Below the pieces are notes generated by a model. The model did no database searches. It saw only the letters and a program-made list of their open reading frames with translations, and was not told where the DNA came from. Of a stretch of DNA of 60,514 nucleotides, positions 1 through 60,514 are shown in pieces. Source of the stretch: a virus (lineage: Duplodnaviria; Caudoviricetes). Numbering within the stretch: the first letter of the stretch is position 1; each line of letters begins with the position of its first letter. A program made the translations under genes and the position numbers. Location: positions 1-60,514 of the IMG/VR virus record IMGVR_UViG_3300033487_000005; one strand, written 5' to 3'.

Positions 1-1
1 T

Positions 2-967
2 CACATCTCTGGCAGTGGCGAGGACATAGGCAACACCAATACGTCTCCTCGGCTCGGAACGTACATCGGCAACCTGACCGACACCAACACGATGGCACCG
101 GACGTCTACAGCCAACTCGATCTGTGGATTTGGGTGCGCGCATCCTGGGTCGGGACCATCACACCGGAGACCTACGACAGGATCATTGTCGGCTTTTGCT
201 ACGCCTACACGAAGGTCGGAACAATCAATTACGGGCTGTCGTACCGGGTCCGCCAGTTCTCGGGATACCACAACAGCGCGACATTTCACCAACACCAGCA
301 GCACAACACCCCTCCCAACACGATCACCAGCGAGGGCTACCACGACTGGTACAACTACGACAGCCCAGATCTCGACGTGTTCGTTTTCCATGTCCGCCCA
401 GGGTACCAGGTCGACAACTACTACGGACAGAGCGCGGCCGGACTGTTCCCGCTACGCAAGGACCTGACGTTCTGTGGATCGAGCGTACTTGCTACGTGCG
501 GAGCCATCCTGCAGGGAGGGATCATCAGCACCGCCTTCTACCCCCACCTCTACTTTTCTGCCAGCGGAGCGGAGATCTTGGTCAAACGGCTCAAGGTCGA
601 ATACCTATCGCTCGCAATCAGCTCTGGCGGAGGTGGAGACCACGAGGGGTTCACCGACGTCACCATCAGCGGAGGCGGCATCTCCGGGTTCACGAGCCAC
701 CGCACACTGCGGGTCTCCGGCACCGGTCCACTCGTCGGAATTCAGGACACGGGATTTGCTGACGGAGAGTCCATCACCATCGCCTTCGTAGCCGACACGA
801 CGATCACCGGGATGGGAGCCACCAGCCTCGTACCAATCAAAGGTCCATTCGACCAGGAAACCTACCTGAGTTCGTTCACCGTCCCTGCCGGGGAGGAAAT
901 CACATTGCGCTTCTACGCCGGTGGCGGCGTCCCATTCTTCAAGTACCGAGGAGGTTCAACAGTATGA
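2..967 (+). CDS. Putative tail-tip/receptor-binding protein, 3' part
   Basis: Frame open from position 2; beta-rich Thr/Ser/Gly/Tyr composition; follows baseplate and fibre genes on the circle. Confidence 0.7.
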   Translation, partial: HISGSGEDIGNTNTSPRLGTYIGNLTDTNTMAPDVYSQLDLWIWVRASWVGTITPETYDRIIVGFCYAYTKVGTINYGLSYRVRQFSGYHNSATFHQHQQHNTPPNTITSEGYHDWYNYDSPDLDVFVFHVRPGYQVDNYYGQSAAGLFPLRKDLTFCGSSVLATCGAILQGGIISTAFYPHLYFSASGAEILVKRLKVEYLSLAISSGGGGDHEGFTDVTISGGGISGFTSHRTLRVSGTGPLVGIQDTGFADGESITIAFVADTTITGMGATSLVPIKGPFDQETYLSSFTVPAGEEITLRFYAGGGVPFFKYRGGSTV

Positions 968-2085
968 AAACGCTCAAGCTCGCAGTCATGGTCGCGTCCA
1001 TCGCTATGTGCACGTTCGGAGCAACCATGGCCATGGCGGCCTGCTACGAGCAGCTGGTGCGTGTCTCGTGCCCAACTGGCAAGATCTCTCCAGCTCTCAT
1101 CCCTACCACAACGGAGACATCGACGGCCTACGTGCCGTGGTCGGCTGTCGAGGGGACTGGCACCGCCACCAGCACATCGTCGGGCACGCTCGTGCACGCC
1201 GCTGACCCGCGTCTGAGCGATGCGCGCGTTCCCACCACGCATACCCATACCGTGACCGACGTCGGAGGCGCCGCATCGACCGCGTGGGTGACGTCGGTCC
1301 TGACCGGCTACGCGACCATGGCCTACACGACGGCCACCCAGATCGATCTCACCACGGACGCAAACCAAACCATCACCGCGAGTGGGACCGCTACCATCGG
1401 AGGGGTTGCCGCCTACGCGAACAACGTCGCTACCTACTCGCAGACTTTTCAGGTCATCAACGGGAGCGGCCTGTACATTCGCTGTAGCGCGACCTCGAGT
1501 AGTGACACGGGGTCCACGTACACATCGCCATCCGTCTCCTGGCCACTATCCTCCTTCAGCTCTATGCTGCCGTGGTGGTCGGACGACGTCTGGGTATTGG
1601 TCAAGGCCACCTACTCCAGGACTCCAGCAGCGAACTATGAAACCGCGAAGGTAGGGGTCGCCTACAACGCCTCGGCTGCCGGCTCTGTCGTTGGAGCAAG
1701 CTGGCGTATACGCCAGGCGGACATATACAATACCGGCTACTCTGGGAACTACTGTCAGAATGTCGGTGACGTCACGGCACCAGCTGGATCGGACGTGTAC
1801 CGCGGTTCGGCGGCGTGCGGCTCCGTGGCGGCCACCTGGGATATCGCAGCATTCCACGTCAAGGGAAACCACGAGGTCGTGGCGTTCGCCGGCCAGTCGG
1901 TCGGCGGAGCATTCCCGGCCATCACCGCGTTGACCTATCTCTACACCGTCGAGATTGGAGCCGTGACGATCTCTGGAGGCGTGCAAACCGTCGAATACCC
2001 GTCGATCTTCGCCGGAGCTTCATCGCAGAATACCGACGGGAACGCTGACATTCTCGTGACAGGGCTGCTCGTTATGTACCGATGA
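964..2085 (+). CDS. Signal-peptide-bearing paralogue of the preceding tail-tip protein domain
   Basis: MKTLKLAVMVASIAMCTFGATMAMA N-terminus; collinear motifs shared with the upstream protein (DxTTDANxTI, V.NG.G..I, FHV...GQS..G.FP). Confidence 0.7.
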   Translation: MKTLKLAVMVASIAMCTFGATMAMAACYEQLVRVSCPTGKISPALIPTTTETSTAYVPWSAVEGTGTATSTSSGTLVHAADPRLSDARVPTTHTHTVTDVGGAASTAWVTSVLTGYATMAYTTATQIDLTTDANQTITASGTATIGGVAAYANNVATYSQTFQVINGSGLYIRCSATSSSDTGSTYTSPSVSWPLSSFSSMLPWWSDDVWVLVKATYSRTPAANYETAKVGVAYNASAAGSVVGASWRIRQADIYNTGYSGNYCQNVGDVTAPAGSDVYRGSAACGSVAATWDIAAFHVKGNHEVVAFAGQSVGGAFPAITALTYLYTVEIGAVTISGGVQTVEYPSIFAGASSQNTDGNADILVTGLLVMYR

Positions 2086-2141
2086 CGAGCAAAGGAACGC
2101 CAAGGTTGGGCGGTACAATGTGAGAAGTCAAGGAGATCACC

Positions 2142-2669
2142 ATGGGAACACCAAACGTAGTCGTTCAAGTCGAGCGCGCATTCGTCAGCAATCTGCCAGT
2201 TGCCCCGAGCTCCGGGCAAACGGTGGTCCTGTTTGCCACCCATCCGTGCACGCTTGGGACGGGTGGCGCCTCCGTCACCTCGACATTCGAGCGCGGGGGT
2301 GGTTCCCCGGACCCGAGCGGGACGACAACGGTCATAGTGGACCCGGACGCGCTCGAGGAGATCGAAGCAACATTCGCGAAGCACGATGTCGCTAGCGCGG
2401 CCAATGGCCTGCGAGCATATCAGTTGCTCGACGATGGAACCTGGGCAGAGACGGACATGAAGGGCTACGTTGGAGGCGTGGCCAACCAGCCAACGATCGG
2501 ATCTGCCGCTGCAATCCAGGTACCTGCTCTTACGACCGGACAGGAGTGGTCCGAGAACTTCGACGTAGGACGATATCGCGGATTTGCTCTCACCTACACG
2601 GCCGGGACGTCGAATCTCAGCGAGTGGAAGCTGACGATCGCTGCCAAGTACGCCAAGCAGGGAGGTTGA
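2142..2669 (+). CDS. Hypothetical protein, possibly virion-associated
   Basis: AAGGAG RBS; 175 aa. Confidence 0.7.
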   Translation: MGTPNVVVQVERAFVSNLPVAPSSGQTVVLFATHPCTLGTGGASVTSTFERGGGSPDPSGTTTVIVDPDALEEIEATFAKHDVASAANGLRAYQLLDDGTWAETDMKGYVGGVANQPTIGSAAAIQVPALTTGQEWSENFDVGRYRGFALTYTAGTSNLSEWKLTIAAKYAKQGG

Positions 2670-2672
2670 GCC

Positions 2673-3386
2673 ATGTCCGATCATCCCGGAAAGACAGGCT
2701 CGGGAGAATTTAGCCCGACCGAGCGGGCGGCGCTCGTGTCGCTGGCGGCGACGACCGCTCCAGGTGGATTCGGGCCACAGGTGTCGCGCTTCCTTCACGC
2801 CAACATGGTCGACGGAAACGGACTTCCGCTTCTCAAGTACTTCGAGGCCGAGCACTACGGGCTCAATCCAGGCGGCGGAACACCGTCGTTGCCCGGTGGG
2901 ATGACTGCGCCGGTTATACGGGGCGGCGGCAGAGCTGTTGGTGCTTGCGGGATCAGTGGGTACATCGTCACGAATCCACATACGACCACGTGGGCGATTG
3001 CGTGCCAGGCGAAATTTCCGGTCCCGACTACCGGACAGTATGCTTTCATCAGCTTGGCTGGAGCGGCTGGGGGAATTCGGTTTGGGACCTACTACGATGG
3101 AAGCGTTGCGAATCGTACAAACTTCGCGTTCATGCTCGATGATGGCGCGGGGTACACATTCGACACGGTGGTTCCTTGGGTAGATGCGTACCGAGTGTTT
3201 ATTCTCAGTTTCGACCTCACGACAATCAGGCTATGGATTGGAGCGCTGCCTGACGATCCTGCGGACTCGATGGTGTGTACGCTGGCAGCATCGACGGCAA
3301 ATCTCACACATATGATCACGGACAACTCGCTAATCTACTGCTCCGGTGTGTCGAAGTACCTGATAGACGCTGGTCAGGCTTGGTAG
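2673..3386 (+). CDS. Hypothetical beta-sandwich (lectin/LamG-like?) protein
   Basis: GGAGG RBS; alternating hydrophobic strands (RVFILSFDLTTIRLWIG); fold is inferred. Confidence 0.55.
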   Translation: MSDHPGKTGSGEFSPTERAALVSLAATTAPGGFGPQVSRFLHANMVDGNGLPLLKYFEAEHYGLNPGGGTPSLPGGMTAPVIRGGGRAVGACGISGYIVTNPHTTTWAIACQAKFPVPTTGQYAFISLAGAAGGIRFGTYYDGSVANRTNFAFMLDDGAGYTFDTVVPWVDAYRVFILSFDLTTIRLWIGALPDDPADSMVCTLAASTANLTHMITDNSLIYCSGVSKYLIDAGQAW

Positions 3387-4373
3387 ATGAGCAACACGTA
3401 CTCAATAGGTTGCCGTTCCGCGTTTCCGACAACACCGAGACTTTTCCCGTTTGCTAGGCAGGGTCTGCTGTTTGAAGCTCGGGAGACTGAGCTTCAGCAG
3501 CACGATCCGTGGCCCGAGATCGTCGGCGACGCGTTGTACATGTTCTATGCGTACTACGATGGAATAGGCATAGGCATTAGCTATGCAAGCTGCTCTCTCG
3601 CCGACTACATATCGGCTCCGACCAATCTGGTCCGCCACGGGTCATGGGTAGTTGCTCCAGACCCAGGCGGGCTTGGAGATGTATTTCACACCGCCCCCTG
3701 CTTGTTTCATCTCCCAGGCGGTGGATGGTTCATGTTTGCGCACGTGTACAAGGACGGTCGAGATCGCGGATTTTTGGACTATTGCAGTGAGAGCGAATTC
3801 CCGAACACGTGGCACAAATACGGAATCGTCCTGGACTCGCAGGGGGAAGAGTCGTGGATTCACAATCAGTCATTTGTCCCTCCATGGGAATCCCCGTCCG
3901 GCCTGTGGGAATGCGTGTACGCTACCTGCCCCGACGCCGGGGGTCCATGGGTGGCTAGGCGCGCGACATCACCAGACGGATATACCTGGACAAGGCATGG
4001 GATCGTCATGTCGCCCACCGGAGCGTCGGGAGACTTCGATCGGCTTGGTGTGCATCCACTCGGGAAGATCTACAAATTCGGTGACGTGTTCGTGGGCACG
4101 TACCAAGGATACGATGGTGTGACCTGGAGACCTGGAATGTACGCCACGCGAGACTTTGTGAGATTTTGGAGATCTCCGTATGGTTCCATTTGGCAGCCGT
4201 CTTCGAGCGTAGGAGCCTATGACCACGGAAGCATAGAATCTCCCACGCTGTTTGCTTTCCAAGACCAAATTCAGTTGCTCGCGAACACATCTCTGGTATT
4301 CGTAGGCGGAGAGACTCCTGGTACCGGAGGAGGGTATGACTACCAAATCGCTTGGGCAACGCTGACACCGTAG
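3387..4373 (+). CDS. Five-bladed beta-propeller glycoside hydrolase-like protein (GH43/32/130-like)
   Basis: HDPW start; repeated blades (RATSPDGYTWTRHGIVMSP, GDFD, YDHGSIESP). Confidence 0.7.
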   Translation: MSNTYSIGCRSAFPTTPRLFPFARQGLLFEARETELQQHDPWPEIVGDALYMFYAYYDGIGIGISYASCSLADYISAPTNLVRHGSWVVAPDPGGLGDVFHTAPCLFHLPGGGWFMFAHVYKDGRDRGFLDYCSESEFPNTWHKYGIVLDSQGEESWIHNQSFVPPWESPSGLWECVYATCPDAGGPWVARRATSPDGYTWTRHGIVMSPTGASGDFDRLGVHPLGKIYKFGDVFVGTYQGYDGVTWRPGMYATRDFVRFWRSPYGSIWQPSSSVGAYDHGSIESPTLFAFQDQIQLLANTSLVFVGGETPGTGGGYDYQIAWATLTP

Positions 4374-4386
4374 GAGACACCAATCA

Positions 4387-4641
4387 ATGATCGCAAAGAA
4401 GCTCAACCTGAACACGGTCTTGCTGGTTCTTGGCCTCGCCGCAGAATTCGGGCCAGACATTGCTGGCGCATCGACTGCGCTCGCGGGAACGGGTGTCGAG
4501 TGGCTCGTGCCAGTTTCGCGCGTACTCGGGGCGGTGGCGCTGATTCTCGGTAGCCTTGCCCGCGCACTCCCGAAAGCGCGCCCGATGCTCGCAGCGCTTA
4601 ACCTGGCGAGCCCACCCGCGCCTCCAAAGGACGCGACGTGA
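4387..4641 (+). CDS. Small membrane protein, candidate holin
   Basis: GGAG RBS; two hydrophobic segments; lysis-cassette position. Confidence 0.55.
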   Translation: MIAKKLNLNTVLLVLGLAAEFGPDIAGASTALAGTGVEWLVPVSRVLGAVALILGSLARALPKARPMLAALNLASPPAPPKDAT

Positions 4642-4736
4642 AGCGCGCGCTTGCCTTCGCCATCCTGGCCGCGGCGCTCCCGGTCTGCGTGGTCCTGGCC
4701 TGGTTCGCGGCGGCAACGGAAAGGCGGCGCGCGTGA
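4638..4736 (+). CDS. 32-aa single-TM peptide (not in the ORF track)
   Basis: MKRALAFAILAAALPVCVVLAWFAAATERRRA; GTGA overlaps at both ends. Confidence 0.5.
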   Translation: MKRALAFAILAAALPVCVVLAWFAAATERRRA

Positions 4737-5326
4737 TCAACCCACTAGGATGGGTTCCGCTGTTGATCTTTCTCGCGATGGCGGCCGTGTTAGGATTTCT
4801 GCTTGCCGGATGCGCGACGATGCCTACCACAGCGGGCATCCCGAACCTGCGCCAGGTCACGCCGCACGCGTGGCGCTCAGGCCAGCCGACGACGGTCGAG
4901 CAGTGGGGCTACCTGCGCTCCCTCGGCGTGGCCACCGTCATCAAGCTCGACTGCGATGACGAGGGGGACGGCAACAACGACCGCGGCGGCGAGTCCGCCG
5001 GCCTGCAGGTCTACCGGATGTGCCTGCACCCGCGCACTGATGGTTGGGGCATCGTCGAGATCTGGCGCGGGCCGAGCGATGAGGAGTTGCGCGCCCTCGA
5101 CTGGATTGCTCGGGCCATCGCGGCCGATGTGACCTACCCGGTGCTCTGGCACTGCGTGAACGGCCGCGAGCGCACCGGCCTGCTCTCCGGCATGGTCGTG
5201 CGCTACCGATACGGCTGGACACGCGGCGAGGCGTACGCGTACATGCTGGAGACTGGTTTCCGCCCGCTGGCCGTGGGGGTCGCGCGGGCTTGGAGACGTT
5301 GGAACTTGGAGGTGTATCGACCATGA
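4733..5326 (+). CDS. Cys-dependent tyrosine/dual-specificity phosphatase-family lipoprotein
   Basis: P-loop HCVNGRERTG (HCxxGxxR); RSGQP motif; signal ending in lipobox LLAGC. Confidence 0.85.
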   Translation: MINPLGWVPLLIFLAMAAVLGFLLAGCATMPTTAGIPNLRQVTPHAWRSGQPTTVEQWGYLRSLGVATVIKLDCDDEGDGNNDRGGESAGLQVYRMCLHPRTDGWGIVEIWRGPSDEELRALDWIARAIAADVTYPVLWHCVNGRERTGLLSGMVVRYRYGWTRGEAYAYMLETGFRPLAVGVARAWRRWNLEVYRP

Positions 5327-6120
5327 ACAGAGCACTTGGATGGAAGAAACCAGAACCGCACCAGCTCGCGCGCCTGAAGTGCGCCGGGCCAGAGGCGGGC
5401 GACTCGGTGCTGGCAGACGTCGAGGCCGCGCCGACATCGAACCTCTACGCGCTCTGCAAGGTGCTCGATCAGGGGCGGCTTGGAAGCTGCACCGCTAACG
5501 CCGTCGTGCAGGCCATCCGTGCCGCACAGGTGCGGGCCGGGAAGACTGACCCGACCTTCGCGTCTCGCCTGGCTCTCTACTACTGGGCGCGCGTCCAGGA
5601 CGGCAGCCAGGACCGCGACGTGGGAACGAACATTGCCACCGTCGTCGATATGGCCGCGTGGATCGGCGTCCCGGCAGAGGAGTGCTGGCCCTACGCGATC
5701 GAGCGCTTCGCCAAGCTTCCAGGCCCCGACGTGTACCGAGCGGCCTTCGATTTGCGCGGCGACATCGGCGTGCAGTACCACCCCATCAGCTCGCAGGGGG
5801 ACGCGTTCATCATCGACATGGAGCGCGCCTTGACCGCGGGGTTCCCGGTGGTTTTCGGCGTAGACGTGAGCGAGGAATTCTGCTCGACCTACCCAAGCGG
5901 CATCATCGAGCCCCCAAAGCCGGGCACGGTTGCCGGCGGCCACGCGCTGACAGCCATCGGACACGACCGCGACTCCCGCAAGGTGCTCGTGCTCAACTCC
6001 TGGGGGGACTGGGGCGACCCAGAGCTCCAGACGGGCTGCTGCTGGTTCTCGTACGACTACCTGGCCCAATCGGCCGATCGATGGATCGTGCCGGTGGCCC
6101 CATCACCGAGGTTGCCATGA
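5323..6120 (+). CDS. Papain-like (C1 family) cysteine peptidase
   Basis: DQGRLGSCTANA, GGHAL and NSWG catalytic Gln/Cys/His/Asn motifs. Confidence 0.9.
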   Translation: MNRALGWKKPEPHQLARLKCAGPEAGDSVLADVEAAPTSNLYALCKVLDQGRLGSCTANAVVQAIRAAQVRAGKTDPTFASRLALYYWARVQDGSQDRDVGTNIATVVDMAAWIGVPAEECWPYAIERFAKLPGPDVYRAAFDLRGDIGVQYHPISSQGDAFIIDMERALTAGFPVVFGVDVSEEFCSTYPSGIIEPPKPGTVAGGHALTAIGHDRDSRKVLVLNSWGDWGDPELQTGCCWFSYDYLAQSADRWIVPVAPSPRLP

Positions 6121-6356
6121 GACGACTCACGCTTGCCTGCATCCTGCTCGGCGCCTGCGCCGTTCCCGCCCCCGTCCCCACGTCCGCGACATGCGCCACC
6201 GCGTGCGACCGAGGGAACGCGCTCGCGTGCGTCTGGGCCACGCCTACGCCGATGGGCGCCACCTGCGAGCAGGTCTGCTTGAACGCCAATCGTATCGCAC
6301 CTTGGAACGTGGCATGCTTGACGACGGCGGCAACCTGTGAGGTAGACTGCCCGTAG
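6117..6356 (+). CDS. Small Cys-rich lipoprotein
   Basis: MRRLTLACILLGAC lipobox; CxxxC pairs. Confidence 0.7.
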   Translation: MRRLTLACILLGACAVPAPVPTSATCATACDRGNALACVWATPTPMGATCEQVCLNANRIAPWNVACLTTAATCEVDCP

Positions 6357-6400
6357 AGAATCAACCGCAGCACGGCCGGACGGCCGAGGAGTCTTGACAA

Positions 6401-6757
6401 ATGAACCGACATGATCTGAGAGAGCAGCAGCCGCGCACCCCTACGCCGGTGAATGAGAACGGTGAACGAATGCGCGCGGTGGCTCGCCACGAAGCCATGT
6501 CGGTCGCGCTCGAACACGAGAAGGAATGCCAGAACAGCGGCCCGGTCTGCAAGGTCTGGGAAGCCATCGACGAACTTAGGAATGCTGACAAGAACCTAGG
6601 AGATGCAATGGGAACAATTCGCGAGGAACAGGCAGAGGCGAGAGGGGCGGCGAAACAACAGACGAGGAATTTGGCGATCATCGTGGCGGTGTTCGGCGCC
6701 GTCAATGTGATCGTCGCGGCGGTCGGACTGCTGCTCAAGCTGCGGGGGCACGGGTGA
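6401..6757 (+). CDS. Coiled-coil protein with C-terminal TM (holin/lysis-associated?)
   Basis: C-terminal LAIIVAVFGAVNVIVAAVGLLL. Confidence 0.6.
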   Translation: MNRHDLREQQPRTPTPVNENGERMRAVARHEAMSVALEHEKECQNSGPVCKVWEAIDELRNADKNLGDAMGTIREEQAEARGAAKQQTRNLAIIVAVFGAVNVIVAAVGLLLKLRGHG

Positions 6758-6911
6758 TCGCCGAGCCGCACGGAAAGCCCGTCCCCGTCGTCGCGAAGTG
6801 GTCGGACACCAAATGGGAGATGTGCCCGCGATGCGAGCAGGTACGCGCCGTCGGGGTACCGTGGAAGCGCGCGTGCGTGCCGGTGAAGCACGCGACGAGG
6901 TACATGGGCAC

Positions 6912-7253
6912 ATGATCCACGGCAGGCGCGACGTCACCCACGCCCCCATCCGCGACCGGCTGCGGCTGCTAGGGGCGAGCGTCCGCGACGACGGGGACGC
7001 CGGCCACAACAAGCCCGACCTGCTCGTCGGCATCCTCGGCCACGACTTCCAGGTCGAGTGCAAGTCGGCGAAAAAGGTCCATCACCAGGCCAACGAGGCA
7101 TCCGAAGGCCAGGACAAGTTCGCGGCCGAGTGGCGCGGGGCTCCGGTCATGCGGCTGCGCTCCGTCGAGGATGCGGTGACATGGTACCTGCGCACGCGAG
7201 AGAAGCTGATACGCGAGCGTGAGATTCTGGCCAGATCGGCGGTGAAGCCATGA
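6912..7253 (+). CDS. VRR-NUC-like PD-(D/E)xK nuclease / putative resolvase
   Basis: PDLLVG...QVECKS...QxxF..xWRG pattern. Confidence 0.75.
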   Translation: MIHGRRDVTHAPIRDRLRLLGASVRDDGDAGHNKPDLLVGILGHDFQVECKSAKKVHHQANEASEGQDKFAAEWRGAPVMRLRSVEDAVTWYLRTREKLIREREILARSAVKP

Positions 7254-7477
7254 GCATGGACATCGACTGGACGGAGAAGCTGCGCAAGAAGCACGCCCGC
7301 GTGCTCACCCAGGAGCCGTCGCCGTTGCCACCAAAGCCAGCCGACGTTGCCAACGGGTGGCGGAAGCGCGTGGAGGACCACCGGAAATCCCTGCTCGCTT
7401 GCACGCACGATGGCTCACGCACGCGGAACGACCTCGGCTATGCCTGGTGCTCGAGGTGCGGGAAGCCGCTGCCATGA
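7250..7477 (+). CDS. Small protein with C-terminal Zn-ribbon
   Basis: CTH...CSRCGK; ATGA overlap. Confidence 0.55.
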   Translation: MSMDIDWTEKLRKKHARVLTQEPSPLPPKPADVANGWRKRVEDHRKSLLACTHDGSRTRNDLGYAWCSRCGKPLP

Positions 7478-7572
7478 GCACAGAGCGCGCCGTGCAGCTC
7501 ATGGCCCTGCTCGCCATGCTCGTCAGCCTGGGCTACGCGGTCGGAGTGGCCGTGTCGTGGCTGGCTAGCTGA
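7474..7572 (+). CDS. Small TM peptide
   Basis: Hydrophobic 32 aa; ATGA overlap. Confidence 0.45.
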   Translation: MSTERAVQLMALLAMLVSLGYAVGVAVSWLAS

Positions 7573-7711
7573 CGGTCGGCTTGCGGCGCTTCGGATCCGC
7601 GCGCACCCCGCACCTGCAGATCGTCCAGCCGATTCCCAGCGGGGTGAGGCGCACGCACTTCCCGGCGTGGGCCTCGTGCCCGCAGACTCGGCAGATTGCT
7701 ACCTTCGCCAT
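7565..7711 (-). CDS. Small Cys/His Zn-binding protein
   Basis: CRVCGHEAHAGKC...CRC. Confidence 0.55.
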   Translation of the reverse strand: MAKVAICRVCGHEAHAGKCVRLTPLGIGWTICRCGVRADPKRRKPTVS

Positions 7712-7989
7712 CCGGTCAGCCGCCCTTGCGGGATGGGAACCCGCCAGCACTGGTCGCCGGTTCCTCCGGCGAGCCGCACCCATACCGCTTTCTCCTCGGT
7801 GTACTTGCACACCACGAGCTTGCCCGCGGCTACTCCGTCCATCGTACGCGCCAGCCGGACGCGGTCCCGGCAGTCCTTACCGCACGTGATCTTGGCCTCG
7901 GGGAACCGGTAGGCTCCCAGCCGAGGCGGGCCGGCGAGGACGGGAGAAGCGAACAGGATGACGAGCGCGAGCGTTGCGAATCGGAACAT
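7699..7989 (-). CDS. Small exported protein
   Basis: GAGG RBS; signal peptide MFRFATLALVILFASPVLA; four Cys. Confidence 0.65.
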   Translation of the reverse strand: MFRFATLALVILFASPVLAGPPRLGAYRFPEAKITCGKDCRDRVRLARTMDGVAAGKLVVCKYTEEKAVWVRLAGGTGDQCWRVPIPQGRLTGWRR

Positions 7990-8049
7990 CGATGGACCTC
8001 CACGCAGCGCCGGGCACCCGGAATGAGCGTCTTTTGTTGTCAGCACTGC

Positions 8050-8125
8050 GAGGTAATAGTGGCCACATGTTTCTGCTCTGTCAATGTAGGTGCTTGACAA
8101 ACCTGCCCAAGTTGGCCAAGCTGAG
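8050..8125. promoter_or_regulatory. Back-to-back divergent sigma70-type promoters
   Basis: TGTCAA (8079-84) and TTGACA (8094-99) 9 bp apart; CAAGCT and CACTAT hexamers at 17 bp. Confidence 0.65.
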
Positions 8126-8129
8126 CAGT

Positions 8130-8309
8130 ATGGACAAGCGCAACAGAACCGCATCGAGCGTCGCAATCCTGGAAGGGGACGAGCGCGTAGCCGCCCGCCG
8201 CACGGCCGAGCAGGACGTGGTTGAGCTCGTGATCGTGGACGCCGCCGGCCAGGCCCGTCCCGTGCTGGTCGAGCTCCAGCCTGCGGACTCCTCGAGGCGC
8301 GCAGCATGA
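8130..8309 (+). CDS. Hypothetical protein (probably leaderless)
   Basis: ATG 7 nt after the -10 hexamer. Confidence 0.55.
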   Translation: MDKRNRTASSVAILEGDERVAARRTAEQDVVELVIVDAAGQARPVLVELQPADSSRRAA

Positions 8310-8536
8310 CCACCGTCCAGGCCCTCGCCGACCGCAGACTGATCTACCGAGTATGCGATAAGGCCGATGTCTCACCGACGACGGTCAAGATGGTACTCAT
8401 TGGAGTGCGCCCCAAGCGCGTGCGCGGGCCCCTGCTGCGCGTACTGGCCGCCCTGGCAGCCGAGGGCGTCGACACACCGGAGCGCCTCGCAGACGCAGCC
8501 GGCGCGCCTACGCCGACGAGCCTGCGCGCGGTGTGA
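8306..8536 (+). CDS. Small HTH (Cro-like) regulator
   Basis: RVCDKADVSPTTVKMVL HTH pattern. Confidence 0.55.
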   Translation: MTTVQALADRRLIYRVCDKADVSPTTVKMVLIGVRPKRVRGPLLRVLAALAAEGVDTPERLADAAGAPTPTSLRAV

Positions 8537-8687
8537 CCGGCCGCCCATCCTCGCCAGGCCGCAGCCCCCACAGGTTCACCTGGATCCCGCGAAAGTCGTA
8601 CGCCCAGCGGTTCCCCGGGCTGTCGGGCGGGAGCGGAGCGCGCGGGGACGGTGTCGGCGTTTTCGGATCGGTGAACAGGTCGGGCAT

Positions 8688-8915
8688 CTACAGCCACCTC
8701 GGCGGAACAGCGAGCGCCATTGGCAGGTAGTGGAAGCGCTCCACCGGGAGCGGTTTCTCGAACGGGTCGCGCGCATTGATCTTGAACGCGTGCCCAGGCT
8801 GGCAGGCGCCCCATTTGTCGACGTCGACTAGGCACAGGTAGTTTTCGCTGGCCGGATCCGTGACGGAGTCGAGCGCTGCGACGAGGTCGGACTGGTGGAC
8901 GAGCAGGGTGGCCAT
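8688..8915 (-). CDS. Hypothetical protein
   Basis: 75-aa ORF divergent from the ncRNA promoter. Confidence 0.5.
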   Translation of the reverse strand: MATLLVHQSDLVAALDSVTDPASENYLCLVDVDKWGACQPGHAFKINARDPFEKPLPVERFHYLPMALAVPPRWL

Positions 8916-8966
8916 GACGGAAAGGATAGCACGTCTGGGCCCAGACAGCCGAAGAGCCGGACACCC

Positions 8967-8995
8967 TTGCATTCGGGAGCCGGCTCCTCTAGACT
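8967..8995 (+). promoter_or_regulatory. Sigma70-type promoter with a palindrome in the spacer
   Basis: TTGCAT-17-TAGACT; GGAGCCGGCTCC at 8976-87. Confidence 0.65.
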
Positions 8996-9001
8996 TTGAG
9001 G

Positions 9002-9423
9002 TGGACTAGACCTTATGGGAACCGTAGCACTTTTCCAAAGTCGGTGCAAGCCGACCACTCCTGGCGCCACGGCAAGGCGCTGTTGGATCGCATCCGTGCG
9101 CGAGGTCTGCGCACAACGGCGGCAGCCGAAATCGTCGCTGACCCGGAGGTACGTGGCGTGGCAGGCATTGCGTCTGCACCGACACCATGCCGGGCTGAAT
9201 CGCATAACCGTAGGCCTGAATGGTGGCAACCAGGTGTTTCCAGGCACCGGAGAAGGAACGGTAGGGTCGCCGAAAAGCAACGGCCCGGGTGCGAGCGAAT
9301 ACGGAAGGCAAGAACGTCGACAGGCCAGATCCCACAGGTCTGTCGTGGTCCGAGCCAACCCGCGAAACGCGGACTGCAGAGCCTAGCTGCTAGCTGCAGG
9401 GAGTGGTCAGTCCCCTTATAGGG
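9002..9423 (+). ncRNA. Candidate large structured ncRNA, unclassified
   Basis: Nested long-range helices, GNRA-capped hairpin and a pseudoknot (see finding); no credible ORF. Confidence 0.65.
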
Positions 9424-9498
9424 TGGGTGGCCTCCGGGCCTGGAACGTCCGCCGCATGACGCTGCGCAACCTGCATGGCCTGCACTTTCGCGGTGGAC

Positions 9499-9567
9499 CT
9501 GCAGTTGCTCTGCAATTGCTCAGCAGTTGCTAGCAGGCTTGCCAATCTCACCTAGTCGTGCTAGTGT
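9499..9567 (+). promoter_or_regulatory. Three tandem 11-bp repeats followed by a promoter for the leaderless gene at 9577
   Basis: CTGCAGTTGCT/CTGCAATTGCT/CAGCAGTTGCT then TTGCCA-17-TAGTGT. Confidence 0.55.
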
Positions 9568-9576
9568 GCATTTTCG

Positions 9577-10248
9577 ATGCGACCCAGGATCCCCGAGACT
9601 GAGCTGGCCAAAGCCGTCGTGGCATACCTGCGAGAGTACCAGTGGGAGGTCTACCAGGAGGTCGTGGTGGGAGGGCCACGGGCCGACATCGTCGGGGTCA
9701 GAGGAAATCTGCTCTGGGTGGTCGAGGTCAAGGCGGCGCTGTCGCTGCGGTTGCTCGACCAGGCCGCGGGATGGATCGGGCGCTCCCACTACGTTTCGAT
9801 CGCCGTCCCATTCGACTCGCACCCGATGCACAGATCGTTCGCAGGGCGGTTCCTGAAGCAGCTTGGAATTGGGACTCTATACGTGCGAGGCGGTTCCCAT
9901 CCAGCGTACGACCCGCTCCATGCACGAGAAGATGAGAAGCCGGCGTTTCTCCGACGGGTAGATTCGTCTCACATCCTTCGCTCGCTCAACGAGGCCCAGA
10001 AGTCATCCGTTGCGGGGATCGCCGGCGGAGGCTACTGGACACCATTCCGCGGGACCTGTGGTGAGCTTCGTCGGTTCGTGCGCGAGCACCCGGGGTGCAA
10101 GGTCAAGCAGGCGATCGACTCGATTCATCACCACTACGCGACGCCGGCCAGCGCCGTCGGTTCGCTGTACAAGCTGATTTCTGACGGGAAGATTGAAGGT
10201 CTGGTAATCGACGGCGATGGCCGTCTCTCAACGAAAGAGGAATCATGA
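9577..10248 (+). CDS. MmcB-like PD-(D/E)xK nuclease with C-terminal winged-helix-like region
   Basis: QEV....RADIVG....WVVEVK..LS..LLDQA. Confidence 0.7.
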   Translation: MRPRIPETELAKAVVAYLREYQWEVYQEVVVGGPRADIVGVRGNLLWVVEVKAALSLRLLDQAAGWIGRSHYVSIAVPFDSHPMHRSFAGRFLKQLGIGTLYVRGGSHPAYDPLHAREDEKPAFLRRVDSSHILRSLNEAQKSSVAGIAGGGYWTPFRGTCGELRRFVREHPGCKVKQAIDSIHHHYATPASAVGSLYKLISDGKIEGLVIDGDGRLSTKEES

Positions 10249-10541
10249 GCAAACCAACGCCAACCGAGGCCGGCCGGGCCCTCGCCGCACTAGGGGCGAG
10301 CAAGGGCGGCAAGGCCGCAGCCAAGGCCATGGACGGCGACCAGCTTCGCGCCCGCGCCTCGGCCGGCGGCAAGGCGTCCGCTGCCCGCCTGACGCCCGAG
10401 GAACGCAGCCAGCGCGCGCTCAAGGCCGTACAGGCGCGGTGGGCTCGGTACCGTCGCGAGCACTGCTATGAGTGCTACATGGAGGACGTGTACCATCAGA
10501 CCAGGTCCGGCCACACCTGCAAGCGGGAGGTGAAGCCGTGA
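10245..10541 (+). CDS. KGG-repeat small basic protein
   Basis: SKGGKAAA...AGGKASAARLTPEERSQRALKAVQARW. Confidence 0.7.
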   Translation: MSKPTPTEAGRALAALGASKGGKAAAKAMDGDQLRARASAGGKASAARLTPEERSQRALKAVQARWARYRREHCYECYMEDVYHQTRSGHTCKREVKP

Positions 10542-10879
10542 GCAAGCAGCCGAAAGCCACGTCCGCGCAAGCGGAGTACGAATCTCTGCACGACGCCGTC
10601 ACCGGATACATTTCGTGGGATGGGACCGTCGATGCCTACTCTGCTTGTCCGTTCGGCTCGAAATCGAGCTGCGCCCTTGGATCGTGCGCGGATTCGGCGA
10701 TCGCGTTCACGGGGAAAGGTTCATTCAGCGATTGCCCAAGATTCGGCGGGGCGGCTCCTGGAGCCGTGCGAGCCAGCGTCCTGTGCAGGGGAAAACGATG
10801 GTTTGAATCGAAGGGAGAGCCGGAGCCCAAAGAAGTCGGATCGAAATGGACGAAGACCAACGCCGCGAGGAAACCGTGA
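10538..10879 (+). CDS. Hypothetical Cys-containing protein
   Basis: GGAGG RBS; GTGA overlap. Confidence 0.5.
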   Translation: MSKQPKATSAQAEYESLHDAVTGYISWDGTVDAYSACPFGSKSSCALGSCADSAIAFTGKGSFSDCPRFGGAAPGAVRASVLCRGKRWFESKGEPEPKEVGSKWTKTNAARKP

Positions 10880-10922
10880 GCACCATCTACCTCGCCGCGC
10901 GGTTCACGTTCCAGGAGTCGGC

Positions 10923-11630
10923 GTGAATGAGCTGGCACTTTTCTCAGGCGCTGGAGGCGGAATTCTCGGCGGCACCCTGCTCGGATGGAGAACCGTCTGC
11001 GCCGTGGAGATCAATGCCTTCTGCGCCAGACGACTCATGCAGCGCCAAAATGAAGGCCACTTGCCACCGTTCCCCATTTGGGATGATGTTTGTACCTTCG
11101 ACGGACGCCCATGGGCAGGAGCTGTTGACGTCATTTCTGGCGGCTTCCCGTGCCAGGACATCAGCGCAGCCGGGAAGGGCGCAGGAATCGACGGGGAACG
11201 CTCGGGACTGTGGAAGGAGTTCGCTCGCATCATTGGCGAGGTACGACCCGCGCACGTACTCGTGGAAAACTCGCCAATGCTCACTGGGCGCGGGCTTGGA
11301 CGAGTTCTCGGAGACTTGGCCGCGTTGGGGTTTGATGCGAGATGGGGAGTGCTGGGGGCTTGTTGTGTCGGAGCACCTCACCGACGAGAAAGAATCTGGG
11401 TTGTGGCTTCCAACCATCCAGTCGCGAGATTGGAAGGGATGCTCCAACAGATCGAGAAAAGGCTACGAGAAGGATCTCCCAATGGCGATAGGGTGCAAGG
11501 CTGGTTCTCATCTGAGCCCAAATTGGATCGAATGGTTCATCGGCTGGCCAATAGGATGGACAGGGTGCGAGCCATTGGAAACGGCCAAGTTCCGGCAGTG
11601 GTACGACTTGCATGGGAGACGCTGAAATGA
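10923..11630 (+). CDS. DNA cytosine-5 methyltransferase (alpha chain: motifs I-VIII and X)
   Basis: LFSGAGG, GGFPCQD, VENS, RERIW, AIGNG. Confidence 0.9.
   Translation: MNELALFSGAGGGILGGTLLGWRTVCAVEINAFCARRLMQRQNEGHLPPFPIWDDVCTFDGRPWAGAVDVISGGFPCQDISAAGKGAGIDGERSGLWKEFARIIGEVRPAHVLVENSPMLTGRGLGRVLGDLAALGFDARWGVLGACCVGAPHRRERIWVVASNHPVARLEGMLQQIEKRLREGSPNGDRVQGWFSSEPKLDRMVHRLANRMDRVRAIGNGQVPAVVRLAWETLK
10927..11625 (+). CDS. Overlapping +1-frame ORF, putative MTase beta chain (TRD and motif IX)
   Basis: WLPT...RDWKG and LSPNWIEWFIGWPIGWT resemble motif IX, which is missing from the alpha frame. Confidence 0.7.
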   Translation: MSWHFSQALEAEFSAAPCSDGEPSAPWRSMPSAPDDSCSAKMKATCHRSPFGMMFVPSTDAHGQELLTSFLAASRARTSAQPGRAQESTGNARDCGRSSLASLARYDPRTYSWKTRQCSLGAGLDEFSETWPRWGLMRDGECWGLVVSEHLTDEKESGLWLPTIQSRDWKGCSNRSRKGYEKDLPMAIGCKAGSHLSPNWIEWFIGWPIGWTGCEPLETAKFRQWYDLHGRR

Positions 11631-11682
11631 GCACCCTCTACCTCGCCGCCCGGTTCGAGCGCCAACGCATGGATGATGTCGG

Positions 11683-12576
11683 ATGTCACCGATTGTAGTT
11701 CAGCTTGAGATCCAAGGATTGATCCTTGTCCTGTCCATCAGCGGAGGGAAGGATTCGACGGCAGTTGCCCTGGCGCTGCGAGAAGCCGGCATCCCATTCC
11801 GCATGGTTTTCGCGGATACCGGATGGGAGGCTCCCGAGACATACGAGCACCTGGACTATCTGCGCGCCAAGCTCGGCCCCATCGACGTCGTCGACGTCCC
11901 GGGAGGCATGGTCGAGAAGATCCGAAAGCGCGCCGGCTTCCCGGCCAGGATGCAGCGATGGTGCACGCGCGAATTGAAGCTAGAGCCATTGCGCAAGTAC
12001 CATGATGCCATCGAGGCGTCCGAAGGGGAAACCGTCTGCGTGGTCGGCGTGAGAGCTGGCGAGTCTGCCGCGCGCGCAAAGATGGCGGTGCTTGAGGACG
12101 AACCCGTAGGAGATCGTTCGTGGGGAGGTTGGGTATGGCGCCCGATCTTGTCCTGGACCGTTGAGGACGTGATCCGAATCCACAACCGGCATGGCGTCCG
12201 GATGAATCCGCTCTATCACCGTGGGCACGATCGCGTCGGGTGCTATCCGTGCATCTTCGCGCGCAAGGAAGAAATCCGTCTCATCGCCAAGAACTGCCCA
12301 GAACGCATCGACGAAATCAGGGCACTAGAAGCAGAATGCATGGAAGAACGTAAACGGCGAAACGCTGCCGATCCTGGCAGGTACCAATACCCGATCGCCA
12401 CGTTTTTCCAAGGACGTGGAGAACCAGGACGCAATGGAGCAATGGCGATCGACAATGTCGTCATGTGGTCGCGCACGGTTCGAGGAGGGAAACAGCTACC
12501 ATTGCTTGCGCCAGTTCCCGAGGGTGGCTGCATGCGCTGGGGCCTATGCGAGACGCACGGAGAGGACGAACAATGA
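11683..12576 (+). CDS. PAPS reductase-family (PP-loop) protein
   Basis: SISGGKDS, FADTGWE, RWCTRELK, GVRAGES..R, RVGCYPC. Confidence 0.9.
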   Translation: MSPIVVQLEIQGLILVLSISGGKDSTAVALALREAGIPFRMVFADTGWEAPETYEHLDYLRAKLGPIDVVDVPGGMVEKIRKRAGFPARMQRWCTRELKLEPLRKYHDAIEASEGETVCVVGVRAGESAARAKMAVLEDEPVGDRSWGGWVWRPILSWTVEDVIRIHNRHGVRMNPLYHRGHDRVGCYPCIFARKEEIRLIAKNCPERIDEIRALEAECMEERKRRNAADPGRYQYPIATFFQGRGEPGRNGAMAIDNVVMWSRTVRGGKQLPLLAPVPEGGCMRWGLCETHGEDEQ

Positions 12577-12938
12577 GCACGCTGTATCTTGCGAGCAGGT
12601 TCGAGCGCCAGGCCGAGCTGCTCGTGTACCGGGACAGGCTCGAGCGCTCCGGGCACGTCGTGACGTCGCGGTGGCTGGACGCCCCCGGGCCCGCGGTGCC
12701 GGACGATGCGGCGCTGATGGCCGAATGCGATCTGGCAGACATCGCGAAAGCGGACTGGTTCGTCCTGTTCTCCGACGACCAACTAGGCCGCGGGGGAAAG
12801 GACTTCGAGATGGGGTGGGCTGCACACCACGGGCTGCGCCTGCGCATCGTTGGGCCGAGGGTGCACGTGTTCCACTTCCTGCCGGCGATCGTCCAGTACG
12901 AGACGGTCGACGAGTTCTTGGAGACGATGGGGGCTTGA
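12573..12938 (+). CDS. Nucleoside 2-deoxyribosyltransferase / nucleotide N-glycosidase-like protein
   Basis: YLAS start, DLADIAKAD, GGKDFEMGWA (catalytic Glu). Confidence 0.75.
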   Translation: MSTLYLASRFERQAELLVYRDRLERSGHVVTSRWLDAPGPAVPDDAALMAECDLADIAKADWFVLFSDDQLGRGGKDFEMGWAAHHGLRLRIVGPRVHVFHFLPAIVQYETVDEFLETMGA

Positions 12939-12972
12939 CTTTCGCATCGCCATGCCGCCTAATAATCCGAGC

Positions 12973-13215
12973 ATGAAAAAATCGAAACGAGACAATCCGA
13001 GTCCTGATTCACGGAAGCCAGGACGTCCCGCCAAGCCGGCTGGCAGCACGCGCGACGTGCGGGCTATCTGCTACCTGCTGACCACGGAGCGCCCGATCGT
13101 CGAGAGAGCCGCTCACGTGCGAGGATTGAGCGTGAGCGACACGCTCCGGGCAGGTCTGCGCAGCCTCGGGGTCGATCTGACCGATCAGGCATACCGTATT
13201 CCGGCGCGTGATTGA
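12973..13215 (+). CDS. Ribbon-helix-helix-type regulator with GRP motif
   Basis: KPGRPAKP, beta strand, ERAAHVRGLSVSDTLR; TTGACT upstream, leaderless. Confidence 0.65.
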   Translation: MKKSKRDNPSPDSRKPGRPAKPAGSTRDVRAICYLLTTERPIVERAAHVRGLSVSDTLRAGLRSLGVDLTDQAYRIPARD

Positions 13216-13278
13216 CGCAGCGTCAGCGACGGCACGTGACGCATCGTGAGCAAATCGACATAGCCCCGTTGAATTTTC

Positions 13279-13322
13279 TGGACACGGATAATCCCGGTGC
13301 TAGTATGTATCTCAGGAGGACA
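13279..13322 (+). promoter_or_regulatory. Early promoter plus RBS, copy 1
   Basis: TGGACA-16-TAGTAT with TG extension, then AGGAGG; 28 bp identical to copy 2. Confidence 0.75.
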
Positions 13323-13327
13323 CGACG

Positions 13328-13507
13328 ATGACGACGACGACCACTACGTACCTGTACGATCTGGACACTCGACACAAGGTGACAGCCCGCGACCTGCAAA
13401 TTTCCCAAGAGGCATACGACGCCACGATGGCGTACCGCCGCGAGATGGGCTGCGAGTACAAGATCGTCATCGGAGGCCGTCGTCTCGGCCTCGGAAGGGC
13501 AGAGTAG
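13328..13507 (+). CDS. Small early protein (not in the ORF track)
   Basis: AGGAGG RBS; MTTTTTTYLYDLDTRHKV..., 59 aa. Confidence 0.7.
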   Translation: MTTTTTTYLYDLDTRHKVTARDLQISQEAYDATMAYRREMGCEYKIVIGGRRLGLGRAE

Positions 13508-13508
13508 C

Positions 13509-13802
13509 ATGGCGACCAATCTCTACAGCATCGTGCAGCCAGTGACCAGCGTGGAGATGGGGCCCATCGAGGCATCGAGCCCGGGCGAGGCGCTCGATGC
13601 GCTGGCCCGGATGGCCGGATACCGCGACCACGCTCACGCCTGCGAGGTGACAGATGATGATGACGACCTGATAGTGACTGAGATAGAGGCGTACCACGAC
13701 GAGTGCGACCTGTACATGGACGCCGACGACGAGGCGCAGAATTTCGAGCCGTGGAATAATTGCCTGCCGGCGACCGACGGCGAGTGGCGGACGCGCGAGT
13801 AG
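13509..13802 (+). CDS. Acidic early protein
   Basis: 97 aa; GPIEASSPGEALDALARMAGY. Confidence 0.7.
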   Translation: MATNLYSIVQPVTSVEMGPIEASSPGEALDALARMAGYRDHAHACEVTDDDDDLIVTEIEAYHDECDLYMDADDEAQNFEPWNNCLPATDGEWRTRE

Positions 13803-13810
13803 CCCGCCCA

Positions 13811-13857
13811 CCCGCGCCTCGTGCGCGGTCTGCCCCCGAGCAGTCGGAGGTGGACCG
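13811..13857 (+). repeat. 47-nt double-hairpin element, copy A
   Basis: CCGCGC-CTCGT-GCGCGG plus CGGTCTGCC...GGTGGACCG. Confidence 0.75.
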
Positions 13858-13882
13858 GGACCGAGACTCAGGAGGACGACAC

Positions 13883-14149
13883 ATGACGACGACGCAGACA
13901 ATCCGACAATCGATGATCCGAGACGAGTACGACCACCTGCACGGCGAGTGCGATACGGTATGCGAGGTCGGACGCGGCCACGTCGGCACCGGTCGACTGC
14001 ACATCGCGCTTCCGATCAGCGCGCTCATGCACCTGGCATCGCAGGTGCCGGGACTCGACGTCGATGTCGACACCGGTCTGGCGTGGTGCCAGCCGTCGCA
14101 AGTCGCGCGAGTGCGTGACGTCGCGGCGGCTCTCGCAGGAGCGAGGTAG
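13883..14149 (+). CDS. Small early protein
   Basis: AGGAGG RBS; MTTTQTIRQ. Confidence 0.7.
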   Translation: MTTTQTIRQSMIRDEYDHLHGECDTVCEVGRGHVGTGRLHIALPISALMHLASQVPGLDVDVDTGLAWCQPSQVARVRDVAAALAGAR

Positions 14150-14151
14150 CC

Positions 14152-14355
14152 ATGACGACTACGCAGACAATCAGGACGGTGCACGCGCTGGGGACGGACT
14201 TCGCGTGCGGCGCGCGCACAGCGCAGATTCGCCGCTCCCTCGCGCGGCCGGGCTCTTGGGTGGTGACCGGGAGCGACGGCCGGACGCAAATCCGCGACGA
14301 CTACTTCGACGCGCGCACCGAGGCGGTGGCGCGCGTGACCAAGGGGGTGGCGTGA
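14152..14355 (+). CDS. Small early protein
   Basis: GAGG RBS; MTTTQTIRT. Confidence 0.65.
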   Translation: MTTTQTIRTVHALGTDFACGARTAQIRRSLARPGSWVVTGSDGRTQIRDDYFDARTEAVARVTKGVA

Positions 14356-14573
14356 TGATCCTCGAATCATCCTGCTACCACGTCCACGCGACTCCCGCTT
14401 GCCCGGAGTCGCGTGCTAACGTGAGCGTCAGCGCCGGCAATCCCACCGTGCGGGGGCAGGCGTTTGCGTCGGTCTCGCTGCACATGACGGCCGCCGACGC
14501 CCGCGCGCTGGCCTACGACCTGCTGAGCGCCGCCGACCACGCCGACGGGCTCGCGCCGGCAGAGGTCGACTGA
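14355..14573 (+). CDS. Small early protein
   Basis: TGATG coupling. Confidence 0.6.
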   Translation: MILESSCYHVHATPACPESRANVSVSAGNPTVRGQAFASVSLHMTAADARALAYDLLSAADHADGLAPAEVD

Positions 14574-14839
14574 TGCGCTGGGAGCGGTGCTGGCAGTGCG
14601 ACGGGCGCGGCTCCACCGGGCCGTACACCGATGCGGGGGAGCCGCGATTCGTCGGCGCGTGCACCGAGTGCCGCGGCAAGGGACGCCTGCGCACAGACGG
14701 TCACGAGCGGCTCGAGTGCAGGGCGCAGAAGCTCGCCGTGCGCCGCGCGTGCTGGCGGAAGGCCGCCTCGTCACTGGCCAGGCGGTGTCGCGAGGACACG
14801 CCGGGTAATGTATCTTGCATTTTCTCGCATCCCATGTGA
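14573..14839 (+). CDS. DnaJ-type CxxCxGxG Zn-finger protein
   Basis: CWQCDGRG and CTECRGKG. Confidence 0.6.
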   Translation: MRWERCWQCDGRGSTGPYTDAGEPRFVGACTECRGKGRLRTDGHERLECRAQKLAVRRACWRKAASSLARRCREDTPGNVSCIFSHPM

Positions 14840-14849
14840 TTGTGTCGTC

Positions 14850-15044
14850 ATGAACAAAAAGCCAGGGAGACCAAAGAAGGACCGAGGAGACTCTCAGACG
14901 AAATGCGTATCGGTGTGGTTGCTTGAAGACGAGAAGGAATCGATTCAGAGAGCAGCAAACAGCGCTCGTCTACCGGTGAGCACATGGGCCGGGAAGGTAC
15001 TGACTGACGCAGCCAGAAGGGCACTGTCAGCGTTGGGAGTGTAG
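14850..15044 (+). CDS. Ribbon-helix-helix-type regulator with GRP motif
   Basis: KKPGRPKK...VSVWLLEDEKESIQRAA...VSTWA. Confidence 0.7.
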   Translation: MNKKPGRPKKDRGDSQTKCVSVWLLEDEKESIQRAANSARLPVSTWAGKVLTDAARRALSALGV

Positions 15045-15046
15045 CC

Positions 15047-15487
15047 ATGGTCTACATATACTCACTCAAAGATCCAAGAGATGGTGTGGTCAAATACATC
15101 GGGCAGACTCGCCACATCGGTACGCGGTTGTCAAGTCACATCTCTGCAGCATATGGGAATCCCAGGAAGGGAAGAAGTGCCAAGGACGATTGGCTTAGGG
15201 GACTTGAAGCTTCTGGATCTATGGCGATCGTAGAAGTCCTTGAAGAATGCGACGATGACAACGCCGGTACTTCTGAGAAGAAGTGGATTGCATTTTATCG
15301 AGAGAACGGGGAATTGTTCAATATTCAGGGTGGCTCTGAGTCTCACGCAAACCTCAGGGAAGGATGGGTATCTACTCATGTCCCGATGACAAAAGATGAA
15401 CGGCAGGCCTGCAACGAAAAGGCAAGACTCACCGGTCTTAGCTACGCCGTTTGGGCCAGGATGAGACTGGTTGACGCGTCAAGATAG
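15047..15487 (+). CDS. GIY-YIG endonuclease with C-terminal RHH-like domain
   Basis: YIYSL.DPR....YIGQT...R...H...E.KWI; tail VPMTKDERQAC...GLSYAVWAR. Confidence 0.85.
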   Translation: MVYIYSLKDPRDGVVKYIGQTRHIGTRLSSHISAAYGNPRKGRSAKDDWLRGLEASGSMAIVEVLEECDDDNAGTSEKKWIAFYRENGELFNIQGGSESHANLREGWVSTHVPMTKDERQACNEKARLTGLSYAVWARMRLVDASR

Positions 15488-15516
15488 CGTTGTTTAGTGG
15501 GTTATGTCGATTTTTC

Positions 15517-15560
15517 TTGCATCGGGAATACACGGTGCTAGTATGTATCTCAGGAGGACA
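15517..15560 (+). promoter_or_regulatory. Early promoter plus RBS, copy 2
   Basis: TTGCAT-16-TAGTAT; CGGTGCTAGTATGTATCTCAGGAGGACA. Confidence 0.75.
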
Positions 15561-15565
15561 TGAAC

Positions 15566-15781
15566 ATGACGAAGACGAAGGCGACGACACTTATTTGTGA
15601 GGATTGCGGCAAGGGAGAGCGAGCCGGCGAGCTCTGGAGCACGACCAATGCGCAGTCCGCCCAGGGACTCGGCTGGTGCCCAGGCTGTGCGAGCCTGCGC
15701 GTGGCCGAGACCACCTTCCAGCCGACCGCGCGACTCCGCGCTGCCCAGAAGGCTCGCCGGGCTCGCGCAGGATACCGCTAG
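15566..15781 (+). CDS. Small Zn-finger early protein
   Basis: CEDC...CPGC; AGGAGG RBS. Confidence 0.7.
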   Translation: MTKTKATTLICEDCGKGERAGELWSTTNAQSAQGLGWCPGCASLRVAETTFQPTARLRAAQKARRARAGYR

Positions 15782-15784
15782 CCG

Positions 15785-15831
15785 CCCGCGCTTCGGCGCG
15801 GTCTGCGACTCTCCCAGAGCGCCGCAGACCG
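15785..15831 (+). repeat. 47-nt double-hairpin element, copy B
   Basis: CCGCGC-TTCG-GCGCGG plus CGGTCTGCG...CGCAGACCG. Confidence 0.75.
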
Positions 15832-15854
15832 GACCGAAGAAGGAGGACACGACG

Positions 15855-16049
15855 ATGACGAAGACGACGATCGAGATTGGCCAGAAGGTCTATCTGCGTT
15901 GCAGCCCATGCCACGGGCAGATACATTGGGCTGGCACCGTCGAGAAAATCGACGAGCTTGGCATCCTGGTGCACTGGACTGATACGCCGATGGGACATGC
16001 CGAGCAGCGCCACTACTCACGGGAGGTCCTCACGGAGAAGCCTGTCTAG
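15855..16049 (+). CDS. Small SH3/KOW-like early protein
   Basis: IEIGQKVYL...GTVEKID...ILVHW. Confidence 0.65.
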   Translation: MTKTTIEIGQKVYLRCSPCHGQIHWAGTVEKIDELGILVHWTDTPMGHAEQRHYSREVLTEKPV

Positions 16050-16053
16050 CCAG

Positions 16054-16100
16054 CCCGCGCCTCGTGCGCGGCAGCCTCACGACCGATCGCGGGGCTGCCG
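16054..16100 (+). repeat. 47-nt double-hairpin element, copy C
   Basis: CCGCGC-CTCGT-GCGCGG plus CGGCAGCC...GGCTGCCG. Confidence 0.75.
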
Positions 16101-16114
16101 GACAGGAGGACACG

Positions 16115-16228
16115 ATGACGAAGATGACGACATTCCGCCCGACGAAAGCAGACATGGCAGCCCACCGGCGGGTGATGGCCGAGCTGGCGTCCGAGCGCAA
16201 GAAGATCGCCGCGAAGGGAGGCAAGTAG
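16115..16228 (+). CDS. 37-aa early peptide (not in the ORF track)
   Basis: AGGAGG RBS; MTKMTTFRPTKADM... Confidence 0.65.
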   Translation: MTKMTTFRPTKADMAAHRRVMAELASERKKIAAKGGK

Positions 16229-16229
16229 C

Positions 16230-16403
16230 ATGAGCCACAGCCACCGAGAGCAGACGTACCGCGACCTGCACGACAGCGACCTGCGACCATTCGATATGCC
16301 GACACAGGCCGAGCGCGATCGGCAGGCAGACAACGAGCGACTGATCGATCTATTCCGCCTGGCGTTCGAGGCCGATCGTCAGCTGACGGAAAGGGGAGAG
16401 TGA
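16230..16403 (+). CDS. 57-aa early protein (not in the ORF track)
   Basis: GGAGG RBS; fills the gap between neighbours. Confidence 0.55.
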   Translation: MSHSHREQTYRDLHDSDLRPFDMPTQAERDRQADNERLIDLFRLAFEADRQLTERGE

Positions 16404-16804
16404 CAATGCGTCGATGCAATTACGATGCGTGCCAGATTCGGCACGAGGATGACCAGGCCGATCGCGACCGGCTTGCGACCGAGAACATCAGCGAGCTCGC
16501 GGACCTCGACGACGGCGCGATCGTCGATCGCCAGATGGACAACGACGTCACCGACCGCGTGCAGATCGCGAGCATGGACGCGCGCCTCGCCGAGCTGGTA
16601 GACGCGCACGACGCCACCGCTCCGCTGTTTCCAGAGTTCGGGCCGCGGACCGAGGCGCAGGTATACTCGCTCGACGACTACCGCGCCGGTCTCGACGTCA
16701 CGAGGACCGACTGGCCGGCTATGCCAGACCGTGAGCCGAGCTGGGGGCAGGTGCTGCGGATGGCCGCAGAGGACGTGGGCAAGGCGATCAAGGAGGTGCT
16801 CTAG
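16400..16804 (+). CDS. Hypothetical acidic protein
   Basis: Coupled ORF. Confidence 0.6.
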   Translation: MTMRRCNYDACQIRHEDDQADRDRLATENISELADLDDGAIVDRQMDNDVTDRVQIASMDARLAELVDAHDATAPLFPEFGPRTEAQVYSLDDYRAGLDVTRTDWPAMPDREPSWGQVLRMAAEDVGKAIKEVL

Positions 16805-17286
16805 TGCTCGATGACAAGATCGGCGGACCTGCAAACGATCGCGCGCGCAAATTGGCCGACGAGATCAACGACAAGGCGACGGCCGCCGGGTGCACGTCAT
16901 CCTCATGCCGCGTGCACGGAGAAGCCCACATGACGGGAACCATGTGGCGCCTACGCTACACTGGCCACATCGAGCTGCGGTTCGAGGCTCTCACCGTGGC
17001 CGGACCTAGGCGCCGAAGCGTCAACGACTGCAAGCGCCCGATCGACGCCGACAAGATCGTCAAGCTGCTCGTCGAGCTCCAGGGGTATTACGATCGCCAG
17101 GATGCGGAGCGAGCGCAGTGCAACGCCGCAGATGCGGCCTGGAAATCAGCCGCCGACAAGCTACGCGTCGACGCGCCGAAGCGGCTGGAAATCACATCGA
17201 GCGCGTCCGGTATCCACCTGCACGCGGACTCCCTGACTGCAGCTCAGGCCCGCGCAATCGTCGACGCGCTCAAGGTGCTGCCGTGA
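16804..17286 (+). CDS. Hypothetical protein
   Basis: GGAGG RBS; coupled. Confidence 0.65.
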   Translation: MLDDKIGGPANDRARKLADEINDKATAAGCTSSSCRVHGEAHMTGTMWRLRYTGHIELRFEALTVAGPRRRSVNDCKRPIDADKIVKLLVELQGYYDRQDAERAQCNAADAAWKSAADKLRVDAPKRLEITSSASGIHLHADSLTAAQARAIVDALKVLP

Positions 17287-18802
17287 CGTCATCCGCCGCA
17301 TACCTCGGCCCCTACATCGTCGTCGCTGCCGGCGGACTCTACTCGGTGGTCGACCGCATGACACGAACGCCGACGCTGTTTGCTGATGGTAACCCGGCGA
17401 TCTTCGCCAGCGCATTCGACGCGATGTTGTGGGTCATCCTGAGAATCGCTTGGAGGTAGGCCAGTGACATCTATCTATATGCCTCTCACTGACGATGCGC
17501 TGGAGAAATGGTTCGACACGTTGACGAGGGTTCAGTTGTTCATGCTTGCATCTGGGGATGCTGTTGGATTCTGCCAGAGCATGCGCGGCACTACCGGAGA
17601 TATCTCGCTGTCACTCAGAATCTACGAACAGCTGCGTGAGGTGCTATTGTGACCTTCCTCATCAGCCGCAATCATCGTTTCAAAATCCGCCGCGACGACG
17701 AGGACTCGCTCTGGCACATCGAGGACCGTCAGACTGGCAAGGTCGTGGCCGAGAACGGCGTCCCGCTCGGATTCGTCGAATCGGCCGAGGCAGAGGACTG
17801 GATTGCAGCGCACGACGTCCCCGGCTGGGGCTCGAGAAAGGCAACGACATGAAGCTCAAATACGTGGTCGCAGAATCGCTCGAAGACGCGTGGGTGCGTC
17901 CCCGGCTGGGGCTCGAGAAAGGCAACGACATGAAGCTCAAATACGTGGTCGCAGAATCGCTCGAAGACGCGTGGGTGCAGCTGCAAGAGGGAACAGAGGT
18001 AGAGTCAGCCAGCAAGGCAGACGAGCTGCTCGCAGACGTCGAGGATGGCACAGGGAAGCCGCATCACATCTACCGTGTCACTGTGGAGCAGGCAACATGA
18101 TCATCCGCGCAAGGCTCAGGCGCGGCGAAGCGTCCACCGTCGACATCAAGGTGCAGACGTTCGGGAGCTTCGTTCCCGGCAAGCGCTCGTTCCAACTGGC
18201 GCTCGAACTGCTCGGATGGACCCAGTGGGAACTGGTCGGGTACGAGGAGGACAAGCCATACACCGAGATCGACTTGGACGGAGACGACAACGGAAAGGAC
18301 GGTAACTCATGAATCTGTACTATAGGCTGTGGGAAGCAACGAGTATCAGAGGCTGGTCAGTGTTCGGCGTTCTCGTGGTGCTGTCAATCATCGCAGTGAT
18401 GTGTGGCGGCGTCTGCGCGATAGCGTGGTCGATCGGACCGTGGGCGATGTCGGTTTCCGGGCCAGTATCCGCACTGGTCGCTTGGAGAATCTGGAAGGCT
18501 GCACTGTGACGAAAGAACGACTGGCCGACGCGCTGCTGATGGCGGCGATGGATTGGCAGAATGGCCACGGTACATGTGGACTCGCCTGGACAGAAGGGAA
18601 AGAGACGTGGCTGTCACTTACCGACTTTCCAACCGATTTCTTAGTTGCCGACCTGGCTACCAGCGCGGCCATCTCCGAAGTCGCCGGCATGGGCTTCGAC
18701 CTGCAGAACGACGACGGGAGCGACTGCGAGAAGGTGGCGGTAGTCGACTGGCCACGGAGCGACGACGAGAACCGGTACATCATGCGACCGGTGCGGAAGT
18801 GA
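17283..18802 (+). other. Run of small coupled hypothetical genes (~17283-17459, 17464-17652, 17649-17852, 17849-18100, 18097-18312, 18309-18509 TM, 18506-18802)
   Basis: ATGA/GTGA-overlapping ORFs tiling the + strand. Confidence 0.6.
17816..17977 (+). repeat. Perfect 81-bp tandem duplication containing RBS and start codon
   Basis: 17816-17896 equals 17897-17977. Confidence 0.95.
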
Positions 18803-18860
18803 CCCGCCTCGACCTGCTCGCGTGCGTGCTCGGCCTGGCGCTCTTGCTGGCGGTGTCGCT

Positions 18861-19922
18861 GTGAGGTGCTCATCGCTCCCGCGGCTCATGCTCTGCCACG
18901 GTTCAGGCCGCACCGACGACGGCGTGCTCATCGACACGTACAACGACGCAGCCGACGACGGGACAGATGCCCACCGACTGATGGCTAGCTGGCCAGACGG
19001 CGACGCTCCGAAGTACCTCACCGACGAGCTGAGCGCCGACGCGCGCATCGGGTACTTCACCGCGGCCAAGATGTGGCGCGAGAACATCAGCGCATGGATG
19101 CCAGACAGCGAGGCCGAGGTGGAGCTTGCGTCCGATGGTCTCACCGGGCACATCGACCGACTAGCCGTCATCGCCGTCAAGCGCGCCGCTGTGGTGCATG
19201 ACTGGAAGTTTGGGCGCAAGGACGTGAGCCACAAGCACCAAGGCTTCGGCTACGCTTTCTTGGTCCTACGCAAGTATCCCGATGTGGACACAGTGACCGT
19301 TCACTTCGGATGGCCGCGCACCCAGGAGCTGGAGAGCTACACCGTCACCCGTGAGCGAGCCGAGCAGTGGGACCGCGAGCGACGGGAGCGCATTGAGAAG
19401 TGGGACGGCAAGTTCTGCACCGGGGACCACTGCGCCCATTGCCCGCGCCTTTCCACGTGCCCGGCCCAACGGCAGCTGGTCAAGCGCGACGTCGAGGTGT
19501 TGACCACCGTCGGGATTCCAGACGTCACCGCGATGGAGCCAGCCCAGCTCGTGGACTTCCACCGCCGGCTCGCGGTGCTGTCTGCAGTGCTCGACTCGGC
19601 AAAGAAGAGCACGCGCATGGAGGTCGAAAGGCGCGGCGACGTGTTGAGCGGAGACGGCCACGTGCTACACTTGGTCGAGGAGAACGGGCCACGCAAGGTC
19701 GACACGTTGAAGGCTTGGCCCGTACTGAACAGGGAGTTGGACGCCGACGAGCTGGCCCCATGCATCTCTGTGAGCATCGGCGACGCAGAGGAAGCCGTAG
19801 CCAAGAAAGCCGGCAAGGGCAACGGCTCCAAGGCCAAGCGCGCGCTGGCCGCCGAACTCGAAGCGGTCGGCGCAATCACTCAAGGGAAAGTCTCGAAGCT
19901 CAAATTGGAAAGGATCAAGTGA
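18861..19922 (+). CDS. Cas4-like/DUF2800-type PD-(D/E)xK exonuclease
   Basis: SSLPRLMLC, GTDAH, GHIDRL, HDWKFG, Q..GY, C-terminal HCAHCPRLSTC. Confidence 0.8.
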   Translation: MRCSSLPRLMLCHGSGRTDDGVLIDTYNDAADDGTDAHRLMASWPDGDAPKYLTDELSADARIGYFTAAKMWRENISAWMPDSEAEVELASDGLTGHIDRLAVIAVKRAAVVHDWKFGRKDVSHKHQGFGYAFLVLRKYPDVDTVTVHFGWPRTQELESYTVTRERAEQWDRERRERIEKWDGKFCTGDHCAHCPRLSTCPAQRQLVKRDVEVLTTVGIPDVTAMEPAQLVDFHRRLAVLSAVLDSAKKSTRMEVERRGDVLSGDGHVLHLVEENGPRKVDTLKAWPVLNRELDADELAPCISVSIGDAEEAVAKKAGKGNGSKAKRALAAELEAVGAITQGKVSKLKLERIK

Positions 19923-19924
19923 CC

Positions 19925-20833
19925 ATGTCTGAAGAACGAAATCTGCAAGACGCCATCGACGCGGAGACAACCGAATCCGAGGCAATGACCGTGGTCCAAC
20001 CAGGCGGGCTCGCCGCCATTGCAAAGGGCGAGGTGGAAAGCCAGCTGGACGCCGCCCACAAATATCCGCGCAAGATTGGCACTTTCATCAACGAGGCGAA
20101 GTCGATGATCGCCCGCTCCGAAGACGTGGCCGCCATGTGCTTCTACACGCTCCCACCTCGTCGTGGCGGAGACGGCAAGAGCATCACAGGACCGTCGGTG
20201 AGACTCGCCGAGATCGCGGCTAGCGCTTACGGGAACATCCACATCGGAGCACGTCCAGTCGACGTCAACGAAACCGAAGTCACGAGCCAGGGCGTGGCGT
20301 GGGACCTGCAAAAGAACGTGCGTGTCACCGTCGAAAAGAAGCGCAGGATCACCAACCGCAACGGGCAGCGGTTTGGTGAGGACATGATCATGATGACCCA
20401 GAACGCGGCCAGCTCGATTGCTCTGCGCGACGCCATTTTCCGGGTAATTCCTCGCGCGTACATCCAAGAGCTGGACGCTTTCGCGCGCAAGGTGGCTATC
20501 GGCGACGCCGAGACGCTTGGGGACCGCAGGGCCAAGGCGTTCGTGTACTTCGCCAAGATGGGCGCCACTCGGGAACGCGTGCTCGCGTCTGTTGGGCGCG
20601 ACGACATCGAAGCAGTCACCCTGGAAGACATGGAGAAGCTCATAGGGTTCGCTTCCTCGATCAAGGAAAGGATGGCCACCGTCGACGAATGCTTCCCCGT
20701 CGTCAAGTCGACAGACGCGCCGTCACCCACTGAATCCGAGGAAGGCAAGCGGACCAAGCTCGACCTGGGCAACGGAAAGAAGCCGATCGTCAAGGTCGAG
20801 CTGCCCGACGAACCGAAGGGCGACGCCAAGTGA
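19925..20833 (+). CDS. Putative recombination (single-strand annealing) partner of the exonuclease
   Basis: AHKYPR...FYTLP..G....GPSVRLAE; adjacent to the exonuclease; function inferred. Confidence 0.55.
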   Translation: MSEERNLQDAIDAETTESEAMTVVQPGGLAAIAKGEVESQLDAAHKYPRKIGTFINEAKSMIARSEDVAAMCFYTLPPRRGGDGKSITGPSVRLAEIAASAYGNIHIGARPVDVNETEVTSQGVAWDLQKNVRVTVEKKRRITNRNGQRFGEDMIMMTQNAASSIALRDAIFRVIPRAYIQELDAFARKVAIGDAETLGDRRAKAFVYFAKMGATRERVLASVGRDDIEAVTLEDMEKLIGFASSIKERMATVDECFPVVKSTDAPSPTESEEGKRTKLDLGNGKKPIVKVELPDEPKGDAK

Positions 20834-21084
20834 CCACCATCGCAGATGCGACCATCGAACAGCTCGAAGCCGAGATTCGGAAGCGGACGAGCGTCTCCAG
20901 CGTTCCCGAGCCTCTCCGGAGCCCTGACTTCTCCGAGCTTCACAAGATGGTGGTAGAAGTGGTCAACGAGTCCCACGCCGAGCAGTACGAGGACGAGGAC
21001 TTCAAACACTACGTTTACGAGGCCGCCATGATCGCGGTATACGGAAAGAACTTCTTCACCTGGCGAAACTCGCAGAGGTACTAG
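20830..21084 (+). CDS. Hypothetical protein
   Basis: Coupled ORF. Confidence 0.65.
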   Translation: MTTIADATIEQLEAEIRKRTSVSSVPEPLRSPDFSELHKMVVEVVNESHAEQYEDEDFKHYVYEAAMIAVYGKNFFTWRNSQRY

Positions 21085-21157
21085 ACTGTGATTTCCGCCG
21101 CCGCTCCCGTTCCTCCTGCCGGCTCGTCACCGGCGTCATGCGGGAGCGGCGGCTCTT

Positions 21158-21227
21158 GGGCCATCTCGCTGGTGCGAGCGATTTGCAGAAATAGCATACG
21201 CCCGGTTCGATCCCGGATGGTCCACCA
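21158..21227 (+). tRNA. Degenerate tRNA-Ala(UGC)-like RNA
   Basis: Acceptor GGGCCAT/ATGGTCC with G3:U70, A73 and CCA; GGTTCGATCC T arm; 4-nt D loop; weak anticodon stem. Confidence 0.55.
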
Positions 21228-21390
21228 ATCGAAAGGAGCAACCGGCAAGCACTCCCGACAACTGAATACCGACCCTCCAGCCTGATGTCAGGCAAACGGC
21301 GACCACGGCCGGAATGTTGCGAACGGTGGGACCGCTGGTAGACGATCCATTTTCGATCATCTCCAACACACAGAACCGCCAGCGGTGTTT

Positions 21391-21446
21391 GGACTCGCAG
21401 CCTGAAATGGAAAGTGCAAGCCGGGGCAGTTCCGGCAGAGTCCCCA
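21391..21446 (+). ncRNA. tRNA-like minihelix lacking a normal anticodon arm
   Basis: GGACTC/GAGTCC followed by CCA; GCCGG-7nt-CCGGC arm. Confidence 0.4.
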
Positions 21447-21456
21447 GGAGGACACT

Positions 21457-21651
21457 ATGGGAATTGAGAATCTGTACATAGTCCAGTGCGACCACGAGGA
21501 CAACAATGGGGATCCGTGCTGCCCAGAGGAGTACGGACAGGACCAGGGCTTCGTCTCTCGTGGTGAGCTGATGTCCAGCGCGAAGAAAGCGGGCTGGGCT
21601 GAATACAGCGATCGTTGGTACTGTCCGAAACATCGTGAGGGCACAAAGTGA
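21457..21651 (+). CDS. Small Zn-binding protein
   Basis: AGGAGG RBS; CD...C...GW......YCPKH. Confidence 0.7.
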   Translation: MGIENLYIVQCDHEDNNGDPCCPEEYGQDQGFVSRGELMSSAKKAGWAEYSDRWYCPKHREGTK

Positions 21652-22214
21652 AGATCATCGAGAAAGACGCGAGCGGGAACGAAACGACGCTGTACCCGGA
21701 GGCGCCGGCGGTTGCTACCGCGACATTCCAGGAACTCGCGGACAAGCTCGGCGATCTGCCGTGTACGGTGCTGGCGACCGCTGGTCCGCCCAAGCCGAAG
21801 CAGCGCCCACACCTCGACGTGCTTATCGATCGGGCGAAGCGAAGGATTGCTCACGTCGAGCGGCTCGTCGACGAAGTGCGCGAGCTGGCTGAGTGCGATG
21901 GGCTGGACGGAATAGCCACCGAGGTCTTAGTGGCAGCGCGCGGGCTCGTTGAGGCCATGGTCCTGCTCAGGCGCGCCGGCTGCACCGGCAATGTCACGGC
22001 GAAGTCGCGGGCGCTGGCGAGGCTGCGGCCCGGGACGCGCGTGCGGTTCGTCGACGAGGAATCCAGCACGCAGTTCGAGGGCGTCTATGGCGAGGTCGAG
22101 TTGACGATCGATCGGAGAGTTGAAAACCATGTCTGGCTGAAAGCCGGAGACGTGTCGGCAGGCCGCGCTCTCTGGTCCGAGGTGATCCCCGTCGACGAGG
22201 AGGCGGGCAAGTGA
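21648..22214 (+). CDS. Hypothetical protein
   Basis: Coupled ORF, 188 aa. Confidence 0.65.
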   Translation: MKIIEKDASGNETTLYPEAPAVATATFQELADKLGDLPCTVLATAGPPKPKQRPHLDVLIDRAKRRIAHVERLVDEVRELAECDGLDGIATEVLVAARGLVEAMVLLRRAGCTGNVTAKSRALARLRPGTRVRFVDEESSTQFEGVYGEVELTIDRRVENHVWLKAGDVSAGRALWSEVIPVDEEAGK

Positions 22215-22601
22215 AGGACCTCAGCCGTCTCATCGTGCGCACGCTTGCCGGCGGGGCCAACGAGCACTGCACTTTCCGCACAGTCTATGGGCACGGAGAG
22301 CCAGAGTGCACGTGGAAGAACACCGTCACCGTCGGCCGTTCGTGGCTGTTCGCGAACCACATCATGCCGGAGGACTTGGACTGATGACCATGAAGGATAT
22401 CGAGGCGATTGAGGAGTATCTCGGAGCACCCGGGTACGTCTCACTGGACGTCGCCACGGCAAGGGAGCTTGTGGCTAGGGCGAAGGCATGGGAGCGGGTG
22501 ATGGAAGCCGATACGGTTACGGCCACAACTCAGGAATTCGGCGATATCGCAGTCCGAATCATCGACGACTTCAAGGCCGCCGCCGCGAAAGGATTCCGGC
22601 C

Positions 22602-23081
22602 GTGAAACTCCTCCTCGTCATCCTGGCGCTTGCCTGGGCAGGTCTGCTCGTGTGCATTCCAGCGCGCGCACAGACCACGACGGAGCGGGCGATCGCGGCG
22701 GTGTGCCCGGGGCGGGAGTACCTGGCTTCGCACGTCGACGAGGCGGCGCGGCGGTACCTGGTTCCACGTCTGCACCTCGTGGCGATGATCTGGTGCGAGT
22801 CGCGCTGCCGGCCCGGGGCCATCGGCCGCATCGGGGAGGTCGGGCTCATGCAGCTGCACGGCGTGGCAGCCAACGGCTTAGGGCTGTTCGAGCTCGTGCA
22901 GCCGCGCGCGAACATCCTCACCGGGGCACGGTGGCTCGGCCTACGTGAGCGTGACTGCGGCGGACAGGTGGCTGGGCTGTCTGGCTACAACGCGCGGACA
23001 TGTCGAGGTGGCAACCGATACGCGCGCAAGGTGATGGCCGTCGTCGCGAGGATTCGCAAAACACTGGAGCACAATGACTAG
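22602..23081 (+). CDS. Soluble lytic transglycosylase (SLT)-domain protein with signal peptide
   Basis: IWCES, GEVGLMQL, NILTGARWL, GYN; N-terminal signal ending ARA. Confidence 0.85.
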   Translation: MKLLLVILALAWAGLLVCIPARAQTTTERAIAAVCPGREYLASHVDEAARRYLVPRLHLVAMIWCESRCRPGAIGRIGEVGLMQLHGVAANGLGLFELVQPRANILTGARWLGLRERDCGGQVAGLSGYNARTCRGGNRYARKVMAVVARIRKTLEHND

Positions 23082-23394
23082 GATGCAAACCGCAGACGTT
23101 GCCAAGGAATTGGTTGCCGAGCACTTCGGAATCGCACGTAAGTACCTCCTAAATGGTGGTCGAGCACAGGTGTACGCCGGCCCCAGGCACGTCCTTGCTT
23201 GGCTGCTGCGTTCTCTCGGCATGAGCTACCCGGCAGTGGGAGCAGAGATGGGGGGACGCGATCACGCCACCGCGATGAACAGCGTGTGGCAGGTCGGGCG
23301 ACACGGCAAGCTGCTCGAGGCAGCTCTCATTCTGCACGCCAAGCTCGAACTTGAGCTTGAGATTTCTAGAATCCGTCTGACGATAGCAGCATGA
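23074..23394 (+). CDS. Stand-alone DnaA C-terminal (domain IV)-like HTH protein
   Basis: PRHVLAWLLR..GMSYPAVG..MGGRDHAT. Confidence 0.8.
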   Translation: MTRMQTADVAKELVAEHFGIARKYLLNGGRAQVYAGPRHVLAWLLRSLGMSYPAVGAEMGGRDHATAMNSVWQVGRHGKLLEAALILHAKLELELEISRIRLTIAA

Positions 23395-23648
23395 AAGGTA
23401 GTAGTACCATGGAGCGAATCAGCATCAGCGAACCGAGCGAGACCGGCGCGATCAAGTATCTGCAGTCGGTTCGCACGAGCGACGGCATGTACCTCGTCGT
23501 TCTCGCGTCCGACGGCCACAAGAACATCGCGAAGCTACGCGCCCGTCTCCCGCGCAACATCTGGCGCGCCGTCACCAGCCACGGACCCAGGTGGGCAGAG
23601 TACCGTGACCGCGAAGGCTGGCACGTCACGAAGGAGGAACCTAAGTGA
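23391..23648 (+). CDS. Hypothetical protein
   Basis: Coupled ORF. Confidence 0.55.
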   Translation: MKGSSTMERISISEPSETGAIKYLQSVRTSDGMYLVVLASDGHKNIAKLRARLPRNIWRAVTSHGPRWAEYRDREGWHVTKEEPK

Positions 23649-24784
23649 TCGTGCAGGGCGACTGCCTGACCGTGCTTCCGACACTGGACGCGTGCTCGTT
23701 CGATGCCATCGTGACCGACCCGCCGGCAGGAATCGCCTTCATGGGCAAGTCGTGGGACAAGGACAAGGGCGGGCGCGATCACTGGGTGGCGTGGATGGCC
23801 AAGGTAGCCGCCGAGTGCTTGCGAGTCGTCAAGCCTGGGGCCCATGCGCTTGTCTGGGCGCTGCCTCGCACTTCTCACTGGACGGCGACGGCCTGGGAGG
23901 ACGGCGGCTGGGAGGTGCGCGACCGAGTCTCGTTCATCTTCGGCACCGGGTTCCCGAAGTCGCTCAACCTTGACGGCGGGCTGGGAACCGCGCTCAAGCC
24001 TGCGTTGGAAGACTGGTGGCTCATGCGCAAGCCGCTTGTTGGAACCGTCGCCGCCAACGTCGAGCAGTTCGGGACGGGGGCGCTCAACGTCAATGCGTGC
24101 CGGATTGAGACGGACTCGCCACGTCCGAACAGAGGCAAGCATAGCGAAAGACCAGAGTCGGGATCCGCTTCTAGCTTTGACCTCGGAAGCGGACATGTTC
24201 TGCCAAACACCAGCGTAGGCCGATGGCCCGCCAATCTCATCACCGACGGAAGCGCCGAGATCGCGGCGATGTTTCCGCAGACTATCACGGGTTCTGGAAA
24301 CAAGAATCCAAACGGCAGCCATTCATGGGAAGGCGGTCCTCTGAAGCCAACCAATACGGTTTGTGATGGCGACACTGGCAGCGCCTCCCGCTTCTTCTAC
24401 GGCGCCAAGGCGACGCGCGCGGATCGAGAGGAGGGGCTCGAGGCATTTCTCCCCAAGCAGCGCGACGACAGCCGCAAGGATGGCAATCCAGGCGGAAACA
24501 ACCCGAGGAACCGCGGACTACAGCCACGGCGCAACACGCACGCAACCGTCAAGAGCACGTCGCTCATGCGCTACCTGTGCAAGCTCATCACGCCGGCCGG
24601 CGGGCACATCCTCGACCCGTTCGCGGGCAGCGGAAGCACGGGTAAGGCAGCGGCCCTCGAGCGCTACAGGTTCACCGGCATCGAGCAGGATGCCGACTTC
24701 TGCGAGATCGCCCGTGCCCGCATCGCTTGGGCCGAGGCGCACCGGTCACCAGAGCAACTGTCACTGTTGGGAGAGGCAATATGA
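23645..24784 (+). CDS. DNA amino-methyltransferase (N6A/N4C, beta class)
   Basis: GDCL, TDPPA motif IV variant, HATVK, DPFAGSGST. Confidence 0.88.
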   Translation: MIVQGDCLTVLPTLDACSFDAIVTDPPAGIAFMGKSWDKDKGGRDHWVAWMAKVAAECLRVVKPGAHALVWALPRTSHWTATAWEDGGWEVRDRVSFIFGTGFPKSLNLDGGLGTALKPALEDWWLMRKPLVGTVAANVEQFGTGALNVNACRIETDSPRPNRGKHSERPESGSASSFDLGSGHVLPNTSVGRWPANLITDGSAEIAAMFPQTITGSGNKNPNGSHSWEGGPLKPTNTVCDGDTGSASRFFYGAKATRADREEGLEAFLPKQRDDSRKDGNPGGNNPRNRGLQPRRNTHATVKSTSLMRYLCKLITPAGGHILDPFAGSGSTGKAAALERYRFTGIEQDADFCEIARARIAWAEAHRSPEQLSLLGEAI

Positions 24785-25041
24785 CAACGCACCTCTACCG
24801 CACGACGTGCCCGATCGGGCGCAACATGAGCCAGCCGTGCCCGTGCCACGTCCCCATCGAGACTCGTGACACGAATGACGCTGTCCGCGCCTGCGGGGTG
24901 TGTCTCGCTGAGTGGGAGGAACGCGCCGCCCTCATCGCCGACGGCTGCAGGCTCACGCAGCCGCAGGCCGAGGTGGAAGCTACCCGGCAGCTCAGGGAGG
25001 CCGTCAGCGCCGCGGAGAAGCGGCAACGGAGCCTGTTCTGA
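24781..25041 (+). CDS. Hypothetical protein
   Basis: EWEERAALIADG motif; coupled. Confidence 0.6.
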   Translation: MTTHLYRTTCPIGRNMSQPCPCHVPIETRDTNDAVRACGVCLAEWEERAALIADGCRLTQPQAEVEATRQLREAVSAAEKRQRSLF

Positions 25042-25247
25042 TGGCCTCACGAGACCCCATGCGCCGGATCGTCTGCCCGTGGTGCGACGGCAAGGGAACG
25101 TACAAGAAGCTGCTTCGGACGCGCACGGAATGGGTGTTCTCCACCATAGGCTGCGTCCCGTGCGGCGGGAACGAACTCACCGAGGGCACCGGCGCGATCG
25201 GCGTCCTGTTCCAGCCGCCATCTTCCCCTTTGACTCCGCGGCGCTGA
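25041..25247 (+). CDS. Small CxxCxGxG Zn-finger protein
   Basis: CPWCDGKG...CVPCGG. Confidence 0.55.
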   Translation: MASRDPMRRIVCPWCDGKGTYKKLLRTRTEWVFSTIGCVPCGGNELTEGTGAIGVLFQPPSSPLTPRR

Positions 25248-25374
25248 TGTGCTTCAATCGGGATTGCGAGCCATCATGAATTGCGTCAACAATCGAAACC
25301 GTCCGCGCCCCTCCCCTCGTGGTGGCTCGCAACTTCTCCGGGGTGCTGAGTGCGCGGACGCTTTGGGAGGTTGA
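25230..25374 (+). promoter_or_regulatory. Promoter and structured leader of the replication operon
   Basis: TTGACT-17-TTCAAT; interleaved complementary segments; 32-aa uORF. Confidence 0.55.
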
Positions 25375-25376
25375 CG

Positions 25377-25694
25377 TTGAGCTGGTACGAAGACCAACTT
25401 CAAGATCCTAGGTGGCAGCGCAAGCGGCTCGAGATCATGTCGCGCGATGAGTGGGCTTGCATTCGGTGCGGACGCGGAAACCTTCCTCTGACGGTCCATC
25501 ATCGCGGATACGACGGGCTCCCGTGGCAGGCTTCCGACTTCGACCTTGAGACATTGTGCAAGCGGTGTCACGACATCGATCACGAAGGGACCGTCTCGCT
25601 GTACCACCTGCGCCAGCTCATCGCGCACGCCCATGCATGCCGCGACTACGACACGGTATGGAAGCTTGCGCACTTGGTGGAGAACGATCGCTGA
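25377..25694 (+). CDS. HNH endonuclease
   Basis: DPRWQRKR...RD...CIRC....TVHH...LETLCKRCH. Confidence 0.85.
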   Translation: MSWYEDQLQDPRWQRKRLEIMSRDEWACIRCGRGNLPLTVHHRGYDGLPWQASDFDLETLCKRCHDIDHEGTVSLYHLRQLIAHAHACRDYDTVWKLAHLVENDR

Positions 25695-26479
25695 TGGCGA
25701 CGGTTCCATGGATTCGTTTCTACACGTCCTTCCCGCGTCACCGGAAGACGGTGATGCTGAAACGAGAACTGGGTACCTACGAACCGATCGTCAACCTGTG
25801 GTGCTGGGCAGCGGACAACGCGCAAGACGGTAACCTGGCAGGGTTCACCGTGGATGAGCTGGAGGACTTCGCCGGGTGGAAGGGACGCAAGGGCGCTGCG
25901 ATAAACGCACTGCTCTCTTCCGGTTTTCTGGACGAAAACGACGGCTGTTTTCGGCTCCATGATTGGATGGAAGGGACGGGAGCTGGCATTGAAAGTCTAA
26001 TGAAAACGCGCAATAGGCAACGCGACATCATGAAACAAAAGCGTAACGTTAGCGCTAACACAAACACTCACAGCGATGCTAAAGCATCGCAAATCCCTCT
26101 TACTCTATCTGTCTGTGATCAGAGTATATCCGGATCAGATCGCGTGAGCGATTGCCACGCCGACTCAATCCGCTTGGTGTTCGACCACTACCGTAAACTC
26201 CACCCCAGGGCGTTCCGTGATCCGCAGCCAGGAACGAAGGAGTGGAGGCTCATCCGCGACCGGCTGAAGGAGGGGACCACGGTGGAGGAACTTTTCCTGT
26301 GCATCGATGGCTACCACAAGAGCCCGTATCACACTGGGCAGAACGATACCAAAACGAAGTACCTCGACCTGGAGTTGTTCGTGCGCGACGGAAGCCACGT
26401 CTCCAAGGGGATCGAACTTGCTTCCGAGAAACCCAAACAAGAGCCCAGATGGGGTGGCTCAGATAGGCTGTATCGTTGA
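25694..26479 (+). CDS. Replication initiator / replisome organiser
   Basis: WIRFYTSFPRHRK N-terminus, HDW, low-complexity linker, C-terminal KYLDLELFVR; upstream of helicase. Confidence 0.7.
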   Translation: MATVPWIRFYTSFPRHRKTVMLKRELGTYEPIVNLWCWAADNAQDGNLAGFTVDELEDFAGWKGRKGAAINALLSSGFLDENDGCFRLHDWMEGTGAGIESLMKTRNRQRDIMKQKRNVSANTNTHSDAKASQIPLTLSVCDQSISGSDRVSDCHADSIRLVFDHYRKLHPRAFRDPQPGTKEWRLIRDRLKEGTTVEELFLCIDGYHKSPYHTGQNDTKTKYLDLELFVRDGSHVSKGIELASEKPKQEPRWGGSDRLYR

Positions 26480-28344
26480 TGGAACTACGCAACATAGACC
26501 CAATCGCAGCAGAGAACGACTTCCGCGCGAAGATGGCGGAAGCTGGACTCGTCCCACCGGACGGACTTCGGACGGACGGCAAAATCACGCGCGTCCACGT
26601 CGACGGAAAGAAGGGCAAGCGCGACGGGTGGTACGTGTACTTTGCCGACGGATTGCCGGCCGGCGCCTTCGGAGACTGGCACGATGGCGAGTCAGGTTGG
26701 CAAACGTGGTGTGCAGCTGACACGAAGACGCTCAGTAACGCTGAGTACCTCGAGCACAAGTCGAGGCTGGACCGCGCCAGGGCGGCACGAAGGTTGGAAG
26801 CCGAGCAAGTCCAGAAGGCTGCCCAGGACGCAGCAGATGCGCTGTGGGACGCGGCGAAGCCTGCCGAGGCATCTCACCCCTACCTCGATCGCAAACGTGT
26901 CCAGGCTCACGGGCTGCGTATCCACGCTGACGGTAGGCTGGTGGTCCCCATCCGAGATGGAGAAGGACAGATCTGGTCGGTCGAGTTCATCGACGCGCAA
27001 GGGGAGAAGAGGTTCTTGCCGGGTGGACGCAAGGGAGGCCTCTGGTTCGAGCTCGGGGATCCCGGGCAAGTCCTGTGCGTGGCGGAAGGGTTCGCAACTG
27101 CGGCAAGCGTCCACGAGGCGACGGGGTACTTCGTGGCCGTGGCATTCGATTGCGGGAACCTGGCCAGGGTGGCCAAAGCACTGCGCGACAAGCACCCGAC
27201 GGCGAAGATCGTGATCTGCGCGGACGACGACCAGAAGACGAAGGGGAACCCGGGGCTCACCGCTGCCCAGCGAGCCGCCAAGGAATCCAACGGAGTCGTT
27301 GCCATCCCTGCGCAGCCCGGAGATTTCAACGACCAGGCGGTTGCGATGGGTCCTGGCAGCGTCTCCGAGGCGGTGAACAAAACGCTTGCAGCGGACACTG
27401 GCCCTATCGACGCGGCGGACTTGTTCCCGTTGGTGATGGCCGAGATCGAGGCGCGCAAGGACGGGAAGAGCAAGAGCGCGATCCACACTGGGATTGGAAG
27501 CGTCGACGAGCTGACCGGTGGGCTGCGACTCGGATACCTGTCCGTAATGGCCGGGCTACCAGGGGTGGGAAAGACGGCAGCCGTTATCGGGATCATCTCC
27601 CACAACGCGAACCACGGGATACCGTGCCTGCTGTTCAGCATCGAGATGGATCGTCTCGACATGGGAACACGGTTCATCTCTCAGCTTTCAGGCGTCGCAG
27701 CTTCGTCGATCTTCTCGGAGCGCGAGCCAATGGACAAGCAGCAGTGGGACGCGATGATGGGAGCCGGAGAAGAGCTTTCCAAGTCACTGCTGACCGTAGA
27801 CGATCGCGCTGTCACGCTCAACCAGCTCGTGGATCAGAGCCACAAGTGGTACACCGACAAGGTTCGGTCGGCAGGCAAGGAAACCGGGCTGATCGCTGTG
27901 GACTACCTCGGGTTGATTCGCAGCGAGGAAGGTAGCGAGAACCGAAACCGAGAGGTGGCAGCGATGGCCCAGGGTCTCAAGCTGCTCGCCCGCACTCTGC
28001 GGGTCCCTGTGCTTCTGTGCGCGCAACTTAACCGTCAGGCGGCGGCCAACGGTGGAGAGCCAGAACTGTTTCACCTGAGAGACTCGGGAGAGATCGAAGC
28101 GGCTGCCGACCTGGTGATCTTCCCATACCAGTGGCCGCGCTACACGAACCAGGACGGCGAGCAGGTGATGAAGATTCCGACGGCCGAAGAGCAGGCGCGA
28201 GGAGTGGTGGCCGTGGACAAGTGGCTCGTGAGGAAGAACCGCAACGGACCAAAGGGCGCAGCCGCGGTGAAGTGGAACGCCGAGATCATGCTGTACACCG
28301 GACTAGGGCAAGACGACCAGCTCCCATGGAGGAACGACGGATGA
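26476..28344 (+). CDS. Toprim primase-DnaB-like helicase fusion
   Basis: AEGFAT, CADDD, GDFND; GLPGVGKT, SIEM, VDYL, AQLNR, LRDSGEIE. Confidence 0.92.
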   Translation: MMELRNIDPIAAENDFRAKMAEAGLVPPDGLRTDGKITRVHVDGKKGKRDGWYVYFADGLPAGAFGDWHDGESGWQTWCAADTKTLSNAEYLEHKSRLDRARAARRLEAEQVQKAAQDAADALWDAAKPAEASHPYLDRKRVQAHGLRIHADGRLVVPIRDGEGQIWSVEFIDAQGEKRFLPGGRKGGLWFELGDPGQVLCVAEGFATAASVHEATGYFVAVAFDCGNLARVAKALRDKHPTAKIVICADDDQKTKGNPGLTAAQRAAKESNGVVAIPAQPGDFNDQAVAMGPGSVSEAVNKTLAADTGPIDAADLFPLVMAEIEARKDGKSKSAIHTGIGSVDELTGGLRLGYLSVMAGLPGVGKTAAVIGIISHNANHGIPCLLFSIEMDRLDMGTRFISQLSGVAASSIFSEREPMDKQQWDAMMGAGEELSKSLLTVDDRAVTLNQLVDQSHKWYTDKVRSAGKETGLIAVDYLGLIRSEEGSENRNREVAAMAQGLKLLARTLRVPVLLCAQLNRQAAANGGEPELFHLRDSGEIEAAADLVIFPYQWPRYTNQDGEQVMKIPTAEEQARGVVAVDKWLVRKNRNGPKGAAAVKWNAEIMLYTGLGQDDQLPWRNDG

Positions 28345-28507
28345 CCGACGCGGAGAAGCTACGCATGATTTCGGATTTGTTCGTCGAGTGGACGAACGAG
28401 CCCTATTCGGATTTAGGGCATGGGATGGCAGGACATCCAGCGGAGCACTACTTGGACGCGATCGGCGATGTCATGACAAATCATGATAGCGACGAAGAGG
28501 CTACACC

Positions 28508-28720
28508 ATGAGCACCCGCACCCTGCTGATCCTCGTCGAGGTGCAGGTCGAGTGCGGCGACGAGTTCTGCGTGGCCTGCGGGAACTGGCACACGATGGGC
28601 GACGGCAGTCGCTACTGCCTGGCGACGAGCGATTACATCGAGTGCGGCCGGCGCACGGCGGGTTGCCACCTGGCCGAGAAGCGAGCACGGGAGATGCTAC
28701 AAACGAAAGGGGAACGATGA
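28508..28720 (+). CDS. Small Cys-rich protein
   Basis: Coupled ORF. Confidence 0.55.
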   Translation: MSTRTLLILVEVQVECGDEFCVACGNWHTMGDGSRYCLATSDYIECGRRTAGCHLAEKRAREMLQTKGER

Positions 28721-29037
28721 GCAACACGAACACATTCACGATCACGGGCAAGGTCGACCGGGTAATCACGACTACGAGCAAGACGGGACGCGACTTCTAT
28801 TCGATGGTTCTGGCGGTGGAAGATCAGCTTGTTCCGCTCAAGCTGTGGGGTGAGACGAACGAGTGGAAGACGGCAAAGAAGGGGACCGAGCTGACTGTCA
28901 CCGGCCGGCTGGGCGGGAGGGCGTGGCAAGACAAGGTCTTCGGCGACGCCATCGCAGAGACGATCGAAATCGTGGGCACGGAGAAAGGCGCCGTCCCCGC
29001 CTCTCCAGCCGACGATTCCGATTCGATCCCGTTCTAG
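28717..29037 (+). CDS. ssb: Single-stranded DNA-binding protein
   Basis: NTFTITG, VTGRL..R.W and acidic tail DDSDSIPF. Confidence 0.85.
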   Translation: MSNTNTFTITGKVDRVITTTSKTGRDFYSMVLAVEDQLVPLKLWGETNEWKTAKKGTELTVTGRLGGRAWQDKVFGDAIAETIEIVGTEKGAVPASPADDSDSIPF

Positions 29038-29066
29038 ATTCACGAACCAAAGGAGACACAAGCAGC

Positions 29067-29510
29067 ATGAAAGACGCAGGATTTTCCGCAACGCTCAAGT
29101 CAGCGAAGCTCACGGCCCGCAAGAACCCGGACAAGCCCGACGCGATCATCCGCCGGGTGAGGTTCGAGCTGGTGAAGAACTTCGAGGCGAGCGATGCGGA
29201 GTGGATGGGCCCGACGGCGATCGATGGGCGCAAGGCAATGCAGTCGAGGGACATGAAGAAGATCGTGCTCCCGATCGACGCCTACCACGCGAAGGCCACG
29301 CTGACCGGGAACGGGACCGCCGAGATCGCGGACTGCGCAGGGGTGACGGCCACGGCGGCCGTCAAGGGCAGGGACGAATCGGAGCACGAGGAGATCACCT
29401 TCGTCTTCGAGGCGTTCCCCGACGCGAAACTGGTGACTTTCCTGGCGGCTTCGCTTGGGTGCGGCGTCGACTGCACGTTCGCGGCGCTGCAGCTCGAAAT
29501 CGGCGCTTGA
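29067..29510 (+). CDS. Hypothetical protein
   Basis: AAGGAG RBS. Confidence 0.65.
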   Translation: MKDAGFSATLKSAKLTARKNPDKPDAIIRRVRFELVKNFEASDAEWMGPTAIDGRKAMQSRDMKKIVLPIDAYHAKATLTGNGTAEIADCAGVTATAAVKGRDESEHEEITFVFEAFPDAKLVTFLAASLGCGVDCTFAALQLEIGA

Positions 29511-29533
29511 CAGCCCCATCACCTTGATTCAAG

Positions 29534-29728
29534 ATGACGGTCATGATATCTAAGCTCCAGATCAAGAAGCTCACGGCTGCTCAACGCAACGCCATCGCCG
29601 GGGAGGCGCAGGTATCGCCGAACACGGTCAGGCGATGGGAGAACGGGCAGCCGCTTAGGCCAGTCAGCCTGCTGCGAATCGAGAAGGCGATCGATCGGCT
29701 CAACAGCACGCGCGGTAAGGTGCGGTGA
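29534..29728 (+). CDS. Cro/XRE-like HTH regulator
   Basis: IAGEAQVSPNTVRRWENG; TTGACA promoter directly upstream. Confidence 0.75.
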   Translation: MTVMISKLQIKKLTAAQRNAIAGEAQVSPNTVRRWENGQPLRPVSLLRIEKAIDRLNSTRGKVR

Positions 29729-31556
29729 TGGGAGCGCCTCGCCCGTCCCGACGGCTGGCGATTGCCAGGATGTGTCGAGAATGCATCTATGACTCGGCGC
29801 CGGGCAACGGGACATGGCGCGAGCAGACAGAGGGCTGTACCTCGCCGAAATGCCCACTGTATCCTGTTCGTCCGCTCACGACAGCCACAACGGACGCTGG
29901 GCGCCTCGCAGCCCGAGAAAACAGCGAAAATCGCGCAACGGCTGATGCTGCAGCGGTGGCCGAGAATGGGGAAGTGCGGCCATGACCAAGGACGACGCCA
30001 GAGAGGAACTACGTAACGCGATCGAGAGCCACGCCGACGCCGTTGCGTCAACGCACAATCCGAACATGGAAGAGCAGGACACCGAAGCGACGGCTGAGGA
30101 ATGCGACAAGGCCGTCGACGCCTTCGCAGCCGCGTGCGTGGCCGAGGCGGTGGGGCCGGCGCTGGAGCTGCTGGACAAGCAGGCTCACGAATGCCCAAAC
30201 GTCAGGAAGCTCGCTGGCGCACTTCTCCGAGCAGCGAGGGACGGCAAGTGACAATGCGCGAACGATTCGATGAGCAGTTCGGCAAAGGGCACGTGAGTGC
30301 ATCGATGGCGGTGGCATTCGCCGAGTCCGAGGTTCGCCTGGCGCTGCAACCGCTGGAGCAGGCGCCTGGGCTGGCGGAAGCGGAAGAGCTTCTGCGGCAG
30401 GGCGTGCACACGGAGCACAGCCATACCCGCATCTCCGACGAGTTGGACCGGCTTCGTGCGGAAATCGTAGAATTACGCAAGCTGTGCGGTCGTGCCATCC
30501 GTCACGTCATCCTGCCCGAAGTCCCGACAGGAGAAGAGCAAACGTTCAACCAACTCGTGATCGACCTGGTAGCGGCGTCGCGTCCTGGTCCGCAGCCTGG
30601 GAGGTGAGCTGTGAGCACTCCGCTAGCGCGCCAGATGTCACTTAGCGCGGAGTTAGCCGAGACAGAACGTCAGCTCGATCAGGCACAGCGAGAGAACGCC
30701 GATCTGCGTGCTCAGCTCGCCCCGTACCGTAATGCGCGGGCCGAGATCGAGCGAGAGCTCGAGGGCGCCAATGGGGCGTGCAGGACCGCGTGCCTAGACG
30801 ATCGCATGGCCGCAATGGTGGTCGAGGTCGCCGACATTCGCCGGCAGCTCGCGGATGCCCGGGGCGAGGCGCAGCGGACGGTGTACGCCTGGTGGTATGA
30901 GCCTGACGGAGCGATCGGAGAGCTGCTGTGTGGACGCTGGCTTCACTCGGATGCGGATACCAAAGGGAGACCCGTGGATTCATGCGATCACGCATACGCC
31001 GTCACGCTGACAGCGCGGAAGGTGGGCAAGTGAAGCGCGCTGCACGGGAGGAGCTGCGGAAGCGGCTGGCCGCACGGGGGTGGCCAGTGCAAGATTGGGA
31101 GATTGGCCATATCGCCAGCGAGATTGATCGAGCCGTCCGGAGGGAGCGCGCGAGGGCAAAAGCGCCGGCACGATTGTACAGGAAGGCGAAAGGACGGACA
31201 CGATGAGCAAGTATTGCTACGGCACCAACGAGGAATCGTTCAGCGGACTCGATTCGACCGACTTGGATTCAGCGACCGAGGAAGCTAAGCGAGAGTGCCC
31301 AGAAGGGCCGCTGTGGATCGGAGAATGCGTTGAGCCGGCGCCGCCGGCGCTCGATGGAGATACAGTGCTCGAAGAGATCGGAGTCCAAATGGGAGACGAG
31401 GTTGGCGAGCCAGCAGAAGACTGGCCAGACCTGTCCAGAGAAGAAGCGAAGGTGTTGGGCGAAGCGCTGACGAGCGTGCTCATGGCCCATCTTACTGCGG
31501 CCGGAGCGTGGCCGCCGAGATTCTACTCAGTGCGGAACGCGCAGAAGATTCGATAG
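29725..31556 (+). other. Run of small coupled hypothetical genes (29725-29985, 29982-30251, ~30255-30607, 30611-31033, 31030-31206, 31203-31556)
   Basis: Overlapping start/stop tiling. Confidence 0.6.
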
Positions 31557-31570
31557 GGAGGACGGACACG

Positions 31571-32452
31571 ATGACCACCGAGAAGCAGACCGAGGGACAG
31601 CAGGGCATGAGCGACGAGCGGATGGCGCTGGAGCTGGCTCACGCGTGCTGGGATGATCCAACGCAACGGCTTGGCGTCGGATGGTGCAGCGAAGACGAGA
31701 TGGTCAAGTGGCTGCGAGTCCTCGCCGCGGCCCGCGAGCTGCTCGCACCGACCGCCAAGCCTGTCGAGATTCCCGCCGCACTCGTCGGCAAGATGCCCAA
31801 CCTGGAGCTTCGCATCAGTGGAAACTGCGGCGCGGAAGCGATCATGTTGGCGGCGTGGAAGGACTGTCAGGACGCCAAGCAGGCGGGGAGGCGCGAGGCG
31901 CTGACCGAGGTTGACGAGCGCTACCGCTTGGCATTCACCAGATACGGTACGTCGTGGAATTATAGCTACGATGAGTTCACGGCGTGGCTGGACAAGCAGC
32001 GCGACGCCTGCGGCCCCGGCGCGAAGGAAGAGTTCGACGCCGACGACGGCCTGACCGACGCCGAATACGCCGACGTCGTCCGCGAGCACACGTCGGAGGA
32101 CGCGAAGATGCATTCCACCACGACGGAAGAGGCGCCATGGGTTGTCAAATGCCCGGCAGGCATGACGCCAGCGCTTCCCGTCGAGCCGCTGAGCGATGAC
32201 GACATTGGGCGCGAGGCGCTGCGACTCATGAACGCCGTGGACGGGCCGCTCCGCGATGTGCTTCGACGGGTCGCCGATGCCCAGCGCGCGACTGTGCGCC
32301 CCGTGAAGATGCCGACGGTGGAGGAGCTGGGCGCTGTCATCTTCCAGGTGCTGCTCACCGAGGCACGATTCAACAGAGGCGCAGAACTCAAGATCGCCCG
32401 CGCCGTCCTCTCCCGCCTAGGAACGCAGACGGAAACTAAAGGAGCGAAGTGA
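31571..32452 (+). CDS. Mosaic hypothetical protein
   Basis: GGAGG RBS; helical segments. Confidence 0.65.
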   Translation: MTTEKQTEGQQGMSDERMALELAHACWDDPTQRLGVGWCSEDEMVKWLRVLAAARELLAPTAKPVEIPAALVGKMPNLELRISGNCGAEAIMLAAWKDCQDAKQAGRREALTEVDERYRLAFTRYGTSWNYSYDEFTAWLDKQRDACGPGAKEEFDADDGLTDAEYADVVREHTSEDAKMHSTTTEEAPWVVKCPAGMTPALPVEPLSDDDIGREALRLMNAVDGPLRDVLRRVADAQRATVRPVKMPTVEELGAVIFQVLLTEARFNRGAELKIARAVLSRLGTQTETKGAK

Positions 32453-34029
32453 TGCAAAAGTGCCCGTTCAGGTGCGGGGAATCTGGCGGGACCGACCTGC
32501 ACGTGGTCATCCCATACGACGACGGAGGCGGGTTCTTCGTCGAGTGCTCTGACTGCGGATCTGCCGGACCCGACGGAGACGACGCTGACGGCGCAATCGC
32601 GGCGTGGAACGAGCGAGCACAGAGCTTCGCTGGCATCAATCGAGACGTCCACCCGACGAGCCTACACGGGGAGATTGAGCGCCTTACCCGCGACCAAGAC
32701 GAGTGGAAAGACTTGGCTCTGAGGAATCAGGCAAGCATGGAAAACTATGTGCGTCGGTTGGGTGACTCGGAATCGATTTGTCGAGTAGCAGAGTCGGAGA
32801 TCACGCGGCTGAAGGACCAGCTGACGGCGGCGTTGCTGGAGCGCGATGGCCTGGCGAGCTGGAAGGAACACGCGTTGTGCAGTCTCGCCAGGTGGAACAA
32901 GGTGCAAGACGAGCTTCAGCGTGGACCGTATGGTGCGAAGCTGGCCCACGATGCGTCCACCGAGGCCATCCGCATCCTCCGCGAGCAGCTGGCGATGGTG
33001 GAAACGCGTACAGCAGAGTGGTCGGCCGCCGACAAGCGCTGGCGTGAGAGCGAGCAGGCCAGACAAGTCGAGCATGCTCATGCCATCTCCGAGATCACCC
33101 GGCTGTCCCGAGAGCAGGCCGCCGAAATCGCGCGCCTCAACGAAGCACTCGGGCTCGCCCAGCGCCAGCGCGACAACGCAGAACGCGCGCAGCAGGTGGA
33201 GATGGTGAAGCATAGCTGGACCGGAATTGACTTTGGTTCCGAGCCGCCGGTTGTTGTGACTCCAGTGCCACCGACGCAGCAGGCAGAGAGCACGCGGGTA
33301 TCACAATCGCCTGCTGCCGAGCGCGGATTCTGGTTCGCGTTGCACACCGACGGGACTCCGTTGATCGACATGGGCGGGCATCCGTGCCACTACGATTCCG
33401 AGGAATCAGCCAGGAACGCGTCGTTCCGCTGGCGCGGCGACGGGACTGCGGAGGTCCTGTCTTCGAGGGGCGCCTGTCACTGCGAGATGTGCTCTCGCGT
33501 GTATGGAGAGAAAGCGCCGCCAGCCGAGGCGCCCATGCCGAGGCTGGAGTCGTGCGAGGTGTACCCAGACCATCACGGACGCGTCGTCATCGGTAGGTGC
33601 CAGGCGCTCGCTGCCGCCCGGGCCGACCTGGCCGAGGACCGCACGAAGATTGTGGACGCGTATGAGTTCGTCCTATCGGATGTCCGCGATCGGGACCGGA
33701 AGCGCATCGCCGAGCTGGAGCGCGAGTTGGAAGTGGTCAAACGCCAGATGGGAATCGAGTGCGAGGCCAAACACGTCAACGCCCAGGCTGCGTGGGAGCT
33801 GGCCGAGCTGCGAGGAAGACTAGAGGAGTGGTGCTGTACCGTCGGCGAGGAACTGTGCCCTCCAGGAGCTGACACTTATGGCGAGGGCGTGCGCGAGAGC
33901 AAGAGCCAGGTCGCGCTCCTCCTGCACCTCGACCAGCCGGCGGGGCGCGAACCCTGCGACCGATGCGTGGCCGAGCGCAACGGCGGGAGCTGCGAGTGCC
34001 AGCACACCGACAAGGACGGTGCCAAGTGA
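32449..34029 (+). CDS. Lar-like (restriction alleviation) Zn-ribbon fused to a long coiled coil
   Basis: CPFRCG...FFVECSDCGSAGP......AIAAWNER. Confidence 0.7.
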   Translation: MMQKCPFRCGESGGTDLHVVIPYDDGGGFFVECSDCGSAGPDGDDADGAIAAWNERAQSFAGINRDVHPTSLHGEIERLTRDQDEWKDLALRNQASMENYVRRLGDSESICRVAESEITRLKDQLTAALLERDGLASWKEHALCSLARWNKVQDELQRGPYGAKLAHDASTEAIRILREQLAMVETRTAEWSAADKRWRESEQARQVEHAHAISEITRLSREQAAEIARLNEALGLAQRQRDNAERAQQVEMVKHSWTGIDFGSEPPVVVTPVPPTQQAESTRVSQSPAAERGFWFALHTDGTPLIDMGGHPCHYDSEESARNASFRWRGDGTAEVLSSRGACHCEMCSRVYGEKAPPAEAPMPRLESCEVYPDHHGRVVIGRCQALAAARADLAEDRTKIVDAYEFVLSDVRDRDRKRIAELERELEVVKRQMGIECEAKHVNAQAAWELAELRGRLEEWCCTVGEELCPPGADTYGEGVRESKSQVALLLHLDQPAGREPCDRCVAERNGGSCECQHTDKDGAK

Positions 34030-34839
34030 GCAATCCGAAGAAGCAGGACCGACGAACGAGCCCGTATCGACAGCGCAAGCCGGCGCCGTTCAGGCGGTGG
34101 AGCGTGGCCTACGAGCTAAGTGTTCCGATTCAGCTGCTGTGCGGTGATGACGTTGTGCTGGTGTTGCGAGCAGTGGCAGGTCAGAATCCGCTGGCAGAGG
34201 AGATCGCTTCAGCCCTCAACCGCGCCCGCGTCGTGCTGCCGAAGGAGAAGCCGTGAGCGACGAGCAGAACCGCGACCACCGGTGCAGGACCTGCGAGCAC
34301 TGGAGCGCGCCGTACTTGCCAGAGCGATGGGGCCAAGAACCGTGGGCTTGCGAATGTCCGATTCCGTTCTTCGTCACGAATGCAGAGGAAAACGTGGGCC
34401 CCATGGATGGCGGGAGATGCTTGGCGTACCAGTACAGCTACCGCCGGGCAAGGCTGGTGAAGCCGTGAAGTGGTGGGCCGGCGATTATGTGTTCTTTCGA
34501 GTCAGACGTCACGGGCGACTGTGCAAAGCGGCGTTGATGTTGATTCGCTCAGCGTTGCGTGCGAGCGGGAGGCTGCGTTGATCTGCGACCTGTTCCTGGT
34601 CAAGACCGCGCGCTAGGTGGTACGGACGCACAGGAGGGACAGCAATGCATGACCCGAGAATCGAAGAAGAGGCACGGGAGTACCTCGACAGAGTCGATGG
34701 GGTGACCGACCGGTGGACGAGGAGCGACGTGTTCCGCCACCTGGTCGCGTTCGCCGAGTACATGAGGGCAGTGGACAGCGCGGACAGGAGGAGACGGAGT
34801 GGAAGCAGCGATCAGACGGGCAGAGGCAGCACTGGCTAG
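34026..34839 (+). other. Small hypothetical genes (34026-34256, 34253-34468, 34645-34839)
   Basis: Coupled ORFs and RBS. Confidence 0.55.
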
Positions 34840-34990
34840 GATGGCGAGGACCATCGCGGACATGCAGAGGATTCTCGACGAGCGGGAGTGGCGGGAGGTT
34901 CCGACGACGCCGATACCGCCCGCGCTGCTGGCAGAGGTACGGGGCAGATAGGCTCGCGTTAGAGAATCGTCAAGGGGCGGCCGATTCTCC

Positions 34991-35019
34991 TTGCGCTGGT
35001 AATACCAGCGTGGTATCCT
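34991..35019 (+). promoter_or_regulatory. Promoter with a perfect 8-bp-arm operator
   Basis: TTGCGC-17-TATCCT; CGCTGGTA-A-TACCAGCG. Confidence 0.65.
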
Positions 35020-35028
35020 AGTCTCATC

Positions 35029-35205
35029 ATGACGAAGACGAAGCAGACCCTGGCGATTCTGAAGCAGACCGTAACGACGCGCACAGTCGACCGCGCTTCC
35101 TGGAAAGCCATAGCGTTCTCGGCCAAGATCGCGAATGTCATCAACGCGGCACTCGAGGGCGACCTGGCGACCGAGCTCGCGGCCGCGGCGGAGGTGCGGT
35201 CGTGA
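35029..35205 (+). CDS. Small leaderless protein (not in the ORF track)
   Basis: MTKTKQTLAILKQ..., 58 aa. Confidence 0.55.
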   Translation: MTKTKQTLAILKQTVTTRTVDRASWKAIAFSAKIANVINAALEGDLATELAAAAEVRS

Positions 35206-35453
35206 AGCTGCTCATCATCGCCGTCATCATCTGCACCGCGATTTTCGCCTACGGCCCTGCCATCGTCCGCGCGCTCGGGGGCGCCTCATGAACTACGACC
35301 AGAGCGAATGGGGCGACGTCAGGACCACGCCAGACGGGATGAGCCTGGAAGACCTGCGCAGGGCCATCGCCGAGCGCCTGGCCGGGCACGATGGCGTAGT
35401 CGCGCGCGAGATTCCACCGAGCATGGATGTCACGATGAAGCTTGAGGCCATCG

Positions 35454-35648
35454 GTGGCTAACCAGCACACCGGCCGCCGCGGGCTGGGAGTCGGGAGCAA
35501 GACCCTCATCGTCAAGGTGACCGCCGACGAGAAGGCCGCAATCACGGCGCGGCTGCAAGGTCTCACATACAGCGACTACCTGAGGGTCAGGCTCGGGCTC
35601 GAGACGAGCTCGGAGGTCGAAGCAGAGCACAAGGACGGCGGCAAATGA
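35454..35648 (+). CDS. MobC/RHH-like regulator
   Basis: LIVKVTADEKAAI....GLTYSDYLR. Confidence 0.7.
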   Translation: MANQHTGRRGLGVGSKTLIVKVTADEKAAITARLQGLTYSDYLRVRLGLETSSEVEAEHKDGGK

Positions 35649-35720
35649 CCACCGCACTCGTGCTCGTCCTGCTCGTTTTCGCGTACGCCAGGATGCTGTG
35701 ATTTTGGTATGATAGTGGGG

Positions 35721-36281
35721 ATGGAAAGGTCCGCTTTCGTAGAAGAGCGAATACGAAACAAGGTACTCAAGTACATCCGAAGACACGGCATCGCCGTCGA
35801 CGACGATCCTGAATGGAGGTTCACGACGTCGCATAACGTCGGAAGAGAAAAGCAGCTATGGGAGGTGTACATCTACGGGCTCGCCGACCCACGTGACCAC
35901 GTGATTCGGTACGTTGGAAAGACGGTGAAGCCGCTCTACGAACGCGCCACCGGGCACATGAACGATCCAACGAATGCTCGTATGGCGGAATGGGTTGAGT
36001 CGTTGGACGCGGTCAATGTCGTTGTGGAAATCGTTGCACTGGAGATCTGCACTCCCAAAACATGGGAGTTGGAAGAGCGCAAATGGATAGCCAGGATGCG
36101 TAGGATAGGCACCATCCTGAATCTTGACAGAGGTGGAATCAGGGGGAGCCAACGGGGGAGGAAGAGCAACTACAAGGGGCCGAGAACCGCAGCAGGACCT
36201 GTCAGAATTCTGACAAAGGACGAGATTGCAAGGCTCAACGCAGAACTACTTGGCGAGCAACCGTCTTCCGTGGCACCTTAG
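35721..36281 (+). CDS. GIY-YIG endonuclease
   Basis: YIYGLADPR....YVGKT...R..GH...ERKWI....LN. Confidence 0.85.
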   Translation: MERSAFVEERIRNKVLKYIRRHGIAVDDDPEWRFTTSHNVGREKQLWEVYIYGLADPRDHVIRYVGKTVKPLYERATGHMNDPTNARMAEWVESLDAVNVVVEIVALEICTPKTWELEERKWIARMRRIGTILNLDRGGIRGSQRGRKSNYKGPRTAAGPVRILTKDEIARLNAELLGEQPSSVAP

Positions 36282-36567
36282 GCACATGCAACTCAAGAGC
36301 ATCCAGTCGCAGGGACAAGACCTCGGCTGGTTCGCTCACAGGCAGTCAAGGGACGCGCTGGTAGGTACCCGGACGCGCGAGCAGTCGCGGCGACGTGAGG
36401 TAGGGCAAGGCCACATGCGAAGGGGTTCCGTAGGCTCGGTCATGTGGACAGCGAAGTAGCCACCAAACTCCACCACGTCCAAGACGAACAAACGAATAGA
36501 CTCCGGTTTCTTCTTCTCTCAAGTATGAAAGAAAACGGAGCCTTTCTTGCGTCCATGGTCCTTCCCC

Positions 36568-36622
36568 CCAATACGTGGGCCATCGTTTCCGCGCCGTCTA
36601 GACCAAATCGCCCACGTATTGG
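36568..36622. repeat. Perfect 13-bp inverted repeat upstream of terS
   Basis: CCAATACGTGGGC ... GCCCACGTATTGG. Confidence 0.8.
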
Positions 36623-36662
36623 AGAAGAAAGAACGCACACGGGAGCGTGGTATCCTGGAGTC

Positions 36663-37097
36663 GTGGACAAGCCAATTCCAGGAAAAGACGAACCAAAGAC
36701 TTCGCGCGAAAGGCAGCTGGCAAACCTGCGACCGGCCCAAAAGGGCGAGGTGCGCAACCCTGATGGCAAGAACGGGCGCGAGGGGTCCGAGGCGTGGCGC
36801 AAGTTTCTGGACGCGTTCGATCCGACGGACAAGAGCAAGACACGCCGTCTCCGCATGCACGAAACTTGGTACGAACTCATCCTAGAGAAGGACACCAACG
36901 CGCTCAAGCTCGGAGTCGAGCAGGACATGGGGCGCGCGAAGCAGCAAATCGATCTCACCAGCGAGGACGGCAGTATGAGCCCGCTCGGCCACGACAGCGT
37001 GGCAGATGCTCTGCGGGCCGCCATCGACGAGCGCCGACGAGCCAAGGAATTGCCGGCGCAGGAGCAGCCCGCAGATGACGGCGCTGCCGACAAGTGA
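36663..37097 (+). CDS. terS: Terminase small subunit (putative)
   Basis: LANLRP.QKGEVRNPDG motif; GRAKQQIDLTSEDG; overlaps terL. Confidence 0.7.
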   Translation: MDKPIPGKDEPKTSRERQLANLRPAQKGEVRNPDGKNGREGSEAWRKFLDAFDPTDKSKTRRLRMHETWYELILEKDTNALKLGVEQDMGRAKQQIDLTSEDGSMSPLGHDSVADALRAAIDERRRAKELPAQEQPADDGAADK

Positions 37098-38463
37098 CGA
37101 TCGATCAGAGCTCCAGCGCGCGATAGACGGCATTGGCGGGCCAGAGGCGTTCCTGGAATTCTGGGAGGCGCAGGACCGTCAAGCGCGCTTCGAGCTGTCC
37201 TACGACTGGGCGTGGTGCGCTCGCAAGAAGCAGCTGCCACCGCCTGGAGACTGGCTCACGTGGCATCTTCGCGCGGGCAGAGGATTCGGGAAAACCAGGA
37301 CCGGGGCCGAGTGGGTGCGGTGGAAGATCGAGCGCGATGGATGCGTGCGTGGAGCTCTGGTAGCGCCCACCGCTGCCGACGCCCGCGACGTCATGGTGGA
37401 GGGCCCATCGGGCATTCTCGCCGTGTGTCCACCATGGAATCGCCCGATCTACGAGCCGAGCAAGCGGCGCGTGACGTGGAAGAATGGGGCACAGGTGGCG
37501 CTGTTCTCGGCAGAGGAACCCGACCGCCTGCGCGGTCCTCAGCACGATTTCGCATGGGCAGATGAGCTGGCGGCGTGGGCGCAGCTCGAAGAGACGTGGG
37601 ACATGCTGCAGTTTGGGCTTCGGCAGGGCTCGCGTCCGCAAGCGCTCATTACCAGCACGCCGCGCGGCCTGAAGTTCCTGCGCGAACTCGAGTCCGAGGT
37701 CACCACCGTCACCACTACGGGGAGCACCTACGAGAACGAGGCCAACCTGGCGCCGTCGTTCCTCGGCCGCATCCGCAAGAAGTACGAGGGCACGCGCCTC
37801 GGCCTGCAGGAAATCAGCGCGCAGATTCTGGATGACAACCCGGGTGCCCTGTGGAAGCGCTCGATGATCGATGGGAAGCGACTCACGCTGGCCGAGTTCG
37901 TGGCGATGGGCATCCAGCTTCGCCGCGTGGTCGTGGCTCTGGACCCGTCCACCACGGCCACCAAGGACAGCGACGAGGCTGGCATTGTGGCCGTCGGCGC
38001 GGGCATGTGCGCCTGCAAGGGAAAGCCGGAGATGCATGGCTTTGTGCTCGAGGATGCTACCGACATCTACTCGCCGGTCGAGACGTGCCAGAAAGTGATC
38101 GAGGTCTATGAGCGCCGCATGGCCAACGAGGTGATCGGCGAGACGAACCAGGGGGGCGACTGGATCGAGGCCCTGTTCCGCACGCACGAGAAGGCCAAGC
38201 ACCTGCCCTACCACGGGGTCCATGCCAAAGACGGCAAGCGACTGCGGGCAGAGCCAGTGTCGTCACTCTACGAGCAGGGCTGCGTGCACCACGTGGGCAT
38301 GTTCGCGAAGCTCGAAGACGAGCAGTGCACCTGGAACCCCAAGGACAGCGACGAGTCCCCAGACAGAATCGACGCCCTCGTGCACGGGCTCACCCGCCTG
38401 CTCGTGCAGCCAGCACCAGCGCCGTACACCGGCAGCCCGTCGGGCTACCACCCGCGCCGGTAA
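37075..38463 (+). CDS. terL: Terminase large subunit
   Basis: AGRGFGKT, LRGPQ, WADE, TSTP, VALDP, SPDRIDA. Confidence 0.95.
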   Translation: MTALPTSDDRSELQRAIDGIGGPEAFLEFWEAQDRQARFELSYDWAWCARKKQLPPPGDWLTWHLRAGRGFGKTRTGAEWVRWKIERDGCVRGALVAPTAADARDVMVEGPSGILAVCPPWNRPIYEPSKRRVTWKNGAQVALFSAEEPDRLRGPQHDFAWADELAAWAQLEETWDMLQFGLRQGSRPQALITSTPRGLKFLRELESEVTTVTTTGSTYENEANLAPSFLGRIRKKYEGTRLGLQEISAQILDDNPGALWKRSMIDGKRLTLAEFVAMGIQLRRVVVALDPSTTATKDSDEAGIVAVGAGMCACKGKPEMHGFVLEDATDIYSPVETCQKVIEVYERRMANEVIGETNQGGDWIEALFRTHEKAKHLPYHGVHAKDGKRLRAEPVSSLYEQGCVHHVGMFAKLEDEQCTWNPKDSDESPDRIDALVHGLTRLLVQPAPAPYTGSPSGYHPRR

Positions 38464-38496
38464 GGCCAGCCGCGCCAAAGGCCGATACTTGGCCAA

Positions 38497-40389
38497 ATGG
38501 CGCAGAACATGACCGGCCCCGGCATGGGGCGCATGCTGGACATTCCAGTCCTGACCGACTGGCGGTCAACAGACTCGATGGTCACCCTGATGACCATCCT
38601 GCAGGAGCACGAGCGGGGGTACTTCCAGCGATCGGCTCTGCTCGTCGACGAGATGCTGACCGACGATCGCATATGTGGCGTGCTCGACACCCGCATCGGC
38701 GGACTGCTCTGCGCCGACATGACGTTCAAGCCGGCGGACGATCGCCGCAAGTCGATGAAGCTGGCGCGCATTCTGGGTGGCTCCGACGAGGCCGACAGCG
38801 ACGGGGAGTGGCTGCGGATGCTCCCGTTCGAGACAGCCTATACGCTGCTCAAGTGGAGAATCATGCTCGGATTCGCGGTGGCCGAGATCGTGTGGGACAC
38901 GATGTCCGGTCAGTGGCTCCCCCGCATGGTGACCTGGCATCCGCGCCACAGCTACTGGAATTGGGGCAAGCGCTGCTTTCAGCTCATGACCTCGGGCCCT
39001 GACCCGGAGCGGCCCTACACCGCGGTTGATGACCAGTGGACGATCGACCTCCCTCGCGTCGATCGCGACGTCGCGTACGACGGACACTGGTTCGTGTGGG
39101 GAAGCCCCTACTCGTGGATGCGCGGGGCGATTCGCCCGCTCGGGACCAAGTTCATCGATCGCGTCTGGAATGAGCGCGATTGGGCCAGATATTGCGAAAA
39201 GCACGGCATGGCCATCATGGAGGGCAAGGTCCCGACGGGAACAGACGTCGCGGAAAAGGACCGATTCCTGAGCGACTTGTCGAACCTCGGCAACGAGCCC
39301 ACGATCATTAGTCCGCAGGCACCAGCCGGTGAACCCAGCTACGGCTTCCAGATGCACGAGGCTCAGGCCCGCACGTGGGAGACATACAAGGCGCGTAAGG
39401 AGGCGCTCGACACGGATATCGCCATCCTGCTGCTCGGGCAGAACCTAACAACCGAGGTCAAGGGTGGCAGTCGAAGCGCGGCCGAAGTCCACGAGAACAT
39501 CCGAATCGACAAGAAGCGCCAGGATGCAGACCTGTTCCGCCAAGTGCGCGAGCAGGTGTTGGTCCCGTGGTGCCTGCACAACTACACCTTCCCAGACGTC
39601 GCCAAGGCTCAGGCGATTGCGCCGTATCCCCAGCCGCAGATCAGCCCTCCCGACGACGAGGAGAGCGAAGGCAACGCGCTCAAGCTTCTGGGCGAGGCAT
39701 GCACGGCGCTCGACGCTGCATATGGGGCAGTGGACAAGCGGGCAATACTCGAAGCCCACGGCGTCCCCATCGACGAAGAGAAGGCCGCCAGGATCGAAGC
39801 TGCCGACGCCAAAGCGGCGGTCAGCGCTCCGCCGAAGCAGCAGGTTGGGCTCACGCCGTCTGCCCTCGGGGCAATCGTCACGGTCAACGAGGCTCGCCGA
39901 CAGCAGGGCCTGGAGCCGCTCCCAGTCGATGGCGACCTCACGATCGCGGAGTACCAGGTCAAGCACGCCGACGTGGTTGGCGGAGCGGCCAAGGTCGAGG
40001 GTGGCAACCGAGACCCGTCGAAAGAAGAGCCACCGCCTCCCGTGGCGCCCCAGCTTCCAGCGGAGCAGCAGGCCACCGCGACTGACGTCATCCGCTACGC
40101 CGCCCTCAAGGCAGGCGCCGCCAAGGGGCCATCGGCGCTCAAGCGCGTGGCGAAGTACCACGACGCTTTGACGACGCACGCGCGTCGGCTCGCGGCCAAG
40201 GCGCTGGCGCCAGACCTCGAGGCCATCCGCGAGGACATCGACGCAGCGAAGGACTTCGGAGACCTGCGCAGGCGCGTGGTGCGCAGGTTCAAGGCGATGA
40301 AGTCAGCGCCTGAGCTGGCCGGAATTCTCGAGCGCCTGAACGTGCTCGGCAACATGACCGGGCGAGACGACATCCTGCGAGGGCTGTGA
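38497..40389 (+). CDS. Portal protein (Mu gp29/DUF935-like) with C-terminal extension
   Basis: GFAVAEIVW, WARYCEKHG, LLGQNLTTE..GGSR.AAEVH. Confidence 0.88.
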   Translation: MAQNMTGPGMGRMLDIPVLTDWRSTDSMVTLMTILQEHERGYFQRSALLVDEMLTDDRICGVLDTRIGGLLCADMTFKPADDRRKSMKLARILGGSDEADSDGEWLRMLPFETAYTLLKWRIMLGFAVAEIVWDTMSGQWLPRMVTWHPRHSYWNWGKRCFQLMTSGPDPERPYTAVDDQWTIDLPRVDRDVAYDGHWFVWGSPYSWMRGAIRPLGTKFIDRVWNERDWARYCEKHGMAIMEGKVPTGTDVAEKDRFLSDLSNLGNEPTIISPQAPAGEPSYGFQMHEAQARTWETYKARKEALDTDIAILLLGQNLTTEVKGGSRSAAEVHENIRIDKKRQDADLFRQVREQVLVPWCLHNYTFPDVAKAQAIAPYPQPQISPPDDEESEGNALKLLGEACTALDAAYGAVDKRAILEAHGVPIDEEKAARIEAADAKAAVSAPPKQQVGLTPSALGAIVTVNEARRQQGLEPLPVDGDLTIAEYQVKHADVVGGAAKVEGGNRDPSKEEPPPPVAPQLPAEQQATATDVIRYAALKAGAAKGPSALKRVAKYHDALTTHARRLAAKALAPDLEAIREDIDAAKDFGDLRRRVVRRFKAMKSAPELAGILERLNVLGNMTGRDDILRGL

Positions 40390-40399
40390 CTAGGGGACG

Positions 40400-41092
40400 G
40401 TGATGCACGTCCCGGTCAACGCCATCGATTCGTCTGAGCGCTTCGACGCCGCGATCGAGGCCATCGAGAAGCGCTCACCCGTGCCGCGGGAAGAGTGGGA
40501 GGCCATGACGGCGCTCGAGCGCGAGGCCGCCTTCACGGTGGCACACGTGACCGAGGCCGAGGTGCTGCAGCAGGTGCTCGATGCAGTCGAGTCGGCCGTG
40601 CGCAACGGCACCGACCTCGAGCAGTTCAAGGACGACATCTACGCCCAGCTGGTCGAGTCGTGGGGTGGCGAGATACCGGGCAGACTGTCCACCATCTTCC
40701 GTACCAACCTGATGACGGCCTACGGGGAGGGCCGCCACTCCATCATGTCGTCACCCACCGTCAAACAGGCGAGGCCGTTCTGGCGCTACGACGCCACCAT
40801 GGATGACCGCATCGATGACGAGTGCGAGGAGCTTGACCAGACCGTGCTCCCCGTTGATGACCCGTTCTGGGCGAGCCATACGCCGCCGCTGCATTACAAC
40901 TGCCGGTGCGTCATCGTGCCGCTGTCGCAAGAAGAGGCCGACGAGGAAGGCGTTGACGACGAGGGCCCAGACGTCGAGGCCGACGAGGACTTCGGCGCGG
41001 CCCCGAGCGCGCAGGGCGAGAACTGGGACTTCGATCTCAGCCGGTTCGATCCGGAGCTGCGCGAGGAGCTCGAGGCGGTTCTGGAAGAGTAG
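40400..41092 (+). CDS. Head morphogenesis protein (Mu F / SPP1 gp7-like)
   Basis: AFTVA, RLSTIFRTN..TAY..GR, PPLHYNCRC. Confidence 0.9.
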   Translation: MMHVPVNAIDSSERFDAAIEAIEKRSPVPREEWEAMTALEREAAFTVAHVTEAEVLQQVLDAVESAVRNGTDLEQFKDDIYAQLVESWGGEIPGRLSTIFRTNLMTAYGEGRHSIMSSPTVKQARPFWRYDATMDDRIDDECEELDQTVLPVDDPFWASHTPPLHYNCRCVIVPLSQEEADEEGVDDEGPDVEADEDFGAAPSAQGENWDFDLSRFDPELREELEAVLEE

Positions 41093-41233
41093 AACTTCTC
41101 ATCCATACGACGAGCCCAGACGATCCTCGGTCCTCCAACACCACAAGCGGATAATTGTTGCCATGATCGTCGGTTGCCAGGAGAGCAACGTCGTCAAACC
41201 ACCATCCAAGCCCGCAGTTCTTGAGACCGGATT

Positions 41234-41500
41234 TCATTCTTCCTCAATCTCCGCAATGAGCGCGTTGGCATCGTCGATGGCCATCTGCCGATGATGGGAT
41301 GGCCCGTCCACCATCACGACGATGTTGGCCAGGGCGCGCAGCAGTCGAGGGGCGGCAACAAGCAGGCGCTCGGCTGCTGGGCTTGCGTAGCAGATATCGT
41401 CTGTGTCGATGGCGATGGCCACCGGGTCGTTGTTACCGTCACTCACGCGTCCGGTGCAATCCGTGCTCCACGGCGCCGGGTGCTTGTCGAGGATGCTCAT
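41234..41500 (-). CDS. Hypothetical phage protein
   Basis: KHPAPW...LLVAAPRLL motif; AAGGAG RBS. Confidence 0.7.
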   Translation of the reverse strand: MSILDKHPAPWSTDCTGRVSDGNNDPVAIAIDTDDICYASPAAERLLVAAPRLLRALANIVVMVDGPSHHRQMAIDDANALIAEIEEE

Positions 41501-41811
41501 GTCTGCTCCTTAACGAATCGATCGGAAAGGTGCTCAGAAGCAATCGATAGCATCTCGCCTATTTTCTCGTTCGTCGCCGTCGGATAGTCGGCCATGATGA
41601 CTCTAGCGCTTCTACCTAATTCCTCAAAGTATTTCATTTGAAGGCGCACAACGACGCTGGCCAACCGTTCGAGGAATCGTCGCTCCGCAGATGCCCTGCT
41701 CTCTGAAACCCAGCCTGGCATCTCGGACTGGCGCGACAGTTCTTCGTCTCGCACCAGCAATAGTCCATCAGCAGCGTCTCTCAAGCGGCGCAGAATATCT
41801 GCAATTGTCAT
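41497..41811 (-). CDS. Hypothetical protein
   Basis: Coupled reverse-strand ORF. Confidence 0.55.
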   Translation of the reverse strand: MTIADILRRLRDAADGLLLVRDEELSRQSEMPGWVSESRASAERRFLERLASVVVRLQMKYFEELGRSARVIMADYPTATNEKIGEMLSIASEHLSDRFVKEQT

Positions 41812-42239
41812 CGCTCCACCTGCCCCCGCAGCGCGCCCGAGATTACACGCTGCCACTCGGCCAGCGGCACGCGTGCGATCACGGCGAGCGGACCACCGGC
41901 GATGCTCGTCGACTTCTGCCCGGTGCCGACGATCAGCTTCGGGCCGAGCGTGTCTTCTACCATCGAGCCGAGCACGGCCACAAGGTCGCACTTCTCGGGA
42001 GGCAGCGGCTTGCCGAGCTCGAACACCTCGGCTTCTTCGGGAACAGGTTGCCACGCATCTCCGGAGAATACCTCGATGCCGTGGGCGCCAGTCCGCATCC
42101 TGTCCCCCGGCACCAGCATGACCTGAGCTTGCGGGACGACCTGCAGCTGGATGTTGACCCCCACCCGGTGCCCGACTGGCAGCAGCGGAGGCAGGGTGGC
42201 GCTCAGGAGCGATTGCGGGTTGGTCTTGTGGTCACTCAT
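41808..42239 (-). CDS. Hypothetical protein
   Basis: AAGGAG RBS. Confidence 0.7.
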   Translation of the reverse strand: MSDHKTNPQSLLSATLPPLLPVGHRVGVNIQLQVVPQAQVMLVPGDRMRTGAHGIEVFSGDAWQPVPEEAEVFELGKPLPPEKCDLVAVLGSMVEDTLGPKLIVGTGQKSTSIAGGPLAVIARVPLAEWQRVISGALRGQVER

Positions 42240-42454
42240 TGGTCTCCTTTACCGATGTGCACCTGCAGTTGAAGCTCGGGGTTTTGCCGACAACGCCCCA
42301 TCCAGTCGATGGTCGGCTTGTCCATCTTGTTGAAGATCCATTGCAGCACCCTGTGAACGACTGGCCATCCCATCGCCCTTGAGCTCATGACGAAATTCCA
42401 CAGCCGGTATGGACACCACTTACGCTTGCTAGCCGTCCATGCTGGGAAGATCAC
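42236..42454 (-). CDS. Hypothetical protein
   Basis: Coupled; GAGGAGG upstream. Confidence 0.45.
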   Translation of the reverse strand: MIFPAWTASKRKWCPYRLWNFVMSSRAMGWPVVHRVLQWIFNKMDKPTIDWMGRCRQNPELQLQVHIGKGDQ

Positions 42455-42642
42455 GCTACGCCCTCCTCTGCTAGTCGCTCCACCTCGGCACGACGGACCA
42501 TCACCCGCTTGCCGAATCGCACGGTAGCAATCTTGCCCTCGCCGGCCAGCCGGCGCACGTAGGGCTGAGATAGCCCGAGCGTCTCGGCCGTCTCGGCAAT
42601 GGAGTAGGTGAGCTTCGGTTTCGGTTCGGATTGATTCGCCAT
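42451..42642 (-). CDS. Excisionase-family (HTH_17) DNA-binding protein
   Basis: YSIAETAETLGLSQPYVRRLA.EGKI...RFGKRVMV. Confidence 0.85.
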   Translation of the reverse strand: MANQSEPKPKLTYSIAETAETLGLSQPYVRRLAGEGKIATVRFGKRVMVRRAEVERLAEEGVA

Positions 42643-42733
42643 ATCGGCACAGTATCACAAGGGCCAGCGCAGCCTTACCCAAATCGCGTGGTAACGTCAC
42701 AAATACTAACGATTTCGCGCACTAAGGACACAC

Positions 42734-43888
42734 GTGGCCAAACCGCACAATGGCCATGTGAGCAGGAGCAAGCGACATCGCGACGACGAGCGGGTGACCA
42801 CCCTCAAGTCAACAGCCGTGTTCGATCTGCCCGTCGGAGAGGACGGCAAGCGCAAGGCACCGTCGGAGTTCCGTGTCTTTCCCGCAGGGCCCTTCTCCAC
42901 CACGAAGGGCATCTTCATGTTCACGGGCAAGAGCGCCTCCGACGTGATGAACGCCTACGCGGGACGCGCGCTGCCCCTCATGGCCGACTATGAGCACCAG
43001 ACCGACGCTGAGTCCTTTGGATTCCCGCCGATGGAGGCTCCAGCGTCCGCTACCGAGATGACCCCGGAGATTCGCCCAAGCGACACTGGCCAACCAGAGC
43101 TGTGGGTCAAAGACGTGAAGTGGACCGACCGAGCGAAGGCGTACTTGGAGGCTGGAGAATACCGCCTCTTCTCGCCCGTGTTCGGCCACACGCCCGAGGG
43201 AGAGATCACTTCGCTTCAGCGGATTGCGCTGACGAACAAACCAGCGATGGACGGGCTCCAGCCCCTCGTCGCTGCAACCCAGTCCGAAGAGGACGAAGAC
43301 GAGGAGACCGAGATGGAAACCTGTGCGAAGTGCCAAGCGATGGCTACTGAGCTGAGTGAGGTCAAGGCACGCCTCACGGCGCTCACCGACGAGAATTCCC
43401 AGCTCACGGCCAAGCTCAAGAGCTTCGACCAGTGGGCCCAGGAAGAGAAGAAGGAGCACGACGCTCTGACCGCTCTCACCGGGCAGGCCGACAAGGCCGC
43501 CATTCTGGGCGCCGTGACCAAGGCCGTGGCTGACAGCAAGGAGCTTGTCACCCTGAAGGCTAAGGTCGAGGCCGACCGTGTGGCGCACCTGACGGCAGAA
43601 TACAACACGGCCGCCGAGTCAGCCGTCAAGGACGGCCGCCTTCCTCCCGCGGTCAAGTCGAAATGCGACGAGATCGCCAAGAGCGATGGCATCGAGAAGG
43701 CCATGTCGTTCTTGACCGCGTTCGCTGGCACGGCCGAAGCACCCGCCGGCGCGCGTGTCACCGTCCTGACCGACTCCAAGAAAGAGCCCGCCGGCACCGT
43801 CGTGCTGAGCGAGACCGAGATCAAGTTCTGCAAGGACTCGGGGATTTCCCCCGAGCTGTACGCCAAACAGAAGGGCGCGCGGGCATAG
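42734..43888 (+). CDS. Mu I-like prohead protease / scaffold
   Basis: DYEHQT, WT.RA...L..GEYR..SP.F, ALTNKPA; coiled-coil C-terminus. Confidence 0.9.
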   Translation: MAKPHNGHVSRSKRHRDDERVTTLKSTAVFDLPVGEDGKRKAPSEFRVFPAGPFSTTKGIFMFTGKSASDVMNAYAGRALPLMADYEHQTDAESFGFPPMEAPASATEMTPEIRPSDTGQPELWVKDVKWTDRAKAYLEAGEYRLFSPVFGHTPEGEITSLQRIALTNKPAMDGLQPLVAATQSEEDEDEETEMETCAKCQAMATELSEVKARLTALTDENSQLTAKLKSFDQWAQEEKKEHDALTALTGQADKAAILGAVTKAVADSKELVTLKAKVEADRVAHLTAEYNTAAESAVKDGRLPPAVKSKCDEIAKSDGIEKAMSFLTAFAGTAEAPAGARVTVLTDSKKEPAGTVVLSETEIKFCKDSGISPELYAKQKGARA

Positions 43889-43915
43889 CGCGACTCCAAC
43901 GAAAGGGAAAACACC

Positions 43916-44812
43916 ATGTCCGCAGCTACAAATGTCAGGGACACCAAGCAGCGCACGGGCGACGTCGATGCCGCCCTCGTGACTGCAGTCACCGTCTACA
44001 AGGGCACGCTCGTCGTGCTCGACACCGCCACCGGCTACTGCAAGCCGGCCGTCACCGGCACGGGGCTCGTCTGCCTCGGCGTGGCCGTCATGCCTGAGCC
44101 TTCGGTCAGCACCACAGGGATCAGCAGCGGGGTCAAGAAAATCCCGGTGCGCCCAGGTCGCTGGCTGCTCGCCAATTCCGCGGCGGCAGACGAGATCACC
44201 AACGCGTGGCGGGGGCAGCCCTGCTTCATCGTCGACAACCAGACGGTCGCCAAGACCGACGGAACGGCTACCCGCTCGGTGGCCGGCACGGTCGAGGAAG
44301 TCGTCGCCGCTGGCGTGTGGGTCAACGTTGGCTCTGTCAACGGGACGGCACTGGCGGCCGAGATCGCGGCGCGCGAAGCCCTCGACACCGACCTCAAGAG
44401 CTCGACCGGCACCACGCTGGCCGGCGTCCTGCTCGGGACCCAGACGGCCAACACGCTCACCAGCAACGTGATCGGCGCCATCCCGGTGGTCCACCGGGTG
44501 ACGATCGCCGACGGCGTTTCCGCCGACACCGACGTCACCCTGACCCACAAGACGCTCATCACCGACGTCCACGTGATCAAGACCGCCGGCGCGGGCGGCG
44601 CATCGGACACCATCCAGGTGAAGAGCACGGCCAACGCCATCACCGATGCGATGAGCATCAACGTGGCCGATCAGGCCGTCGTGCGCGCGGCCACCATCAA
44701 CGACGCCTACCAGACGATCGCCGCTGGCGGGATTCTCCGGGTGTCCATGACCAAAGTAGCCGCAGCCAACACGGCCTGCGTCGTCATCGTCCAAGGCATC
44801 CGGGTCGCCTAG
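43916..44812 (+). CDS. Capsid decoration/cement protein with an extra C-terminal beta domain
   Basis: VYKGTLV, CFIVDNQTVAKT, GVWV; between protease and capsid genes. Confidence 0.7.
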   Translation: MSAATNVRDTKQRTGDVDAALVTAVTVYKGTLVVLDTATGYCKPAVTGTGLVCLGVAVMPEPSVSTTGISSGVKKIPVRPGRWLLANSAAADEITNAWRGQPCFIVDNQTVAKTDGTATRSVAGTVEEVVAAGVWVNVGSVNGTALAAEIAAREALDTDLKSSTGTTLAGVLLGTQTANTLTSNVIGAIPVVHRVTIADGVSADTDVTLTHKTLITDVHVIKTAGAGGASDTIQVKSTANAITDAMSINVADQAVVRAATINDAYQTIAAGGILRVSMTKVAAANTACVVIVQGIRVA

Positions 44813-44831
44813 TAGGAAGGGAAACAACACC

Positions 44832-45788
44832 ATGTTGCTCAATCGTGCAGCCTCCGAAATCCTCTTCACGGGCTACAACGCCCAATTCCAGGCGGCCTTT
44901 CTGGCAATGCCGAAGTTCTACCAGGAGATCGCGACAGAGATGCCGTCCGGTACGACCACCGAGCTGTATCACTGGATCGATCAGCTCCCTGGGATGCGCG
45001 AGTGGATCGGCGCGCGCCAGAAGAACAACCCGTCGCTGCGTGACTACACGCTGACCAACAAGCCTTTCGAGGACACGATCGCCCTCGACAAGTTCAAGGT
45101 CAAGGACGACACCCACGGCGCATTCGCGCAGACCGTGTGGGCGTTCGGCCAAGCGGTGGCCAAGTGGCCCGACGAGCAGATCGCTGCTGTTGTCGAAGCT
45201 GGCACCACTGACCTGTGCTTCGACGGTCAGTACTACTTCGACACGGACCACCCGCTGTCGCTCGACGATGCCAGCCTGAGCACCTACAGCAACCTGCTCG
45301 TGGGCGCCACCTACGACCTGAGCGCCGACCCAATCGGAACTTGGGCGAAGGCCCAGGCCGCAATGGGAGCGTTCAAGGGCGCAAGCGGGAAGCCGCTCGG
45401 TCTGCGAGCCGACACCCTGATGGTTCCTCCGGCGCTCGAGCGGTACGCGCTCCAGGTTGCCCAGGCCAACATCGTCCCCCAGACGTTCGGAGACGTCACC
45501 GGCACGGCCAACGTTGCCGCCGCGAGCGTCTCGAACATCTACATGGGCAAGATGAAGGTCGTGGTCAATCCGTACCTCACGACCACCACGGCGGCCTACG
45601 CGCTCTGCACCGCACGCGGGATCAAGCCATTCGTGTGGCAGCTCCGCGAGGCGCCCGTGTTCGTCAATCTGGTGGACCCGACGCTTCCGAACTGCTTCAA
45701 CGAGCGTGAGTTCATCTACGGCGCCGAGGGCCGCGGTGTCGCCGGCTACTCGTTCCCCTTCCTCTGTATCCGCCTGAGCCCGTCCTAG
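44832..45788 (+). CDS. Major capsid protein (Mu T-like)
   Basis: PGMREWIGAR, NKPFE.TI, CFDGQYYFDTDHP, KPFVWQ.R. Confidence 0.92.
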   Translation: MLLNRAASEILFTGYNAQFQAAFLAMPKFYQEIATEMPSGTTTELYHWIDQLPGMREWIGARQKNNPSLRDYTLTNKPFEDTIALDKFKVKDDTHGAFAQTVWAFGQAVAKWPDEQIAAVVEAGTTDLCFDGQYYFDTDHPLSLDDASLSTYSNLLVGATYDLSADPIGTWAKAQAAMGAFKGASGKPLGLRADTLMVPPALERYALQVAQANIVPQTFGDVTGTANVAAASVSNIYMGKMKVVVNPYLTTTTAAYALCTARGIKPFVWQLREAPVFVNLVDPTLPNCFNEREFIYGAEGRGVAGYSFPFLCIRLSPS

Positions 45789-45793
45789 TCCCC

Positions 45794-45846
45794 CGGCCCG
45801 GTTCGTCCGCGATTCCTCCTTTACGCGGACGAACCGGGCGCATTTC
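45794..45846 (+). terminator. Strong hairpin after the capsid gene (terminator/attenuator)
   Basis: GCCCGGTTCGTCCGCG / CGCGGACGAACCGGGC; weak U tract. Confidence 0.55.
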
Positions 45847-45858
45847 AAAGGAGAAGTC

Positions 45859-46434
45859 ATGCCCCAGCGTTTTCAGGTTCGCGCCTCGCTCATCAAAGGC
45901 CAGACGTTCTACTGCCGCGCCGGTCGTGGGTGGTCGTCTGAATGGACCGAGATCACCGTCTTGGATCAGGACGATGATCCGATGCACGAGAACAAGGTCA
46001 AGAACCTGCCCGACGTACCCGATCCAGTGAACCTCGGTCGGCGCTCGTTCGCGCTAGTGAGCAAGGACCCCCGTATCACCGTCCAGGCGCTGGACGGTGG
46101 CACCGCCGACGCCATCAGGGTTCCGGAGCTTGAGGCGCGCGCGGGTGAGCTCGAGAAGACGATCGCCAAGCTACGCGCCGACGTGGAGTCCCTCACGATG
46201 CGCGCACGAGTCGCCGAGGGCCTACGAGATTCCAAGGCTGCACGCGTGGCCGAGCTCGAAGAGCTACTGTCGGCCGCCGAGAAGGAGCGCGACAAGTCCC
46301 ACGCGTCAGCGCTCGATGTGATCGATCAGGTCAAGCGCGACTGCGACGCTCGTGTCGCCGACCTGCAGGCACTACTCGAAGAGGCCACCAAGCCTGCCGA
46401 CAAGCCGGCCAAGAAGACCCAGGCGAGGGGGTAA
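45859..46434 (+). CDS. Mu gp35-like head accessory protein with coiled coil
   Basis: FYCRAGR.W...DPRITV. Confidence 0.55.
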   Translation: MPQRFQVRASLIKGQTFYCRAGRGWSSEWTEITVLDQDDDPMHENKVKNLPDVPDPVNLGRRSFALVSKDPRITVQALDGGTADAIRVPELEARAGELEKTIAKLRADVESLTMRARVAEGLRDSKAARVAELEELLSAAEKERDKSHASALDVIDQVKRDCDARVADLQALLEEATKPADKPAKKTQARG

Positions 46435-46437
46435 CCC

Positions 46438-46890
46438 GTGGCCAGGTACTGCACTGCCGCTGAGTTGGCGGTATTCGGCGTGCGGTCAGAGGCGCTGCGC
46501 TCAATCTCCGAGGACGATCAGAACTCGGCCATCGACGCCGCCAGTGACGAGATCGACGGCTATCTGGGGGCTCGCTACGTGCTGCCTCTGACGGCATGGG
46601 AGAGCGACCTGCGCAAGCAGTGCGCCCGCCTGGCTGTCTACCAGCTCATGGTGGTCCGCGGCTTCAACAGCTCGAGGACTGCCGACGAGCAGCTGGTCAT
46701 CCAGCAGGAGCAGGCCATTGCGTGGCTTCGTGGCGTGAGCAACGGCAGCATCGTCCCGCGCGTGACCGACTCGTCTGCCGGGCCTTCCCCCGGCAAGGTG
46801 TCGGGCGGGGTCATGGTGTCGAGTTACGCCAGCCGGGGCTACACGCAGCCCGATGGCTACAACGTGCCGTTCTCGGGAAGGCGCACCTGA
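46438..46890 (+). CDS. Head-tail adaptor (Mu gp36/DUF1320-like)
   Basis: YCT..EL, DAASDEIDGYLGARY.LPL, AIAWL..V..G. Confidence 0.85.
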   Translation: MARYCTAAELAVFGVRSEALRSISEDDQNSAIDAASDEIDGYLGARYVLPLTAWESDLRKQCARLAVYQLMVVRGFNSSRTADEQLVIQQEQAIAWLRGVSNGSIVPRVTDSSAGPSPGKVSGGVMVSSYASRGYTQPDGYNVPFSGRRT

Positions 46891-47372
46891 TGCCCGTCAC
46901 GGTCGACAAGGCAGCGCTCGAGCAGGCAGTCCGCACGCTCAAGCAGATGGCGTCCAAGGAGCGTTGGATCGGCGAGCTGGCCATGCGGGCATCGGCCGGC
47001 GGTGTGAAGCTGGTGGCGGACGAATACCGAGCTTCGACAGACCCATACGGCAAGCCGTGGGCGCCACTCAAGCACTGGCGCACGCGAGACAAGCGTGCCG
47101 CCAGGAAGCGCGCGCGCCAAGGAAAACCGATGCGCGGCCCGAAGGTGCTGATCGACAAGGGCATCATGAAGGGCAGCACCGGCGCCTCGCCTTCCGGGAA
47201 GGTGGCCAAGGTTGTGGTGCCAACCTGGTACGCGCGGTTCCACCAAGAGGGAACTCGCAAGATGGCCCAGCGGATGATCCTCCCGCTCAACGAGAAGCTA
47301 CCTCAGTCGTGGGACACGATGATCGGGCGTGAGGCGAGAACCTTCCTAGCCCAGCGATTCGGGGTGAAGTGA
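46890..47372 (+). CDS. Virion morphogenesis/neck protein (Mu G-like)
   Basis: DPYGKPWAPL, L.DKG, YARFHQEG, R.ILP. Confidence 0.85.
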   Translation: MPVTVDKAALEQAVRTLKQMASKERWIGELAMRASAGGVKLVADEYRASTDPYGKPWAPLKHWRTRDKRAARKRARQGKPMRGPKVLIDKGIMKGSTGASPSGKVAKVVVPTWYARFHQEGTRKMAQRMILPLNEKLPQSWDTMIGREARTFLAQRFGVK

Positions 47373-47923
47373 TGGCCGTCCTGAAGGCACAGGCCAATAT
47401 CGGCGACTTCCTGACGCTCGTCTTCGCCGAGTTCCTGACGCTCGTTGGAAGCCAGACTCGTCAACCAGTCAAGATCTTCGGCCCGAAGGACTCCGACGCC
47501 AACATGGCGCCCCCCGGTGTCTGGTGGGCCCCCGGTGATGAGTCGTGGTCGCCACCGCAGCGCCAGGGCATGCCGAACAAGCCTGGCTCGCTGTGGGTGC
47601 GAGAAATCCCGCTCACCGTGCTGGTGTTCGGCGGCGAGAACGACCCGACCGGTGAGGCGACGTCACCCGTGAGCACATGCCTGCGGGACGCTGACGTCAC
47701 CGAGTGGCTGGTCGAGAGGCTCGTGAACGCCTTCCACCGCATCGGCTCACAGCACAGCTACCAGATCGGTGGCATGTCGTGGGGCGAGGGCGCGCGCTCT
47801 GGCATCGGTCTGGCCTGCGAGCTTGACGTGACGCTAAGGCTTCCCCTGGTGCGCATTGATAATCCTACTGTGACCGTCGAAGGAATCGCAACAACTGTGG
47901 AGATCGACACGGATGGCGACTGA
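47369..47923 (+). CDS. Putative tail terminator/completion protein
   Basis: Position before sheath. Confidence 0.5.
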   Translation: MMAVLKAQANIGDFLTLVFAEFLTLVGSQTRQPVKIFGPKDSDANMAPPGVWWAPGDESWSPPQRQGMPNKPGSLWVREIPLTVLVFGGENDPTGEATSPVSTCLRDADVTEWLVERLVNAFHRIGSQHSYQIGGMSWGEGARSGIGLACELDVTLRLPLVRIDNPTVTVEGIATTVEIDTDGD

Positions 47924-48167
47924 CGAGACCCAGGAAGCCGAGGAGGCCCAGGAAGCGAAGACTTCCAGGGCCATCGACCTTGCCCGTCGCGCCGGCATGT
48001 TCCCGGCGATCGTTGCCGGGCCGCGCGCGCGCCCAGCGACCGAGAACCCGAAGGCTTGGTTGTACCGAGCCGCGAAGCTGCGTTTCGGCTTCGGCGACGA
48101 AGACCAGATGACGGATACCGAGTTTTCCGCGCGGATTGCTGCCATCAGCACCGTGCTTGTCCGATAG
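47913..48167 (+). CDS. Small hypothetical protein
   Basis: GGAG RBS; fills gap. Confidence 0.55.
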   Translation: MATDETQEAEEAQEAKTSRAIDLARRAGMFPAIVAGPRARPATENPKAWLYRAAKLRFGFGDEDQMTDTEFSARIAAISTVLVR

Positions 48168-48176
48168 GAGACGCCC

Positions 48177-49853
48177 ATGAGCATTCCACGCGTAATCATG
48201 AACTTCAAGGACGGCGGCCTCGGCATCATCCCGCCGGGCCCCGGTGGCGCGCAAGCCAAGGTCGGCGTTTCGCTGGCCGGAACGGTGAACACCATCTACC
48301 CGATCTCGAGCGGAAACGTGGCGGTCAGCAGCCTTGGCGGAGGCCCGCTCTGCGAAGCCGCGGCCGGTGTATGCGACGTCGCCGGAACGACCATCTACGC
48401 GGTCCCGTGCTCAATCGTGACGGCCGGTAGCGTGACCGCTACCTTCACCCAGACTGGCAGCGGCGCCTGCGTGGTGTCGGCGACCACCGGGCCCCATGTC
48501 GAGGTGATCGTCAAGTGCTCGACCGCTGGCACCGTGGGAACTGCCGCTTTCAAGTTCTCGGTCAACGGCTCTGTCTACAGCGCTCCGGTGGTCTCGGTGG
48601 GAACGACTTGGGTCTATCGCGTTCCTGGAACGTTCGTTGTGCTGACGTTCTCTCCAGGAACCTACGTGCTCGATTCGACCTACACGATCGCTACGACCGG
48701 CGTCATCACCCGCGGCGGAAGCGCGATCGACACCGTGACGGCGTCCTGCTCTCCGGTGGACGCGTACCGCGTGCAGGTCACGATCACGCTGGCTGGCGCC
48801 CGCGGTACGTCGCAGTTCACCTACTCGCTTGATGACGGAGCCGTTGTCAGCCCGTCGATCGTCACGTCCGCGACCTACGTCATCCCGGGGACCGGCATCG
48901 TGCTCGCGTTCACCGACGCGGCGGCCGTGCTCGATGACGTCTACGATGGCGTGGCGGTCCCACCGGCGACCGACAACACCGCGATCGGGCTGGCCATCGA
49001 CGCCCTCACGGCGAGCGCGTTCACATTCGAGTGCATCCACGTGGTTGGCGCGCCGACGAGCGCGGCCAACACCGCCACGCTGTGCACCGCCGTCGACGCC
49101 AAGATGACGACGGCCGAGGCCAACAAGCGCTACATTGCCGGCATCATCGAGTGCCCAGAGAGTGAGAGCGACGCCACGATCGCGGCTGCGCTACTGTCCT
49201 TCGCCAGCGCTCACGGACGCATCTGGGTCGCGTGCGGCGATGCCGACGTGGTATCAACCGTCACTGGCCTGACCATGCGTCGCAACGGAGCCTGGGTGCT
49301 GTCCGCGCGCCTCGCCGGCTCGAAGCTGTCCGAGAGTCCTGGCAAGGTCCTGCTTGGCCCGCTCCGCAACGTGGCGGCCCTCGATCGCAACGAGGAGTCG
49401 ACGCCCGGTCTATCGGATGCACGCTTTGTCACCCTGCGGACGCTCATCGGGAAGGCTGGCTACTACATCACCGACGGGCCCACGATGGCCAACGTATCAT
49501 CCGACTACGGCACGATCATGAACGTGCGGGTAGTCGACCGCGCGGCGCAAATCGCGAACGCGGCCTACACCGACTACCTCAACTCCGACGTCCGCATCGA
49601 CGCGACGACGGGCTACATCGACGAGCGCGACGCTCTGACGATGGACAACAACGTGACGGCGCAGCTGCAGGCTGCCCTGCAGGGAAGCCCGGGAAGCTCG
49701 ACCGACGAGTGTTCACGCGTTTCAGCGCGCATGAGCCGCACCGACAACCTGTTGTCGTCGCCCATCGCGACCGCAGTTGTGTCGATCGTCCCCAAGGGAT
49801 ACCTGCGGACCATCAGCGTCGACATCGGTTTCGTCAACCCCGTGCTTGGGTAA
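48177..49853 (+). CDS. Tail sheath protein (DUF2586-like)
   Basis: DGGLG start, SPGKV..GPL, L.DARFVTLRT..G..GYYIT, RVVD.A. Confidence 0.88.
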   Translation: MSIPRVIMNFKDGGLGIIPPGPGGAQAKVGVSLAGTVNTIYPISSGNVAVSSLGGGPLCEAAAGVCDVAGTTIYAVPCSIVTAGSVTATFTQTGSGACVVSATTGPHVEVIVKCSTAGTVGTAAFKFSVNGSVYSAPVVSVGTTWVYRVPGTFVVLTFSPGTYVLDSTYTIATTGVITRGGSAIDTVTASCSPVDAYRVQVTITLAGARGTSQFTYSLDDGAVVSPSIVTSATYVIPGTGIVLAFTDAAAVLDDVYDGVAVPPATDNTAIGLAIDALTASAFTFECIHVVGAPTSAANTATLCTAVDAKMTTAEANKRYIAGIIECPESESDATIAAALLSFASAHGRIWVACGDADVVSTVTGLTMRRNGAWVLSARLAGSKLSESPGKVLLGPLRNVAALDRNEESTPGLSDARFVTLRTLIGKAGYYITDGPTMANVSSDYGTIMNVRVVDRAAQIANAAYTDYLNSDVRIDATTGYIDERDALTMDNNVTAQLQAALQGSPGSSTDECSRVSARMSRTDNLLSSPIATAVVSIVPKGYLRTISVDIGFVNPVLG

Positions 49854-49865
49854 TAGGAGATCACC

Positions 49866-50360
49866 ATGAGCCAACCAGGATACCCGGTCATTAACGGCTT
49901 CGTGCCGAGCTATGCGTCCGTCGAGGTGAACCTTGGAGGCGCAACCGGTGGCACGAACCTGCCCGGGGTGAAGTCGATCAACTACAAGGAAGCGCTGGCA
50001 ATGTCGCGCGTCTATGGTAACTCGGTGAACCCGCAGGGCCGCACGAGGGGCCAGCTCACGGCGTCAGGTTCGATCGAGTTCTGGCGCGATCAGTGGGATG
50101 CCATCATCGTCATCCTGAGTGGGACCGGAGCATGGGGTTTCGCAGAGAAGCAGTGGACCGTCAGCGTGAGCTACGCCGAGACTCCGCTCACCACGGCGTG
50201 TGACGTTCTGATCGGCGTGCGCTTCCATTCGCCCGACACCTCACCCACCGAGGGGACGGAGGCCCTGACGGTCAAGTGCGAGCTCGACATCATGCAGGTC
50301 AAGTGGAATGGCATCGGACAGCTAAGCAACCTCAAGAGCTTCAGCGCCGTTGCCCCGTAA
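49866..50360 (+). CDS. Tail tube protein
   Basis: ING....ASVE, KSINY, P.GRTRG; follows sheath. Confidence 0.85.
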   Translation: MSQPGYPVINGFVPSYASVEVNLGGATGGTNLPGVKSINYKEALAMSRVYGNSVNPQGRTRGQLTASGSIEFWRDQWDAIIVILSGTGAWGFAEKQWTVSVSYAETPLTTACDVLIGVRFHSPDTSPTEGTEALTVKCELDIMQVKWNGIGQLSNLKSFSAVAP

Positions 50361-50385
50361 CGAACCGTAACACCAAAGGAGAACC

Positions 50386-50739
50386 ATGGACGAGAAGGAG
50401 TTGCAGAAGGAGTTGAAGCAGAAGTTGATGGCCGCCAAGGAAGCGGCCGGCGGTGGTGAGATGCTCGTCGTCGAGACCGACATCGTTGGCGCAGAGGCGA
50501 TCGGATTCCGGGTGCCGAACCTCGCTGAATGGCGGCGCTACCGTGCCGAGACCAGCGACCAGAGCCCTGCCGTCAAGTCCGCCGCTGCCACTCCCCTCGT
50601 GTTCTCCTGCTGCGTCTTCCCGACACGTCCAGAGCTCGAGCGCATCGTCGAGGCCCACCCGGGCATCATCGAGACGTGCATCAACGAGTTGGTCGAGCAC
50701 GCCGGGGTCGCGCGCGCAAAAAAAGTTCACAAGATGTAG
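50386..50739 (+). CDS. Tail assembly chaperone (G)
   Basis: Between tube and tape measure; slippery A7 run near the end. Confidence 0.75.
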   Translation: MDEKELQKELKQKLMAAKEAAGGGEMLVVETDIVGAEAIGFRVPNLAEWRRYRAETSDQSPAVKSAAATPLVFSCCVFPTRPELERIVEAHPGIIETCINELVEHAGVARAKKVHKM

Positions 50740-50933
50740 CCGGGTGGCAATCCACCCAGAAGGATCTGGTTGAAATGGCCGAAAGCCTGATCGCATTCGT
50801 GGATGGCGACCGAGGCGATGTAGGCCGCACCGGAGCCATGCTGTTGGCTGAAGGGCTGGCCAATTTGCGGGTCTGCAGCGAGTTTGCCCAGGGGTACGCC
50901 AAAGCGCTGAGCAAGCGCGGGAAGCGCGGCTGA
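50386..50933 (+). CDS. Tail assembly chaperone GT via -1 programmed frameshift at 50718-50724
   Basis: A AAA AAA heptamer; -1 frame open to 50933 and abuts the tape-measure start. Confidence 0.75.
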
Positions 50934-52708
50934 TGGCCGGCGGTGGCGGCAAGGGCATCGAATGGATGATTGAGCTGGACGCCCGCACTCAGGGCGCCAC
51001 CTCGGTCATTGATGCCCTAGGAAAGACTCGGTCGTCCGCTGATCTTGCCGGCGCCGCCATCGACCGCGCACTCTCCAAGATGGAGAAGCTGCCCAAGACC
51101 ATGGCTGGAGACGCTGGGTGGTCAAAGGGTATCGGGAACCTGAAGCAGCTCACCCGAGGGGCGCAGCTTACCGATCGTGAGTTCGGCGCCGTCCGCCTGC
51201 GCACGCAAGCGCTTGGCGCAGAGTTGGAGCACCTGGGGACATCTGGCGGGCAGAAGGTCGGCGGGCTCTGGCAGGAGGTTTTCAAGGGCGCGGCAGCGTG
51301 GGACATCGTCAAGTGGGGGGCGGCGCAAGCGCTCAACGTGATCGAGAAAGTCGGCAGCACCATGTGGGGAGCTGTCAAGATCGCTGCTGGTAGCGAGCGC
51401 ACGGGGCGCGTGTTTGCCAACATGCTGGGGGAGCGCGAGGGGAAGGATACGCTGGAGTTTCTTCAGAAGTTCTCCGATCTGAGCGAGTTCACCGACGACG
51501 CGCTCAAGGGCATGAGCGTCGAGCTACTACGAGCAGGGCTACGAGGCGGAGACTTCCGCAATGCGCTTGGCGCTGCCATCGACGTTGCGGCCGAGGCGCC
51601 AGACAAGATGGAGGGATTCCAAGAGGCCGTCAGCTCGCTATCGCGAATCGCCCTCACTGGGAAGGTGGACTTCCGCACGCTCCGAGGTCTTCGACTCGAC
51701 CCGCACGAGGTGGCAAAGCAGCTATCCGACGATCTCCGTCTCACCCCTGACGTGGTCAAGAAGAAGCTCCAGGACGGGACGCTCAAGGGCGCCGACGCCA
51801 TGGACTCGATCTTGACCGTCATCGAGCGCAAGACCGGCCACCAGCTCGGCGGCCTCGGCGAATCGATGGCCGACACCATGACGGCCCGCCTGGACAAGCT
51901 TCAGGATATCCCTGACGAGATGTTCAAGGGACTCAAGCATTCGCAGGGATTCCAGGACATCAGCGACACGATCTCAAGACTGACCAACCTGTTCAGCCCG
52001 GAGAGTGAGACTGGACAGCGAATCCAAGGAGCGCTCGTCAAGGCCCTCGATGTCGTCGGAGAAAAGGTCAAGTCCATCGACTGGGAGCGAGTCGCCGGGT
52101 TCGTGGCAACTGTGGCCGAGTCGTTCAAGGACTGGGTCGAGCCGTTGAGCAAGGTGGCCGAGCTGCTCGGATACTTGGTCAAGTCGCTCGCAGGGTTGAT
52201 GGCTCTTCCTACCCTCGGGAAGGACATCGGCGACTGGTTCGCGCGCAAGCTCAACCCGGAGATCGGCCAGACCGGTGCAGCTGCGCAGGACCTGATCGAC
52301 GAGATGGGATCGGCCAACGAACGAGCCTGGAAGCAAGCTGGTGCTGACGTCGCCTTCGCAGAGCAGGCAGGATACCGCGAAGCCAACGACCAGCACTCTC
52401 CGTCGCGGGTGTGGCTGCGCATGGGGCAGGACACCGTCGCCGGGCTCGCCCAAGGATTCGACACCGCGGCGCCGATGGCTCAGGCCGCCGCTGCCGGCGT
52501 TGTCTCTCCCCCGTCGGTCTCCGACATGAGTGGAGCCATCGCCCCATCGAGCACCTTCCAGGCAGGCGGCATCACCGTGAGCGTGGCCATAAACGTCGGT
52601 GGCTCGTCGTCATCCGCCGAGGACATCGCGCGCGAGGTGGAGCGGGTTGCCCCTACAGCCATCATGGAAGCGCTCGAACAGTTCAACGTTTCGCAGGGGT
52701 TTGCGTAA
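50933..52708 (+). CDS. Tape measure protein
   Basis: Helical Ala/Gly-rich; HSPSRV...G.....GL..G motif. Confidence 0.88.
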   Translation: MAGGGGKGIEWMIELDARTQGATSVIDALGKTRSSADLAGAAIDRALSKMEKLPKTMAGDAGWSKGIGNLKQLTRGAQLTDREFGAVRLRTQALGAELEHLGTSGGQKVGGLWQEVFKGAAAWDIVKWGAAQALNVIEKVGSTMWGAVKIAAGSERTGRVFANMLGEREGKDTLEFLQKFSDLSEFTDDALKGMSVELLRAGLRGGDFRNALGAAIDVAAEAPDKMEGFQEAVSSLSRIALTGKVDFRTLRGLRLDPHEVAKQLSDDLRLTPDVVKKKLQDGTLKGADAMDSILTVIERKTGHQLGGLGESMADTMTARLDKLQDIPDEMFKGLKHSQGFQDISDTISRLTNLFSPESETGQRIQGALVKALDVVGEKVKSIDWERVAGFVATVAESFKDWVEPLSKVAELLGYLVKSLAGLMALPTLGKDIGDWFARKLNPEIGQTGAAAQDLIDEMGSANERAWKQAGADVAFAEQAGYREANDQHSPSRVWLRMGQDTVAGLAQGFDTAAPMAQAAAAGVVSPPSVSDMSGAIAPSSTFQAGGITVSVAINVGGSSSSAEDIAREVERVAPTAIMEALEQFNVSQGFA

Positions 52709-53454
52709 TGGCAACCAAGGGCGGAAAGACTACGCGGCTTGCGGAAATCGCGGTTGACAACGAGAAGTATGGTGCCGCCGCGACGGGGAACCAGTTTCAA
52801 CTATTCTGGGACGATCCGCTGTTTGACAACGAAACAGGCGAGCCGATCGGCATCACCGGTAGCATGTGCGGAGCCAACGCCTGGGATAGGGTGATGCTCA
52901 ACGGGACCTACCTGCCAGGAATCTGGGACGCGACTGCAACGCCTGCCATACAGCTCGACGTCCAGAAGCCTCAGGGATTCGACGGCGCGGCCCTCGTGTC
53001 ACGCGGCTACGTCCCTGCTGGAATCACGCTGACGGGGCAGCTCTGGACGCCTAAGCAGTGGTCCCAATGGCAACGAATATTGCCGACGTTCTGGGCGGTA
53101 CCGCATCACTACGCGGTCAACGATTCAAAACGCCAGCGTGGGCAGATACAGGGAGAGCAGAAGGCCGTTAAGGTAGATCATCCTGGACTCGCGGCGATGA
53201 ACATCCACGAATTGGTCATCCGCCAGATCACCCCTCCCGAGGCCACCGGCCAAAAGGGCATCCGCCAGATCAAGATCATGGCTGTCCAGTACGTGCCTCA
53301 GCCGCAGAAGCAAAAGCCGGCGACAAAGAAGACGAGCGGGACCGGCGCAGATCGCACCGTGCAGGCCGAGAAGATCTTGGGCAAGAAACGCCCAGGGAAC
53401 GCGCCGAAGCCACCGTCGACGTCTGACGTTGGGCCAATCCACAAGGACCTATGA
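52708..53454 (+). CDS. Tail tube initiator / baseplate-proximal protein
   Basis: Position; D.QKP.G.DGA, HP.LAAMNI. Confidence 0.6.
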   Translation: MATKGGKTTRLAEIAVDNEKYGAAATGNQFQLFWDDPLFDNETGEPIGITGSMCGANAWDRVMLNGTYLPGIWDATATPAIQLDVQKPQGFDGAALVSRGYVPAGITLTGQLWTPKQWSQWQRILPTFWAVPHHYAVNDSKRQRGQIQGEQKAVKVDHPGLAAMNIHELVIRQITPPEATGQKGIRQIKIMAVQYVPQPQKQKPATKKTSGTGADRTVQAEKILGKKRPGNAPKPPSTSDVGPIHKDL

Positions 53455-54119
53455 TCACAGCGACGATCGCGGGACAGCAACGAACGGCAGCGCGGGCCAG
53501 CCTGATGCTCCCTCGCAGCGGCGCATGGACGGGAACCCTCGTGCTCGACCAGGACACCATCCCGCGCGGGGCAATCACGGTCACGCTCTCCGGGGTCGAC
53601 ATGCCGGCGTGGATTCAGCGTTGCGAGCTGGTCAAGGGCATGCTGGCCATGAGGGTCGTGGGTGGAGCGGGGGGGCTCGGCCATGTAGCCACGCCGAAGC
53701 ACTACCGGAACCCGACGGTACGCCACGTGCTGAACGACTTGGTGGCCGGCGCAGGTGAGAGCCTGAGCGCGGCCTGCACGGCCTCGGTGCTCGATCTCCC
53801 ATTGGGCTATTGGACGACGCTCGGCTTGACCAACGGAGTTCTCCTTGATGCGCTCATCGAGGTTGCTGGCGGTGGATGCGTCTGGCGCGTGCTTCACGAT
53901 GGCGCGGTCTTCCTCGGCACCGAGACGTGGCCAATGTGCCCAGCCGAAGTGCGGGTGATGGACCAGGACGCCGGGAACGCGTCACAGGTGCTGGGCACCG
54001 ACTCGCTCGGCATCTGGCCCGGCACCACGATCGCGGGTCGCAGGGTCGATGTTGTCGTGCACGAGTTCGACGGCGCCACTCCGCGGTCAAGGGTCTGGTG
54101 GGCGGAGGAGCACGCATGA
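53451..54119 (+). CDS. Baseplate hub-like protein
   Basis: PRSGAW, VGGAGGL, WRV..DG....G.ETWP. Confidence 0.6.
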   Translation: MITATIAGQQRTAARASLMLPRSGAWTGTLVLDQDTIPRGAITVTLSGVDMPAWIQRCELVKGMLAMRVVGGAGGLGHVATPKHYRNPTVRHVLNDLVAGAGESLSAACTASVLDLPLGYWTTLGLTNGVLLDALIEVAGGGCVWRVLHDGAVFLGTETWPMCPAEVRVMDQDAGNASQVLGTDSLGIWPGTTIAGRRVDVVVHEFDGATPRSRVWWAEEHA

Positions 54120-54619
54120 GCCGACTACGCGACGCATTCCGAGCCTCCCAGGGGGCCGACCCAATGCTTCGCTACGGGTGCATCTACCGCGCGAAGGTGA
54201 CGGGCCAGTCCAGCGACCTGCAGCGCGTGAGCGTGCGCCCATTCGACGAGAGCCTGCCGAGCATGGCCGATATCCCGCTTCGCCACGGAGTGCCCGGCAT
54301 CAAGGTGCAGGTGGCGCCAGGATGCACGGTACAGATCGGGTGGGACGATCGCCGTCCCGACCGTCCCTTCGCTGCCCTGTGGTCGGCAGAGGCGTCCGCG
54401 CTGCGGGTGATCATCTCCTGCCCTTCCATCGAGCTCGGGATGGAGAACGCCACCGAGTTCGTGGCCAAGGGGACAAGCCAGACGGCCCAGCTCGTGGCGG
54501 CGTTCACTACCATCGCAACGGCGCTCACCAGCCTGGGGCAGGTCCCGGCTGCGCTGTCATTGACCGCCACCGCGGCACAGCTTCCCATGCTGCTATCGAC
54601 CAAGGTGCGCGTGGGCTAG
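54116..54619 (+). CDS. Baseplate spike (gpV-like OB fold)
   Basis: YRAKV..Q, V.P.D, PLRHGVPG..V....G..V..GW..P..P. Confidence 0.7.
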   Translation: MSRLRDAFRASQGADPMLRYGCIYRAKVTGQSSDLQRVSVRPFDESLPSMADIPLRHGVPGIKVQVAPGCTVQIGWDDRRPDRPFAALWSAEASALRVIISCPSIELGMENATEFVAKGTSQTAQLVAAFTTIATALTSLGQVPAALSLTATAAQLPMLLSTKVRVG

Positions 54620-54635
54620 GGGGTATCCTGGAGCC

Positions 54636-55532
54636 ATGGCAACGACGTCAGACCCTCTCGGCATCGACCTCGCCGTCTCGGGCGACCTCGACCCGAATTT
54701 CCGTCTGTGCCATGGGGCGGAGAACCTGAGCAACGCGCTTTGCCGACGCCTCTCGTGCACGGCCGGGGCTCTGGAGAGCATCGGAGACGATCCTGCCTAC
54801 GGCTACAACCTGCCGGACCAGCTTAACCTCGACACCTCCGACGATTCAGCCCTGGCGATCATCAATGCCAGCGCGCGCAACGAGCTGCTCAAAGATCCAC
54901 GCGTGCAGTCGCTGACCACGCAGGCAATCTCGGTACCGGACTGACCCATGGGGCTCATCCTCAAAATCGCAGGTGAGAGCAGCGAAGGCGACTTCGACTT
55001 CGTGGCGTCGGTCAACGACATGACCGTCGATCGGCTCAAGCAGGGCATGCCTTCCGACGCGCCCGCTACCCAGGGGGAAATCGTCGGGACAACCGTGACG
55101 GTGGTCAGCCAGAGCGGCGCTGGTGGCCCATCTATCCTGTCCGTGTCGGGAGGTGGCGGAGGCGCGCAGACCGTCCAGCCAGACCTTGATGGCCTGTACT
55201 CCAGTGACGTGGCGGCCGAGACGCTGCTCAAGCAGGTGCTGGCCGACTTCTCGGGAATAACCGGCACCACTGCTGCGGTGGCGTTCTCGAGCTACGTGCG
55301 GGCTATGGGAGGGGCGACCGGGACATTCCGCCTGCGCGTCGGCGGGACCGACGGCGTGGCCGACGGGACCCTGGTGGCGACGCTGACGGTGACGTCGACG
55401 AGCTACCAGATGGTCACGGGAACCGGATCCGTAGCGAAGCCGGTAGGGCTCGCGCTGGTGAAGCTCACGGCTCAGACGAGCGTCACTGGACTGGACGCGC
55501 AGATCAAGTCGGCAGTGGCGATCTTCACCTAG
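54636..55532 (+). CDS. Baseplate wedge/sheath initiator (gp25/W-like), interrupted by in-frame TGA at 54942-54944
   Basis: NAL.RRL....G.L...DPAYG, ELLKDPRV; ORFs 54636-54944 and 54948-55532 share one frame. Confidence 0.6.
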
Positions 55533-56230
55533 CCGATACGGTGCAGCCTGAAGTTGCAATCAAGCACGGTGATGTCCGTAGCGTTGGTCGTGTTCATGAC
55601 CTTGGGCCAGACGCGGTCTCCTGCCTTCACCACGATCGGGCCGTTGGCGATCGGCACCGCGGTTGCGCCAGCGATTTCAAGTGTCGACAGGGTGTTGGGC
55701 GCCTCGGCGGTCTCGACGCTGATGATGAATTTGAACAGCTTGGCAGACGGGCTCGCGGTGGCGGAGATACGGAATATCTGATCGTAGATGCCATCAGAAT
55801 ACGGCCCGGCGCGGAGGTGTGCCGGCACCTTCACGGTCCCCGACGACGCCCCGGCACTGCTGGCATACGGCACGTCGTTGCAGAGAAGGTCGGTCGCGTT
55901 GATCCTGGTGACTCGTGTCGGAATGTCGTGCATGGTGCTGTTCATGCTTCCGAGTATGACGAGGTCATCATCTGTCAGCCCGTGGGCGGTGGCGCAGTTG
56001 ACCCGCAGGAGAGGCGAGCCGTCGGCCTCGCTGGCCACGTTGGCGCATAGCCTGCCGGGATCGAATGTCCAGCCGAGCAGCGAGCCAGGCAGAACGTCTC
56101 CGACGGCAGGAGACGTCATCCCATGCCATACGTTAGCGACGGAGATTCCGAAGCTATAGGACTTGTCAGTAGAATAGAACTCCCCTATCCGGGGGCTCAA
56201 GGTCGTTTCGTTCGCTGGATGTTGAGCCAT
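55529..56230 (-). CDS. Beta-rich, virion-protein-like ORF on the opposite strand
   Basis: GGGAGA RBS; TAHGLTDDDLVILG motif; C-terminal GDRVW.KV.N. Confidence 0.65.
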   Translation of the reverse strand: MAQHPANETTLSPRIGEFYSTDKSYSFGISVANVWHGMTSPAVGDVLPGSLLGWTFDPGRLCANVASEADGSPLLRVNCATAHGLTDDDLVILGSMNSTMHDIPTRVTRINATDLLCNDVPYASSAGASSGTVKVPAHLRAGPYSDGIYDQIFRISATASPSAKLFKFIISVETAEAPNTLSTLEIAGATAVPIANGPIVVKAGDRVWPKVMNTTNATDITVLDCNFRLHRIG

Positions 56231-56326
56231 CGCCGTCTCTCCCAGAGGCATTTCCACACTGAGCCTCTACACGCTGCTGTTTCTCAAGGACTACGTGGCG
56301 ATCCTACTCTGATCTGCAGGCAGGCG

Positions 56327-56782
56327 TTATCGGCAGTCTGGAATGCCGTTGACGTCGAGCTCGGCGCCCCTGGTCACGTCGCGGACGCGAGCCATGGCCG
56401 CGTTGGCCTTCGCGCACGCGTGCCGCTGCACGAGCTCGAATCCCCCAAGCGAGAGCCCAATCTTGACGGCGACATCATCGGAAATCCGAGCGTGACGAGC
56501 GGCTACGAGTGAGCACGTCTCTTCGGCCTCTTCTAGCTGGTCCGGCTGGATGAGGATCCTCATCTCCCCGTCGGGCGAGATGTTCAGGCCGAGGTGATGC
56601 CGGCATCGGTAGAACGGGCATGGCTCCGTGGTCCCGAGCCCGCGCGTCTGGCATTCGCCCCAGGTGCACGGCATCTCGTCGACGTCTTCTGCGGTGTAGT
56701 CGATCTCCGGGAGCGGAAGCATGGCGGAGATCGCTGCTTCAAGCCGCCTGACCGCCCGATCGTCGGCGTCCAGCCAAGACAT
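56327..56782 (-). CDS. Myxobacterial-type Cys/His protein with degenerate sigma70 region-4-like C-terminus
   Basis: P.TW.EC.......PCPFYRCRHHL.L.I...G......ETCSL..A; family recalled from memory. Confidence 0.6.
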   Translation of the reverse strand: MSWLDADDRAVRRLEAAISAMLPLPEIDYTAEDVDEMPCTWGECQTRGLGTTEPCPFYRCRHHLGLNISPDGEMRILIQPDQLEEAEETCSLVAARHARISDDVAVKIGLSLGGFELVQRHACAKANAAMARVRDVTRGAELDVNGIPDCR

Positions 56783-57113
56783 CACGTCCGCGAGCGATAC
56801 CGACGATGCCCGGGGGCGCCAGTCGAGCAGAGACAGCGACGTGTAGCGATGCGTTGGCGCTCGCGATCCATGAGCAGCAGCAGGAACAAATGACCTCTTG
56901 CACGCGTGGCGAGCTGGAGACACCTCTGGTATCCCAGAACAGCTCAATATCATTTGGACCACGATCAATCGTGTACGCCAACACAATGTAAAGTCAAGAA
57001 GTTTGACGTGAATCTATGAATAGATACACGGTGCCGCTTGAACACCTGTGATTCTCCATAGTGATACGGAATGAGAAGTAAGGCCATTCGCCACTGCGCG
57101 CTACCATCGGTCT

Positions 57114-58595
57114 GTGGCCACCCTTGATGATCTGCTTGTCCCTCGCGATCGGGACACGATAGAGGCGATCCTTCTCTCGACCTTGCAGGCCGAGGGCTTC
57201 CCCGTCACTGACTGGTATGTCGGAGGGGTGGCGCGAACCATCCTCAAGATGGTGGCATCGGCAATTCTCGACCGGGAGACATGGATCCGCTACATCGCCT
57301 CTGGCGGATTCCTTGACCTGGCAAGCACGTTGGTGGACCCAGAGGGGACGCCAGTCGAGGGTTGGCTGGAGATGCTGGCAGCCCAGAACTTCAACCTCGC
57401 ACGAGCGCCGGCCACCTTCACGCAGAAGACGTTGACGCTCTCGTGCGCTTCCGGGCAAGGACCGTACACCCGCGCGGCGGGTGAACTCAAGGCCATCAGC
57501 CAGACGGGGAACCGCTACGTCAACGTGGCGAGTGTGACCATCCCCGATGGCAGCAGCGTGACGGCGACCTTCCAGGCCGAGTCGCCGGGACTCATCATCG
57601 ACGCGACGGGGACAATCGACCAGCTGACGACGCCGCTTCCAGGGGTCTCGGTTGTCGACGCGACAACGCAGTTCTCGACGCCTGTCACGTCGTGGACTGG
57701 GACGGGAACCATCGTGCCGTCTGCTACCGGCATGCCTTCCCCGGCGCGCACGCTGAAGGTGACGATAGCGCAGTCGGGCCGCATCGACGGCACTGGCGCC
57801 CCAGTGGCGAGGTTCACGCTGACCGTGTTCACGGCTGGGACCCCGGTAACCTCTGGTCCGTACGACGTGACCGCTACCCATGCGGACGGGGACATCACGC
57901 TGACTTTCGCTGACGGATCCGCAGGGACGAACAGTTTCATCGCCGGGGACGTCTGGTATGTGTCGACTCCGGGACAGCCAACGATCCAGATGGGTGCTGA
58001 CCAGGAGCTACTCGCGACTCTGGCGCAGCGCTGTCGCGACATGTGGCCAGCGCTATCCGCGATTCCGACCGAGGGGAAGTACGCCGCCTGGGCTCGCCAG
58101 TGCAGCATCGAGGAATCGCTTGGCGTGAACCGCGTCGCCACCCACCCGAGCACCGCGGTTGCCGGCGTGGTCAACGTCTATGTCTCGGATGCGCGTGGTA
58201 CGGCCGAGGCTTCGACGGTTGTGGCCATCCAATCCTACATCGACAAACGAAGCGTGGATATCGAGTATGCTGCCGTCGACGCTGCAACGTCGGTGACGAT
58301 CAACCTGACTGGCAAGGTCTGGGTGAAGCGGTCGCAGATGACCGAGGTCAAAGCGGCGGCAAAGACGTCGTGGAACTCGTACCTGTCTGGCGTTCCCATC
58401 GGTGGCGAGATGCCAGGTGGGATTGTCCGCGTCTCGAAGCTGGACCAGATTCTCGAAGACCTTGGCGTCTTCAACTCCTCTGAGCTTGCCATCAATGCTG
58501 GTGGGACAGACGTTGACCTCGAGCTCGACCCGGACGAAGTACCGGCTGCCAGCGCAAGCGGAACCGATGCACTGACCTGGTACGAGGTTCCCTGA
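57114..58595 (+). CDS. Baseplate J-like protein
   Basis: FPVTDW..GGVART, R.PAT, QAESPG, GADQE....L..RC, GVVNVYV. Confidence 0.88.
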   Translation: MATLDDLLVPRDRDTIEAILLSTLQAEGFPVTDWYVGGVARTILKMVASAILDRETWIRYIASGGFLDLASTLVDPEGTPVEGWLEMLAAQNFNLARAPATFTQKTLTLSCASGQGPYTRAAGELKAISQTGNRYVNVASVTIPDGSSVTATFQAESPGLIIDATGTIDQLTTPLPGVSVVDATTQFSTPVTSWTGTGTIVPSATGMPSPARTLKVTIAQSGRIDGTGAPVARFTLTVFTAGTPVTSGPYDVTATHADGDITLTFADGSAGTNSFIAGDVWYVSTPGQPTIQMGADQELLATLAQRCRDMWPALSAIPTEGKYAAWARQCSIEESLGVNRVATHPSTAVAGVVNVYVSDARGTAEASTVVAIQSYIDKRSVDIEYAAVDAATSVTINLTGKVWVKRSQMTEVKAAAKTSWNSYLSGVPIGGEMPGGIVRVSKLDQILEDLGVFNSSELAINAGGTDVDLELDPDEVPAASASGTDALTWYEVP

Positions 58596-59401
58596 TGGGG
58601 TACGAGCAGTTCCTGCAGTCCATGGTCTTCGGGCCCGACTGGTCGCACGGGCCGTGGTGGCAGAAGTTTTGGGCGTCGATCGGAAAGGTGATCGACTCGC
58701 AGAACCTGCTGATGGAGACGGCGTACCGTGTGCGCAATCCAGGCGGCGCGGTGGCCCTCGGGTACTCCGATGCGCTCGACCGCCAGGGAGACGATCGCAT
58801 GCTTCCGAGGGGTGGGACGGACCCAACCGTATCGGACGAATCGAACGCTACCTACGCTGCCCGCCTCAAGAATGCGTGGCTAACGTGGGGGCAAGATCCG
58901 GATGACGGAGCCGGCGCCGGATCGGTGCTCGGGATCCTTCGCCAGCTCAAGATCGCTGGATTCCCGGTCGAGATGTCTGGCCCTCCATACTGGACCGACG
59001 GTTGTTTCTTGGTGAACCACGTCGGGAAGATCTACATCCTGCTCTCTGGTGGAGTCCTTGACCCAGTGGGGACGCCTTCGGTGTGCATAAACAGAAAGAG
59101 TCTCGATGGCACCGTGAGCGGGACGCTGACCGGCTGGACGCTTGATGCTCGCGATCAGTTCTACTCGAAGTGGATGTTGGTCTTTCTCGAGGATGTCGCT
59201 TCGCTGACCAACGTGGAATGCCCGGCCAGATCGCGACTCAACGGCATATGCAAGCGCTGGAAGTCAGGATCTGCGCAGTATTGCGGCGCCGCCATAGTCC
59301 CGAGTACCGCGATCGTGTGGGGGTACCCATACACGACGGAGTGGGGGCAGGCAGATCTCAACTGGGGCACCAATGGTGCCCGTTTCATCGACCCGGAGTG
59401 A
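58595..59401 (+). CDS. Baseplate wedge / tail protein I-like
   Basis: DALD..G.DR.LPR...ES...YAARL..AW..W. Confidence 0.7.
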   Translation: MGYEQFLQSMVFGPDWSHGPWWQKFWASIGKVIDSQNLLMETAYRVRNPGGAVALGYSDALDRQGDDRMLPRGGTDPTVSDESNATYAARLKNAWLTWGQDPDDGAGAGSVLGILRQLKIAGFPVEMSGPPYWTDGCFLVNHVGKIYILLSGGVLDPVGTPSVCINRKSLDGTVSGTLTGWTLDARDQFYSKWMLVFLEDVASLTNVECPARSRLNGICKRWKSGSAQYCGAAIVPSTAIVWGYPYTTEWGQADLNWGTNGARFIDPE

Positions 59402-59405
59402 ACAA

Positions 59406-60095
59406 ATGGCAACTCAGTACACAGGAGACATGACCCAGACGCAGCCGCCTTCTGCGCTGCCAAGCTTCGCTGCCGCACCGATCGGAAACCTGCCGGCCGA
59501 TGGTGACACCCTCAATGCATCATCGGTGGCCCAAGCATACAAGGTATGTCTCGACTACCTGGACTTTTTGCGGGTCAAGCTGGCAACCGTCGTTGGCGTC
59601 CGCACGTGGGACTCGGGATGGGTGTACGCGGTCGGCGACCTGATCCGGTACGCAACGAACGGTCTCTACTACCGATGCATCCAAGCAGGATGGGGGCATA
59701 CGCCGACTGATGTGGCGTGGTGGACACCGTGGGCCCTGGACCTCGGAACGTTGAGCGCTGCTGTCACCACCGGCATCACTCCCGGAGTCGGCACCATCAC
59801 CAACGCGCACGAGATGAACTTCCCGGCAACCACGCACAAAATTCTGTCGTTCAGGCTTGAGGGAATCGATTTGGCAACGCCTGGCGCAGTAGCCTCGGTG
59901 ACGATAACCATTCCTGGGTTCACCAATGTACGCACATCACACGCCACCCCAATCTACACTGACGCTGCCCCCTACGTGACTGAAGTCAGAAGCACGGTGG
60001 CGATCACGTCCGGGTCTGCAATCGTTCTCTATTTTCTGTGCGGTTCTCACGCGGTAACCGGAGCACAATTCAGCGTCATGGTCACTGGTGACTAG
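59406..60095 (+). CDS. Tail fibre-like protein with CBM5/12-like module
   Basis: LPADGD.LNASSV attachment motif; WDSGWVYAVGDLIRY..NGLYYRCIQA......P....WW. Confidence 0.7.
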   Translation: MATQYTGDMTQTQPPSALPSFAAAPIGNLPADGDTLNASSVAQAYKVCLDYLDFLRVKLATVVGVRTWDSGWVYAVGDLIRYATNGLYYRCIQAGWGHTPTDVAWWTPWALDLGTLSAAVTTGITPGVGTITNAHEMNFPATTHKILSFRLEGIDLATPGAVASVTITIPGFTNVRTSHATPIYTDAAPYVTEVRSTVAITSGSAIVLYFLCGSHAVTGAQFSVMVTGD

Positions 60096-60097
60096 CG

Positions 60098-60514
60098 GTG
60101 GCAAGCGGGACGCGCTACGGACCTCGACCGCTCCCCCTGGACATGGGGGCATGCAAGATCCAGAACCTTGGGCGCTCGACCGAAGCGGACGGGGCAGCTC
60201 GGATTGATGACATCCCGCTTGGTATCGGCGGCGGTGCTGGGCTCGTCGCTGCCTACGAGCACGACTTCACCACCGACGCAAATCTCACCATCAACACTGA
60301 CGACGATTGGACGCTGGGCGATGGCAAGGTGTGGAGGTCAGCCAATACGGCCAGCAGTTCGCTCGCGGTAGTGAACGGCGAAGGGATCCACATCTCTGGC
60401 AGTGGCGAGGACATAGGCAACACCAATACGTCTCCTCGGCTCGGAACGTACATCGGCAACCTGACCGACACCAACACGATGGCACCGGACGTCTACAGCC
60501 AACTCGATCTGTGG
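60098..60514 (+). CDS. Putative tail-tip/receptor-binding protein, 5' part (continues at 128-967; ~418 aa in total)
   Basis: GTG 60098 two bases after the upstream stop; open frame MASGTRYGPRPLPLDMG...VVNGEGIHISGSGEDIG joins ORF 92..967. Confidence 0.75.
   Translation, partial: MASGTRYGPRPLPLDMGACKIQNLGRSTEADGAARIDDIPLGIGGGAGLVAAYEHDFTTDANLTINTDDDWTLGDGKVWRSANTASSSLAVVNGEGIHISGSGEDIGNTNTSPRLGTYIGNLTDTNTMAPDVYSQLDLW
60389..60514 (+). repeat. 126-bp terminal direct repeat identical to positions 2-127 (circular assembly overlap)
   Basis: cacatctctggcagt...ctcgatctgtgg at both ends; reading frame continues across the join. Confidence 0.95.

What the first reader, a model, noticed from the sequence alone, without database searches (positions are those of the whole stretch)
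8967..9423. Candidate novel ~420-nt pseudoknotted ncRNA with its own promoter
Seen: directly after TTGCAT-17-TAGACT the sequence folds as nested helices. GGAC/AGACCT/TGGGA (9003-20) pairs with TCCCA/AGGTCT/GTCC (9330-51). Inside are CCGTA:TACGG (9022/9300) and GCAC:GTGC (9027/9289). TCCAA:TTGGA encloses GTCGGT-GCAA-GCCGAC and GCGCC..GGCGC. Further arms are GTGCGC..GCGCAC, CCCGG..CCGGG, ACCGT..ACGGT holding GCCTG..CAGGC, and GGGTCG..CGGCCC. The unpaired linker CACTCCT (9056-62) is complementary to GGGAGTG (9399-9405) outside the closing stem, which makes a pseudoknot. A 3' domain has CCGCG-AAA-CGCGG and GGACTG:CAGTCC. I see no tmRNA, RNase P, SRP or intron hallmarks. Inference: a large phage RNA, analogous to GOLLD/ROOL, possibly a new class. 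It lies next to a PD-(D/E)xK nuclease gene; a partnership is speculative.
Basis: partly seen in the sequence, partly recalled or inferred. Interest (0 to 1): 0.85.

Follow-up and report, generated by a model that had tools for sequence, protein, structure and literature searches.

The report
New structured RNA gene in phages
A roughly 460-base, apparently gene-free stretch of a wetland phage encodes a conserved, intricately folded RNA that matches no catalogued RNA family and whose job is still unknown.

Summary

Homologues settle the matter. The element recurs in two distant phage contigs (L035, L036) at 74-75% nucleotide identity, while flanking genes are alike only as protein (36-58%). A diverged core copy lies in a closer relative (G001). 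Fifteen database "proteins" are spurious ORF calls on further copies.

It is not coding. Substitutions fall evenly on codon positions (34/30/36), and 1-2-nt indels shift the frame between copies.

It is structured. There are 18 compensatory pairs against 6.7±2.0 in shuffles, the consensus-energy z is -5.6, and the G-U excess favours the + strand. A 95-nt three-way junction (9200-9294) has 14 of 30 covarying pairs across four phages.

A promoter (TTGACx-17-TAGACT) is kept in L035, L036 and L027, and more weakly in the window and G001. Rfam 15 gives no match.

P1b, P3, P10, P13, the proposed pseudoknot and the nuclease partnership do not.

Function and transcript ends are untested. The scan had not noted this family on other DNA.

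The parts
8951..8989 (-). Hairpin (arms 8951-8960 / 8980-8989) whose loop holds the -35 box of the RNA's promoter. On the minus strand it reads as a terminator-like hairpin.
   Evidence: the repeat finder I6. RNAfold of both strands in 5 phages (window, G001, L035, L036, L027) shows a hairpin at the same place with different stem sequences. On the minus strand a T4-T5 run follows it in G001, L035 and L036; the window and L027 have GGCTGTCTGGG. The terminator scan called none of these, because their loops exceed its 8-nt limit.
8967..8995 (+). Promoter of the RNA: TTGCAT, 17 nt, TAGACT. The transcription start is inferred near 9002.
   Evidence: Sequence. The same position holds TTGACG-17-TAGACT in L035 (called by the tool, 9 of 12, the only site in 800 nt), TTGACT-17-CACACT in L036, TTGACT-16-CAAACT in G001 and TTGACA-18-TAGACT in L027. 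Not called in the window by the tool. No transcript data.
9002..9465 (+). The structured non-coding RNA. Its ends are inferred, not measured.
   Evidence: blastn to L035 and L036 at 74-75% over 8988-9319. The alignment extends to the 3' block at 9421-9462. L035/L036 similarity runs from the -10 box to just past TGACGC (459 nt, 87.6%). There is no coding signal in any frame.
9016..9026 (+). 5' strands of two long-range pairings: UGGGA (9016-9020) with UCCCA 9330-9334, and CCGUA (9022-9026) with UACGG 9300-9304.
   Evidence: P1c has 4 conserved pairs, one column reading AU/GC/GU. P2 is 93% paired with no covariation.: 91% of 35 and 87% of 30 cells. A local hairpin 9013-9018/9022-9027 is an unresolved alternative.
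9040..9055 (+). Hairpin P5 with a GCAA tetraloop.
   Evidence: 2 compensatory pairs among 3 DNA sequences. 97% of 31 cells canonical. Not formed in G001, by my reading.
9063..9081 (+). Hairpin P6 (9063-9068 / 9076-9081).
   Evidence: 94% paired in the 3 DNA rows, with a variable loop. In the first mapping of the back-translated rows, column 9064:9080 read GC in 5 rows and CG in 6.
9083..9091 (+). 5' strand of a 9-bp long-range helix with 9345-9353 that encloses the body of the RNA.
Evidence: RNAalifold: 100% paired in the 3 DNA rows, but invariant apart from one GU/AU column. 87% of 53 cells.
9096..9114 (+). Hairpin P7 (GUGCGC / GCGCAC).
   Evidence: Pair probability 0.98. The stem is invariant and the first loop base varies G/A/C. 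82% of 50 cells. RNAalifold prefers a mutually exclusive longer helix, 9094-9108 with 9163-9176. This is unresolved.
9200..9294 (+). Core three-way junction. Closing helix 9200-9205/9289-9294; arm 9207-9211/9258-9262 plus 9214-9217/9254-9257, carrying hairpin 9228-9236/9245-9252; hairpin 9264-9270/9280-9286.
   Evidence: Model R1 finds it in window, L035, L036 and G001 (38.5 bits, E 2.8e-6). On the 4-row alignment, 95% of cells are paired and 14 of 30 pairs change on both sides, against 5.7±1.6 in shuffles (0 of 500) and 1-2 in slid controls. Column-shuffle z is -8.3.
9319..9344 (+). Hairpin 9319-9326/9337-9344, whose loop carries UCCCA (9330-9334).
   Evidence: 6 of 8 pairs change on both sides among 3 DNA rows. 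The back-translated rows give weaker support: 48% of 33 cells.
9360..9372 (+). Hairpin P12 (CCGCG-AAA-CGCGG).
   Evidence: Pair probability 0.965. Kept with changed sequence in L035 and L036. 87% of 30 cells.
9376..9420 (+). Variable insert.
   Evidence: Not alignable to L035 and L036. A contig of run X5 is identical over 9267-9415 except for a 7-nt deletion at 9383.
9421..9462 (+). Conserved 3' block (GGGTGGGTGGCCTCCGGGCC ... ATGACGC), the likely 3' end region of the RNA.
   Evidence: Conserved in L035, L036 and G001. RNAalifold on the longer alignment pairs the following bases with the 5' end, with one GU/UA/UG column. This is tentative.

Best explanation
Window ~9002-9465 (+) is a gene for a ~460-nt, highly structured non-coding RNA of a family not in Rfam 15.

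Shown:
- The sequence is conserved at the nucleotide level far beyond its neighbours.
- It is not protein-coding.
- Its helices covary, and the + strand is the folding strand.
- A sigma-70-like promoter keeps its place in front of it.
- The best-kept part is a 95-nt three-way junction (9200-9294). Peripheral domains vary between phages.

Inferred:
- It is transcribed rightward from TTGCAT-17-TAGACT.
- Promoter, enclosing hairpin and RNA travel together as a self-contained unit, while the genes on either side differ between phages. I therefore think it most likely works in trans as an RNA that binds, holds or titrates a protein of the phage or host during infection. I put this at about 45%.
- The alternative, at about 35%, is that it is only the leader of the genes downstream.

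Its biochemical function is unknown.
For: Non-coding:
- No codon periodicity or codon-usage signal in any of six frames over 8960-9560. Flanking genes score +0.13 to +0.28.
- Substitutions by codon position of ORF 9015..9386: 34/30/36 (window-L035), 35/33/38 (window-L036), 11-14 per position (L035-L036).
- Indels of 1, 1, 2, 11, 1 and 1 nt.
- ORF translations from other contigs match the window in frame 2 and then frame 3. tblastx hits fall in all six frames.
- No Pfam or PHROG hit for 4 ORFs of the region.

Conserved:
- The only blastn similarity between the window and L035/L036 is the element (74-75% over 327-345 nt). Neighbouring genes are 36-58% identical as protein.
- L035 and L036 are 87.6% alike over 459 nt in the element, against 72-74% in the alignable flanks.
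- A run X5 contig is identical over 9267-9415, apart from a 7-nt deletion, while its contigs over flanking genes carry 14-17 differences in 90-149 nt.
- 15 database ORF calls are homologous.

Structured:
- RNAalifold gives 117 pairs, 18 with double changes.
- The pair count gives 18 against 6.7±2.0 in shuffles (0 of 500), and 0-2 in slid controls.
- In the 15 back-translated rows, which were not used to derive the fold, 77.3% of 436 cells are canonical, against 25-40% in slid controls.
- Column-shuffle z is -5.63 for the whole element and -8.32 for the core.
- The G001 core copy carries many compensatory changes.

Strand:
- G-U against A-C cells: 49 to 7 (DNA rows) and 71 to 18 (back-translated rows).
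- The minus strand gives z -3.19 and -6.46.

Promoter.

Autonomy:
- Downstream genes differ: a nuclease-like gene (window), a lipoprotein (L035, L036) and an unrelated ORF (G001).
- The window's nuclease gene has its own promoter-like site, TTGCCA-17-TAGTGT.
Against: - Only four DNA copies were obtainable. Two of them are 87.6% alike, and G001 shares only the promoter block, the core and the 3' block.
- The consensus fold was derived from the same three sequences it was scored on. The four-row core alignment was fitted to the model.
- The back-translation test is home-made. For double changes alone it did not beat its slid controls (10 against 3-9).
- Homologues were ascertained through open reading frames, so 'the ORF is open' carries no weight either way.
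- The single-sequence z-score is unremarkable.
- Several conserved helices are mutually exclusive: P7 against 9094-9108/9163-9176, P4 against 9083-9091/9345-9353, and the local 5' hairpin against P1c/P2.
- No + strand terminator follows the element. It may therefore simply be the 5' part of an operon transcript.
- There is no expression evidence of any kind.
Confidence: 0.8

Rival explanations
1. It is a cis-acting leader (long 5' UTR) of the operon that follows. Its fold governs read-through, stability or translation of the downstream genes, possibly by switching between alternative helices.
For: - No + strand terminator-like site follows the element in the window or L035.
- It sits directly behind a promoter at the head of the rightward genes.
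- Several conserved helices exclude one another.
- A conserved GGAGG (9145-9149) can pair with CCUCC at 9432-9436 (repeat finder I2).
Against: - The downstream gene differs in each lineage.
- In the window the next gene has its own promoter-like site and operator-like repeats.
- A 460-nt, multi-domain leader is much larger than the usual leader elements (recalled).
Confidence: 0.35
2. ORF 9015..9386 (or 8996..9421) encodes a real small protein, and the conservation is protein-level.
For: - The frame from the conserved ATG is open in the window, L035 and L036.
- phmmer finds 6 similar predicted proteins, and a profile search finds 15.
Against: - No third-position excess: 34/30/36, 35/33/38 and 11-14 per position.
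- Frame-shifting indels occur while the nucleotides stay about 90% identical. Homologous ORFs switch frame relative to the window.
- Codon-usage scores are negative in all frames.
- No Pfam, PHROG or phage tblastn hit.
- G001 keeps the base pairs but not the residues.
Confidence: 0.02
3. The conservation reflects DNA-level signals rather than an RNA: overlapping promoters, operators, a terminator, an origin or a recombination site.
For: - The first ~60 nt are also conserved in G001, where hairpin P5 does not form.
- On the minus strand the same bases read TTGC(A/G)C, 17 nt, TGnTACGKT in the window, G001, L035 and L036.
- GTGCTANNNT is enriched in the early region: 8 found against 2.7 expected.
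- A terminator-like hairpin overlaps the promoter.
Against: Promoter or operator signals cannot explain compensatory changes in at least 8 helices spread over 350 nt, the G-U against A-C asymmetry, or the covarying core in G001. No iterons or AT-rich tract lie inside 9003-9420.
Confidence: 0.08
4. The folds are chance pairings in GC-rich spacer DNA with no function.
For: Single-sequence z is -1.75 on the + strand and -0.91 on the - strand.
Against: Nucleotide conservation exceeds that of flanking genes in three independent comparisons. Covariation and consensus-energy z-scores are significant.
Confidence: 0.02

Closest known systems
GOLLD and ROOL RNAs (large 'ornate' RNAs often carried by phages or prophages). 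Their properties are recalled. I saw only the search listing and the start of the abstract of PMC12286853.
   Same: A large, multi-helix, covarying non-coding RNA of unknown function, carried by phages and found mainly in environmental sequence.
   Different: No covariance-model match to either, nor to any Rfam family. At ~460 nt it is shorter than the 580-800 nt I recall for those. No tRNA genes lie beside it: 0 tRNA in the window. Multimer formation is untested.
Phage 'morons': self-contained promoter-gene-terminator units inserted between phage genes (recalled concept).
   Same: The unit keeps its own promoter and an adjoining hairpin, while the genes on both sides differ between phages.
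   Different: The cargo is an RNA, not a protein. No 3' terminator was found. Expression from a prophage is unknown, and I did not look for an integrase.
Promoter-proximal phage leader RNAs: lambda nut (boxA/boxB) and HK022 put (recalled).
   Same: A structured RNA directly downstream of an early-type promoter. P5 has a GNRA-type loop.
   Different: Those are 15-70 nt and act on RNA polymerase in cis. This is ~460 nt with a three-way-junction core. No boxA-like sequence was looked for, and no downstream terminators were identified.
Spurious ORF calls over structured RNAs in GC-rich genomes (a general annotation artefact, recalled).
   Same: 15 'hypothetical proteins' (P0016-P0030) are translations of this RNA.
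   Different: Here the artefact was the route to the homologues, not the explanation of the element.

Membership tests
Any Rfam 15 family (4227 models, including GOLLD, ROOL, OLE, HEARO, raiA, RNase P, tmRNA, SRP, 6S, group I and II introns, riboswitches) | Covariance-model score at or above the family's gathering threshold | tested here: not met
   0 matches at gathering score in the whole window. At E up to 10 over 8700-9700, the only hit is isrA at 14.6 bits against 51 needed, outside the element. Nothing at the element in L035 or L036. In G001 there are only sub-threshold chance hits.
GOLLD / ROOL | Usual neighbourhood of tRNA genes; length of roughly 580-800 nt (both recalled) | tested here: not met
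   ARAGORN finds 0 tRNA or tmRNA genes in the 60.5-kb window. The element is about 460 nt.
tmRNA | tRNA-like domain plus tag reading frame | tested here: not met
   ARAGORN: none. Rfam: none.
Protein-coding gene | Excess of substitutions at third codon positions | tested here: not met
   34/30/36, 35/33/38 and 14/11/11 substitutions at codon positions 1/2/3 in three pairwise comparisons.
Protein-coding gene | Reading frame kept between homologues | tested here: not met
   1- and 2-nt indels inside the ORF. Translations of homologous ORFs match the window in two frames. tblastx hits fall in six frames.
Protein-coding gene | Codon usage of the genome, and a match to a protein family | tested here: not met
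   Scores are -0.10 to -0.27 in the frames of the four long ORFs, against +0.14 to +0.43 for 12 training genes. 0 Pfam and 0 PHROG families for 4 ORFs.
Riboswitch or gene-specific cis-regulatory leader | The same or a functionally related gene downstream in most members | tested here: not met
   4 loci with DNA have 3 different downstream genes. Only 4 loci could be examined.
Terminator-bounded small RNA gene | Intrinsic terminator at the 3' end on the RNA's strand | tested here: not met
   No + strand terminator-like site in window 8500-10000 or L035 1050-1850. The scan covers only loops of 3-8 nt followed by T-rich tails.
   The nuclease was found in 0 of 5 records G001-G005 and 0 of 2 records G007-G008. 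The RNA core was found in 0 of 8 nuclease loci L002-L009 and 0 of 3 whole records G009-G011. The first-look filter of that tool also missed the G001 copy.

The most novel reading that the evidence does not exclude
This is the founding member of a new class of large, autonomous phage RNAs. It is a promoter-plus-RNA cassette that moves between unrelated phages of wetland and freshwater bacteria. Its conserved three-way-junction core and pseudoknotted periphery would carry out a trans function during infection, such as sequestering a host defence or gene-expression factor, or assembling into a higher-order RNA particle as ROOL and GOLLD do.
Probability: 0.3. Interest if true: 0.85.

Novelty: categorically new. 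Interest (0 to 1): 0.68.

Why it matters
Large (>400 nt) bacterial or phage RNAs with complex conserved folds are few, and each class studied so far has proved biochemically unusual.

This one is new at the level of RNA family. There is no Rfam 15 match, no match in 50,697 GenBank phage records, and two text searches did not surface it. Whether its mechanism is new is not shown.

It comes with a ready handle for experiments: a compact conserved core, a defined promoter, and natural variants (G001) that keep only the core.

It also shows a practical point. At least 15 'hypothetical proteins' in public databases are mistranslations of this RNA, and such spurious ORFs can be mined both to find RNA homologues and to test their base pairs.

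The text searches match words, not sequence. Motif lists in the supplements of RNA-discovery papers were not opened and could hold this family.

Tried and rejected
Routes to homologues that gave little:
- The nuclease gene: 15 proteins at 37-53% identity and 8 viral loci, with no DNA similarity to the element.
- The single nuclease protein in viral contigs: none.
- blastn and tblastn against GenBank phages: none.
- An exact 20-mer from P12 in viral contigs: none.
- A two-block pattern and the peptide profile in genome contigs: none.
- A word-index search with the single ORF: only P0016.

A misleading pattern. AACCGTAGCAC-N15-GCAAGCC brought L023-L025, and L029-L032 and L034. Their flanks are unrelated and their number is about what I estimate for chance, so I dropped them. 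L033 is identical to G001.

A corrected error. I first aligned the window element to G001 L021 1500-1960 and concluded that only 61 nt were conserved. Model R1 later placed the G001 core at 1884-1984. MAFFT could not align the G001 interior, nhmmer missed it, and so did genome search with R1.

Sequencing runs. No RNA holder was listed. Run X3, labelled metatranscriptomic but probably DNA, held only a contig over 8673-8846. This says nothing on expression. Most of runs X2 and X4 gave only short pieces under 90% alike.

Ideas considered and rejected:
- A CsrB-like GGA sponge. My own count is about 11 GGA against about 8 expected.
- A group II intron domain V on the minus strand. There is no 5' partner strand.
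- A conserved mini-ORF after GGAGG. The frame and stop are not kept.

First back-translation mapping. The mapping through tblastn HSPs mis-registered rows across 1-nt indels. I replaced it with a direct degenerate-sequence alignment.

Literature. Two searches. I saw only listings and the starts of abstracts and read no paper. Supplements were not requested.
Full report
**Setting.** The window is a 60,514-bp IMG/VR virus record, 98% complete by CheckV and about 63% GC. It carries terminase, portal, tail-sheath and primase-helicase genes. The finding lies in a gap between two leftward genes (8508..8687 and 8688..8972, probably starting at ATG 8915) and a rightward gene at 9577..10248. That rightward gene matches only phrog_12193, of unknown function. 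GC by codon position and a codon-usage log-odds trained on 12 confident genes show clear coding signal in the flanking genes. They show none, in any of six frames, between about 8960 and 9560.

**Checking the observation.** P12 and P13 overlap by two bases. On the window alone the fold is not remarkable:
- The MFE z-score is -1.75, with 6 of 100 shuffles folding as well. The minus strand gives -0.91.
- Its long-range helices have pair probabilities of 0.000-0.004. Only the local hairpins P5, P6, P7, P11 and P12 are favoured, at 0.41-0.98.
- Rfam 15 gives nothing. ARAGORN gives nothing.

**Finding relatives.** The neighbouring nuclease gene led only to distant loci with no similarity to the element. 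The primase-helicase and terminase genes found closer phages. One of them, G001 (79% primase identity), keeps the leftward gene and a 61-nt block at the start of the element. This was the only local alignment above a shuffle null: score 38 against a maximum of 31.

The turn came from treating ORF 9015..9386 as a protein. phmmer against 1.84 billion representatives found 6 similar predicted proteins, and a profile search found 15. Using their alignment as a query brought two viral contigs with real DNA, L035 and L036.

**Not a protein.**
- In the nucleotide alignment of window, L035 and L036, substitutions fall evenly on the three codon positions: 34/30/36, 35/33/38 and 14/11/11.
- The copies differ by indels of 1, 1, 2, 11, 1 and 1 nt. 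Over stretches such as 9073-9133 the reading frames differ while the DNA stays about 90% identical.
- Translations of homologous ORFs match the window in frame 2 and then frame 3. tblastx gives hits in all six frames.

The 15 'proteins' are therefore spurious ORF calls on copies of a non-coding element. The homologues were ascertained through open frames, so I give no weight to the frame being open.

**More conserved than its surroundings.**
- Between the window and L035/L036 the element is the only region that blastn can align (74-75% over 327-345 nt). The roughly syntenic lysis-module genes are 36-58% identical as protein.
- L035 and L036 are 87.6% identical over 459 nt of the element, and 72-74% in the alignable parts of their flanks.
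- In another study's run (X5), one 151-nt contig is identical to 9267-9415 apart from a 7-nt deletion in a tandem repeat. Its contigs over the flanking genes carry 14-17 differences in 90-149 nt.

**Structured, on the + strand.**
- RNAalifold on the three DNA copies predicts 117 pairs, 18 with changes on both sides.
- The pair-count tool gives 93.4% paired and 18 double-change pairs, against 6.7±2.0 in 500 shuffles (none as high) and 0-2 when partners are slid by 1-3 columns. Shuffling alignment columns gives z = -5.63.
- That fold was derived from the same three sequences, so I sought an independent test. I back-translated the 15 spurious ORFs, keeping only bases fixed by the amino acid, and aligned them to the DNA alignment. 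I then scored the same pairs. 77.3% of 436 determined cells are canonical, against 25-40% in slid controls. Double changes alone (10 against 3-9) did not stand out.
- G-U cells outnumber A-C cells 49 to 7 in the DNA rows and 71 to 18 in the back-translated rows. The minus strand gives a weaker z of -3.19. The RNA is therefore read from the + strand.

**The core.** A covariance model of 9196-9298 (R1) finds a full-length, much-diverged copy in G001: L021 1884-1984, 38.5 bits, E 2.8e-6 in 235.5 kb. On the four-row alignment:
- 95% of cells pair.
- 14 of 30 pairs change on both sides, against 5.7±1.6 in shuffles (0 of 500) and 1-2 in slid controls.
- The column-shuffle z is -8.32.

This alignment was fitted to the model, which favours the structure. 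A model of 9081-9357 (R2) matches G001 only over this core. G001 also shares the promoter block and the 3' block. The family therefore has a constant three-way junction and variable periphery.

- Supported: P5, P6, P7, P8, P9, P11, P12, P1c, P2 and P4, at 81-100% canonical.
- Not supported: P1b (42%), P3, P1a and P10.
- P13 and the proposed pseudoknot fall in the variable insert 9376-9420.
- New helices are 9200-9205/9289-9294, 9228-9236/9245-9252, 9319-9326/9337-9344 (6 of 8 pairs covary) and 9083-9091/9345-9353.
- P1c pairs the 5' UGGGA with the loop of the 9319-9344 hairpin, which is a pseudoknot candidate with one AU/GC/GU column.
- Several conserved helices exclude each other, and I could not resolve them.

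**Promoter and ends.** TTGACx-17-TAGACT keeps its place, ending 18-19 nt before the conserved AUGG, in the window, L035, L036 and G001. L027 has the same promoter, but an ORF starts 8 nt after it. The scan tool calls it in L035 only, not in the window or G001. L035/L036 similarity begins at the -10 box and ends just after the conserved TGACGC. This puts the window RNA at about 9002-9465. No + strand terminator follows. There is no expression evidence.

**Function.**
- The nuclease partnership fails. The nuclease is absent from G001-G005 and G007-G008. The RNA core is absent from 8 nuclease loci and 3 nuclease-bearing records.
- Upstream and downstream genes differ among the four loci, while promoter, enclosing hairpin and RNA stay together.
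- I therefore favour an autonomous, trans-acting RNA (about 45%) over a cis leader (about 35%). Neither is shown.

**Novelty.** There is no Rfam 15 match for any copy and no GenBank phage match. Two literature searches returned nothing that describes it; I saw listings and abstract starts only. I rate it a new RNA family. What is known of GOLLD, ROOL, put and nut in this report is recalled, not tested.

Noticed in passing
window 9021-9052 (-), with 8941-8989 (-): On the minus strand the start of the RNA gene reads TTGCAC, 17 nt, TGC-TACGGT, which is a -35 box plus an extended -10. The same arrangement is kept in G001, L035 and L036. About 25-35 nt further left lies the hairpin that encloses the RNA's -35 box, followed on the minus strand by T4-T5 in G001, L035 and L036. 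This could make a ~75-nt antisense RNA overlapping the big RNA's promoter and first bases. Alternatively the bases are conserved only for P2 and P5 of the big RNA.
   Followed up: partly
window 8923-19671: GTGCTANNNT occurs 8 times against 2.7±1.5 expected (1 of 100 shuffles reach 8). All copies lie in the early region and all point with the local genes: 8923(-), 9021(-), 9558, 13297, 14413, 15535, 17641 and 19662 (+). It is probably the phage's early promoter -10 motif.
   Followed up: partly
window 9501-9567: Three 9-nt repeats, GCAGTTGCT / GCAATTGCT / GCAGTTGCT, are spaced 11 bp apart. They lie just upstream of TTGCCA-17-TAGTGT, and only 9 nt separate that box from the ATG of the 9577 gene. 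This is an operator-like array on a nearly leaderless gene.
   Followed up: no
window 8913-8953: The leftward gene probably starts at ATG 8915, 7 nt after TATCCT (8928->8923), so it is leaderless or nearly so. G001 has the same TATCCTTTCCG(T)CATG. Upstream are a perfect 14-bp palindrome, GTCTGGGCCCAGAC (8933-8946), and a 16-nt block (8938-8953) identical in L027.
   Followed up: no
L027 (reverse complement ~3656-4480): A third relative has the same promoter (TTGACA-18-TAGACT). Instead of the RNA, it has a long ORF starting 8 nt after the -10 box, with a GIY-YIG-like motif (YIYGI..IRYVGKT, my reading, not tested against Pfam). The site behind this promoter seems to accept different cargo.
   Followed up: no
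L021 (G001) 1432-2590: G001 has about 1.1 kb without coding signal. It holds the promoter block, ~320 nt of unrelated sequence, the core junction (1884-1984) and the 3' block (~2080-2130). This is a longer variant of the RNA whose extra parts are unexplained.
   Followed up: partly
window 9383-9396: A 7-nt tandem duplication, CTAGCTG CTAGCTG, lies inside the variable insert. A contig of another study's run lacks one copy.
   Followed up: no
L035 1795-2268 and L036 3491-3964: In both distant phages the RNA is followed by a gene for a 157-aa protein with a lipoprotein-type signal (…LGC…). It is preceded by endolysin-like and small membrane-protein genes, all on the same strand.
   Followed up: no
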